64,000 bases of DNA from the human T2T-CHM13v2.0 reference genome, Homo sapiens. The stretch lies in NCBI RefSeq assembly GCF_009914755.1, contig NC_060932.1; one strand, given 5' to 3'. Under the pieces are notes generated by a model, which was not told the origin of the DNA, made no database searches, and saw only the letters and a program-made list of their open reading frames with translations. Below, piece by piece: positions 1 to 64,000 of this stretch; within the stretch, counting starts at the first letter, position 1, and every line of letters starts with the position of its first letter. The translations under genes were made by a program, and so were the position numbers.

Positions 1-539
1 CCCAAGTTTGGCCTTGGTAATCATGTGCAGAAAGACAAAAATTTCTATATTCCTTCTTGAAATGTTCATTCCCCTTTATCTCAGAAAGACGTAAAAAAGG
101 TCTCAATTCATAGCAAACACCTTTGGGCTTCCCATCATTCAGAACCTTAGGTTCTTATACATAGAGCTTCAAAGCTAAGGTAACTTAAGTCAGTCTCAAC
201 CACTACTATTCTTTGGGGAGGACAGGATGGGTGATAGGAACATACATGCTCATCATTGAGATCATGCTACTTATTTCATAGTAAGGACACTGAGCCTTAG
301 AATTCGGAAGTAAATGTCCAAAGCACATAAGAGTTTGTACTAGGAATGTGATTAGAATACTTTTCACCAAGTTCAGAAACTCTTCTAAAATTCCACTAGA
401 GAAAGAAACAGGATAATATTTAATAGCATGATCAATGGTTCCCGGAAACTCACTGGCACAGGTAGAAATAATCAGTTTCCTGTCTCCCAGTCCACTCAAA
501 TTTCCCTTGACCACATTAAATCACTGACCAGGCTTATGG

Positions 540-1130
540 AAAACTGGACTGCAGTCTGCAAGGGCAGTTGGATAAGATGAGGTAGGAAATAAGTAACATG
601 AAGAAATGTAGAAGAAACTGAGGCTGCTTAACCTGGGAAGAAAAAACCCTAGGTATGGGTCCATAATCACTTATCTTCAGATATGCTGAAGATACTTTAG
701 TGTGTGAGTTTCAAAATTAATCCAGCTAGTGTTTATGATCATATACTGTGGAGCTTAACTGGTTGAGTTTGAATACCAACTCTTTCTCTTACTTAATTTT
801 TCTGAGCCTAGTTTCCCAGTTGTCATGGAGATGTTTGTAGTATCAATCTTAGAATCTTGATGTGAGAATTGGATAAATGTTTACATTTAAAATATCTAGC
901 ACAGGGCCTGGTAAATAGAAACCACTCTGTGTATAACATATCACTATGAATATTCCTTCAAGATACAGGGCCTGGTCCAAAGTGGAAAAGTTAACAGGAA
1001 ACTGAACTCAGTCCCAAGTCAGAGCATTAGGAGTCAGAATTGTCAGCAAATAGAAGAGGTTGATCTAGAGGGATGGAATTCCCTGATATTGAAAGTGTGC
1101 AAACAGAGGAACCCACTTAGCATTCAATGA
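540..1130 (+). mobile_element. Ancient L3/CR1 LINE 3' remnant interrupted by a MIR (~720-945)
   Basis: GAAGAAACTGAGGCTGCTTAACCTGGGAAGAAAA...TCTTCAGATATGCTGAAG and later GAATTCCCTGATATTGAAAGTGTGCAAACAGAGG resemble the L3 3' region; the intervening TCTGAGCCTAGTTTCCC...GTGAGAATT...AGCACAGGGCCTGG is MIR-core-like. Highly diverged, boundaries approximate. Confidence 0.5.
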
Positions 1131-1181
1131 CATCAATAACAAGGAAATTAAAATGAATCTGGCATTCTTTTTGAGATCTAA

Positions 1182-1565
<384 letters not shown>

Positions 1566-1628
1566 TTAATGACCATTGGTCAAAGTAATATTCCTGGTTG
1601 AAATTTTCAGCCTTACATTATCAATGAT

Positions 1629-1741
1629 AGGCTGACTGTAGAATATGTTGTCTAGGTAAGAATGATTTTCAGAGGAAAATGCTGATGGTATTAATAATTA
1701 TGCTGGAACTTTGCTGGGTAAACTAGACCCTGTAATAACCT
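1629..1741 (+). mobile_element. MER94-like hAT-Blackjack remnant
   Basis: Core TATTAATAATTATGCTGGAAC...GGGTAAACTAGAC with degenerate AGG(C)TGAC / TAACCT ends, matching recalled MER94; diverged. Confidence 0.4.
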
Positions 1742-2084
1742 TGGTTTCTGACTATTTATGTATAACTGGATTGCATTTATGTAAGCAAAAAGTATATGTA
1801 TTTATGTTATATAAGAAACCAGTATAAGACAAATTCCATCTTGAACCCATCATGAGGAATGGCATCAAGACCAATTTTATTTTAAGATGTGAAGCTGTGG
1901 GACTGAATTTAGATTTTAAAAATATAATATGAATATTTCAAGAATGGTGTCATTTGGAACTGCACTGTCTACTCTTAACTCTGTTGTTAAGAATCCATTT
2001 CTATGTGGTCAATACTGCTCCTGGATTAGGCAATGCCACAGACTTCGTTCATTACATAGCTCCTTAAATCTCTCTCTCTCACCA

Positions 2085-2388
<304 letters not shown>

Positions 2389-3043
2389 GATAGTTCCTTA
2401 TCTCTTAAACACAGTCTCCTGTTAGCAATCAGTAGTCCTCCATTTTCTTGGTCAACGGTTCACCTTTATTTTGTTTGAGATATCGATAAATGATCGTGGA
2501 GCGGGGAAAGAAACAAAGGCCAAAATGTTTATCTGAAGTATCTCAAGATGTTGAGAGAACAGAGGAAGAAAACAGATGACTCAAATTAAGGCAAATATCT
2601 TCAAATTAATGAAGATGCCCTGGAAGAATGCTCATTCCTTTCATGACTATATAGCATAGGTGATTATGATGGCAGAAAGGAGTTGGAAAAGCGAGGACAT
2701 GGAGATAACTATATTTCCTTCTTGCTGGAGGAAGATTGAGACCAGTTAAGAGTGAGCATGAAATACATACACATACTTGGTGCCCTCTCTATGCCTAGTG
2801 CTGTTTATAGACTCTATTCCATTTAGGGCTATTCAAGAGGAAGCATTCTCTATCCACTGTAAGTGTCCTGTCCCTGGAGTGTGCTAATGTGGTCCAAATG
2901 ACCACCTAGAGGGCATGTCACTGAGACAACTCCAGTGTCTCATCAGGAAGAACTAGATAACCCTTAAAGTCCCTAAGAGTTAAATTTCCAAACTTACTTT
3001 AAGGGAAAAATAAAAATTAAAATTAAAAAAATTAAAAAGTCCC

Positions 3044-3394
<351 letters not shown>

Positions 3395-5304
3395 CTACCT
3401 ACAAGAACTCTTTGATATATTAGCCGACCTTAAGTAAATGGTGAAAAAAAAAAAATCTCCAGACTGTATCTATATGTCTATATGTAGATCTGTGTCTTTG
3501 TCTCTTTATATCTCTCTCTCTCTACCTAGCTAGATTAGTGTACATTGGAATTAAACTTAATGACATTATTTGAATCTGTTTTTTCCCTTTCATTTTCCTA
3601 TATGGACTACATCTACTTCAATAACATTAATAATGATTATATTTTCAAACTCCTCTCTATTTTATGCATACCTTTTTCATATATATCATTTCATTTCTGC
3701 CTCGTGACAATAAAATTAGGGAAAGACCTTCATTCTTCACTTAGCCACCTTCAGAAAATAGTTCAGTTTTACCCACTAGACTGGGTAAGAAAACGTTTAC
3801 TCATAATATGATTTAATTCCATCTTTTGCCACTTTTTTCCAGATGTAATCACCACGTTTCCTCTGCAGAATTATTGACACAGAACTGGTAAGCATGTCCC
3901 CTTGAGGAGAAAAATCACCATAAATAACTTCTCTTTAAAGAGAAAGGCATATTGTATTTTTATAGCAGACAATGTGAGTGCTTGTTCAATACAGAATGAT
4001 GCTCAGGTCCCCTCTGGCATTCAAAAACCCAGTGTCAAGCTCTCTCAAGCCCAAAGGTAAATCAGAGAAAAAAGGATGACTTCATCTTTTTGGAGTGAAG
4101 TTTTGGCTGCCACTGGAAATTCGTAAAGCACCAAAGCAAGAAGAATGTCTTTATTTCTACCTTTGCAATCTGTTGAACCCATGTAGAGTAAATGAAGGAA
4201 AAGTTGTAGTTAATCCATTTTCAATTAGCACTCATTACTTCATCAAAAAGAATATTTTTCCCAATGAAAATAGTATTGTTATTTTTAAAGTTTGGCTTTG
4301 AAAAATATGAACATCTATGCTAAATAATTTGCAACATTTGGAAATTATTCTGCCATGAGCAGCAATGCAGTTCGAATATCACCTTGAAACAGAGACTGCT
4401 TACCTGTCTCTGCCCTTCTGGCCATTAAAAATGTGACTTGTATACTTAGGAATGTTCTGTCAGGCAGTATGATAAGGTATGATAAATAAAATACCCCTTC
4501 CCTGCTCCAATTTTGAATAAATGAGAACTAACACTTGGAAAATACATGGCAACCAGAGAATCAACATTTCATATTTATTACTGACAAAGATAGACTGGAG
4601 GATACATACCATGGCAGCTAAGATGAGCTGGTTTGATCCCCATCTAATTCCCCCATAATCCACTTAGACACAGGAGAGCCCACCCAAGTAACACTTGAAT
4701 CTGCAGTCACACTTAACCAAGCATGTTTCTCACTTTTTCACATGCATGGGATAAAGAGAGCCAATAAAATGCTAGTATTTAAGATATTTGAGAGATTTAA
4801 GTCTATCCATGCAGGACATGTGGACTAGTGGCTGTGGCCCACCTGCCATGTAAGTAAGTCCCTCCAGGACTACAGAATCTTTTTCTGGTTCAAAATGGGA
4901 GGAGAGTTTAGAGAAAATTCTTTAAAATAAAAACTAGATAAATGGGGGAACAAAATATCTCTTTCTAAAATGAATTACTCAATAATGCATATTGAAGAAC
5001 ACCTAAATGAATCTGTTAATTAAGTCACTTTTGATAGAGTTAGAATATTTTTGAGTGTTATTAAACCTGGGGAATAAAATAATTTTAAAAGCTATGTTTT
5101 ACTACATGCGCTTATAGAAAATGGGAGATCAGTAGTGAGTTGACATGTGTTGAAGAATTAGCATGTATTACCTCCTTTTCTATGTACTTTATATCATTCT
5201 AATTCAATTAGCCAGAAGGTCCTATAAGGAAGGTCTTATTATGTTTCTTACTTACAATATTTGGAAATTGAGACACAGGGAAATGGAGCAACTGCCTGTG
5301 TGAG

Positions 5305-5460
5305 TGTCTTAGTCCATTTTGTGCTGCTATAACAGAATACCACAAACTGAATAATTTATAATAAATAGCCATTTATTTGGCTCATGGTTCTGGAAAAGTC
5401 CAACAACATGGTTCTAACATCTAATGAGACTCTTTGTGTTAGGAAAAACATCTTCATGAA
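5305..5460 (-). mobile_element. ERVL-MaLR LTR fragment (MST/MLT1A-type)
   Basis: TGTCTTAGTCCATTTTGTGCTGCTATAACAGAATACCACAAACTG...ATTTATTTGGCTCATGGTTCTGG is the characteristic MaLR LTR terminus. Confidence 0.75.
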
Positions 5461-5532
5461 TGTTCTTGAAAAAATATGACATCGCATAGAATTATGGGAG
5501 TGCAGCAGCATCAATCTATCCTGGTATGTTTT

Positions 5533-5838
<306 letters not shown>

Positions 5839-7361
5839 TATCCTGGTAGGTTTTAATCTCCTTGAGAACAGAAACTATGTTTATTTCAACATTATTACAC
5901 TAGGGGAGGGACTTGAATAGTTGACCAATAAATATATATTAAGTATTAAATAAAACAGTCTTCATGAATTTCTAAATAATAGCATAAATTAACTTCCAGA
6001 TGCCATCATCATTCTGTGATTATTATCAACAATTTTCTATATCCATGGAGACTCACTAAGGCCAGATACAGATGAGTTATGAAGACTATCTGGATATCTG
6101 GAGGGTATGATAAACCAGCATGAGATTTTGTGTTGTGACCATACCTGTTGGCCAAAGGTCAACAATCACATAGGTAAGAATAAGTGCACTGAGAAACATC
6201 ACTCAGCTTCTGGGGTGAAAAAAACTAAAAGGAATTAGATACGTTTTTCCAGATGATATCCAAGCAATATGGTGATAAAGCAAAGGGGGTACACTTGGGA
6301 AAGCAAACTATAAGTTTGGTCATAAGCACATGATACAAATAGAAAACAAGGGTATATCTGCTCACTTACACCTGAGTCCATTTCTAGCATGATATTTTGC
6401 CATAAGACATACCTTGAATTCTACCTTGGACATTGGTGCAAAATGAAGCTGTAAGTTGGAATGGAGAGTACAGGAGACATAAACTCTCATTCCTCAGGAA
6501 AAAATTCTAGTGCAAGTATCAGTACCTCCTAGTAAATAAGGGTTCTGCTGATGGGCCTGAAGCATAAATGCAGTCAGCCTTAGGAAGAATTGGCTCTGGA
6601 ATTATACAAGTATTCACTTTCCAAGGATGACCAACTTTCTTCCACTGGTCTCGATAAAATGGCAAGGGATGATGAGTTCAAATAAACAAGGGTGCCCAAA
6701 TTTAATGTATAGGAGTTCACGGTTGATTGTCATATTTCTCCAGCCTTCAGATACTCCTGTTTGAAATCTGCCTTTGCAATCACTAGGCATGTGAATCAGA
6801 TTTGATCACTAGCCATCAGAGAGCACCAAAAAAAAAAAAAAAAAAAAAATAGAGTATGCCAACAAGATTGTCTCACCTCTAAAAGTAAATAACAATACCA
6901 TCTGCCATATTTAGGTTGTTGTAAGGATTAAAAGAGGTTATAAATCACATAACGCAGTGTCTATTACCTAGGAGAGTGTTGATAGAGGCTATCTGATTTT
7001 TAAACGAAATAGTGATTAAAACAGTTTAATAGCCTTAATGCAGCTGAATTGCCCACTATCACTCGCCAGATACCTGTTTACTGAGGCATAGTTTTGGTCA
7101 TAGAACACACGTAACAATGCCATCGAATAATATTTATGCCACTAATGCAAGCATCCATGGTCCTCGAATAGGGTCCAAGCCATCTTTTTCATTCTAATAT
7201 TTTGCTGTGCATGCCCAATGTGCATGCTAAGCAGATGGAAGTGGAATCTATTTTCCATACCCGTGATTCACATTTATGTCTTATGTTTTTCTCTGAGATG
7301 TCAGGAATTCTCAGCCGTGGGCCCTGTATTACTTCCAGGAGTAACTACATGCATTTTAAAG

Positions 7362-7551
7362 CAGAAGTTGGCACACTTTCTGTAAAGGATCTGATAGTAA
7401 AGATATTAGGCTCTGTGTCCACAGTCTCTGTCACAATTACCCTATGCTGTTGTTGCGGCACAAAAGAAGTGGTAGACATACATGAATGAGAGTAGCATTT
7501 CAATAAAAACGTATCTACATAAACAGGTTGTAAGTGGTTTGCCATCCTCTA
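7362..7551 (-). mobile_element. MER58A (hAT-Charlie MITE)
   Basis: CAGAAGTTGGCACACTTTCTGTAAAGG...TAGTAAA..ATATTAGGCT...CAATAAAAAC...GTTTGCCATCCTCT matches the reverse complement of MER58A. Confidence 0.75.
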
Positions 7552-9169
7552 CCTTAAGCCATACCAAACAGCTAGGTTAAAAATGCTGTCAGGAATTTGC
7601 ACTTATGAACATGAAAATTAACTCCAGGATCTGAATTCAGAAGAGCATAAAATGTCTCTCTGATGTCTCAAAGATTTTTTGCCTAGTATAACCTGTTTTA
7701 TTTCTTTTTGCTTTCTGCCAGAGTGTGATTCTAACTGAGAATGTAAAAATTACAAAAGATTCCCTGCTGCTGATGGGAAAATGAGCGAGAACCAATGGGT
7801 AGGAGATCCTGACATGCCATTGACCTAAACTTCTAGTGGTGCTGCCTAGAATTAGAATGAGATTCTCTGTAACAAAAGACATTAAGTTTCTAACAAATTG
7901 AAAATTCTTAAAAGGGCCAAATTTTCAACCTTATGATTATTTTTTGTGTATCACAGAAGTCTTTTCAGTGTAACAGAAATACAGAGATATTGGCAACAGG
8001 AAGGCAGGTGGGTTTATATTTATACTCCACTTTTTCCCCAAAAAATTAATTCTTTTGACACATTTAAAAAATCCTACCATATTGTAAATACTATTCATGA
8101 TACTGGGAATAAAATAATAAGCAAAAACCAATACATGGCCCATGTCATCATAGCACTTGTACTGTACGAGCTTTGTGATCTGGATAAAAGTAATGGACTC
8201 TTCTGAGGTTCAAAACTGGTTTATATTTTGTCAAGTGGAAGGATTTAATGGACATTTGCTATATGAAGTTCTTCACATAAATGAAGGTAATTATTAGATG
8301 CCTAGACATAGTGGTTCCCTTCTCTATATCCAAAATCACACCCTTTTATTATTCCCGATTAAAGACATATAACATGTTGCTTGCAGTATAGGCAAAAGCT
8401 TATTACACTAATTAAGACTATAAACAAATTATGAATTTTTTATTTCTTTAAAAAATATTAAAAGATGCAACTAATTATTGGTACCTTAGTAATATATTTA
8501 CAAGTTAAAAATATAAACAACTGCAAGTTTATGAGAAAGGTAAATTTGTCGGCAAATAACCACTACAGATATAGTTTAAAAAAACTTAAAAATTGATAAG
8601 TACTCATAACAGGTCTATGATAAGCCTGGAGGATGCCTGGATTTTGTGGAATAGAAGGGCCTCTGACCTGTATGTGGACATCTCTTCTACTATACAGGAG
8701 GTTTAGGAAAGAATGACTATCCTTTGTGTCTTTTGGCAGGGGGTAGAAAGGTGAGGTTACTTGGTCAGGTGGAAATGGATTTGATATGGTTTATAAAAGA
8801 TCTGAGCCAAAGATTCTGAGTTTAGGAAAATAAGCCCTGCTGCTATCTCTTGTCCAACTAACGCTTCCAAGTACTGCCCATAAGAATTTAAAAGAAATTA
8901 AAAGAAGATCCCCAAATCTCTCTTGAATTCCCTCAATATTATGATGTTTGGACATCGTTGGCTTACCATCCTCTGAATGTTTCAGACAAATCTGAGCAAA
9001 ATCTTATCAGGTTAGCTTTCAGTCTGACAAAGTCCCATGATTACAGAAAAGGAAAAGTAAATTTTAGATTCATATAATCACTCACGATTATATTTTCATT
9101 TACTTTAATTCTTTTTTTGGACAGAAATAATTTTCAGTGTATTAATGTAATAATCATAATTCTGAGTAA

Positions 9170-9282
9170 CTTTTCTGTAATGACTTCCATCATGATCTAA
9201 ATTTAATTATAAGCACACTCATGATTACAAATAAGTCAATAGTTTATTGGTTCTTGCCTTGCAGGAGCATTCCAAGCAGAGA

Positions 9283-9343
<61 letters not shown>

Positions 9344-9873
9344 CATACACATAATCGCTATGTCTTTTCGTGAGAAAGTTTTCCTTCTCATAATGACAAA
9401 AGAGGTCCAAAGTGCTCAACTTGGTACCAGGGGATGCTGCATTTGGAGACGTATCATTGGTCTATGTTGTTGGGAGTTTAAGCATTCAGTTGTGATGAAG
9501 TCAAGCCAACCTCAGAAGTGGAAGTCCATATTGTTGAATCTATGACAAGTCTGCCACCATGGCCACTTTGTACACGTTCAAACTGAGCAAGCACAAGAAT
9601 GGCCAGGAAAGAGGCTGACATTTCAGAGAATACCACCTTGTACACCTTTGTACTGACAACTTTCTGAATCTGTAAAGAAGTCACATGACATACAAATAAC
9701 TTCAATGTCTGTGTCCACTTCTATAGGTCCAGCTACACAGCTCTTCTTCAGATCACTTTGTGCCAATATTTGTATGTCTTTGAAGTCCATAACCATCCCA
9801 CCAAATTATTAGCAGCTACTCAGAAATCAATAAGGATCCGCACTTCTGGCCAACTTTTGGTCCAACAAAATAT
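9170..9873 (-). pseudogene. Decayed ERVL-class retroviral pol fragment (RNase H C-terminus to integrase zinc finger/core start)
   Basis: Hand translation of the minus strand gives FCWTKSWPEVRILIDF*VAANNLVGWLWT...VI*RRAV*LDL*KWTQTLKLFVCHV...LAQFERVQSGHGGR / QQYGLPL / TTECLNSQQHRPM / WYQVEHFGPL. This aligns with recalled ERVL pol FAWKEKWPDVRLYTDSWAVANGLAGWSGT...EIWGRGMWMDLSEWSKTVKIFVSHV...AQWAHEQSGHGGR...QQHGLPL...TAECPICQQQRPT...WWQVDYIGPL. Multiple stops and frameshifts. Confidence 0.85.
9284..9343. repeat. Compound microsatellite (TG)~19(TA)~11
   Basis: Directly visible; lies inside the ERVL pol remnant. Confidence 0.97.
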
Positions 9874-11869
9874 GGAAGGTGATATAGAGAATCATAGAGC
9901 AGGATCTTAGGTAGGCAGACAGTGTGTCAGATAAGCAGGGAATATTTAATGTTGACTTTATGGAAGGAGTGAGTATAGCAGACACCTAGAGGAAAGGAAT
10001 TCTGGACACAGAAGGAACAAAGGAGGACTTACTTAGTATGTTTTAGGGACAGCAAAGAGCCCAGTAGGGAGACAGAGAGAATGGAGGTGGGGGCGGGAAA
10101 AAAACAGTGACAGCCAGACAGCCTAGCTGTCTGAATTCTCCACTATAACACAGGCTCCAATGTTAGTCAGATAGCAAAAATCCTCACCTTCCTTCAATCT
10201 CTATGATAACACTTATGTCACTAATTGCAAGCTGTCTCAATTTTTCTTTCTTTTTCCTTTTTTTTTTGTGAAAGCTGATGCAATGAATGACCACAATATT
10301 CAGTCAGGAGTTTAAATTTCAAGCCAAACCTTTTCTAATTATTGGCTTTGTGATGTCAGTAAAAAATTGCCAGAGCTTAATTCTACATCTGTGAAGGATG
10401 ACTGTAATTCATAATGCACTGTTTCTTATGAGCTTAAGTAAGAAAATGTTTTTGAAAAAAATTGCTTGCAAATGCTAGACACTGTATCCATGTCCAATGC
10501 AATAGAAATTCAAGTCCTCTGCTTTCCCTTTAGCAACTCTAGCTTGGAAGAAAAATAACATCATCACAACCATGATGAAATAGATCCTGATCACCATCAC
10601 AAATCAATATTTCTCTAGTTTAGTCCTCACAAACAACTGTGGAGACTCTAATTTCCTGTACTTCCTCCCAGCTAGCTCAAGACAAATCTTTAGCAGGTAG
10701 GTACAGTGATCCTGGCTGCTTAGCATAATCCTGGTTTTCTGGAGCATACTATAGTATTTTCAAAATATTTGTTAGAGAAATTTTGCAGAAGCCACTGAAA
10801 GTTGCTTTACAGCTTCTCATCCTAGAGACTTGCCTGGTATTGCCTAGGGCTACCATTAAGAAAACAATTTAAGTAGCTTATGCCAGAGGGCCTGAACTCT
10901 GTCTTTTCTCTCTCTATTTGACTTGCATAACTCAAACCAAATGGGCACACATCATCATTCTTTACTTCTACCAACAACTGATTGACTAATACTTCATTCA
11001 TTCAGTAACTATTAATATTTGTCAAAGACCTTCCAGACTCCATGTTAGGCTCTGTATCATTGAACATATGATAAGAAACTAAATGCCAAGTTTCTTGTCC
11101 TTATGGGGCTTTTATTTCAATGGAGAGAGGAGAAGACCATAAGAACTACAGTGTATTATGGATAATATTATTTAGGGAAAGTACTGTTTTTAATAAAGAA
11201 ATAGCTTGAGAGTTGGTAGGGTAAGTCACTTAGCAGTTATTTTCTCAAAGAAGGTGTTTACACTAAGAAACATGTCTTTGTTCTTATACCAATTAGTTAG
11301 ATGACTCTAAAGTCTAGTTTACGAAGGACAGTGCTGGTTTATCCTGTTATCTAAGTGTTATTATTAACAGCACTCCTTCACCATGGGGTTTAGAAGATAA
11401 ATCACAAAGTCATACTAACAATATGGGTTCTATTAAAAAACTGATAGCTCTAGTAATATTTTACATGAGACTGACGTCAGTCCAGCCATAATACTTGTAA
11501 AAATTTTAATATGTTCCAACCCTATTACCTATATTAGGAAACAATTTGAGGATAACACTAATTTTCTGATTGATTATATGTGATCTTGTCTGTGAGACAA
11601 AGAAAAGTGCAGCAGAATCAAGTTTTATAGGAATACGTAAAATGCTCAAATGTCAAGCATGTATGAGCGACCTCATTTTCTACCGGGATTATGAGTCACA
11701 CCCATTCATAGATGGTGTTACACCTTTCTGTCTGATTTCAGGTCAACATTCTTTCACCATTTCACAATATCTCACTAGTTGGAGCCCAACTGAAACCCAA
11801 GTCCATAGGTAAGCTCCAAGCATTCTTCAAAGTAAAGTGCCACACTTACTATAGTATGTATGTAGATCT

Positions 11870-12346
11870 TGACAGAGCAGGAGCATCGTCATCTTGGACA
11901 AGCACTGCCATTCGAAAATTTCCCTTGATCAAAAACCACCTAAATCCAAAGAGCATCAGCCTAATGGCTAAGGTCAGCATGATCATAAACCACAAATGAC
12001 ATCTCCAACAAGAAACATTCTAACCCTAAGATAAACCCCTCCATGACCAGAGACATGCCAGCCCTGAGATAACCTCCCCTCCAGCTGGAGAGATGTCAGC
12101 CCCAAGATAACCTCCCCTCCAACCAGAGACATTCCAATCCAGCAATAAACTTCTCCCTGACACAGAAACATTCTAAGTCTGTGATAAGTTTACTCACCCT
12201 GAACCGTTAAATACTCCTAGTCTGTGAGAGAGTGCTACTGATGGAAATCGGCCAGAAGCCCATCTCAGGTTTATTCTCCAAAATAAACCTGTCTTTGACT
12301 GTTGAGCCGCTTTTCGTGTTTCTTTCCTCTTTCTTTAACTCTTACA
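11870..12346 (+). mobile_element. Solo ERV1 LTR (LTR19-like; subfamily tentative)
   Basis: TG...CA ends (TGACAGAGCAGGAGCATC...TTAACTCTTACA), AATAAA near 12282, internal 38-bp repeats; 5-bp TSD GATCT/GTTCT (4/5). Confidence 0.8.
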
Positions 12347-12707
12347 GTTCTAAAACATTTAATATGTAAAACTGCTACTATCTTTGTATTGGATCCCTAT
12401 CTTTTCATTGCTTTTATGATTCACTGATGAATTGTTTTAATCTTGTGTCTCCAACCCCATTCTTCCTGTACGTTCTGTGGTTTTTATTGTACAATTTTAC
12501 AAAGTGTGGTGATTTTTAGGAACCCAGAGCTCTCATTATAGCAGAAGTGACTATAGTTTCTTATTGATTCAATCATACATTCTTTTATTTAACAGCAACC
12601 AGTTATTAAAATCTTCTTGATTCACAATAATTAGTTTAAATATCATGCTTTGTGTCCATCCAATGAGACTTTGTGATTAACTTCCCTGCTTTCCTAGACA
12701 GCAGTTA

Positions 12708-13449
12708 TGTGGCAGGCCAGGTCTCCCTAATGGCTGAACAGGCAAACCTCCATACCAAGAGTTTCAGCACTGACTGAGTGGTTAAGTTAAATATTAAAAG
12801 CTGAAAGAGCCAGTGCCCTTAGACAAAGGCTGGGACGTAACCAAAGCCCACCAAGAGTTTTTCCCAGGCCTTTCCTGGGCCTTGAAGCATGACAAGATAA
12901 TGAAGGAATTCTTAACAGAACCCAGTTAGAATTAAGCAAATTTTATTGGGGGTTTGAAGAAATTCCCTAGGCTTCCACAAACAATCCCACAAACAACTTC
13001 CACAAACCCCAAATTTTATTTGGGGTTTGAAGGAACTCTCCAAACCTCCATGATTTAGCATGAGATAAGATAAGGGTAATCACCACAGCACCTGGATCCA
13101 TTTAGTTTAGGTAAATTTACTGAGGCTCTAGAGGAAGGTCTTCAGGACTCAGATCTTAGTTACACATTGAAAGAAGTTAATCACTTATGTCTTTAGATCA
13201 ATGTGCATAGACATATAGCTTAGAAGGTGTATAAGCTTCTAAGCTATATATACTTACATGTAGAAATATAGCTTAGAAGGTATATAAACTCTGGAAAACT
13301 TTGTAATTTTTGAGTTGGTCTGGCGATATTTTCCAGGACTTCTTCTGTACCCGATTACAGAAATAAACTCTCTCCTTTCCCAGTTCATCTGCATCTCCTT
13401 ACTGGGCTGCGAGAATGAACAGCCCAACTCTTAGTTTGGTCTGGGAACA
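12708..13449 (+). mobile_element. Solo MER50 LTR (ERV1, MER4 group)
   Basis: TGTGGCAGGCCAGGTCTC...CAGCACTGACTGAGTGGTTAAGTTAAATATTAAAAGCTGA...TTTGGTCTGGGAACA; perfect 4-bp TSD GTTA (12704-12707, 13450-13453); TATATAA near 13281 and AATAAA near 13362. Confidence 0.88.
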
Positions 13450-13627
13450 GTTAAACACTCAGCTCAGCTCTCAACTGAACAGAGTCAGGAAAGTAAAAAT
13501 AGGCAGTAAAAAAAAAATAATGTTGTACGTTTCTACTACACATTATGTGTTTCACTTAAATAACATTTAGTTAAACCCTATGAGGTGGATTTATAAACTC
13601 ATTTTTATAAGTGAAGAAAAAAGTTTA

Positions 13628-14001
<374 letters not shown>

Positions 14002-16019
14002 TCAGAATTTTCAATTACGGTCTGTCCAATTCCAAAGCTCATAACCTGTCACTCTAGTTCTTTATTGGCTTAGATAGAGAAAAATTGATATTTCAGACTC
14101 TCAGTATTTACCATATAACTCTCTATAAGGTAAACCTTCTTAAAATAAACGCTGTAGATGAAGAGGTAATTTGTGGTTTTAATTTTGTGGCTGGATGTTA
14201 TAAGAGTGAATCTCTTTGATAGTTTAAAAAAAAAAAAAAAGAGGTAGCTACCAAGTTTAAGTCACATTCATAGTCCAGTGTCTATCACAAAGCTGGGTCG
14301 AGGGGAAAAAAATGAGGAAGGCAGAAAGAAAGGAAGACAAAGAGAAAAAAAGGCAAAGGCACACAAGAAGAAAGGGAATTAATCAATAAGTAAATATTGT
14401 TCGTCTGCAGTTTATGTTTCCCATCAAAATTCCTCCCCATCTGGGTCATCAGGATGCGGAAAGCAATGGATTTTCCCTGTCAAAATAAATTACTTTGATT
14501 ATTCGTGCTGACGAATCCCAGAACGCACTCATGGCAAGACAAAGGATTTTGTGGTCTCCAGCTAGTTCCTGAGATCTAGAAGAGCATGCAGACCCAAGGT
14601 TAATTACAATATTTGACTAATTGCATTTCCTTGTCCTGTACCATATGGAAACAACGGAATAAATGTGTCTATAATTAAGACTTGAAAACTCTCCACTGGG
14701 TAGCCAGTGAAAGCCTCATGATGCAGGTCTCAGATGAAGAGAAATCATTGTCTTCTATCTTTCAAAGAAAAAAAGCCTCTGATAACAAACAGTATATTCA
14801 TGGATTCTAGATCAGTCTTGTAACTTTTTGTCACTTTTAGAAGTCCTTGTTGGACTTGTAACAGTTAGAAGTGGGAGACATTTGGATTCTTAAATAACAA
14901 TTATAATGACACAATCATAATAATTTAGAGTAAAATCAGACCTCCTTGTTCTCTTGCAATGTGTGACTTGATCAACAAATTACTTATCTTTTATTTGTAA
15001 TTATGATGTTATCCTGTGGGACCAAAGTAAAGCTATGGATTATGCAGCCACATCTTGGAATGGAGTATAAATTAATATTAAACAAATACAAACTATACAT
15101 ACAGAAAATTTTGAAAGGATTCTGATGTTGTTTTTTAAATTATTAAATGCCATTTCATTCAGGGTCACTAAGCCCCAACAATCATTCCCTATTAATGTGC
15201 AAGAAAACACTGTTGGAACTAAAGTAATCTGAGTACCAATTTTATCTTGCTGGAGATGACTGTTATACACAAAAGAAAAAAATGAAACAGCCCACTTAAA
15301 GAAGTCAATTATTTTTGGAGGCTTGTTATGTGAATGGAAGAAATTTTAGCTTTATCCTGGTACTTATATAAACCAGCTTAGAGGCTTAAAGGCACCAATT
15401 CACAGATGTCCTCAAGAGAAGTGGCTAAATGGTGTGATTTCAAAAATAAAAGACTTGAATATGTAATTAGCGGGCTGTTCCTCATTCAGTCATTTGCTGT
15501 CTCTAGCTGTGAATTCACCTAACTTCCTCTTTGAATATATGCATTAGATATCCAGAAATAGCAATGCATAGCATTTTTAAGGTTCTTTAAGAAATGAATC
15601 TATGACCACTTTTGTTTGTATCCTTTGGTTGCTTGATCTGAATACATTCAATGGATGGTTCTGCTAAGCAAAGAAAAGTGAGCAGTACCAGGTGCTGTTA
15701 AAGTTATTGATCAAATTACTTTTTCACACTACATTTGTTTATTAACTATATCTCCTTCTCACTGAACTGGCTTGGAGCAGTGCATAATAATAGATTAGCT
15801 GCATGATGCATTTGTATGGAGAGAATGGGAAGCACGTTATGATCACATTTGACTCAGAGTCTGAACCAGTGCAATAGGTACAGTAGGTAATTGTCCTGGT
15901 TTATAGATTTGTAATGAAGATTGAAAAGATGAACTAGTAATGATAAAATTATGTATTATATTCTGGCAGACTCAGAGTTTAAATTCGTGTCAGTCCAGAT
16001 AACAAAAAAAAATAATAAT

Positions 16020-16240
16020 AAAAGCAAAATGACTTTAGACAAGTTCCTGAGAAGTCTGGCTGTACTGCTGCCTCACTCTTAGCCATGGGCAATTCTCCTA
16101 ACATCCTACATCTCAGTTTTCAATCCCTCCAATGAAGGGGTTGGTTTTACCTACTAGAGATGGTGTGAGAATCAGTGAGTTTATACAGTTTATTACCTTA
16201 GTATGGTGTCTGTCACATATAAGCATTCAGGAAATATTGA
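16020..16240 (+). mobile_element. MIR remnant
   Basis: GGGCAATTCTCCTAACATCC..CATCTCAGTTTTC...AATGAAGGGG...GGTGTGAGAATCAGTGAG MIR core. Confidence 0.6.
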
Positions 16241-16561
16241 TGTATAAAATAACTCTTACATTTTGCACTGTATTTTAGAGCTTTCAAAGCAATTTTATTT
16301 ACTCCCCAAATTTTAAATCAGTTCGTTTTCCTACCCCAATTGACAACATCACTACCAAGGGAGAAAAACCGAGCAAGGAGGGAAGAGGGTTCACTTTCTA
16401 TGAGGATGTAATGGATTGCACTCACTTTTTGGTTGAGCTTTAATATTCTAGTTGGCTCAGCATCTGTGTTTGCAAAGAAAAACCATCTATGTTGATAAAA
16501 CGAAGCCCCAATACTAAGGTCACATAACTGTATATGGAGCAGAAGTAGGACTGGAACCCAG

Positions 16562-16989
16562 TTTTTAAAATTTTTGTGGGTACATAGTAGGTGTATGTAT
16601 TTATGGGTTACATGAGATGTTTCGATACAGGCATACAATGTGAAATAAACACATCATGGAGAATGGGGTGTCCATCTCCTCAAGCATTTATCCCTTGAGT
16701 TGCAAACAATCCAATTACACTCTTTAAGTTATTTTAAAATGTGCAATTATTATTGACTGTAGTCACCCTATTGTGCTATTAAGAAGTAGGTCTTATTTAT
16801 TGTTTCTAACTATTTTTGCCCATTAACCAACATGACCTCCCCTCCCAGGCACCCACTACCGTTCCCAGCCTCTGGTAACCATCTTTCTATGATGCCAATA
16901 TGTTCAATTGTGTTGATTTTTAGATCCCGCAAATAAGTGAGAACATGAGATGTTTGTCTTTCTGTGCCTGGCTTACTCAACGTAATGAT
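16562..16989 (-). mobile_element. 5'-truncated L1MA (MA2/3-like) 3' UTR
   Basis: TTTTTGTGGGTACATAGTAGGTGTAT...CAAGCATTTATCC...AGATCCCGCAAATAAGTGAGAACATG; approximate TSD TGGA..CCCAGTT on both sides. Confidence 0.85.
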
Positions 16990-17056
16990 TTGGAGATCCC
17001 AGTTAAGTAGCACCCTGTTTTGAATTACTTGAAAATTCATACTGTTCCCTCTATTC

Positions 17057-17702
17057 CAAGTGTTTGCAAACTTTGGCCTGTGGGGCAAATCCAGCCCACA
17101 GGTTTCTTTTGTTGGATGCATGAGCTAAGGATGATTTTTACATTTTAAAATCGTTCAAAAATATATTAAAAGAAAGAGCATATTTTATGATATGTGAAAA
17201 TTACTTTTTTTTTCTTTTTTTGAGATGCAGTCTCGCTCTGTCACCCAGGCTGGATGCAGTGGTGCAATCTCAGCTCACTGCAACCTCTGCCTTCCAGGTT
17301 AAAGTGATTCTCATGTCTCAGCCTCCCAAGTAGCTGGGATTACAGCCGTGCACCACCACACCTGGCTAATTTTTGTATTTTTAGTAGAGATGGGGTTTCA
17401 CCATGTTAGCCAGGCTGGTCTCAAACTCCTGACCTCGAGTGAGCCACCCGTCTACGCCCCCATAAAGTGCTGGGGTTACAAGCATGAGCCACTGTGCCTG
17501 GCAGAAAATTAAATTTTATTAATATTTATTGTCCATAAATAAAGTTTTGCTGAAACACAACCACACTCATTTGTTTGTGTATAGTCTATGCCTGCATTTG
17601 CATTCCAACTGTAGAGTTCGAGGTTGCAACAGATGCCTTATGGCATGTAAGTCTAAAATATCACTTCATTGGCTCTTTATGGAAAATGTTTGCAGATACC
17701 TG
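17057..17702 (+). mobile_element. MER58B (hAT-Charlie) split by an Alu
   Basis: Degenerate TIRs CAAGTGTTTGCAAAC / GTTTGCAGATACCTG; 8-bp TSD CTCTATTC/CTCTATAT; internal AATAAAGTTTTGCTGAAACACA. Confidence 0.8.
17205..17502 (-). mobile_element. AluS (Sx/Sz-like)
   Basis: Full Alu; TSD GAAAATTA on both sides. Confidence 0.95.
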
Positions 17703-18542
17703 CTCTATATTGTTACTTTCCCAATATTATTCAATGGTTCAACAGCTCCACTGATCTTCCATATTAGCATACTAATATTATTTACTTACTTTCATATTAA
17801 AGCAATTTCATTGCTTAAATTTACTTGTTAAAAAAATCATTTGTTGTTACCCCCTTACATATAAAGCCTTTATTTAAAAGTAAACATAAATAAAACAAAT
17901 GCATATGTATTAAATTCATTTATGATTATACCAGCAAAGTCATTTTTAGTATCTCCTGTGGTTGGTGTAATATAGTTGGAAAACACTTTACTGTTCTATT
18001 CAATAATTAAGGTAGATTATTTGTCATAAAAACAGATGCTGCTGCAATTTTTTCCTACTTCAAGTTCTGAAGAGATGCTATTGCCTCATGTCTTCAGAGA
18101 GGATACATCAGCAAGCAATGTAGGTTGAAGGATTAGTATTTATAAATGAATGAGAAGAGAAGGGGAGAAATTGTAGGAGCAGTGGCAGAGATCGTCTGAG
18201 TAGCATAAATTATGGTAGTGCCATGGGAGACTCTAGGAGGTAGTGGCCTTATGGAAGGCAGAGTGAGGTTTCTGGGAGACGTTTTGCCTCAAGTACAATA
18301 CATGAAACTGCTTATAGTATTAGGAGCTTTCTAATTTGGTGCCTGGGATACCTAGATGTATTTACACATCTAATATAGGATAACATAGAAATTCTAAAAA
18401 AAAAAAAAACCTATTCCCCATCACTAAGCTTGATTCATTCATTTGTTCATGGCATAACCCTGCACCAGACACCACTCCAGGCTATTTAGTGATCAAGAGA
18501 GACAAATGACATGCCTTTATTTATTTATGTTTTTATTATTTT

Positions 18543-18830
18543 GGCCGGGTGCAGTGGCTCATGCCTGTAATCCCAGCACTTTGGGAGGCCAAGGCAGGTG
18601 GATCATGAGGTCAGGAGGTCAAGACCAGTCTGGCAAAGATGGTGAAACTCTGTCTCTACTAAAACTACAAAAATTAGCTGGGTGTGGTGGCAGGTGCCCA
18701 TAATCCCAGCTACTTGGGAGGTGGAGGCAGGAGAATCACTTGAACCCAGGTAGCAGAGGTTGCAGCGAGCCGAGATTGCACCACTGCACTACAGCCTGGG
18801 TGACAGAGTGAGACTCTGTCTAAAAAAAAA
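18543..18830 (+). mobile_element. AluSg-group
   Basis: Full Alu, GGATCATGAGG and AAGATGG variants; TSD ATTATTTT (18535-18542, 18832-18839). Confidence 0.95.
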
Positions 18831-19393
18831 CATTATTTTTTCACATCTGGCAAAATTACCTCCATCTCCCACCACCCTCCTCTCTGAAGAAGAATAAGAA
18901 AGATTCATAACATTTCTCCTGACATTCTTTGCACACTCAATTTAGTTTTCTTTCTAAACTATTAGTTTCTTCTAGGTGTTTCTCTTTCCCTTGCCATGTG
19001 TGATTACATCAGAAAATGTCTTTTCTTTCCTCCTACTTGCAGCCACAAAGGACAGCTCTGGAAATGGCCTTCTCTGTGTAGAGACAGCACTGCCTTCATT
19101 ATTAAATCATCCACAAGTGCTTTGATTGGATTGCTTGTGGCTGTTATAACTATTTCTTTTTTATTTTTCCCCATTTTTTTTCTTTTAACTTCCCCTTCCA
19201 TGTTGTAGATTTTGTAGACTTTTTACAAGAATTTTAGTAGACGTTCAATAAAGACTTTCTAGAATTATAAGTGACTTTTATCTGAGAAAGGGTCATTGAT
19301 AATTATCTGTAGAAAGGCAATGCATGTGTATGGGGGGTAGCACAGAGAATAATTTCAACTAAACAAGGAAGGCTAGCATTGAAAACAGTCTCA

Positions 19394-19777
<384 letters not shown>

Positions 19778-21775
19778 ATTGCAAAGTTTCTCAGTGTTAA
19801 TGTACAGATCCTTAATAATGTAGCCTGGTTGCTAGTAATGAAAGCAGGTCTTCTCTTCTTCCTTCTTCCTCTCTCTTTCTTTTTTGATGGTCTTTTTCAC
19901 ATGTCCTCATAAGTCATTTGAGGCCTGAGACTAGACCCTGTTTATCTCAGCCCTCAAGACCTACCCCAGGATGTTGCCAACTGAGGGAGGACCCTAAACA
20001 GTTACTCATGTCTTTATACCCAATAACTCTTCCTGACCCCCCTTTTCCCTGTCTCATCTCCACTTTAGAGTTGGGGATAGATACATCCTCAGTATCTCAG
20101 GTCAGGCTATCATGTGACACAATTCTGGGGAAAGCAGAATAAGTAGATATTCACTGGGGGCTTTCTGGAGGTTAACATCCACCCACCCATTTTCCCTTTG
20201 CTTTTACACAAACATGATGGCTCAGTCTTGCAGAAATAACATATATCAGTGATGGAAAACCCCAGAAAGCCCCAGATATAAAGGCCCTAATTTTGTTAAA
20301 TCACAGAATCCTTATGAGTAGCCATCTGCCATTAGACTTTCTTCATCGTGAAGAGAATAAGTTTTATTCAAGTGAAATGTTGGGCGACTTCTGTCCAAGC
20401 ACTTTACCCTCTCCTAAGCACTTGTGATAGATGAGTGAACAAGACAATGAGATATTTTGCTACATGCAGATGAAAGCATTCTAGGTTCATGAAAGATGCA
20501 GTTGTTATTTTCATCAATCATTCAACCCTGAGCTGAAGTTTATCCTGACCCTTCTTAGAAGATCCTCACTACCTCTGAGGCAGTCTATGATGGTGGCTAT
20601 GACAATGGAAATGCTGCTGTCCATAATAACATCTTCACATAAGTATAATCTATACATTGAGGAAAGTGGCATCTTAATATTTACAAACTTTGGCCACATC
20701 CTTGTTCTTATGGGAAAGGTACTACCTTTTGAAGCTGAGAGAGGAGGTAACAATTAGCCCAATTAATAGATAAAGATAAAAGCAAAAGTCAAAGTAAAAC
20801 AAATATGAATGACTTTCCCTAAGTCATGCACAGAATAATAGAAAGTTTCTAAGACTACTCTCTTCTTGGGCCAAGTGTTTAGTCACATGCTGCATATGAT
20901 GGGAAGGAAGCAGGAGTACCATTTGGTATTGAAAAATACTGCTGGTATTCCCTGCCTTGAATGATCTCAATTTCAGGAGTTATATCTGATTCACAACCAT
21001 TCAATCTAGGCTCATGTGTTCAAATCCCTTTGACAAGTATGTCTATTTCCAATGGAAGACATCTGAGTGAACATCTCTTCAAACTAGATGTCTATAGGAT
21101 CAGCCTATGTGGATTCACATTGTGACCTAGCTTGCTTCATAGCCATTGAAGGTCAATATAGGAAAGTGGGAAATTCATTTCTCATTGAATATCTCAAAGC
21201 TTGATCTCACACTTGGGCTGTTTCAGAAGCTGAATTCTCCCACTGGAGGTCTTTGCTAGAGAAAGTTCCCTGCATAGCCACCTCTGTGTGCCATAATCAT
21301 TGAGTGTTTTATGGTGTCCGGAACCCCACCAGGAACAATTCTTTCTCTCCCTCTCTCTGACATAATCTTAACTTTTATGAAACATCTTCTATTCATATCA
21401 TAGTTCTGTCAGTAGTGATGATAATTATCTTTATAATAACCCAATCCTCCATTAAATCCTAAATGCTATTCTACAGTTTAAAGGGTGGGTCAGACAGAAT
21501 AAGAAAAATACGGTTTTGTAGTTTGCACAGGAATCTAGACAAAGGTCATGAGTAATAATAAAAGTGCATATTATAATAAAATGAAATATGTACCAAATGT
21601 GAGGCACAGATGAAAACCTTAATAAGAGTGCAGGAATAACAAGAGATCATTGAGGCTACAAAATTGAGGAAAGTCTGATTAAACAGATGATATTCAATTA
21701 TACCTGAAAGAAGACTAGAAGACTATTACTCAAATATATAATCATATATATATATGGCACATAGGAATTTTTTTC

Positions 21776-22690
<915 letters not shown>

Positions 22691-22861
22691 TATATCTATA
22701 CATGCAGAAAAAGTATTACAGACTAGAAAAAGCATAAGCAAAATCCCAGTGGTAGGAAACAGCTTGCCATATTTGGAAGGGTTGACATCACCCACTGTAC
22801 TGCAATAGACAGTTGATATGTAAGAATACTGAAAAATCAGATTTGAAATATGAGTGAGAAC

Positions 22862-23329
22862 TGTCAGACCTCTAAGCTGAAGCTCAGCCATTATAATCCC
22901 AGTGACCTGCACATATATGTCCAGATGGCCTGCAGGAGCAAGAAGTCTGGAGCAGCCAAAAAACCACAAAGAAGTAAAACATCCAGTTCCTGCCTGAACT
23001 GATTAACCAACATTACAACATTCTACCATTGTGACTTGTCCCTGCCCTACCTTAGGTGATCAATAGACTTTGTGACATTCTTCTTCTGGACAATGAGTCT
23101 TATGATCTCCCCACCATGTACCTTGTGACCCCCTCTTCTGCTAACAATAGATAACCACCTTTTACTGTAATTTTCCATTACCTACCCAACTCCTATAAAA
23201 CAACCCCTTCCCCATCTCCCTTCACTGACTCACTTTTTGGACTCAGCCCACCTGCACCCAGGTGAATTAAAAGCTTCATTGCTCACCCAAAGCCTGTTTG
23301 GTGGTCTCTTCACATGGACGTGCTTGAAA
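22862..23329 (+). mobile_element. HERV-H-family LTR (LTR7C-like), complete U3-R-U5
   Basis: TGTCAG...CCAGATGGCCTGCAGGAGCAAGAAGTCTGGAGCAGCC...CCTATAAAAC (TATA)...ATTAAA...AAGCCTGTTTGGTGGTCTCTTCACATGGACGTGCTTGAAA. Confidence 0.92.
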
Positions 23330-23331
23330 TT

Positions 23332-23360
23332 TGGTGCCGAAACCTGGGATCGAACCAGGG
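23332..23360 (+). other. Extended primer-binding site: 29 nt complementary to the 3' end (including CCA) of tRNA-Phe(GAA)
   Basis: TGGTGCCGAAACCTGGGATCGAACCAGGG versus the reverse complement of mature tRNA-Phe, TGGTGCCGAAACCCGGGATCGAACCAGGG: 28/29, the single mismatch being a CpG C>T at 23345. Confidence 0.92.
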
Positions 23361-23397
23361 GATGTATACGTGCAGGCTTGGGCTCAAAGGCCTGACA
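23360..23397 (-). mobile_element. Inverted 38-nt U3 terminus of an LTR7-family LTR
   Basis: Minus strand reads TGTCAGGCCTTTGAGCCCAAGCCTGCACGTATACATCC. It is immediately followed on the plus strand by AGAAC, which duplicates 22857-22861. Confidence 0.9.
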
Positions 23398-24562
23398 AGA
23401 ACCACAGAGGGAAGCTGTCGAATACTAAGCCTAAGCATTAGGAATTTATGCTGCAGGCAGTGGAGAGCCTCGGGGGTGGTCTGAGCATGGTAGTGAGTTC
23501 CACATGCCAGAGAGTTGGAAACCAAGTCCAACACCCCATGCAGGAAGTGGGAGAAGACTGTGAACATACAGTCTCTCCCTCTTCTGGGCCAGATTTGAGA
23601 AAGCATTTTTCTTTCATTGTAAACTTTTTCTTTGACACATAAAAGCCAACACATCCAATAGAGGGTCTCAAAAAAACTGACAGTGCATTTCCTGTTTTCA
23701 ATGCCCCCCTCTAAGAAGCAGTAGCCCTCTAATCTCATTGAATTCTGGCTTAACTTTGAACTTGCAATTCAAAATAAAACCCAGTGATTGACTATTTGAT
23801 GGTGCTATTAAAAAAGTCAAAGGAATGTTAATGATTCTTAACCTTCATGAGTTCTATAAAGGAAAGGAAAGGTCAACAGGCACAACTGAGAAGAGAAAGG
23901 AGGTTGTCTAGCAGCCACAGTGAAAGTTCTGGAGGATGACTACAATGGGCACTAAAAGACCCTAGAAGGACCTGAGTAATTCAATTTTACCATAATAATG
24001 TGTGAGTGTTTGAGGACCAAACATCAATGCTACTTAAGATCAGAATCTTTAATTTTCTTTAATGGCCTTCAGATAATAAGAAAAAAACAAAATTTTCAGA
24101 GGTTCTGTGGCTGTTGAAGACAGACTCTGATCAGAACATTCATTTTAATAAGTACCCAGGTGACTGATGAAATCAGAATCAAATCCACAGAAATAAACCT
24201 AGAGAAATTCTGGTTTGCCCTTCACTTGTTTTTGATCCTCTCAAAAGCCACTTCACGAATACTTTATGTACAGAGAATCATAGACTTGAGAGGGGTTAAA
24301 AGATACAGGGCTCACAGCTCCAGAGTGGTTCTGCTGTATCTTAAAGCCATGTCTTCTAATCCAAGCACTAGTTCTTTGTCTACAGTCCCCTAGTTTATAT
24401 ATAATGAAACTAAATTCATAATGAATTGCTTAATTCCAAAAGTTAAATCAGTCTCGATTCCAGAATTCAAACACGTTACTACAGTCACAAAACCACGCCA
24501 CCTTTGTCTGCCGTTCACTTATGAATTTCCCCAGATTCATGACTCCATTGACCATGATCCAG

Positions 24563-24675
24563 CATTGCACTATATATGCAAAACCTAACTTTTTGCTATA
24601 TATGCAACACCACTATATGTGCAAAACCATTGCACTATATATATGCAAAACCTAAGTTTTGCACTTGTACAAAAA
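24563..24675. repeat. Short imperfect tandem repeat built on CACTATATATGCAAAAC
   Basis: Two ~34-bp copies (24563-24596, 24628-24662) with two partial copies between them. Confidence 0.85.
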
Positions 24676-26536
24676 GTTTCACCCCGATTGTCCTCTGAAG
24701 TCCTTGAAGGAAAGCAAATGTGGTATTTTGCTTGTTTGTTTTTGTTACGATTTCAGAAACATAGTAGGTTTATCTGTGGTTTGAGGTGGGGTACAATCAA
24801 GGGAGCTGGAGCTGAAGACAAGACATTGGGGCTCTATGTTAGTCTATTATTTGAGGCAAGTAACTTCCCCTGCAAGCCACAGGAAACTCTTCCATGAATG
24901 GGGTCTGCTTATCTATCTAGCAGGAGAACCTAGACAAGAAGTTTGAGTTAGTTTCAACTCCCACCTCAGTCTTTGATGCCTCCTCAGAAATTAGGCTTTT
25001 AATATTTATTTTAGCAAACAGCAGAGTCCCTTTTTTCCAAAAGGGTATTCGAATAAAACAGATAAAAGTGGGGCTTCTCCAGTTGCAATTGTGCCACAAC
25101 ACAGACTCCGAAGTGGTTCCTGGGGGAATCTTTGGAAATGTTTACAAATCTGACAAGCACAAGGGTAAAACTTCCAGGGCTTCAAATTCCAGGAGTGTGC
25201 AGGAAGTAGTACGAGCCTGAGAAGACCCAGAGGACCATTGGTTTCAGTTCCAACCAGTAACTTTAGTTACCCTCTAGAGTAACTTTTCACAGATCACATC
25301 TCTTTTGCTAAAGCTATGTTTTATATTTTAGAATAACCAACAATTAGCATACATGATTTCTGAGGTTTATTTCAGCTATTTCATCCTACATTATAAGTTA
25401 TAATTCAGAGCTCAGGTCAGTACTAGGGCTTTTAAAAATTTCACTAGATTGTAAGCTTCATGAGGGCATCTGCGTATGTGTGCGTAGCACTGACCATGTG
25501 GTAGGCAAGCTAAAAACACAATAAAAAAACACCCTCAGTGGCTTTCATAATACAAAACACAGATGGCACCAAAATCATTTACATTTGATTTGGAAATGTA
25601 TCTTAGGTTTAGCTTTATTTTGTCAAAGAATGTTTAAAGAATGTTTTAGAGTGTGTGTTATGTATCACTTAAACCTTTGGTATAAATGTTTGAATTATAT
25701 CCCTTCATGTTTAAACTTTGCTATTTATAAGCAGTCAGTTCATGTGTGTGTGTGTGTGTGAATACACACACACACAGACATATATACTAGCACAATGCAT
25801 TATACATGACAACCACTGAATAAATATTTGATGGATTATATAAGACGTGTGACATATCTTTATATAGGTATGCTCATGTGTGAATGTAGCCACATGTCTG
25901 TCTGTGAGTGTGTATATGCATATATGTGTAATTATTCAACTCTGACTTCTAAACATGCCCATGTATAGTTAAGTGAGAAAAAAGCCAGATTAACTGGTCC
26001 ATTTGACAATAAATCTTTCACGCAATACCTATCTGACACCTCTTAGAAAATCATTATAAATTATTAATGAGTGCTTAAAGTACAAATGTATGTTTTGTTT
26101 CCGGCTATTTATTTAGACAGCCCATTTTGGCTTCTAATCAAGACAGAAAGTAATGCATCCAACACTGAGGGCTCAGGCTTTGAAAGCATTTGAGGGAAAA
26201 TGCCCTGGAGCATAGGCCTCCTCTGGCACAGGCATACACACACATACTCGCAGACTGATAGATCGGTGCCTGCCATTCCTGTACATATATCCACAGTACA
26301 TTATGATTTTAGAATGAAGAGCAATTGGCATATGGTCAAAATAATTTTTTAATGTACAAATAATTACTCACCCTAAATTAGCCTTCAGTCGCCACATGAA
26401 GAGGTATTTGTTTTGATACCTCCACAATAAGTAAGTGGCAAGACATAGCCTCAAAAATGGGCTTCTTATTTCCAGTTTGAGCCCTAATTTTCTTCGCCTA
26501 TCACACTCCACATGTCTTCTCACACGTCACTTCTAG

Positions 26537-26908
<372 letters not shown>

Positions 26909-27738
26909 ACTTCAATGTTTTATTAAGCTGCGCTATGCTTCTCCAGGTTGGTACGTCTTCTGATTCAGCTCAGTTCTAGTATCTTGCACTCTGGCACAAA
27001 TCCTCATGAATAGTGCCTTTGCCTGGTTCACTCTAGCCCTGAAAATTGAACCCATAGACCCAAAGGGTCAGAAGACGCTCTACAAAGAAGATCAACATGA
27101 CATGATGAAAACCAAGACCTTAAAAGACTATGACTAAAGTCTGGAGAATGGAGGGAACTTTTCCAAATTCATATAGTTACATTGATTTAAAGGACCTGGG
27201 TTTTCTCATTCCTAAATTGACAGCAACCTACTTTTCAGAATTTAAAAATTCCTGTAAATATGCTTGCATAAAAAACGCAGTTTCTCTGTAAAGCAGAAAC
27301 AAAAGGTAGCTTTTAATTAATTTAGCAGGTTACTCCAAATATTATTGCACCACCAAAGAAAGTTACTGTTACTAGCCAAAAAGCAAACCTCCTAATTCCT
27401 AATTGTCGTTCTGTCTTCCTCTCTCCCTCTCTCTTACTCAAAATAATCCAATTACTGCAAGTGCTAGATTCTATTCTCATTGATAAGCTTGAGGAAATGG
27501 GGCAAAACATTTGATGCCACCCTCAGTTCCTCTCAGTGTCTGTGATTAGCATCCCACCAATCCAGATGGGTTCCCAAAGCTGTAAGTCAGAAGCCGGCTA
27601 ACTCTGTGTATGCTGAATTCTTTTCAGAACCTCTCTGGCAAAAAGGAAAATGAATCAAGTTACTTGATAAAACTCCGGTATATACCCTCTCATTCAACCT
27701 ATGTGGTTAATTGCTGTAATGCCTTGTTCCAATTCACG

Positions 27739-27944
27739 CAAGGGTCAGCAAACTAAGACCCATGTGCTAAATCCATCTCACTGCCTAAAGGTTTATTGGA
27801 ACACAGCAATGCCTCTAGTTTGTATGTATTGTCTGTGGCCACTTTCATGCTATAATGTCAAAGTTAAGTAGTTGTGGTTCTAAAGCCCCCAAATACTAAA
27901 ATGTGAACTACCTGCGCTTTACAGGAAAAAACATTTCATCCCTG
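27739..27944 (+). mobile_element. MER58A
   Basis: CAAGGGTCAGCAAACTA...TTTATTGGAACACAGC...GTATTGTCTGTGGC...CTTTACAGGAAAAA...CCCTG. Confidence 0.8.
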
Positions 27945-28036
27945 GTTTAGAACCTTGCAATTCTTGCCTTTTCATATTAGATGAGCCATGTACCAGTGGG
28001 CCAGGGTTCCTGAGTTTTCTTATCCAGATATACCTG

Positions 28037-28336
28037 AGCGGGGCGCGGTGGCTCACGCCTGTAATTCCAGCACTTTGGGACACCAAGGCAGGTGGATCAC
28101 GAGGTCAGGAGATCGAGACCATCCTGACCAACATGATGAAACCCAATCTCTACTAAAAGTATAAAAATTAGCTGGGCGTGGTGGCACATGCCTGTAATCC
28201 CAACTACTCGAGAGGCTGAAGCAGGAGAATTGCTCGACCAGAACCAGTGAGTTGGAGGTTGCAGTGAGCCGAGATTGTGCCATTGCACTCCAGCCTGGTG
28301 GCAGAGTGAGACTCTGCCTCAAAAAAAAAAAAAAAA
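28037..28336 (+). mobile_element. AluSc-like
   Basis: GGATCACGAGGTCAGGAGATCGAGACCATCCTG diagnostic; A-tail; small insertion in the right arm. Confidence 0.94.
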
Positions 28337-28349
28337 GATGTATCATGTA

Positions 28350-28835
28350 TCTGTCAGGGTGCAGTCAGGAAATAAAGACTCATAGTTCATAGCAAGTAGC
28401 TTATTAAAGGACATTTAATACAGAAAGACAGTTATAGATATGGTTTCAAAAAAAAACTAAAAACATGGAATTGACTGCTTCAGAATGACACTCCTACCCC
28501 TAGGACTGAGTGATAAAGGATGGGGTGGTTTTACCAGTGCCAACCTATGGAGCAGGGATCTGTGAGGAGGACTCACTCAGCGGGAGCTTCGACTCTAGAA
28601 GGAAGGTTAAGCAGCAGATTTTGGAATCACAAAGACCCAGCCACTACTCCAGGTAGCACCAAAGCTGAGACAGAAGGAGAGGACACCATAGTTTCTCCTT
28701 TTCTGGTTTCACTCTTATCTCAGTGTCCCTCATTGGTCAAGCCCAGTGGAAATTTAGGAGCCAGGGAGGCCTGGAAAATGTAGTTTTCGGGAGTCAGATT
28801 CCTGCAAAATAGAGCGGAGCAGTCAAGGAAGTGGA
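28350..28835 (-). mobile_element. Ancient LTR remnant (LTR78/79-like, tentative)
   Basis: TGTCAGGGTGCAGTCAGGAAA start and CATTGGTCAAGCCCAGTGGAA...GGAGCCAGGGAGGCCTGGAAAATGTAG resemble ancient mammalian LTRs. Confidence 0.4.
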
Positions 28836-29324
28836 GTCAACTGAGAGAAAGAGGCATATGACAAGTGCAGCTGGTATGTGACTTTGGACAAGACACTTCA
28901 GCAATCTCGGGTCTCAGCTCCCTCAGGTGCAAAACTGAGAAGCCATTTATTTGTTGTGAAGCTATTACATGGACTTCCCTAAAACAACATATTCTAACCC
29001 ATGTAATGTATAAGCCCACGAGACAGCAGATGCTGCATTTGTCCATGGACACTGTTCTTGACAATACTTTCCTTCTGTTTTCTTCCAGGCCCACTCCTTA
29101 CCCTTCAACCCTTCCTTGTTCTGACTACAGCTATGATCACTTGAAAATCTACTGACAGGCTAAGCCTCCCCACAACTAGTATGTACCATCTTACAGCTCA
29201 TTAGAGTAAATAAGGATCTTACAGTTCTTAAGCATTAAACTTGAAGACAAGCCTTCATTTAGTTTTGTTCCTCCTTTTCTTGGTTTTGGTACTTTGAGCC
29301 TCTGGATTAGGCCTTTGAATCTGA

Positions 29325-29694
<370 letters not shown>

Positions 29695-30689
29695 CAGAGC
29701 TTCACTTTCATTAGGACTAGCATGCTGCTCCCATTTTTAACATTTTTGTCCTTTTTCTATGACTGCACCAGAGATTAAAATTGAAAATTTAAATCACAAA
29801 CAAGTAATAGAGATCCTCCTTCCTGCTGAGAGAGATTGGTAAGCTACTATATTTCTGAACTTCCAAATCATTTCACATTCTAGATGTCAAGTTTCACTAT
29901 GGGCCAAAAAAAAATTCTTTTTATTATTTGTTAGATGTTTGCAAAATTACTAGATCTATTTGGTCAGCTCAAGACTGGTTAAGAAAACTCAAGTAAACTA
30001 GTCACTATGACATAACGGGAAAGTGCAGTCCTCATGGGAGGTGCAAGTTTCCAGGGAGGCCAAGAGCAGAAAGACATTTATTCTATCTGTAATGGTGAGT
30101 GGGACATTCAAGAAAGACTGGGCAGATGGACTTAGTATTGGAGATGAACATTTTAAAAATGAGGCTTACTCATTTTGAGACAGGGAGAAAAAGTATTATT
30201 CCAGACTGAAACAATAGCATACGCAAAGGTACAAATGTATGATTGGGCATAAATTGTTGAAAAAATGATGAGCAACCGACATAACTGGAAACAAGCTCTA
30301 CTCTAGTTTCATCGTTCTGTTTTCCCAATGACTCAGATTCTGCAGATAATTTGTATTTTTAAGAGCAATCCACTTGGTTTTCTAAGCCCTTTCTGATAGA
30401 AGGGAATAAATATGAGATGAGATTTATATTGAACACTTCCAATATCCAAGCCTTCTCATAACAGATAGATTCACAGAAGGTTCCCCTGCTCTTCCCCTTT
30501 GCCTCCAGCCCCACCCTTATCTAAATGGCTGTATTGAACACTACTGAGTTTGAGGTGTCTCCCTGTTTCTCTTTATTACATGCTTCTCTAATTTCTGGGA
30601 GTGACGCTCTGCTTGTGTCCTTCTTTGCAACCCAGATCTTCTTTAGAATCTTGGCTTTCATGTTAGATGGGTTTTTGTCAAGACAATAC

Positions 30690-33160
30690 ATATATATTAT
30701 ATATAATCTAACTATATATATATACATCCTGGAGAAAATAAGCACAATTATACATATTTTATATATAATATAAAAATGTATACATATAATTGTGCTTGTT
30801 TAGTATAAATACATATTTCTATTATATAATATATAATGTATAATATATAGTATATGTTATATATTTTATATGTATAATATATAGTATATGTTATACGTTT
30901 TATATGTATAATATATAGTATATGTTATACGTTTTATATGTATAATATATAGTATATGTTATACGTTTTATATGTATAATATATAGTATATGTTATACGT
31001 TTTATATGTATAATATATAGTATATGTTATACGTTTTATATGTATAATATATGTTATACGTTTTATATGTATAATATAGAATATATGTTATATGTTTTAT
31101 ATGTATAATATATAATATATATGATATGTTTTATATGTATAATATATAATATATGTGATATGTTTTATATGTATAATATATAATATGTGATATGTTTTAT
31201 ATGTATAATATATAATATATATGTGATATGTTTTATATGTATAATATATAATATATATGTGATATGTTTTATATGTATAATATATAATATATATGTGATA
31301 TGTTTTATATGTATAATATATAATATATATGTGATATGTTTTATATTATACATGTTATATGTTTTATATGTATAATATATTATACATGTTATATGTTTTA
31401 TATGTATAATATATAATATATATTCTGTGTTTTATATGTATAATATATAATATATATTCTATATGTTTTATATGTATAATATATAATATATATTCTATAT
31501 GTTTTATATGTATAATATATAATATATATTCTATATGTTTTATATGTATAATATATAATATATATTCTATATGTTTTATATGTATAATATATAATATATA
31601 TTCTATATGTTTTATATGTGTAATATTAATATATATTATATGTTTTATATGTGTAATATATAATATATATTGTATATGTTTTACATGTGTAATATATAAT
31701 ATATATTGTATATGTTTTACATGTATAATATATAATATATATTGTATATGTTTTACATGTATAATATATAATATATAGTATATGTTTTACATGTATAATA
31801 TATAATATATATTGTATATGTTTTACATGTATAATATATAATATATATTGTATATGTTTTACATGTATAATATATAATATATATTGTATATGTTTTACAT
31901 GTATAATATATAATATATAGTATATGTTTTACATGTATAATATATAATATATATTGTATATGTTTTACATGTATAATATATAATATATATTGTATATGTT
32001 TTACATGTATAATATATAATATATATTGTATATGTTTTACATGTATAATATATAATATATTGTATGTTTTACATGTATAATATATAATATATATTGTATA
32101 TGTTTTATACGTATAATATATAATATATATTGTATATGTTTTACATGTATAATATATAATATATAGTATATGTTTTACATGTATAATATATAATATATAG
32201 TAAATGTTTTACATGTATAATATATAATATATATTGTATATGTTTTACATGTATAATATATAATATATATTGTATGTTTTACATGTATAATATATAATAT
32301 ATTGTATATGTTTTACATGTATAATATATACTATATATTGTATATGTTTTATACATATAATATATAATATATTATATATGTTTTATACGTATAACATATA
32401 ATATATATTGTATATGTTTTATACGTATAACATATAATATATATTGTATATGTTTTATACGTATAACATAATATATATTGTATATGTTTTATACGTATAA
32501 CATATAATATATATTGTATATGTTTTATACGTATAACATATATTATATATTGTATATGTTTTATACGTATAACATATATTATATATTGTATATGTTTTAT
32601 ACGTATAACATATATATTGTATATGCTTTATAAGTATAACATATATTATATATTGTATATGTTTTATACGTATAACATATATTATATATTGTATATGTTT
32701 TTACGTATAACATATATTATATATTGTATATGTTTTATATGTATAACATATATTATATATTGTATATGTTTTATACGTATAATATATATTATATATTATA
32801 TATGTTTTATATGTATATTATGTATTATATATGTTTTATATGTATAATATATTATGTATTATATGTGTTTTATATGTATATTATGTATTATATATATTTT
32901 ATAGGTATAATATATTATGTATTATATATATTTTATAGGTATAATATATTATGTATTATATATATTTTATAGGTATAATATATTATGTATTATATATATT
33001 TTATAGGTATAATATATTATGTATTATATATATTTTATATGTATAATATATTATGTATTATATATATTTTATATGTATATTATGTATTATATGTTTATAT
33101 GCATAATATATAATATATATTATATATATTTATATGTATAATATATATTTATATATATAT
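30690..33160. repeat. AT-rich minisatellite, ~36-bp unit, ~2.4 kb
   Basis: Unit e.g. TATTCTATATGTTTTATATGTATAATATATAATATA (period 36: TTCT at 31457 and 31493); regular array from ~30835 to ~33100. Confidence 0.97.
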
Positions 33161-33831
33161 TCCTTTAGAGCTCAGGGCATTTCAAATAATCTCAATAAAT
33201 CTTTTTCTTGTATCTCAGTGGTCAATCAATAAAATGATACCTCTTAAAAACTGTCCTGGGTTTTATTTGCAGCCGGATCAGTGGTAGATTGGAACTATTG
33301 CCTTTCACAGTGAGACAATATGTCACAGCTGGCAGCACTCCTAGATGCAGGGTACCTGCCTCCCTTGCAATCTGTGTCATGTTGATCTGAGGCCTGTTCT
33401 TGAACTTGGAGCTTTAATTTCGACTGTTTGTCCATAGATGTGAAAAATAAGACGTGTAAGCATTCTCCCAAGAGATATAAATAGAAATTCCATATAGAAA
33501 ATGCGATTTGCTGTCTCAGTTTTACCCTGGACTTTCCTATATTCCCTAATTGCGCACATCAATGTGGCCTTACTTACAGGTTCAGCTCCATCTGAATTTT
33601 TGGTCCTAGTGTAAAGAATATCAAGGGCTGGTGAAGACAACAAGAACATATATATCATCTCAAAGTTATAGTATCTCTTACCATGGCTGAAACACACATA
33701 AAAGATAGTAAAAACAAAAAACAACCTTCTAACTGTTGAAGCTACTATATCCTAGTGCTGCATATATTCACAGTGAATTCTTATATGATACAGAGAAGAC
33801 TGTGCTATTATCTTCATGTAAAGAAAATACA

Positions 33832-34026
33832 TGTATCTTTGTCCATGTGGGTTGCTATAACAAACCCTTTAAGCTGGGTAATTTATAAGGGCACTAATCC
33901 CACTCAGGAGGGCTCTGCCCTCCGGAACTAATCTCCTTTCAAAGCCCCACGTCCTAATACCATCACTTTGGTGATTAGGTTTCAACATAGGAATTCTGAG
34001 GGGACACAAACATTTAGAGAATAGGA
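33832..34026 (-). mobile_element. Internally deleted MLT1A-type MaLR LTR
   Basis: Both termini present (TGTATCTTTGTCCATGTGGGTTGCTATAACAAA and GGGGACACAAACATT..AGA.AATAG) but joined at TTATAA. Confidence 0.75.
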
Positions 34027-35054
34027 CCATGATAAATTAATTAAAGCTTAGTGGGATTAGGAAAATACCAGTTCATATCACCAGTAAGAAAGATGTAAGG
34101 ATTGAAATCTGAGTCTGATTCCAAGTGTGGATTTCTCCCCAATAGAAAATTCTGCCCCATGACTCAGAATCCTCTTTAACTTGACCAAGTTCAAAGAAAG
34201 TGGTGCTTCTCTGAAAAGGAGGATAGTAGAGCTCTTGCTCTCCAACATGAGTAGAGCTTTGCCAAAAACATGGCACATGCATCCTGTAGATCATTATAAG
34301 CTAGACATTGTTTTTCCCCGTTTATAGATAAAAAAGCTGAGGCTCAGAGAACTTAAGAAAGTCCCAGTGAATTACATTAAGTGTAGGTTCCTGAATTTCA
34401 TAAACTATTTGATTCTAGTGTTATTCTACTTCCATTCCACTTCACTGAACTTCATCAGGGATGTGTTATTATTAAAGATTTTTGAAGAGTTTTTTTTGTT
34501 ACTTGATCTGATTTATTTTTATTTTTGCCAGAAAGTAGCAAATTGACTAAATTCAAGGACATTTTTGCCATCTCCAAAACACAGCCTAGAAAATCTAGGC
34601 CATACTCAGATTGCTTTCCTCAGAGGACAGAAGTCTTACAACCCATTACTAACACAATCACAGTGGGAGACGTTTGTAGCTTTAAGTGTAAGGAAGGGTA
34701 ATTAAAACGTTGTTGGGTATGCATTTTTTTTTCATTTCCCAGAGTTTGTTATATACATACTGTGCCATGAGCATCTTCTGTTGCCCTGCAGGATATATGA
34801 ACATCCTAATTTGTTAGGGCTGTGATTTTGCTTGGAATTTTGATGAACTGCTTTAGAACCTTTGAGCTCTGTACTCTGTTTGAGGGCTATGGGCACAGCT
34901 CCCCCATGCATTCACAGCCAACCCACAGCGCTTATGACCAGTGACAGCTCATTTTTATTCAGCTCTTCTCTGATTCTTCACAAAACTCTAAAACAACTGA
35001 GGCCTTTAGTTATTCAGGCCCCGAGTTTTGTTCTATTTTCCAAATGTAAGTGTT

Positions 35055-35446
35055 TGCTGTGGACTGAATTGCGTCTCCCCTTCATATGTTGAAGTGTAAA
35101 ATCCCAATGTAACTGTATTGCAAGTTAGAGATTTTATGGTCATCATTAAAATTAAATAAGGTCATAGGGTAGGGCCCTAATCCTATACGACTGGTGTTTT
35201 TATAAGAAGAGAAAGAGACACTAGCGCTTGCTCTCTCTCCACACTGACACAGAAAAAAGGCCGTAAGAGGATAGAGTAAGAACGTGGCTACCTACAAACT
35301 GGAAGGAAAACCCTCATCAGAAGTTTAATTTATCAGAACCTTAATCTTGGATGTCAAGCCTCTTGAACCATGAGAAAATGCATTTCTGTTGCTTAAACCA
35401 CTGAGTCAGTGGTATTTTGTTTTGGCAGCTGATGTAAAGTAATTCA
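35055..35446 (+). mobile_element. MLT1B-like MaLR LTR
   Basis: TGCTGTGGACTGAATTGCGTCTCCCC..TTCATATGTTGAAG...GGGCCCTAATCC...GGTATTTTGTTTTGGCAGC. Confidence 0.85.
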
Positions 35447-35529
35447 GCATCTATATCCTTTTCTAATAAAGAACCATTTTTTACTCCCTCATTAGTAATA
35501 ACTCTTTACTGTATATGACAGCATGTTTT

Positions 35530-35835
35530 CACTTCTTAATGTTCCAGCTCAGCGTCCCCTCCTCTAAGAGGCCTTGCTGTTCTTCCTGGGCTGGGTGACT
35601 TGGCCTTCTATGTGTTCTCTGCAAAGCTTGGCACAGAGTCTTTCCAGTCACCACCATGGACAGTGGTTGGAGTAATTGGTTTTCACATATTTATCCCCCA
35701 TTAAACTATGACTTCTCGTAGGTGCAGACAAGATTTTGCTCCTTTTCAAATCCCCAAAGTAAAAACAAACAAACGAACAAACAAAAACATTATTTGGCAC
35801 ATTACAGCACTCAGTACATTTGAACAAATAAATGA
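35530..35835 (+). mobile_element. L2 3' end remnant
   Basis: CAGCTCAGCGTCCCCTCCTCTAAGAGGCCTT...TTTGGCACAT...GCACTCAGTACATTTGAACAAATAAATGAAT. Confidence 0.55.
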
Positions 35836-36736
35836 ATTTACATTTTTGCTTTGAATCCACATAATAAGAAATGTTGCATGTAAACATTAAAGATAATTTT
35901 TAAAAAAACCTAATTCATAGAAGAGATTAGATATTACTTGCTGAAGACCACAGAAAATAAATACTTACATGGATAATGTAAGCCAGGACTATAGACTTTA
36001 ACCCCTTGTCCTTTTTCTGCTCTTTCATTGTGAGTTGTGTTGAATAAAATTTCTGAAACTCATTCATACTATGCTGTAAATGATTCACAAACACCGTGTG
36101 AGGGTGGTTACTTGGTAGTTGGGTGCAGGAATAACAGCACTAACTGCAATAAAATCACATAAAAATTAGCTTTTTTTACAACTGTAAAATATTGATAATA
36201 ATACCACCTCTGCATAGCTCAAAAGTGTGTTGTATGAACAACTGACATAAATAATATAAAAATAGTTTTATTTTCTTTTTTCTGAATATGTCAGGCAAGT
36301 ATAAAATGTAAAATTGTAGGAGTTACTTTTAGATGATCTCTAAGCCTCTTCTGCGTGGAAAATTCTAAGATACAGTTACTTTCTAAAACATAATTGTTGA
36401 TATACCTGAAATGTTTAATATGTTTTATCCTTAAGAAAGGTGAAATAATTTCAAGCATTGCTCTAAGATCTACTTTAAAATCACTGTATTTGTTAAATCC
36501 CTGAGAGATTTTCCACTACCCCCAGACACGGTCTAAGTTCAATATCATAGCACACAGCCTTCATGGTTCAGCAGTCACGTGAATCTAAACTATATCTCCC
36601 AAAAGACTTTTCACCCATCACTTAGTTTATACTTTAGCACTACTCAAGCTCTGGGAGAGGCACGCGACACACCATGCTATTCTATGACAAATTTACACAA
36701 GAATTCTCACTTCTCCATAATATCTAACACAGATAG

Positions 36737-37433
<697 letters not shown>

Positions 37434-37616
37434 AGTTAGAGGCTGAGAGATTTTGTCACCACTAGGTCTGCCCTACAAGAGCTCCTGAAGGAAGCACTAA
37501 ACATGGAAAGGAACAACCAGTACCAGCCACTGCAAAAACATGCCAAATTGTAAAGACCATCGATGCTGGGAAGAAACTGCATCAACTAACGAGCAAAATA
37601 ACCAGCTAACATCATA

Positions 37617-41608
<3,992 letters not shown>

Positions 41609-41859
41609 ACAATGAAAACACATGGTCACAGGAAGGGGAACATCACACACCTGTTGTAGGGTGTTGTTGTTGTAGGGTGAGGGGATGTTGTAGGGTGAGG
41701 GCCTGTTGTAGGGTGAGGGGATGGGGGAGGGATAGCATTAGGAGATATACCTAATGTAAATGATGAGTTAATGGGTACGGCACACCAACTTGGCACATGT
41801 ATACATATGTAACAAACCTGCACGTTGTGCACATGTACCCTAGAACTTAAAGTATAATT

Positions 41860-41964
41860 TTATATATATATATATACACACACATATATATGTGTATATA
41901 TATATACATATATATGTGTATATATGTGTGTGTGTATATATATATATATGTATATATATATATA
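41860..41964. repeat. (TA)n/(CA)n/(TG)n compound microsatellite replacing the L1 poly-A tail
   Basis: Directly visible between AAGTATAAT and the 3' TSD. Confidence 0.95.
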
Positions 41965-42296
41965 AAGAGAAGCAGTGAGTTAGAGGCATCTATAGACAGG
42001 CATAAGCACTCAAACACACCATTACAGAGGGGTGTGATAGGCTAAATAATGCCCTCCAACCAAAAAATGTTCATGTCTTTATGCTGAGAAACAGTGCCTA
42101 TTTTACTTTACATGTCAAAAGAAAACTTTACAGATGTGGTAAGGATCACTGGAGCACTCAGACTCATGAAACAAATATTAGTAGACCTAAAGAGAGAGAT
42201 AGACAGCAATACAGTCATATTGAGGAACTTCAACACCTGACTCACAGCATTAGACACATTGTCTACACAGAAAATTAACAAGAAGACATTGGACCT

Positions 42297-42620
42297 GGCT
42301 GGGTTTGGTGCCTCACACCCATAATTCCAGCACTTTGGGAGGCCAAGGTTGGTGGATCACTTGAGGCCAGTAGTTCAAAACCAGCCTGGCCAACATGGCA
42401 GAACACTGTCTCTACTAAAAATACAAAAAAAAAAAAAAAAAAAATTAGCTGGGTGTGGTGGTGTGCACCTGTAATCCCAGCTACTCTGGTGGCTGAGGCA
42501 CGAGAATCTCTTGAATCCAGGAGGCATTAGGTTAAAGTGAGATGAGACTGTGCCACTGCACTCCAGCTTGGGTGACAGAGTAAGACTCCATCTGAAAAAA
42601 AAAAAAAGTAGAAGAAGAAG
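42297..42620 (+). mobile_element. Alu (Jb/Sz-like) within L1PB
   Basis: Full Alu, expanded middle A-tract, (GAA)n tail; TSD approximately AAGAA(G)ACATTGG. Confidence 0.93.
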
Positions 42621-43651
42621 AAGAAACATTGGCTCTAAATTGGACTTTAAACAAAATGGACCTAACAGACATTTACAGAACACACTAACAATTGCAGAAT
42701 ATACATTCTTTTCATCAGCACATGTAACATTCTCCAAGATAGGCCATATGCTAGGCAACAAAACAAATCTCAATAAATTTTTTAAAAATTGAAATCATAT
42801 TAAGTATCTTCGCAGAGCATAACATAATTAAACTAGAAATCAATACCAAAAAATGCTTTTGAAGCTATACAAATACATGGAAATTAAACAACATGCTACC
42901 GCATGACCATTGGATTAAAAACACTAGTTAAGATGGAAATGGAAAAAAAAAGGACAAATGAAAACACAATATACTAAAACCTGTGGGATACAGCAAAAGC
43001 AGTTATAAGAGGGAAGATTATAGCATTAAATGCTTACATCAAAAAACAAAAAAGGTTACAAAGTCAACATACCTCAGGGAATTAGAAAAGCAAGAAAAGA
43101 CCAAGCCCCAAATTAGCAGAAGAAAAAAAAATGGAAGCAGAACTAAATGAAATTAAAAATAAGAAAACAATAAAAAGGATTAACAAGACAAAAAGTTGGT
43201 TCTTTGAAAAGATAAACAAAGTTGATACAATGCTAGCTCTTACAACCAAAAAGTGAGAAGACCCAAGGAAGCAAAATCAGAAATGAAAAAGGACACATTA
43301 AACTGATTATCACAGAAATTCAAAAGATCATCAGACTATTTTGAACAACTATATGCTTACGAACTAAAAAACCTAGAGGAAATGGATAAATTTCTGGAGA
43401 GATACAACCTTCCAAGATTGAACCAAGAAGAAATAGAAAGCCTGAACAGACCAATAATGAGTAGCAAGATTGAATCAGTAACAAAAAATCTCCTAACAAG
43501 GAAAAGCCCGGGAACAGAGGAATTCACAGCTGAATTTTACCAAACATACAAAAAAGAACTAATAACAATTATCCTGAAACTGTTCCAAAAAATCGAGGAG
43601 ATATGTCTACCTAACTTGTTCTACAAGGCCATTATCACCCTGATATCAAAC

Positions 43652-43679
<28 letters not shown>
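43652..43679. repeat. (CA)14 microsatellite
   Basis: Directly visible within L1PB ORF2. Confidence 0.97.
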
Positions 43680-43683
<4 letters not shown>

Positions 43684-45504
43684 ACAAAAAGAGAAAACTA
43701 CAAACCAGTATCTCTAATGAACATAAACACAAAAATCTTTAGCAAAATACTGGCAAACTGAATCCAACAGCAGATCAGAAAGATAATCCACAATGATCAA
43801 GTGGGTTTTATACTAGAAATGCACAAATGGTTCAACCTATGTAAATCAATAAATGTGATGTATCACATAAATAGAAGAATCAGGTACAAAAAATGATATT
43901 TTCTCAATGGATGCAGAAAAAAGGATTTGATAAAAGTCTGTATCACTTTATGATAAAAACCCTCAAGAAACTAGGCATAGCATAGAAGAAACATACCTCA
44001 AAATAATGAAGGCCATATATGAAAAACCCACAGCTCATATTATACTGAATGGGGAAAATTTCAAAGTATTTCCTCTAAGAACTGAAACAAGACAAGGATG
44101 CCCACTCTCACTAATTGTATTCAACATATACTGATAGACCTTGTCAGGGCAATCAGGCAAGAGAAAGAAATAAAAGATATCTAAATTGGAAAAGAGGGAG
44201 TAAAGTATTCCTGTTTGCCGGTGACATGATTTTATATTTATAAAATCTTAAAGACTCCATCAAAAAAACCTCTTAGATTTAATAAAGGAATTTAGTAAAG
44301 TTGCAGAATGCAAAATTAACGTACAAAAATTAGTCACATTTCTATACACCAATAATGTTCAAGAAGGCAATCTCATTTACAATAGCTACCAAAAAAAAAT
44401 CCAGAGATTAATTTAACCAAGGAGGTGAAGGATCTCTGTAAGAAAAAACTACAAAACACTGATAAAAGAAATTATAGATAACAAAAACAAATGAAAAAAA
44501 TCCCATGATTATGAATCAAAATATTTATATTGTTAAAATGGCCATACTGCCCAAAGCGATGTACAGGTTCAATGCAAACTTGACCAACATACCAGCGTTA
44601 TTTTGCACAGAATTAGAAAGCACAAGCCTAAAATTCACATGGAATCATAAAAGAGCCTGGATACTAAAGCAATCCTGAGCAAAAAGAATAAAGCTGAAGA
44701 CCTCCCATTTTCTGACTTCAAATAATATTATAAATGTATGGTGACCAAAACAGCATGGTAGCGTTATAAAAATAAACAGATCAATGGAACAGAATAAAGA
44801 ATCCAGAAAGAAAGCCATATATTTATGTACAGCCAACTGACCTTTGGCAAAGCTGACAAGAACTTATATTGGGGAAAGGACATCCTTTTCAAAAAAATGA
44901 TGCTGGGAAAATGGGATTACTATATGCAAAAGAATGAAACTGGATCCCTATTTCTTACCACATATAAAAAATCAACTCTAGATAGATTAAAGACTTAAAC
45001 TACGACTCTAAACTACAAAAATATTAGAAGAAAACGCAGGGGAAACTCTTCTCGACATTGGTTTTGGCAAAGAATTTATGACTAAGACCCCAAAAGCAGA
45101 AGCAACGAAACCAAAAATACCCAAATGAGACTTAATTACCTGAAAAGCTTCCACATTGCAAAAGAAACAACAGAGTAAACAGACCAGTAGAATGGGAGAA
45201 AATATTTGTAAACTATTCATCTGACAGGTGGCTAATATCCAGAATACATACAAAACTCAAGCAACTTAACAACCACAACAAAGACAATCCCTTTAAAAAC
45301 TGGGCAAGGGACATTAATAGACACGTTTCAAAAGAAGACATACAAATAACTAATAGATACATAAAAAAATGCTCAGCATCACTAATTAGAGAAATGAAAA
45401 TTAAAACTACAAGGAGATATCATTGTACAACTGTCAGAATGGCCATTATTAAAAAGACAAAAATAAATAACAGATGCTGATGAGGATGTGAAGAAAAGGG
45501 AACC

Positions 45505-45815
45505 TTTTTTTTTTTTTTCTGGAAGAGTATTTCACTCTGTCACCCAGGCTGGAGTGCAGTGGGATGCTCAAGGCTTAGCACAGCCTCGACTTCTTGGGTT
45601 CAAGCAATCCTCCTGCCTCAGCCTCCCAAGTAGTTGAGACTACAGTTGTGCACCACCATGCACAGTTAATTTTTCCTTTTGTTTGTTTGTTTGTTTTGTA
45701 GAGAAATGGTCTCATTATGTTGCCTAGGCTGGTCTTGAACTCCTGTGCTCAAGTGACCCTCCCACCTTAGCCTCTCAAGTGTTGGGGTTGCACATGTAAG
45801 CCACTGAGCCTGGCC
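45505..45815 (-). mobile_element. AluJ within L1PB
   Basis: CAGCCTCGAC..AAGCAATCCTCC and GGTCTCATTATGTTGCCTAGG J-type features; diverged. Confidence 0.92.
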
Positions 45816-47001
45816 CCAGGAACTCTTATACATTGTTGATGGAAATACAAGTTAGTAAAACTTCTATGAAAAACAGCATGGAGATTTCTCAAAATAACTT
45901 AAAAATAGAATTATCATCTGATCCAGCAATCCCAGTACTGGGTATCTACCCAAAGGAAAATACATTAATATATCAAAAAGATAAATTCACTTGTATGTTT
46001 ATCATAGCACTATTCATAATAGCAAAGACATGGAATCAATTGAAGCATCAATCAACAGATTAATGGATAGAAAATATGATATATATATATATATAAACAA
46101 TGGAATACTAGTCATCTGTAAAAAAGAATGAAATCCCATCTTTTGCAGCAACATGGACAGAGCTTGTGGTTATTATTTTAAGTGAAACAAACCATGTACA
46201 GAAAGTCGAATATCATATATTCTCATTCATAAGTAGGTGCTAAAAATGTGTACACATTGACATAGAGAGTGGAATGATAGACAAGGGAGACTCAGAAGGG
46301 TGCAGGGGTTGGAGGGGGTTGATGAGAAGTTAGTTAATAGGTACAGTGTATATTATTTGGGTTATGGATATCTTAACCCTGACTCTTGACCACTACACAA
46401 TCCATGCATGTAACAAAATTGCACATGTACCCCAAAACTTTGTACAAATAAAAGTAAAATAAAAGCTTCTTGAGAGGGAAGATTATCCTGGATTATCTGA
46501 TGTGTCTTATGTAACCAAGACTTCTTAGAGAAAGACGAGAAAGTTAAAGGCAGAAGGAGATAATATCAAGGAAACAGGTTGAAATTAAGCTCTTTGAAGA
46601 CGGAGAAAGTGCCTATGAACTAAGGAATGCTGGTGGCTTCTAGAAGTTAGGAAAGGCAAGGAAATGGCTTGTTTTTTACAGCCTGCAGAAGGAATGCTTT
46701 GCTGATGACTCTATGCTATTAGCTCACTGAAATTGATTTTAGATTTATAATCTCTGAAAGGGCTAACATGTAGGTATAATCATCAAATGTTACTGTGATG
46801 TCCTAATTATGCTGCACACCTGTCATTGAGCTCTCTAGGAGAGCAGTCTCCTTGATTGTGTCCACTTGCCCTTGAATTCATCCCAACTTCTAACATGACA
46901 CATGGCCAAGCGTCGGTGCTTCAACATATTTGTTGGATGGATAAATGACTATCAATGAACATGGTACCTAATATATTGCAGTGTTCAAAAACATAGAGCT
47001 G

Positions 47002-47272
47002 AGCTCCCACATATCAGTGAGAACATAAAAGGACGCAAAGGCATAAGAATGATACAATGGACTTTGGGGACTTGGGGGGAAGAGTGGGATGGGAGAGAGG
47101 GATAAAAGACAACAAATATGGTGCAGTGTTTACTGCTTAGGTAATGGGTGCATCAGGTTCTTACAAATCTCCACTAAAGAACTTACTCATGTAATTAAAT
47201 ACCATCGGTACCTCAATACCTTATGGAAAAATATTTTTTTTTAAAAAAAAGAAACATCTTAAAGGATCTTAA
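47002..47272 (+). mobile_element. Short L1PB1 3' end with 5' inversion
   Basis: Forward part AGGACGCAAAGGCATAAGAATGATACAATGGACTTTGGGGAC... from 47030; 47002-47027 is the reverse complement of the adjacent upstream L1 segment; TSD approximately AA(C/T)ATAG(AG)AGCTGAG. Confidence 0.9.
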
Positions 47273-48326
47273 AAGAATATAGAGAGCTGAGAACATTACA
47301 CACTCAAATTAAACAAATAATCAAAACAGTTTAATTATGTTTAACATTTTTAGGTCAAATAACTCATCTCATTCCATTGTTTTTATAGGTAAGGTATAAA
47401 AATAATAAAATACAGGAATTCTAAAGCCAATCAGAAATGGGTTTGAAACATGGATCAGTTATTCACTAACTGGAATATTTTGCCATATCACCAGATCTGT
47501 CTGAGCCTCAATTTTCACATCTATAGTAAAGAGATAAAATACTTAGGGGAGCATCTTGTACTACCCTGAAGTAAGTGCCAAATTAAAAAAAAAAAAACAA
47601 AAAACACCCACACTCAAATAGACGGTAACTCATATCAAAAGGACACAGGAGGTGAAGGAAAGACTCCCAGGGGCCATAGCTGTAACAATTTCAGCACCAA
47701 AACAAAGTGTACTGAATTATAACCCCAAAAATAAAGTAAATGTCTATGAGTCTGTTCTGGTATAAATAAGTGATTGAATAAATAAGTAAAGGAGGAAAAT
47801 AGACAAATCTCCCATGCAGAAGGAATCCAAATAATTTTACCAGACGCTTTATCCTCAAGGAGAGGGACCATAACTATATGTGGGTTGCCCATAGTAACTT
47901 CCTTCCAAGGAATAACAGTATGAATGGGGGAGGAAAATGTAACTTACAGTGGAAAACCACACAGAAAATACCTCAACTCTATGATGAAGATTAACATCAA
48001 CAATAAGAAGTCATGCTGATAATCTGACTTCATACGATGTGATGGAAATGACACTACTCCAGTCATACTTCCCAAAATCCATAACCCTAGTCTAATTACG
48101 AGAAAATGACCAGAAACATCACGATCGAAATAGAGCATACGAAACACTCAACGAATATTCCTCAGAAATGTCAAGGTCATTACAAATATGGAAATTCTAA
48201 AAAGCTTACAGTGAAAGAGAAGCTTTAAGAGAAGCAGCAACAACATAATGTCATATTGAGTCCTGGAATGTAATATGGATGGAGTTCTGGAAGAGAAAAT
48301 GAACATTAGGTTAAAACTAAGAAAAT

Positions 48327-48946
<620 letters not shown>

Positions 48947-51009
48947 GTGTGAGTTTAGAAGACAGTAATGTACTTGTGTTGGTTTATTAATTGCAATAAA
49001 TGCACCTTACTAAAGTAAGATGTTAGTATTGAGGGGATCCGCGTGCAGAGTATATGGGAGCTTTCTCTATGAAGTTCACAGTTATTCTGTAAATTTAATT
49101 TTTTTCTAAATAAAAAGTTGTGTGTTTTTTTGTTTGTTTTTATGAGACCTGACAAAGAACAATAAAATGAAGTTTCAGAGTGCCAGTTAAATAGGGCTAA
49201 GCAAAAGTTTGCACTGATAACAATTGGGATATAGTAAATGCCCGGTAAGTTTCTTGGTATCATTTGGTGGTGACAGAGGGGCATGCCTCTTGGGTGTGAA
49301 TGGTGAGCTCCTTGAAGGTAGGAATGGCAAGCAATTCCATCTGTCCTCTCATTCCCAGAGCAACAAGAATGGGTTTTCTTCAACTATATAAATGTAATTT
49401 CTAGTTCTGTTGTCTTTAAAATAAGTGGACCTATTTATATGCCACATCTTTTATTTAAACTTTGATGATGCTTTGCTACCTGTCAGAGCATAGCTGATAC
49501 ATGGATCTTCCCACTGCACCTTCATGTAGGACGATTTAGGCTTTCATTCTGCAATTCTGTCATTTATGCTTTCCTTTTTTCTATTTTGTACTCACTGCAT
49601 CTCTGGGACTGTATCATAGTGGATTGTATTTGTAACAGGCCTAACTCCCCCACTAGACTTTGAGGCCTTCGTGGACAAGGATTATGCAGTATTTATATCT
49701 TTTATAAATCAAAATCTTAGTGTGATATTTGATACATAGCTTATTCAATGATGAATGAAAGAATGGTTATTTGAAGGGAGGAAATGATTAAACAGATGAA
49801 ATAAACTGACAACCAAAATGAAGAATGCATTTGTGGGTGTGTTATTACTTCAAACTCTACCACTATAAGCCCTAAAGAAACATGCAGAGTATGAAGCATT
49901 TTAGCTCCCTGCAGATGGATCCTAAAAGCTTTCAGGTGACACTGCCTGGGTTGTCAGAGAATGACTTGCCAAATCAAAAGAGACATCTTCTGTTGGAATT
50001 CTTGAGTTAGCACATGGATAAAAAAATTCCATTTAAATTCTCTCCGCTCTTCTTATCCTTTGCAGAGGCATCCTTAATTTTAGAGCTGAAAATGTAGGAA
50101 TCAAATCCCTGGGTCACTGATAAGCATTAAATAATATTAACAACTAATATCTTTTTTAACGTTTAGTTAAAAATCACACAAAAAATGTATACCACAAAAT
50201 TTTTACTACCTATGGAATCAAAGAATTTCAAAGCTGGTAGGTGATGTTAATTTGTTCAAGTTATTGTATTTGAGTCAAATTATAAAGCAAATCTTCTCAT
50301 TTGGTTAGTATACCACCACACTGACTCTAGAAGCCTCTGGTCTCTCAAAGCTCTTTGAAGACAAGGCTACGAATTGGTCCTTTGAGATATTCAGTATCTT
50401 TGATACTACTTGGAATACTCTTTCAGGCACTATAGTGCCGTTACAAATTACAGTAAGGACACTCATAATCTATTCCACTCCTGTCAGTGACAGGCATTGT
50501 GTTAAATGACATATACATTATTTATTTTGAGGCTCACAACAATTTGATATAAGTTTTCTTGTGGCCACTTGATAGAAAAAGAAACTGAATCAGCAATATT
50601 AAGTGACCTAATCAAATTACACAGCTAATAAGAGGAGAATCAGAGTTTGCTGAGGAATTGTGACTCCAGAACTTTTAATTTCATATTTACAAAATCTCTT
50701 GAATCTACACAAGTTCCATTTTTATATATGTTGCACACAGGCAGATATTTCTATTTGCAGACAATGGGGCAATTTAAACAGTTCACCACTCAAGTTTTAC
50801 TCTATACATTTGCATTAACACATTTACTAAATCTGCCCACTGACAAATGACATCATATAATGAAAGATCTAAGATATCAGGGAAATCACTCAGCACAACT
50901 GAACCAGTTTACAAAGGGAGAAAGCAAGACTCTGAGAGAGGATGAGATGCATGTACAATATCATCTCTCCCTAATGGTTTGTGGAGTTGGGAAAAGCTGG
51001 GGAAGACGA

Positions 51010-51449
51010 TGTATTGCTTGGTGGTTGCAGAAATGTGCTAGGGCTGCCATAACAAAGCCTCACAAACTGGGCAGCTCAAACTACAGAAATTTATTTTCTC
51101 ACTATTATGGAGGCTAAAAGTCCAAGATAAAGCTGTGAGTGGTGCTAGTTCTTTCTGAGGTCCATGAAAAGAGGAACTGTTTTAGGTATTTCCTCTTGGC
51201 TTGTAAATGGACAATTTCCCCTATGTCTTTACATCCTCTTATCTTTGTATATGTCTGTGTCTGTATTTTCTCTCCTCATAAGGACACTAATAATGTTGGA
51301 TTAGGGTCTACCCCAGTGATTCATGTTAATTAATTACCACTGTAAAGGCCCTTTCTCCAAATACAGTCACATTCTTAGATAGCAGAGGTTAGGACTTCAG
51401 CATATGAATTAGGTGGAGGTGGATGGGGGCAACAATTCAGGCCCTAACA
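51010..51449 (-). mobile_element. MLT1B-like MaLR LTR
   Basis: GCTAGGGCTGCCATAACAAAG...TCCAAATACAGTCACATTCT...GGTTAGGACTTCAGCATATGAATT...ACAATTCAGGCCCTAACA. Confidence 0.85.
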
Positions 51450-51870
51450 GTGTTTTTTTCAAGCACCACAAGGTTAAACAAGTAGAACTTTGAATTTATG
51501 GGGCTTCGATTCCTTCAGAAAAGTAAAAACTAATCCACAAGTTAACATAAATATTCAAAGAACCCTACATTTTTTTTTTACAAAGCAAGAGGATGAGTTG
51601 TCAGGTACCACATCTCAGAAGTCACAGAAAATTGGAAAAATACATGTTTTGAAGATAGAAATTCACTGAAAATTTAAATTCTTTCCTTCTCCATAACTCC
51701 CTTCTGAGCCACTTTCACCTTTTCTTCTTTCAGTGTCTAGGACACTTTTAGTGTTTTACACTCATTTTAGAGCTCATTGAAATACCCTTTCTATTGGTCC
51801 ATCACTTAGGCATGCAGGTTTCTCCCCACAGTGAAACTCAGAACTCCTTATGACGCTTGAACCATGTCTT

Positions 51871-52678
51871 TTTTTTTTTAAATTATACTTTAAGTTATAG
51901 GGTACATGTGCACAACGTGCAAGTTTGTTACATATGTATACATGTGCCATGTTGGTGTGCTGCACCCAGTAACTCATCATTTAACATTAGGTATATCTCC
52001 TAATGCTATCCCTCCCCCCTCCCCCCACCCCACAACAGTCCCCAGAGTGTGATGTTCCCCTTCCTGTGTCCATGTGTTCTCATTGTTCAATTCCCACCTA
52101 TGAGTGAGAACATGCAGTGTTTGGTTTTTTGTCCTTGTGGTAGTTTGCTGAGAATGATGGTTTCCAGCTTCATCCATGTCCCTACAAAGGACATGAACTC
52201 ATCATTTTTTATGGCTGCATAGTATTCCATGGTGTATATGTGCTACATTTTCTTAATCCAGTCTATCATTGTTGGACATCTGGGTTGGTTCCAAGTCTTT
52301 GCTATTGTGAATAGTGCTGCAATAAACATACATGTGCTTGTGTCTTTACAGCAGCATGATTTATAATCCTCTGGGTATATACCCAGTAATGGGATTGCTG
52401 GGTCAAATGGTATTTCTAGTTCTAGACCCCTGAGGAATCATCATACTGACTTCCACAATGGTTGAACTAGTTTACAGTCCCACCAACAGTGTAAAAGTGT
52501 TCCTATTTCTCCACATCCTCTTCAGCACCTGTTGTTTCCTGTTTCCTGACTTTTTAATGATCGTCATTCCAACTGGTGTGAGATGGTATCTCACTGTGGT
52601 TTTGATTTACATTTCTCTGATGGCCAGTGATGGTGAGCATTTTTTCATGTGTCTTCTGGCTGCATAAATGTCTTCTTA
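51871..52678 (-). mobile_element. 5'-truncated L1PA (PA3-PA5), ~0.8 kb
   Basis: L1PA 3' UTR and ORF2 C-terminus on the minus strand; perfect 14-bp TSD TTGAACCATGTCTT (51857-51870, 52679-52692). Confidence 0.96.
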
Positions 52679-54179
52679 TTGAACCATGTCTTATACTTAA
52701 GTGTCAAGCACAGCATCCTATGCTGGTCTGGGCTTACTCTGCAGATGAGACGTGTACTTTAAAATACAATTCAAAGATACAGTTTAGGAGAATAGTGAGG
52801 GTGTTGGAATGTAGAGGAGAGAGGTTCTTACTTCTCTAAATAATTATGTTCTTTCTTCCAACCTTGGGCAAAAAAAGAAAAAAAATTATATTTAGCCAAT
52901 TATTTGCTAGCCACATGTATCACTCATTCATTCATTAATTAACTAGAGATTTTGATAATGCCCATGGGTAGGTGAGCAGACAGACCTGAGATGCCTGTGT
53001 ACTCTATTCAAAATCACACATTCAGCAAAGGGAAACTTCTCAACAAAACACACTTTTGGTCTAATTTCAAAGCCCAAATTCTTTTGTCCTCAAAAATGAG
53101 GTCAAATTTCAGGCTTTACATATTGGCTTGTAGAGCCCAGAGTGTCAGCTGAGATTTGCACAGCCATGGACCTGTGAATAACACACCTCCTGTTCCTGGA
53201 TTTCAAGGCCTCCAAAGCCCTCCCTGAGATTTCTGACAACAATCTAGATTGAAAACCTCAGGGCTCCCCTTTGCTCTGGGTTTCTTTGTTTCCTTCTGTT
53301 TCCTGTGTGCCTCACCACAGACAAAGGATCAAACCCATCCCTCTACTGGTTTTCTCCAAATAAAAATCAATAAATAAATAGCACAGTGCACAGCCTTCCT
53401 GTCTATGACAGCGCATGCTGGAGAACTGAGAGGACCTAGCATGCACCATTAAACTAAAAATCCTACCAACAGTAAAGTAAACAAAGGATAACAAATCAGA
53501 AGCCTATATTAATTTCTTAGATATTCTTGTATTCAAAAAAAAATCCTCTCAGACTATCATTTCCCCAGTGATTTCTCTTTTTGGGCTCTTTGATCTGACT
53601 CGGACTCTACAAATAATGTCTTCTCTATTAATCTCTTTTTTTACTCTTCGCCAATACCCCTTTCTTTTTGTACTCTCATCTCCTGATAGAGTAAGTCAAC
53701 CTCTCATTGTGTCTTCTGCAGAGAAATTCTGTCCTTTCCCGAAATCCTTGCTAGGAACTTGGGATGAGGATCTTATGAGAGAGGAAAGCATGAGGCACGC
53801 CCTACTTTGTGCTGGAGAGGTTCTGAGAGATGACAAGACTGCAAGGGAGGCTCTTTGTATGAGATCATGACTGTTTCCTTAAAGGATAAGAGGAATTGGC
53901 TGATAGCAGGATATTTTAGGCACAAGAGACAACCTTCCAGAGAAAGTAAAGTTTTTCCTAAAGCATCTTTTGTAAAGTAAGTTCTGAATCCTTAGGCAAA
54001 CAAGTTAAAACAAAACAAAACAAATGTCTTCATACTTCTGTAAAAAAATTCAGAGGCACCTATGAACAAAATCGTATTTGTTAAAAATTTGAGGCCACCT
54101 TCTTTTCCATCACTGTGCATGAGCGTCTGTGTAGCAGAGGGCAGAGAAAGCTGATGGCAGTTTCTTTTTCCCCAGCAAA

Positions 54180-54700
54180 TAGGGCAGTGTGATTTTTGCC
54201 CCGGGCGCGTTTTGTGCACTTTCTCCAAGCATACTCTCTTTGTTGTGTGAATGATTCAGAGTGTGCCGCCAGGCTCTTATTTGCCTGGGCCTATAAAAGC
54301 TGCCAGGAGTTGTCTTGTACTCAACAATTTAGTGTGAAAGACATGGGCACCATTATCTCTAACACGTCTGAAAGATTATAATTAAGGGCGGCAGCGTTGA
54401 CAGAGAAGTTCAGATTTTCTCCAGCAATGAGGCTATAAATTGAGGATGGTACAGGATTCGGACAATTGAACCTCTATGCAGGCACTCAGTCATAATTGGC
54501 ATTGATTTAACAGTCCACAGCTCACCCCCAGCATCGTAAATTGATTGGAAATGACAAGCAATGAAGATTAACACCTTTCAGAACAGCATTCACTTTAAAT
54601 AAATAAATATCAGAAAAGATAAAGCATTTAACTGTATTGCATGTCATACCTCCCTCTGCCCCATGAAAATGCCACCAAGGAGCTATAAACTAGAAAACCT
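54180..54700. promoter_or_regulatory. Candidate conserved non-coding enhancer (homeodomain/TALE motif cluster)
   Basis: Repeat-free, retains CpGs; CTATAAA three times, TCGTAAA, TGATTG, TGATTTAAC, TGACAG, TAATTG/TAATTA. Motif-based only. Confidence 0.35.
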
Positions 54701-54859
54701 TTCCCAAAGCAAATCCAGTGACTTCCAGGATAATATAAACAGGATCAGTCTCTGCTTGACTGCTATCCTGAGAGAGCTGTTTAAATCATGGAGAATTCCT
54801 CCTTTTAAACTTTGCAGTTTAATAAAGGCTTATGTATGTAGCATTTGTTTACTTTGGGC

Positions 54860-55100
54860 ATTTAGAGTAATGATGTGGGTGCAAGCTTTGGGTCCAGAAA
54901 GCCTGCATTCAAATCTATTTGTCCCTCCTGTGAATGTTCTCTCCTGGCTGAATTGCTCGTTTGATTCCTCTGTGCCTCAATTGTCTGGTGTTTAGAATAA
55001 AAGCAACAATGGGACCTACCTCACAAAGAAGGTAGATGGTTAAGCGGCTTCCCTAAAGGAAAGCATTAAGAAAATGCCCGTATGCTGTAAATGTTAGGTA
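54860..55100 (+). mobile_element. MIR remnant
   Basis: GCTTTGGGTCCAGAAAGCCTGCATTCAAATC...CCTCTGTGCCTCAATTG...ACCTACCTCACA. Confidence 0.6.
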
Positions 55101-56983
55101 TTAAAATCAGCTAGCCATCAGGGCGCCTGAGTAGGGGCTCCTTACTCAGACATGGGGGTGGGGGGGTATAGATGAAGCCTCTATCCTTAACGGGAATTAA
55201 ATTGCTTTCTTAATTTTGAGTATAACATAAGTCACATGAATCACCACTCAAAACATATTAAAATGTATATAAGAAAAACCTCAACTTGTGTCTGCTCATT
55301 TTTGGCCCAGATGCTCCTGAATTTCTGACCCACAGGAACTGCACGAGATAGGTGATAAATGTGTCCTGATATTTTATGCCAACAGGTTTTGTGTTAAGTT
55401 GTTCCTTAACAATATATAACTAATATGCAATGCAAGGATTTTAGATCTGGGCAAGCTATCCTTAAACCATTGAAGTTATAGACAAAAGCATTAAATATGC
55501 AAAAAGTCAGATAATATTTTTTGCATAAACTATATTTGCTTTTTAGCCTGATAGTATTCTTCATTAGTAAGTTTGCCAATCTTTTTCTATATTTTATTTC
55601 TTATAGAATCTGTTTTAGTGCAGGTTCCTTTTCTAACATCATCAAATGAATGAGTTGGACTTTTACGTAGGAAGTGGTCAGTATCATCTTCAAGGCATAG
55701 TTGCTTTCCATATTCCAAAGACTCTCTTATTTTCTGTTGCCAAAGAGACAGATTACCCCCTGCAGTCATGGTGCATATGTTACTTTTGATGTAGCAGCCT
55801 CTCCTTTGCTTTTATAAACCAAACCCCAGGGCCTGGAGAGTTTTTTCTTCTATCCCTAATTGCCCCATTATTAATATTCTAAAGAAGGCATATACTTGTC
55901 TCTCTTTAGGATGTACCCCTCTCTTTTAGAAATAATGTCTTTGCTGGGATTTCCAAAATCTACTGATTCTGAGCTGGCTCATTAACCTTTGTTGTCTTCT
56001 TTTTGCTTCTTCATTTATGTGTTCTATCTCAGCTACGTTTAGCCACCTTTTCTCATGATTGAAAAGAGGGACTTTACCTGATAAACTACCTTTGCCAAAA
56101 ATGAAGTTTGTATCATGTTTCAATTTTTATTTTTTTATGTTTGATAATTTCAGGAGGGAAATGAAAAAAATGCCAACATGTTTAGCCATATTCATATAAA
56201 ATTATTTAACCCTTTTTCATGTATCTCTCTTCTACAAGCTTTTTTCCCCTCCAATTTTAGATCAGTACCACATGAGGCTGTTGTAGAGGTCAGATGAGAA
56301 ACTACATAAATACTCAACATATGGGTGCCAGCTAGACTTCAAAGAAGTATATATGTACTGTTGTTATTAATACTAATTATAAGAAAAGTTGCCTTCCTAA
56401 GAGGAGCAAGCCAGTTTAAAAAAAATGAATGAATTTTGCAATGTAGCTACCAGCATCATAGATCTTCCCACAGTGGTACCTCATTAATGCAGAAGTCACA
56501 GCACCATACCAGGGCTTTCTTTTCAGCCTTTATTTATCTTGTGTTCTGGAACTGTGGCTGCCCAAGCCTGGGAGTGTTCACTGAAGCACTTAGTCTTCTT
56601 TTCCTTTAGGTACTTTGTGCCCAGCGCTTAGGAGAAATTGTGGAATATTTATTGAATAAATAAATGGCTTCCCATTGCATTTCAGTCTCTACCAATACTC
56701 TGTTACTTCCTGTTCTTTATTCATTTAAGCAATAGTACCGTCATTTCTTAAAATATATATGCCCCTTCCTTTGCAAAAGCTGGCACCTAATACCAAACTG
56801 ATTTATGCAGAAGCAAATAATGGTGTGTACAACTATCAAGCTTTGGGTTTTTCAACCTTTTGGAATGATTGATTTTTCTGGCCATTTCTATTCATGTTAG
56901 TTTTAGTCTGATCCATGATGCAAACAGAATGGGACCCATGAATGAATTGACCCGTGTGGCCCACCATTTGCTGGGGCTACGTA

Positions 56984-57089
56984 TTAGGTTGGTGCAAAAG
57001 TCATTGCAGTTTTTGCCATTATTTTTAGTGGCAAAACATGAAGTTATTTTTAATGGCAAAAAACCGTGATAACTTTTGCATCAACCTCA
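56984..57089 (+). mobile_element. MADE1 (Hsmar1-derived MITE) with internal duplication
   Basis: TIRs TTAGGTTGGTGCAAAAGTCATTGCAGTTTTTGCCATT / AATGGCAAAAAACCGTGATAACTTTTGCATCAACCTCA; TA TSDs; 106 bp versus the usual ~80 bp. Confidence 0.93.
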
Positions 57090-58299
57090 TAACTCCTGCA
57101 CTCCAAAGACATAACCAAGTCTCTGTTGCTTTCTCTACTAAATCACTTAATGGAAAGTCACAAAGAAAGCAGAACAGGGTTAAATGATGTTTATTATGAA
57201 GTAAGTGCAGTCAGGTCCACTCATGTGTGACTCTAATTTGAAGCAATGACAAGCATAATGAAAGGGCAGTGTACTGTCCCTTGATAGGGAATGACCAAGA
57301 GCTGAGATAGTTCTTTTGATTTCCACAGTCAGTGCTTTATGTAGGAAAAGGGATTGGGTGAAAGATAATGCCTCTTGAACCGAGACCTTAGGAGATGAGA
57401 CTATTTTAGCCAGCTGGTGCTAAAATATACCTGATAACCTGACGGTGGGGGGAGTTCACCCATAATAGACTTTAGTGTGAATAGACTGATGAAATATATT
57501 CTTTTCTTCTCTTTGACATCAGTGCTATTTATTATCTCATATTATGCTGTTGAAAAATGGAATTCAACTTAGACAAAATGTGATTATAAGTCCTCCTTTG
57601 GTTCTTTCACAATTTTCAGCTCACTACTTTTCAGTTTAGCTATACAGAACATACTGCTTTTTGGCTTTTGTTACTTCTGAGTTGTTTTGCTTTTTTTGGA
57701 CATGGACTTTCAACTTCTAATTCATAGTGACAAACATACTCAGTGTGATCTCATCTAAAGTGTTTTCTGAAAATAATCTGAAAGCAGTTGGAAAATGGAT
57801 TTATTCCTAAATATGCAATTATATATTTTTGCATATTTAATATATATGAGGTATCACTGTTTATTATCTTGATACATTTACAAACACACAGGCATCTCCT
57901 CCTGAGACTAAGTGGCCCAAGACAAACAGACATGTTATTAGGACACAACTTATTGCAATCTCATTTAACCAAATCTCATCCAATCAAAGGAAAGCTTTTC
58001 TTACACCTGAGCATGCTCTCGTTTCACCAGTTTAGAGGCTCTCTATGATGCCATTGGTCATTCTCAGTCCCCTCCCTAGTAGGAGTTAGACCTTCTCCCC
58101 TCTTCTTTCTAAATGCACTACTTTATGTGTCTGTCTCCATCATACAAAGTAATCTTCTTGACCGGGCATGGGCTGTTGCTTATCACTGAGTTGTTTACTC
58201 TTAGCCCATTCTTCTGGGGAAAAAAAATAAAGTCTTGTATGGAGCACCAGTTGGGTCTCAAGAACTGGTTTTATTCTTGAGTAAGAGCAGCCGTTCTGG

Positions 58300-58720
58300 C
58301 CTGAGAATGTACCTGGCAGATTCACTACAGGGATTGTATTTGGTGCAGGACCTCAGCTGCTGTGCTTTGCAATCTGTAGCTGCCCTTACATTCAGGCCAC
58401 ACCTTTTGCAGCTGCTCCTTACCAATAATTCCTGCAGCATGAATGCTAAGGAAAACCTACTGCTGGGAGACTTGGAGACCCTTTGTCAGATGACTTTGAC
58501 TCAAGGACCTGGTGGCCCTGCTGAACCTTTAGACTACATGGAAATTGAGGGCTTCCTCTCAACCCTCTTTCTTCTTTTTAACTTGCTGTCAGCCTTGCAT
58601 CATGGTCTGATGTCTGATGAATCTCTCAGCCTTCCTCATCTCAGGTATTTCCCCTAATAAAATCTTGATACATTTAATTATTTTATGTCATGTGCTGCAT
58701 GGATGTCCTGGACATCCATC
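58300..58720 (+). mobile_element. LTR16-family (ERVL) LTR remnant
   Basis: 3' end CAGGTATTTCCCTAATAAAATCTTGATACATTTAAT...GTCCTGGAC resembles LTR16D-type ends; left boundary uncertain. Confidence 0.55.
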
Positions 58721-58879
58721 TTAGCAGCTAAGAATACAATTGGGTTTTCTACTCCTCTGAAGGTTATATTTTAGTAGGAAGGAAAGAATGAAATAAATGT
58801 AGTATAAAGGAAAGAAGAAAAGAAAATAGGAACAAAGAAAGAAGGAAGAAAAGGTGATTTAAGGCACTGATATATACAA

Positions 58880-60071
<1,192 letters not shown>

Positions 60072-60259
60072 TAAAAGATAAAGTTGATAAGAGCAACACC
60101 ACAGATTTGTTGAGAGGATTAAGTAAATAAATGTGGCTATCAGGAAGAAGTCTGGCTGACGAGAGTTATTCCATTCAAAAGGCAGGCTTTCTTAGACCAA
60201 GACTTTGAAACTCTTCAGGCCTTGATTTCATACCAGGCTAATATCAGTTTAGGCTACAA

Positions 60260-60660
60260 TCTGTCAGGAACCCAGCAGGAAGCAACTGGCACACCCAAAG
60301 AGGTAAAGGGAGAAAGTTCAATGAAGAATTATACATAAAGTTATCCACAGTGATAGCATAGGGAAAATGGGGGTGGGGGGAGATGAGAAATTAGATTTAC
60401 CACACCCAGGCATGTTGGCAAGGGAAGAGAGTGGTTACTAGACCGGGGGAGGCATAGCAAATAAGACAGGGACAGCCTGATAACCCCTGAGGCCGCAGGA
60501 GAGGAACTCAGCCCTCCCCAAGCATGGCCAAGGGTTGAGGCCACAAAGTAGTGTGGTTGAATGAACACTCTGACCTTTCTTTCCTTTTCCATTTGTATCC
60601 TCCTGGTGCCTCATATTGGACAAAATTTTCTGAAAACAAGAAGGCAGGGAAGCCACTTAA
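60260..60660 (-). mobile_element. Ancient LTR remnant (LTR78/79-like, tentative)
   Basis: TCTGTCAGGAACCCAGCAGGAAGCAACTGGCACAC...GGTGCCTCATATTGGACAAAA...AGAAGGCAGGGAAGCC. Confidence 0.4.
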
Positions 60661-62999
60661 ACCTCACCTACTCTCTGTCTTTATATCAATGAAATGGTTC
60701 TAAAGTATACGTTTAAGACCTAACTCCCAAGTATCTTGAAGCATTAAATAAAATGTTTGTAAAGCCTAATGTATTCCACAGAAATAAAAGGTCATTACTA
60801 GACTTCACTTAGAAGACGTTCCATACAATGTAATTACACTTTTTTGCTTCAATAACTAAGATTCTTGTTAAGTTTTGGTCCTTGTTTTTTCAGCTTAAGA
60901 AACCACGCTCCTTGATTGCTTTTTGTTTGTGGATACTATCCCTCCCTAAAGGTCCAGCTCACTTCCTCCTTGGAAATCTTTCACAATGCCCCACACTGGA
61001 TTCATATGGCTTCTCTCAAATTTTTCATAGTATGCTGCTTTCATAAAATGCTGAGATTTCACTTAATAAAATAAATACTCCAAGCACTTATTTTATTCTA
61101 TTTTTAATTATTTCATTTTATTAATGTGCCTATTTCCCCAAGTACGTTATAAGATCCCTCATGAAAATGAATGTTGCAATGTCATTGCAAATAGCAAATA
61201 GACAGCTCCTTTCAATCCTCCGGGCCTCTCTTTTTACTGGGAGAAGGAGAATCTTTCATATTAAAATCAAGGGTTAAGAGAGGGTACCCGAAGCAGAAGA
61301 TGAAATGTTGGTAGAAGACACAAAAGAGTAGGGAAGTTTCTTCCTACACATTGTTCATTATCTTTCCTTTCATTGGCTCAGTGTGGCAGCTAAGAAGAGC
61401 CTAAAATTCTTTCGGTTGAATTGACAAATGGCTTAAGGCTCAGGTGAAAGAAAGAATGGAAAAGACGAAATGGCTGGTTCAGCTGCAGGCATTAGAAGAG
61501 GGAAGAAAATAAGGGTTCTTGATATTTCTACATGATCTAGGTGAGCTTGTTTTGGCAGGGGTATACAAATGGATTTAAGGCAGAAGATGTAATATAGCAG
61601 TAGCAGAGTGTGTATTTGCCTAGAGTATGTTTTGTCACACCTTATATTTATCAAGTGTGATATTAGCTGTGGAGTGCTGGATATCATCTTTAAATACAAA
61701 AATCAGAGTTCATGAGCATCTTGACAAAGACTAATAAGCAGGAGCTATTTTAACTCATCTCCCTAATTCCAAATTACTAACACAGGACTTTGTACTCAGG
61801 ATATCCTTAATGAATACCTGTTGAAAGAGTGAAACAATGTGTTTCTCCATCCAAAAAAATAAGACCAGCAGGAATGAGTAGAATGGTGTTGCAAAGCCTA
61901 ATAAAGACTATTATACAAACCAGATTTAAGATTTTGCTCTTTTGAATGAGTATCCAGCAGTTAGAATTAACTGATGGATACAGCCTTTTGAGATCCTATT
62001 ACTCCATCTCTTTTCAGATAGTGCATAGGACTCAGAAACATTGATGTTCTATGATTTGCTGTTTTCATGAAGGACACAAAAGTATCTGGTATCAGAAGAG
62101 AGATACATTTTACTTATGGATGTTGGAAAATCGTTCTGCAATCTCATACTACTTCGCAGAACTGGCCTATGATAATGTGAGTATTGAATCTGAGAGCTCT
62201 TGTCTCAAATGGAAATCATGACAGATTAGACTGATGTGGCCCAGGAATTAGCAACATGATTTTCCATTTTGCAGCTTGTGACTGAAAAAGTATCTTCATT
62301 TTTGGAAATACCATAAACAAAATAAAAGACCTATATGACTTCCATCTTCTATACACCTGAGGAGGCAAGTGAAGACTGTGACTCTATTTCTCTTGTTCCA
62401 CTATTTCAATCAAGGTGGCTTACTAATTTCTGCCTATGAACTAAGCTCTGCCTGTAATCATGGACCACACTTCTACCAAACTCAAAAGCCGTTTCTGAAA
62501 ATTCTGGCTAGCACATGTAAGGTCCACCTTCCTTGCTGTTCATACGTTGTGCCTGATATTCATTTATTATTTTATTTTTCCTAAGCTATTGATTATTCCA
62601 TCTGCTACTGGTATAGCTGACTAAACATACAACATACTATATTTTAAACTATAGTCCTGTGATTACTGTTACTTTTTCTATTCCCTCAAATAACTTGTTT
62701 TTCCTCTGGGCATCTCTGATAATTTACCTGTGGAACAGGAATAATTATAGGCCAATTATACATTTACTATGAAAACATTCATGTAGAGTGGAATCGTGAA
62801 AAATTCAATAAATATTAGTAATGATATTACTGTTAATATTATGACCATATCTGCTACAAGGAAATTTAATAATTATAAGCATCTAAAACAATAACTAGTT
62901 TAATTAACTATAAAAATTACACTTGACTATTTACTGTAAAACTAAAGACAAAAAGAACTTTACACAAACATATTGATCTATAGTTGGTAAATCTGTTTA

Positions 63000-64000
63000 C
63001 AGAAAAATATGAATTACTAATTCTGAAGTTACTTTTAGGATAATCTAAGAGTAAACAAATTGGTAAACATACTGTGTATAATGAGTGCCTGGTTTTTCTA
63101 TTGTTGGAAAAAGATGTTATAAATGAAGAAATAGGGAAAGCTAGAATGAGCCTTGTGGTGTTGGAATGGAATCAGAATTATCAGCATGAACTCATGGTTT
63201 GTAATATATGTGCAAACAGTAAGATATAGAAACATATATACATTTGTGACACATATAAATACTTCATATATATATATATATATACATCCTAGCTTGTGCT
63301 CTAAGGAACAAGAAATAACAATGCCCTAGTAGCAATGAGCATACCTAGTATGCATATCTTAGCTATTAAGTCTATTCTTCAATAAAAGGAACCAAGGCTC
63401 TTTGGAGGAAATTATTCTAGAGAAACTACAGGATGACTTTGGAATGTAGAGGGGTATAAAAAATTAAAGTAGTGTTTATAAAATGATGGAGAAATTTGAC
63501 TAAAAGGACACAAGTAACAACCTGGAGATACCCGTGACCAGGTCTGAAATAATTTGAATAAGAATATAAATTGATAAAATAAATATTCATATTCTATACT
63601 AATATAAATAGATATTTGAATAGATAAATAAATGAGGGTTAATGGACAGTTTATTCTTAAAATAGAACCCCAATTAGTAAACGTAGAGTGAATGGTAAAA
63701 TTAGAAAATTACCATTTGGTAAATACTGCAGTTTATATTTATTGCAGATGAGAATCAGAAATGGCTCTGGAAATCAGGGGGTGAGCAAATAGTGAGAGAA
63801 AGAATATTTGCATAGTCTCAAACTATCACCCATCTTAAATTTTATCAATTACAAGGGGAAAATAATAACTTTACAATGAAGACATCTGGCATACACCACT
63901 TTAACTATATGATCACAAGCTATCACTACCGAGAACAAGGCATGAAGCCATCATGTACCTCCCAGGTGATGTCCAGAGAAGAACCTGGCATCTCTTCTAT
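63000..64000 (+). mobile_element. L1MC4-like 3' region, running off the window end
   Basis: GGAAAGCTAGAATGAGCCTTGTGGTGTTGGA...AGCAATGAGCATACCTAG...AATAAAAGGAACCAAGGCTCTTTGGAG...TTACAAGGGGAAAATAATAACTTTACAATG. Confidence 0.8.

What the first reader, a model, noticed from the sequence alone, without database searches (positions are those of the whole stretch)
22857..23402. HERV-H unit integrated through two U3 ends: TSD - LTR7C - tRNA copy - inverted LTR7 U3 - TSD
Seen: AGAAC (22857-22861), a complete LTR7C-like LTR (22862-23329), TT, 29 nt antisense to tRNA-Phe (23332-23360), an inverted LTR7 U3 terminus ending CTGACA (23360-23397), then AGAAC (23398-23402). Both ends of the 536-bp unit read TGTCAG inward, and there is no gag/pol sequence. 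Known: a provirus integrates through one U3 and one U5 end, and a solo LTR carries no PBS; U3-R-U5 plus tRNA-templated sequence is the structure of plus-strand strong-stop DNA. Inference: a strong-stop DNA failed second-strand transfer, switched template onto another plus-strand LTR end, and integrase inserted the product using two U3 att sites in one concerted event. This would be a germline fossil of a non-canonical retroviral integration route, possibly one of an unrecognised class of mini-elements.
Basis: partly seen in the sequence, partly recalled or inferred. Interest (0 to 1): 0.88.

Follow-up and report, generated by a model that had tools for sequence, protein, structure and literature searches.

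The report
Retroviral strong-stop DNA fossil, two U3 ends
A 536-base relic on human chromosome 8 looks like a half-finished retroviral DNA copy (one LTR plus a copy of its tRNA primer plus a short back-to-front LTR tip) that was nevertheless pasted into the germline by the viral integrase, a rare record of reverse transcription going wrong.

Summary
The order is: AGAAC, a full 468-bp HERV-H-type LTR, TT, 29 nt antisense to tRNA-Phe including CCA, an inverted 38-nt U3 tip, AGAAC.

- **tRNA copy:** it matches nine ARAGORN-confirmed tRNA-Phe genes. As a 29-mer it is unique in the genome.
- **Stub:** it is not a deleted copy of the forward LTR. It is the uninterrupted 5' end of a different LTR7 lineage, and that lineage carries Phe primer-binding sites.
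- **Forward LTR:** its closest relatives are followed by His sites.
- **Flanking repeat:** 12 of 18 solo relatives have perfect 5-bp repeats. A chance AGAAC pair is about 0.001.

Best reading (0.65): a plus-strand strong-stop DNA read 11 nt past the usual stop in its tRNA primer. It was joined to a second, heterologous plus-sense U3 end, and integrase inserted it through two U3 ends.

- **Class:** pattern scans of this genome found no second example.
- **Untested:** primate orthologues could not be examined.
- **Known parts:** tRNA read-through is known in HIV-1. The U3-U3 germline insertion appears undescribed in my searches.

Verdict: a real, single, unusual fossil and a new variant of a known kind.

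The parts
22857..22861 (+). Left copy of the 5-bp target-site duplication (AGAAC)
   Evidence: Read directly. Identical to 23398-23402. Chance about 0.0011. 12 of 18 solo relatives have perfect 5-bp repeats.
22862..23329 (+). Complete HERV-H-type LTR (U3-R-U5, 468 bp), 7C-like lineage; starts TGTCAG and ends TTGAAA
   Evidence: Full-length matches at 84-92% identity to other LTRs. It differs from the well-supported majority of 25 relatives at 20 of 445 sites. Its R-U5 carries the lineage's diagnostic bases. Relatives in 5' LTR position are followed by TT, a His primer-binding site and the HERV-H leader.
23330..23331 (+). TT dinucleotide between the U5 end and the tRNA copy, as in every 5' LTR-PBS junction of the family
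   Evidence: six 5' LTR relatives show the same TT before TGGTGCC.
23332..23360 (+). 29-nt DNA copy (antisense) of the 3' end of mature tRNA-Phe(GAA), CCA included; by my count tRNA positions 76 down to 48, i.e. 11 nt beyond the 18-nt primer-binding length
   Evidence: nine tRNA-Phe genes; gene sequence printed; the match ends where the gene continues differently; 29-mer unique in the genome.
23360..23397 (-). Inverted first 38 nt of the U3 of a different LTR7 lineage (the one lacking a ~23-nt segment after nt 22); overlaps the tRNA copy by one G; ends CCTGACA on the + strand
   Evidence: 39 non-self hits at 93-100%; 19 LTR starts, 0-2 mismatches; differs from all 29 aligned relatives of the forward LTR by the segment.
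23398..23402 (+). Right copy of the 5-bp target-site duplication (AGAAC)
   Evidence: The flank beyond it is unique in the genome.

Best explanation
The unit is a germline fossil of an aberrant HERV-H reverse-transcription product.

1. Plus-strand strong-stop DNA was made on a 7C-like minus strand, giving U3-R-U5.
2. It copied the attached primer, which was tRNA-Phe. It did not stop after 18 nt and ran on to about tRNA position 48.
3. Its 3' end, now unable to make the normal second strand transfer, paired through about one base with a second plus-sense U3 strand. That strand's 5' end lay at U3 nucleotide 1, most simply a nascent plus strand from a co-packaged HERV-H genome of the Phe-primed lineage.
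4. Extension to that end, and probably reciprocal extension of the short strand along the strong-stop DNA, gave a roughly 540-bp linear duplex with a U3 attachment site at both ends.
5. Integrase processed both ends to CA and inserted them together, making the 5-bp AGAAC duplication.

Shown: the anatomy, the identities of the four pieces, the exact termini, and the family-typical duplication. Inferred: the order of events, the nature of the second template, how the product became double-stranded, and that integrase acted in a single concerted step. The unit has no coding sequence and no evident present function.
For: 1. **Strong-stop anatomy.** A full LTR, TT and a tRNA copy with CCA. CCA is not gene-encoded, because the tRNA-Phe genes lack it.
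2. **The copy exceeds a primer-binding site.** 62 TT+Phe-PBS sites exist at up to 1 mismatch, yet the 29-mer is unique at up to 2 mismatches. The two Phe-PBS proviruses I read continue with leader sequence after nt 18.
3. **The stub is a true U3 terminus.** It is the uninterrupted 5' terminus of real LTRs and ends exactly at U3 nt 1.
4. **Both termini abut an exact 5-bp repeat.** 12 of 18 solo relatives have perfect 5-bp repeats, and chance is about 0.001.
5. **Two lineages took part.** All 29 aligned relatives of the forward LTR have the extra segment the stub lacks. Stub-type LTRs go with Phe sites. A 7C-type U5 end joined to Phe is seen only here, 1 of 13 hits.
6. **Similar ages.** The LTR differs at 20/445 sites, the tRNA copy at 1/29 and the stub at 1/38.
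7. **No other HERV-H sequence** lies in the 64-kb window.
8. **Precedent.** HIV-1 proviruses carry tRNA-Lys3 inserts of 7-54 nt from delayed second-strand transfer (PMC12657518, passages read). LTR7 subfamilies recombined, which requires co-packaging (PMC8912925, passages read). A HERV-H fossil with 25 nt of tRNA-His at a deletion junction exists on chromosome 5.
Against: - No orthologous empty site could be examined. The flanks are unique in this genome, so no paralogue can stand in.
- It is a single case. Scans for a primer-site start or a U5 motif followed by an inverted U3 end within about 8-110 nt found no second clean example.
- The junction overlap is only one base. That fits host end joining as well as template switching.
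- The model needs two plus strands freed from their templates, which is inferred.
- Priming of a 7C-type genome by tRNA-Phe is unexplained. All six 5' LTR relatives have His sites. By my count the His and Phe 18-mers agree at 13 of 18 positions (sequences).
- The pattern scans need exact anchors, so diverged members would be missed.
Confidence: 0.65

Rival explanations
1. Same two U3 ends, different junction. Integrase joined the U3 ends of two separate viral DNA molecules to one target site (a two-donor event), or two viral DNAs met before integration. Host end joining then linked the distal end of a strong-stop-type DNA (LTR plus 29-nt tRNA tail) to the last 38 bp of the second DNA after resection.
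For: The overlap at the junction is one base, which is typical of end joining. The stub is about the size that an integrase complex could protect (recalled, not tested). A similar-sized isolated inverted U3 tip of 35 nt lies 62 nt from a canonical provirus on chromosome 9. The two DNAs are of different lineages.
Against: It needs a chromosome break with two viral tails to be repaired cleanly. It needs a free duplex strong-stop DNA ending exactly within the tRNA copy. Nothing in the sequence separates it from template switching.
Confidence: 0.2
2. Two independent HERV-H insertions in opposite orientation were later fused by deletion, and the AGAAC pair is a coincidence.
For: The two U3 sequences belong to different lineages, as two separate insertions would.
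Against: - Both outer ends are exact LTR termini next to an exact 5-bp repeat, with p about 0.001.
- The 11 extra tRNA nucleotides with CCA are not part of any provirus read here.
- A deletion would have to end precisely at the tRNA copy and leave 38 nt.
- No other HERV-H sequence is in the window.
Confidence: 0.05
3. A canonical provirus (U3 and U5 ends) was rearranged after integration by inversion plus deletion.
For: Inversions next to the primer-binding site do occur in HERV-H: the chromosome 1 and chromosome 16 copies have an inverted leader.
Against: - The 3' LTR would have to be inverted exactly at its two boundaries.
- The two LTRs of one provirus are identical at integration, but the stub differs from the forward LTR by a lineage-specific segment.
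- The tRNA extension stays unexplained.
Confidence: 0.03

Closest known systems
Defective HIV-1 proviruses with tRNA-Lys3 inserts (delayed second-strand transfer; PMC12657518, passages read)
   Same: Plus-strand strong-stop DNA reads past the m1A58 stop into the primer tRNA. The extra tRNA bases sit right after the primer-binding site and mark an aberrant junction. Insert lengths of 7-54 nt include the 11 extra nt seen here.
   Different: In HIV-1 the strand then lands on the minus strand further downstream, giving a forward-oriented deleted provirus with normal U3 and U5 ends. Here it is joined to an inverted U3 tip, there is no internal sequence and no U5 end at the right, and the record is germline and tens of millions of years old.
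HERV-H fossil on chromosome 5 (G000:C5, about 129.19 Mb)
   Same: The same family. LTR, TT, and a tRNA copy longer than 18 nt (25 nt of tRNA-His, gene confirmed by ARAGORN) at an aberrant junction, with a perfect 5-bp duplication (CTCAC).
   Different: It continues forward into internal (gag-like) sequence and ends in a truncated 3' LTR with a normal U5 end, so integration was canonical.
Solo LTRs formed by LTR-LTR recombination
   Same: One LTR flanked by a 5-bp duplication, with no coding sequence.
   Different: A solo LTR carries neither tRNA-derived sequence nor an inverted U3 tip, and its right boundary is the U5 end. 12 of 18 relatives show that plain form.
Concerted integration in vitro with two copies of one viral DNA end
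   Same: Integrase joins a pair of like ends to target DNA with the virus-specific stagger. This is recalled textbook knowledge. PMC13020977 (listing abstract only) states that intasomes built from oligonucleotides mimicking viral ends recapitulate concerted integration.
   Different: That is a test-tube reaction with designed substrates. Here the like-ended substrate arose naturally and the product is fixed in a genome. I did not read a paper that tests U3-U3 pairs for a gammaretrovirus.
Circular retroviral DNAs with tRNA sequence at the LTR-LTR junction, and defective DNAs with inverted LTR parts (1980s avian and murine virus literature; recalled, not retrieved: one search found nothing)
   Same: tRNA read-through and strand-switch products were described among unintegrated viral DNAs.
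   Different: Those are unintegrated forms from cell culture. I could not read the papers, so the degree of overlap is unknown.

Membership tests
HERV-H LTR (LTR7 group, 7C-like lineage) | Full-length homology to the family's LTRs from the TG start to the U5 end | tested here: met
   39 non-self hits at 84-92% identity, most covering query positions 1-466; 20 of 445 differences from the majority of 25 relatives, inside the family range of 2.2-8.9%.
HERV-H LTR (LTR7 group, 7C-like lineage) | Copies in 5' LTR position are followed by TT, a tRNA-His primer-binding site and the HERV-H leader | tested here: met
   six relatives (L004, L005, L011, L026, L027, L030) show this. tRNA-His identity comes.
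HERV-H LTR (LTR7 group, 7C-like lineage) | Assignment to the curated subfamily named LTR7C | not testable with these tools
   No repeat library (Dfam or Repbase) is on hand. PMC8912925 (passages read) describes 7c as old and heterogeneous but gives no 7c sequence in the text I saw.
Plus-strand strong-stop DNA | Begins at U3 nucleotide 1 and contains U3-R-U5 | tested here: met
Plus-strand strong-stop DNA | Ends with a copy of the 3' end of the mature primer tRNA, CCA included, after the 2-nt spacer | tested here: met
   The copy is 29 nt rather than the canonical 18.
Canonical provirus or solo LTR | One U3 end and one U5 end abut the target-site duplication | tested here: not met
   the right boundary is an inverted U3 terminus. 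The U5 end is internal.
tRNA read-through defective provirus (HIV-1 type) | Extra tRNA bases directly 3' of the primer-binding site | tested here: met
tRNA read-through defective provirus (HIV-1 type) | The junction leads to downstream viral sequence in forward orientation, and the right end is U5 | tested here: not met
   the junction leads to an inverted U3 tip.
Integrase-mediated insertion | Exact TG...CA termini and a duplication of the family's length | tested here: met
Integrase-mediated insertion | Empty site with a single copy of the duplicated bases in a species lacking the insert | not testable with these tools
   No primate genomes are held. The flanks have no paralogue.
L1-mediated retrocopy | Poly(A) tail and a longer, variable duplication | tested here: not met
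   no A-run. For contrast, the chromosome 5 locus at 82.40 Mb has a T-run next to a tRNA-Phe fragment.

The most novel reading that the evidence does not exclude
This is a primary fossil of a retroviral particle that carried two different HERV-H genomes. It records three things that ordinary proviruses erase:
- The tRNA actually used as primer: Phe, on a genome whose relatives carry His sites.
- A strong-stop DNA that read through the tRNA stop and was extended on a second plus strand.
- Concerted integration in vivo through two U3 ends.

If so, like-ended integration is a natural, if rare, escape route for dead-end reverse-transcription products, and similar mini-insertions may lie unrecognised in other genomes, annotated as solo LTRs plus a stray LTR fragment.
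Probability: 0.5. Interest if true: 0.7.

Novelty: new variant of a known kind. Interest (0 to 1): 0.55.

Why it matters
Proviruses normally show only the end product of reverse transcription. This relic freezes an intermediate.
- It gives direct sequence evidence of which tRNA primed one replication cycle of an extinct virus.
- It shows that the stop in the tRNA primer was overrun in an ancient gammaretrovirus-like element, as it is in HIV-1 today.
- It shows that two HERV-H lineages met in one reaction, which fits the recombination inferred for LTR7 subfamilies.
- It suggests that integrase will insert a DNA with two U3 ends in a living germline.

It also warns annotators that an 'LTR plus small inverted LTR fragment' may be one event rather than two. 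The practical weight is modest, because it is a single, non-functional locus.

Tried and rejected
1. **Rfam scan of 22000-24500** at E up to 10. It gave only weak chance hits and no tRNA call, as expected for a 29-nt fragment.
2. **Paralogous empty site.** The left flank holds an unrelated repeat only at 22485-22686.
3. **Stub as a deleted copy of the forward LTR's own U3 (self fold-back).** Rejected. The 38 nt are contiguous in many natural LTRs and differ from all 29 aligned relatives of the forward LTR.
4. **Chimeric LTR** (U3 from one lineage, R-U5 from the Phe lineage). Rejected. R-U5 carries the 7C-like diagnostic bases.
5. **Class scans.**
   - One search found 0 hits. Its gap range did not include the window's own 45-nt gap, so it had no positive control.
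   - One search found the window plus an unrelated chromosome 4 string.
   - Searches found 0 hits.
   - One search found the window only.
   - One search found chromosome 9. That proved to be a canonical provirus (duplication GAGCC) with a separate 35-nt inverted U3 tip 62 nt away.
6. **tRNA-His read-through scan**.
   - The chromosome 1 and 16 hits turned out to be an inverted leader that starts right after the 18-nt site. The extra bases fit the inverted leader as well as the tRNA, so I do not count them.
   - The chromosome 5 hit is genuine.
7. **tRNA-Phe read-through scan**. The only extra hit is a T-run plus tRNA fragment inside unrelated sequence.
8. **Literature.** Searches found no description of a U3-U3 germline insertion or an integrated strong-stop DNA. 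The library lacks most older subscription papers, and I read no supplements.

Full report
**1. The observation**

Reading the window confirms every element at the stated coordinates:
- AGAAC at 22857-22861.
- A 468-bp LTR at 22862-23329, starting TGTCAG.
- TT at 23330-23331.
- A 29-nt stretch at 23332-23360.
- A 38-nt stretch at 23360-23397, ending CCTGACA.
- AGAAC at 23398-23402.

The repeat finder reports the inverted relation between the LTR start and the stub as two arms of 77% and 82% complementarity, split by a gap (pairs I1 and I2).

**2. Identity of the LTR**

- A search of the window's own genome scored 40 of 2836 candidates. The 39 non-self hits are LTRs at 84-92% identity, most covering query positions 1-466.
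- None extends past position 477 of 536, so the composite is unique among the hits scored.
- In 29 fetched relatives, six sit in 5' LTR position (L004, L005, L011, L026, L027, L030). They are followed by TT, a site complementary to tRNA-His and the HERV-H leader. None of the 29 is followed by a Phe site.
- Against the well-supported column majority of 25 full-length relatives, the window LTR differs at 20 of 445 sites (4.5%). The family range is 2.2-8.9%.
- Carter et al. (PMC8912925, passages read) place the 7c, 7o and 7bc wave at 25-40 My.
- I could not test the subfamily name because no repeat library is on hand.

**3. Identity of the tRNA copy**

- The 26 nt without the CCA complement match nine other loci with at most 1 mismatch. 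ARAGORN calls a tRNA-Phe(GAA) gene at each of the nine, and none at the window locus.
- The printed gene sequence shows that the window follows the tRNA from its 3' end for 26 gene-encoded bases plus CCA. The gene then continues differently.
- With a 73-nt gene plus CCA, I count the copy as running from position 76 to position 48.
- The single difference from six of the genes is C-to-T at a CpG.
- The CCA shows that the template was a mature tRNA, not a gene.
- The copy is 11 nt longer than a primer-binding site:
  - 62 TT+Phe-site strings occur in the genome at up to 1 mismatch.
  - The 29-mer occurs once at up to 2 mismatches.
  - The two Phe-site proviruses I read go on with leader sequence after nt 18.
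- The usual stop is the methylated A at position 58 (PMC8599865, listing abstract; PMC12657518, passages).
- That position 47 of human tRNA-Phe is a modified base that could stall the enzyme is my recollection. It is not tested here.

**4. Identity of the stub**

- The 85-nt query across the junction hit itself in full. It hit 39 other scored loci (of 174 candidates) only over the 38-nt stub, at 93-100% identity.
- Oriented, 19 of these are the first 38 nt of LTRs with 0-2 mismatches.
- The stub is therefore an uninterrupted U3 terminus. It is not a deleted copy of the forward LTR.
- All 29 aligned relatives of the forward LTR carry an extra segment of about 23 nt after nt 22, which the stub type lacks.
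- LTR7 reporter sequences printed in PMC8912925 also carry that segment. The stub therefore belongs to yet another LTR7 lineage. I recall it as 7B- or 7Y-like but could not test that.

**5. Two lineages in one unit**

- Stub-type LTRs on chromosomes 12 and 18 are 5' LTRs followed by TT and a Phe site. A third on chromosome 2 follows from coordinates.
- Of 13 hits for 'U5 end, TT, Phe site', only the window has the 7C-type U5 end.
- The window's R-U5 carries the 7C-like diagnostic bases, so the forward LTR is not a chimera.
- The unit therefore combines a 7C-like LTR with two hallmarks of the Phe-primed lineage: the tRNA and the U3 tip.
- Co-packaging of different HERV-H RNAs is what the recombination among LTR7 subfamilies already implies (PMC8912925, passages).
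- Either tRNA-Phe primed a His-site genome or an unsampled 7C/Phe recombinant existed. By my count the two 18-mers agree at 13 of 18 positions (sequences).

**6. One integration event**

- Both outer ends are exact termini (TG at the left, CA at the right) and touch an exact 5-bp repeat.
- Among relatives, 12 of 18 solo candidates have perfect 5-bp repeats, 2 have 4 of 5, and 4 have fewer. Mismatched flank pairs agree in 1 of 306.
- The chance of AGAAC/AGAAC is about 0.0011.
- No other HERV-H sequence lies in the 64-kb window.
- Two insertions fused by deletion, or a rearranged canonical provirus, would each need breakpoints exactly at LTR boundaries. Both leave the tRNA extension unexplained.

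**7. Mechanism**

- The plus strand reads as strong-stop DNA that overran the tRNA stop and was then joined, with a one-base overlap, to the complement of a plus-sense U3 5' end.
- The simplest way to get a blunt duplex with U3 termini at both ends is that the strong-stop DNA and a short nascent plus strand of the second genome paired at their 3' ends and extended on each other. Both outer 5' ends are then natural plus-strand starts.
- This is inference. A junction made by host end joining, before or after a two-donor integration, fits the sequence equally well at the junction itself.
- That integrase can pair two like ends is known from test-tube work (recalled; PMC13020977, listing abstract only).

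**8. Is it a class?**

- Scans for a primer-site start or a conserved U5 motif followed by an inverted U3 end within about 8-110 nt found the window, one unrelated chromosome 4 string and one chromosome 9 locus.
- The chromosome 9 locus is a canonical provirus with duplication GAGCC. A separate 35-nt inverted U3 tip lies 62 nt beyond it, flanked by a 4-of-5 repeat. It is unexplained and is not a clean second case.
- These scans need exact anchors and would miss diverged members.
- tRNA read-through itself recurs. A roughly 1-kb deleted HERV-H on chromosome 5 has 25 nt of tRNA-His at its deletion junction, with normal ends and duplication CTCAC. This mirrors the HIV-1 cases of PMC12657518.

**9. 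Novelty and verdict**

- tRNA read-through, template switching and like-end integration in vitro are each known.
- Their combination as a fixed germline insertion with two U3 ends did not turn up in eight searches. The library lacks most older subscription papers, and I read no supplements.
- I rate it a new variant of a known kind: real and unusual, but single and without evident function.
- The decisive test, primate orthologues, could not be run here.

Noticed in passing
G000:C5:129188700-129190400 (L083+L076+L082), element on the minus strand: A roughly 1-kb deleted HERV-H. The order is: 5' LTR, TT, 25 nt of tRNA-His copy (7 nt beyond the primer-binding length), then forward internal gag-like sequence, then a truncated 3' LTR. 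It has a perfect duplication CTCAC. This is a germline counterpart of the HIV-1 'delayed second-strand transfer' proviruses.
   Followed up: yes
G000:C1:233073400-233075760 (L078, L075, L079) and G000:C16:66368800-66371200 (L080, L077, L081): Two HERV-H copies share an inversion of about 120 nt of leader that begins directly after the 18-nt His primer-binding site. The first bases after the site fit either the inverted leader or a tRNA read-through, so the origin is ambiguous. The shared junction suggests one ancestral event that was later copied.
   Followed up: partly
G000:C9:86242856-86242890 (in L089), 62 nt beyond the provirus at 86236933-86242788: An isolated inverted 35-nt U3 tip of LTR7 type lies just downstream of a canonical HERV-H provirus (duplication GAGCC). 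It is flanked by a 4-of-5 5-bp repeat. Its size is similar to the 38-nt stub in the window. The origin is unexplained.
   Followed up: partly
G000:C12:110388300-110388760 (L087), G000:C18:58847420-58847960 (L088); 62 sites: A HERV-H-like lineage with stub-type LTRs uses a tRNA-Phe primer-binding site and has a leader that differs from the His-type leader. At least 62 TT+Phe-site strings exist in the genome. Most were not examined and may belong to other families.
   Followed up: partly
G000:C5:82396900-82396922 (L086): A run of about 27 T followed by 23 nt antisense to the tRNA-Phe 3' end with CCA, inside unrelated repeat-like sequence. It looks like a polyadenylated tRNA-fragment retrocopy and is not linked to an LTR.
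   Followed up: partly
window 22485-22686: An interspersed repeat of about 200 nt, at 74-87% identity to more than 30 scored loci (1084 candidates), ends 175 nt before the insertion site. The family was not identified.
   Followed up: no
L036 (G000:C2:41385552-41388592): An LTR whose first 38 nt are of the stub type but whose following sequence resembles the 7C-like forward LTR. It is a possible natural recombinant between the two lineages.
   Followed up: no

What the first reader, a model, noticed from the sequence alone, without database searches (positions are those of the whole stretch)
23332..23360. PBS runs 11 nt past the m1A58 stop into the tRNA T-arm, and is Phe rather than His
Seen: 28/29 match to the reverse complement of mature tRNA-Phe(GAA) nt 76 to 48, including the post-transcriptional CCA. 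Known: a retroviral PBS is 18 nt because plus-strand synthesis stops at m1A58; HERV-H usually primes with tRNA-His, although Phe-primed HERV-H/F-type copies exist. Inference: RT read through position 58 (copied faithfully as T) and the T-loop and stopped at C48, next to the modified variable-loop bases. That suggests a hypomodified primer tRNA in an ancestral germline or embryo cell. The over-long 3' end could not pair with the minus-strand PBS, which explains the failed strand transfer.
Basis: partly seen in the sequence, partly recalled or inferred. Interest (0 to 1): 0.75.

Follow-up and report, generated by a model that had tools for sequence, protein, structure and literature searches.

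The report
Fossil of a derailed retroviral DNA copy
A 536-base insert on human chromosome 8 looks like a dead-end HERV-H reverse-transcription product: a single LTR whose copy of the tRNA-Phe primer ran 10-11 bases too far and then joins a short inverted LTR start, the whole flanked by one target duplication.

Summary
Window 23332-23360 is the reverse complement of tRNA-Phe(GAA) positions 76-48 including the CCA, 28 of 29, and the one mismatch is a CpG C>T.

The extension is not viral leader. Related proviruses continue differently after the PBS. Pattern scans of this genome found no other LTR-linked copy, for tRNA-Phe or for tRNA-His.

The surroundings change the picture:
- The unit is 22862-23397: a complete 468-bp LTR, then TT, then the 28-29-nt tRNA copy.
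- It is joined with a 0-1-nt overlap to the first 37-38 nt of a U3 in inverted orientation.
- That U3 belongs to a different HERV-H LTR subfamily.
- The whole unit has TG...CA ends and a 5-bp duplication (AGAAC), the length usual for this LTR family.

Best reading: a plus-strand strong-stop DNA read past A58, could not be used for the second strand transfer, and switched onto the 5' end of a second plus strand from a co-packaged element. Integrase then inserted it through two U3 ends.

The main rival is a full provirus with the same aberrant right end that later collapsed to one LTR. A hypomodified primer is plausible but untested. A "stop at C48" is not shown, because a template switch or a primer fragment fits equally.

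Verdict: new variant of a known kind, moderate interest.

The parts
22857..22861 (.). Left copy of the 5-bp target-site duplication, AGAAC
   Evidence: Identical to 23398-23402. A 5-bp duplication is the rule for this LTR family: 13 of 29 relatives have perfect 5-bp repeats (10 counted by script, 3 more read by eye). Most of the rest are proviral LTRs or truncated copies.
22862..23329 (+).
   Evidence: Aligns over 1-466 of 468 to full-length relatives at 84-92% identity (32 of the 39 other hits). Starts TGTCAG. Ends GCTTGAAA where 24 of the 27 full-length relatives printed end TTGACA.
23330..23331 (+). TT, the two bases that lie between the U5 end and the PBS in proviruses of this group
   Evidence: The same TT precedes TGG in proviruses L028, L029, L037 and L049 and in L007 and L008.
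23332..23349 (+). Normal 18-nt primer copy: complement of tRNA-Phe positions 76-59 including CCA
   Evidence: One C>T at a CpG (23345).
23350..23360 (+). Over-read: complement of tRNA-Phe positions 58-48 (T loop and 5' strand of the T stem); A58 copied as T
   Evidence: 11 of 11 match the gene. Absent after the PBS in all related proviruses seen. The last base is shared with the next part.
23360..23397 (-). Inverted first 37-38 nt of a U3 from a different HERV-H LTR subfamily ('family B'); ends the unit with ...CTGACA
   Evidence: 38 of 38 identical to the start of the LTR in L010. It lacks the 23 nt that the direct LTR and all 29 family-A relatives carry. All 29 family-B loci show the short form.
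23398..23402 (.). Right copy of the target-site duplication, AGAAC
   Evidence: The flank beyond it (23398-23900) is single-copy in the genome.

Best explanation
The 536-bp unit at 22862-23397 is a germline-fixed fossil of an aberrant HERV-H reverse-transcription product, not the stump of a deleted provirus.

**Shown from the sequence**
- One complete LTR.
- The TT that follows U5 in proviruses.
- Then, with a 0-1-nt overlap, the first 37-38 nt of a U3 of another HERV-H subfamily in inverted orientation.
- TG...CA ends, and a 5-bp target duplication of the length usual for this family.

**Inferred order of events**
1. tRNA-Phe primed minus-strand synthesis.
2. The plus strand, started at the polypurine tract, copied U3-R-U5 and then the primer.
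3. It did not halt before A58. It ran on through the T loop to position 48 or 49.
4. Its 3' end now carried 10-11 bases with no partner in the viral genome, so it could not be extended after the second strand transfer.
5. It switched, on a G/C overlap of at most one base, to the 5' end of a second plus strand made from a co-packaged RNA of another HERV-H subfamily. Mutual extension of the two 3' ends would give a short blunt duplex with a U3 end on both sides.
6. Integrase inserted this duplex into a germline chromosome through the two U3 ends.

The element has no function today. Its value is as a record of the event.
For: - **tRNA copy.** It matches 28 of 29, includes the CCA that no gene encodes, and its only mismatch is at a CpG.
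- **Extension absent from relatives.** The proviruses seen among the related loci (4, 11, plus L003 and L009) all continue differently after the PBS.
- **Rare genome-wide.** The Phe 24-mer with up to 1 mismatch hits this site, 9 tRNA-Phe genes and 1 pseudogene without CCA. The 28-mer with up to 3 mismatches hits this site, 7 genes and 1 retrocopy. The corresponding tRNA-His 26-mer with up to 3 mismatches gave 10 hits, all at tRNA-His gene sites already listed.
- **LTR complete.** It aligns over 1-466 of 468.
- **Inverted piece.** It is 38 of 38 identical to the U3 start in L010 and is of the short type. That type is found in 29 of 29 family-B loci and 0 of 29 family-A loci.
- **Target duplication.** AGAAC lies on both sides at positions fixed by the TG and CA ends, a chance of about 1 in 1024. 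The family's duplication length is 5 bp.
- **No other HERV-H nearby.** The right flank is single-copy; the left flank is single-copy apart from an Alu. Among 67 loci carrying HERV-H LTRs and some proviral leader, only this place in the window gave a HERV-H hit; a few short non-Alu hits elsewhere (for example about 40692-41858) were not identified.
- **Literature on the stop.** m1A58 is needed for the plus-strand stop in vitro. A plus strand that runs beyond position 54 is no longer complementary and cannot be used (PMC8599865, passages).
- **Literature on recombination.** HERV-H subfamilies are thought to have recombined through co-packaging and template switching (PMC8912925, passages).
- **Yeast parallel.** In yeast, dead-end Ty1 plus strands that over-read the tRNA are found joined to other DNA in integrated composite elements (PMC2939329, passages).
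Against: - It is a single event, and no sibling was found. Scans for the PBS start followed at 9-70 nt by the inverted U3 end gave only this site plus 3 unrelated hits. Those scans need 18 exact bases and would miss most old copies.
- No empty orthologous site could be examined. The flanks have no paralogues and no other primate genome was available.
- The present sequence cannot tell an RT template switch from end joining by the host.
- It also cannot tell a short integrated product from a full provirus with the same right end that later lost its interior by LTR-LTR recombination.
- Synthesis of two plus strands from two co-packaged genomes in one particle is assumed, not shown.
Confidence: 0.58

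Rival explanations
1. A full-length provirus was integrated whose right end was aberrant: 3' LTR, then TT, then a tRNA copy made because the primer stayed on the minus strand, then the inverted U3 piece used as the right attachment site. Homologous recombination between its two LTRs later left one LTR plus the odd tail. On this reading the read-through and the two-U3-end integration still happened, but strand transfer did not fail.
For: - It gives exactly the sequence seen today.
- Collapse to a solo LTR is common in this family: at least 13 of 29 relatives are solo LTRs with intact duplications.
- A tRNA copy lying outside an LTR has been described in a cloned MLV circle (Colicelli and Goff 1986, known here only through passages of PMC12220202).
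Against: - It needs more rare steps. The first plus strand must have stopped properly and been freed while the tRNA stayed attached, and a later plus strand must then have read past A58.
- No internal viral sequence remains nearby. Recombination would have removed it anyway, so this does not decide the matter.
Confidence: 0.2
2. Two separate DNA molecules each gave one U3 end to a single integrase complex. One was a strong-stop-type duplex (LTR plus over-read tRNA copy). The other was a short U3 end of another HERV-H. Their free inner ends were joined afterwards by host end joining, not by RT.
For: - The junction has a 0-1-nt overlap and no filler, which fits end joining as well as it fits template switching.
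- The two halves belong to different LTR subfamilies.
- Ty1 integrase readily inserts unrelated fragments, and composite elements occur (PMC2939329).
Against: - It needs a 38-bp U3 fragment to exist as a free duplex.
- It needs two donors in one intasome in vivo.
- Nothing in the sequence favours it over a template switch.
Confidence: 0.1
3. Unrelated nested insertions and deletions: an older inverted family-B LTR and a later family-A provirus, trimmed by chance deletions. The 11 extra bases would be a chance or secondary match to tRNA-Phe.
For: Both LTR families are abundant, with thousands of first-look candidates, so neighbouring copies do occur.
Against: - It would need the outer ends of two different elements to carry the same 5-bp repeat (about 1 in 1024).
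- It would need a deletion ending exactly at an LTR border.
- It would need an 11 of 11 extension of the tRNA match (about 1 in 4 million per PBS).
Confidence: 0.04
4. The extension is encoded by the virus: a leader with extra complementarity to the T arm of its primer.
For: Some retroviruses keep complementarity to their primer beyond the 18-nt PBS. HIV-type genomes do so up to position 55 of tRNA-Lys3 (PMC8599865).
Against: - No related provirus has it.
- No other LTR-linked copy was found by the genome-wide pattern scans.
- No leader follows it here.
Confidence: 0.01

Closest known systems
Read-through of primer tRNA past m1A58 in reconstituted retroviral plus-strand synthesis (HIV-1 with tRNA-Lys3; TRMT6-mutant cells)
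   Same: The plus strand continues into the T loop when the stop at position 58 fails. The product is no longer complementary to the genome and is lost for replication (PMC8599865, passages read).
   Different: That work is biochemistry and cell culture with a lentivirus, and the products are not recovered as insertions. Here the product of a gamma-type endogenous virus, primed by tRNA-Phe, is fixed in the germline, and it ran to position 48 or 49.
Ty1 dead-end plus-strand strong-stop DNA and 'composite elements' in yeast
   Same: Ty1 plus strands that copy 12 instead of 10 nt of the tRNA accumulate as dead ends. They are found joined, through template switching or mispriming, to other DNA in integrated elements with 5-bp duplications (PMC2939329 citing Lauermann and Boeke 1997; passages read).
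   Different: That is yeast, under experimental selection, with an over-read of 2 nt and a transformed DNA fragment as partner. Here the host is a primate germline, the over-read is 10-11 nt, and the partner is the U3 start of a second retroviral element.
Cloned MLV circle with a tRNA sequence between the LTRs (Colicelli and Goff 1986)
   Same: Reverse-transcribed tRNA lies next to an LTR end as a by-product of priming (as described in PMC12220202, passages read).
   Different: That was unintegrated circular DNA of a mutant virus, with a nearly whole tRNA-Gly that was not the normal primer. The original paper is not held, so the details are second-hand.
Ordinary Phe-PBS HERV-H proviruses
   Same: The same LTR-TT-TGGTGCCGAAACC... 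junction is seen (L003). 57 of 532 canonical HERV-H chains use Phe (PMC4724089).
   Different: Their PBS stops at 18 nt and runs into the leader and gag. Here the next 10-11 nt continue the tRNA and no leader follows.

Membership tests
Retroviral primer binding site of a provirus | Starts TGG two bases after the U5 end and complements the 3' 18 nt of a tRNA including CCA | tested here: met
   23330-23331 is TT, and 23332-23349 matches tRNA-Phe positions 76-59 at 17 of 18.
Retroviral primer binding site of a provirus | Complementarity ends at 18 nt and is followed by the leader and gag | tested here: not met
   The complementarity runs on for 10-11 nt. It is then followed by an inverted U3 start and single-copy host DNA.
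Plus-strand strong-stop DNA | Begins at U3 position 1, holds a complete U3-R-U5, and ends in a copy of the primer tRNA's 3' end made from the tRNA itself (CCA present) | tested here: met
   The LTR aligns from position 1 to 466 of 468. CCA is present, and 0 of 10 genes encode it.
Plus-strand strong-stop DNA | The tRNA copy stops one base before position 58 | tested here: not met
   The copy reaches position 48 or 49. This is the anomaly.
Integrase-mediated retroviral insertion | TG...CA ends and a target duplication of the length typical of the family | tested here: met
   The ends are TGTCAG...CTGACA, with AGAAC on both sides. The relatives have 5-bp duplications.
Integrase-mediated retroviral insertion | One U3 end and one U5 end | tested here: not met
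   Both ends are U3 starts. The U5 end lies inside the unit.
Solo LTR from LTR-LTR recombination | The target duplication abuts the LTR directly on both sides | tested here: not met
   68 bp (23330-23397) lie between the U5 end and the right repeat.
tRNA gene or tRNA pseudogene | Cloverleaf detectable; no encoded CCA | tested here: not met
   ARAGORN finds no tRNA in the window. Rfam finds none at 22500-24000. Only 26 gene-encoded nt are present, and they carry CCA.
LTR7C (named Repbase/Dfam subfamily) | Best match to the LTR7C library model | not testable with these tools
   No repeat library was available. The LTR groups with 29 relatives that share a 23-nt U3 segment and a TTGACA end.

The most novel reading that the evidence does not exclude
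The primer or template was not an intact, fully modified tRNA. It was an A58-unmethylated tRNA-Phe species, perhaps a 3' fragment starting at position 48 or 49. RT ran off its 5' end and jumped end-to-end onto a second plus strand.

A second, independent fossil fits this reading. On contig 10 (L090), an L1-type retrocopy of the tRNA-Phe 3' end carries CCA directly followed by an A-rich tail. It also copies A58 faithfully and also ends in the variable loop, at positions 45-49.

These are the only two CCA-bearing tRNA-Phe copies found that reach position 49. They were made by two different reverse transcriptases, yet they share the same limit and a faithful A58. If the reading holds, the genome keeps direct records of a hypomodified or fragmented tRNA-Phe pool in the ancestral germline, of its use in priming, and of the in vivo role of m1A58 in plus-strand transfer.
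Probability: 0.2. Interest if true: 0.75.

Novelty: new variant of a known kind. Interest (0 to 1): 0.58.

Why it matters
The rule that m1A58 sets the 18-nt length of the PBS copy, and so makes the second strand transfer possible, rests on test-tube reactions and mutant cell lines. This site offers a natural, datable instance of what happens when that stop fails.

- The over-read plus strand was diverted and was still integrated.
- It shows that two HERV-H subfamilies were probably together in one particle.
- It shows that an integrase-type insertion can use two U3 ends in vivo.

It also suggests a simple genome-wide screen for dead-end reverse-transcription products: an LTR followed by more than 18 nt of tRNA complement. 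It remains one locus with no present function.

Tried and rejected
- **Paralogue-based empty site.** The right flank has only itself as a match. The left flank matches only through an Alu at 22364-22686. No test was possible.
- **Siblings.** The scan TTTGGTGC, a gap of 9-39 nt, then AGGCCTGACA gave 1 hit, which is not an LTR. That first scan used a gap too short to include the window itself. The same scan with a gap of 40-70 nt gave the window and 2 unrelated hits.
- **His read-through.** 10 of 10 hits are tRNA-His genes.
- **tRNA gene or other RNA family.** ARAGORN found none. Rfam gave only weak hits below the gathering scores, none at the site.
- **Copy of the unit's own U3.** The inverted piece is not a copy of the direct LTR's own start. 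The two differ by a 23-nt indel and 8 of 38 substitutions.
- **Papers not held.** PMC252783 and PMC1170264.
- **Prior reports.** Literature searches for an ERV fossil of this kind found none. These searches cover only the held open-access library, so this is not proof of absence.
- **Dating.** I did not build an LTR consensus. The age is given only roughly from pairwise identities.

Full report
**1. The observation**

Window 23332-23360 reads TGGTGCCGAAACCTGGGATCGAACCAGGG.

I took the tRNA from the same genome rather than from memory. A pattern scan of the assembly returned ten sites that ARAGORN calls tRNA-Phe(GAA), plus this window and one pseudogene. The gene sequences show that window 23335-23360 equals the reverse complement of positions 73-48 with one difference; seven of the ten genes have exactly this sequence, and three differ by one more base in the T loop. 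The gene is 73 nt, so gene index equals canonical position.

The TGG in front is the complement of CCA. None of the 10 genes has CCA in its trailer, so the template was a mature tRNA. The single mismatch (23345) is C>T in a CpG, the commonest decay in old human DNA.

The 26-mer with up to 3 mismatches occurs once in the window and in 0 of 100 shuffles.

**2. Is the extension viral?**

- The LTR in front (22862-23329) has many full-length relatives at 84-92% identity.
- Of the 29 I fetched, four are 5' LTRs of proviruses. All four continue TT, then a His-type PBS, then a GGGGACCTCCC-type leader.
- In a second LTR family fetched later, 11 of 29 loci are 5' LTRs. Nine have His-type PBSs, and two have Phe-like PBSs followed by a CAGGAGGACTCC-type leader. 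L003 shows the same Phe-type arrangement.
- None continues with TCGAACCAGGG.

Genome-wide results:

| Scan | Hits |
|---|---|
| Phe 24-mer, up to 1 mismatch | this site, 9 tRNA-Phe genes, 1 pseudogene without CCA |
| Phe 28-mer with TGG, up to 3 mismatches | this site, 7 genes, 1 further locus (see section 6) |
| tRNA-His 26-mer (from L091), up to 3 mismatches | 10 hits, all at tRNA-His gene sites already listed |

Within the reach of these scans, no other LTR-linked PBS in this genome runs into the T arm of tRNA-Phe or tRNA-His.

Phe in place of His is not unusual in itself. Of 532 canonical HERV-H chains, 386 use His and 57 use Phe (PMC4724089, passages read).

**3. What lies around it**

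Three things are not in the finding I was given.

First, the bases after the tRNA copy are not leader. 23360-23397 is the reverse complement of the first 38 nt of a HERV-H LTR, and it is 38 of 38 identical to the LTR start in L010. The unit therefore ends ...CTGACA, the mirror image of its TGTCAG start.

Second, the five bases before the unit (22857-22861) and after it (23398-23402) are both AGAAC.
- The TG and CA ends fix the positions, so the chance of this is about 1 in 1024.
- Five base pairs is the duplication length of this LTR family. 13 of 29 relatives have perfect 5-bp repeats: 10 by script and three more by eye.
- Most of the remainder are proviral LTRs or truncated copies.

Third, the inverted piece is not a copy of the unit's own U3.
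- The direct LTR and all 29 of its relatives carry a 23-nt segment after position 21 that the inverted piece lacks.
- The short form is the rule in a second, large HERV-H LTR family of about 361 bp. All 29 loci fetched with the L010 LTR show it.
- The unit is therefore a chimera of two HERV-H LTR subfamilies.

The flanks are host DNA. 23398-23900 matches only itself. The left flank matches elsewhere only through an Alu at 22364-22686. Among 67 loci carrying HERV-H LTRs and some proviral leader, only 22850-23398 in the window gave a HERV-H hit; most other hits are Alus from the loci's flanks, and a few short non-Alu hits (for example about 40692-41858) were not identified.

**4. The junction**

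There are four Gs at 23358-23361. The tRNA copy needs three of them (positions 50, 49, 48), and the inverted U3 needs two before ATG. The overlap is therefore one base, or none if the tRNA copy ends at position 49. There is no filler.

The copy is 28-29 nt long and the inverted piece 37-38 nt.

**5. How it most likely arose**

The left part has the anatomy of a plus-strand strong-stop DNA:
- U3 from its first base;
- a complete LTR;
- the TT that follows U5;
- a copy of the primer itself, as the CCA shows.

The tRNA copy is 10-11 nt too long. Such a 3' end has no partner in the viral genome. In the HIV-1 system m1A58 is required for the stop in vitro, and a plus strand that runs beyond position 54 is described as no longer complementary and lost for integration (PMC8599865, passages).

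I infer that the stalled 3' end switched onto the 5' end of a second plus strand, or onto an RNase H-cut U3 RNA, from a co-packaged RNA of the other subfamily. If that second strand was a nascent one of about 38 nt, extension of the two 3' ends on each other gives a blunt 536-bp duplex (plus the two bases per end that integrase removes) with a U3 end on each side. Integrase could insert this, and the TG...CA ends and the 5-bp repeat record exactly that.

Co-packaging and template switching between HERV-H subfamilies is the accepted explanation for their mosaic LTRs (PMC8912925, passages).

The closest experimental parallel is in yeast. Ty1 plus strands that copy 12 instead of 10 nt of the tRNA accumulate as dead ends. 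They turn up joined to foreign DNA in integrated composite elements with 5-bp duplications (PMC2939329, passages; the original work by Lauermann and Boeke is not held).

**6. What is not settled**

(a) *Short product or full provirus.* A full provirus with the same aberrant right end (3' LTR, tRNA copy, inverted U3) that later lost its interior by LTR-LTR recombination would look identical today. It needs more rare steps, because the primer must be kept while an earlier plus strand was freed and transferred. I give it about 0.2. In that case strand transfer did not fail.

(b) *RT switch or host end joining.* A one-base overlap fits both.

(c) *Why position 48 or 49.* From recall, human tRNA-Phe carries m7G46, D47 and m5C at 48 and 49. 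Also from recall, these are not strong blocks to reverse transcriptases, whereas the wybutosine derivative at position 37 is.

The one other CCA-bearing copy of the tRNA-Phe 3' end found in the genome (contig 10, L090) bears on this.
- It has 3 mismatches in the 28-mer, all CpG-type transitions.
- It sits between 12-bp direct repeats (CATCAATCTTTA) with an A-rich tail directly after CCA. This is the hallmark of an L1-made retrocopy.
- It too ends in the variable loop, at positions 45-49. The exact base is blurred by the repeat and a possible one-base deletion.
- It too has A58 copied faithfully.

Two reverse transcriptases with the same limit point to a property of the template. That could be a structural barrier at the tRNA core or a real 5' end of a 3' fragment. 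With two cases this is a lead, not a result.

(d) *Hypomodified primer.* The faithful T opposite A58 fits an unmethylated A58. With the RT studied in PMC4787781, m1A followed by U favours misincorporation of dATP (passages), and position 59 here is U. A minority of faithful bypass cannot be excluded from one event.

**7. Age**

Pairwise identity to the nearest relatives is 84-92%. The tRNA copy has 1 change in 29, and the inverted piece has at most 1 change in 38 against its family. With the usual primate neutral rate (recalled), this suggests tens of millions of years. I built no consensus and give no finer date.

**8. Novelty**

Already known:
- the chemistry of the m1A58 stop;
- dead-end over-read plus strands;
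- composite elements in yeast;
- a tRNA copy beside an LTR in an MLV circle (known here second-hand).

I could not find a germline fossil in which an over-read strong-stop DNA of an endogenous retrovirus was integrated through two U3 ends drawn from two subfamilies (searches, over the held open-access library only).

I rate it a new variant of a known kind. It is a neat natural record rather than a new mechanism.

Noticed in passing
L090 (G000:C10:5819600-5820500), 654-681 and flanks: A second CCA-bearing reverse copy of the tRNA-Phe 3' end, with an A-rich tail directly after CCA and 12-bp direct repeats (CATCAATCTTTA). It looks like an L1-type retrocopy of a 3' tRNA-Phe fragment. It ends in the variable loop and copies A58 faithfully.
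   Followed up: partly
L044 (G000:C11:16986315...) and L045 (G000:C11:26170549...): Copies of the family-A LTR that stop near LTR position 424 and run into a long A run. Their left flanks equal those of L036 and L032. They are probably processed retrocopies of host transcripts that were polyadenylated in those LTRs.
   Followed up: no
L021 (G000:C18:62645580-62648603), about 1501-1560: A tRNA-Phe pseudogene without CCA and without the discriminator base. It is cut off in the D arm by an Alu.
   Followed up: no
window 23322-23329: The direct LTR ends GCTTGAAA, where 24 of the 27 full-length relatives printed end TTGACA. Other HERV-H LTRs (L007, L008, L083) also end in GAAA, so a terminal AA instead of CA is common in this group.
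   Followed up: partly
window 22364-22686: An Alu lies about 175 bp upstream of the insert. The rest of both flanks is single-copy.
   Followed up: no
window 23738-23896 (- strand): A weak Rfam hit to a fission-yeast snoRNA model (26.6 bits against a gathering score of 80). Taken as chance.
   Followed up: no
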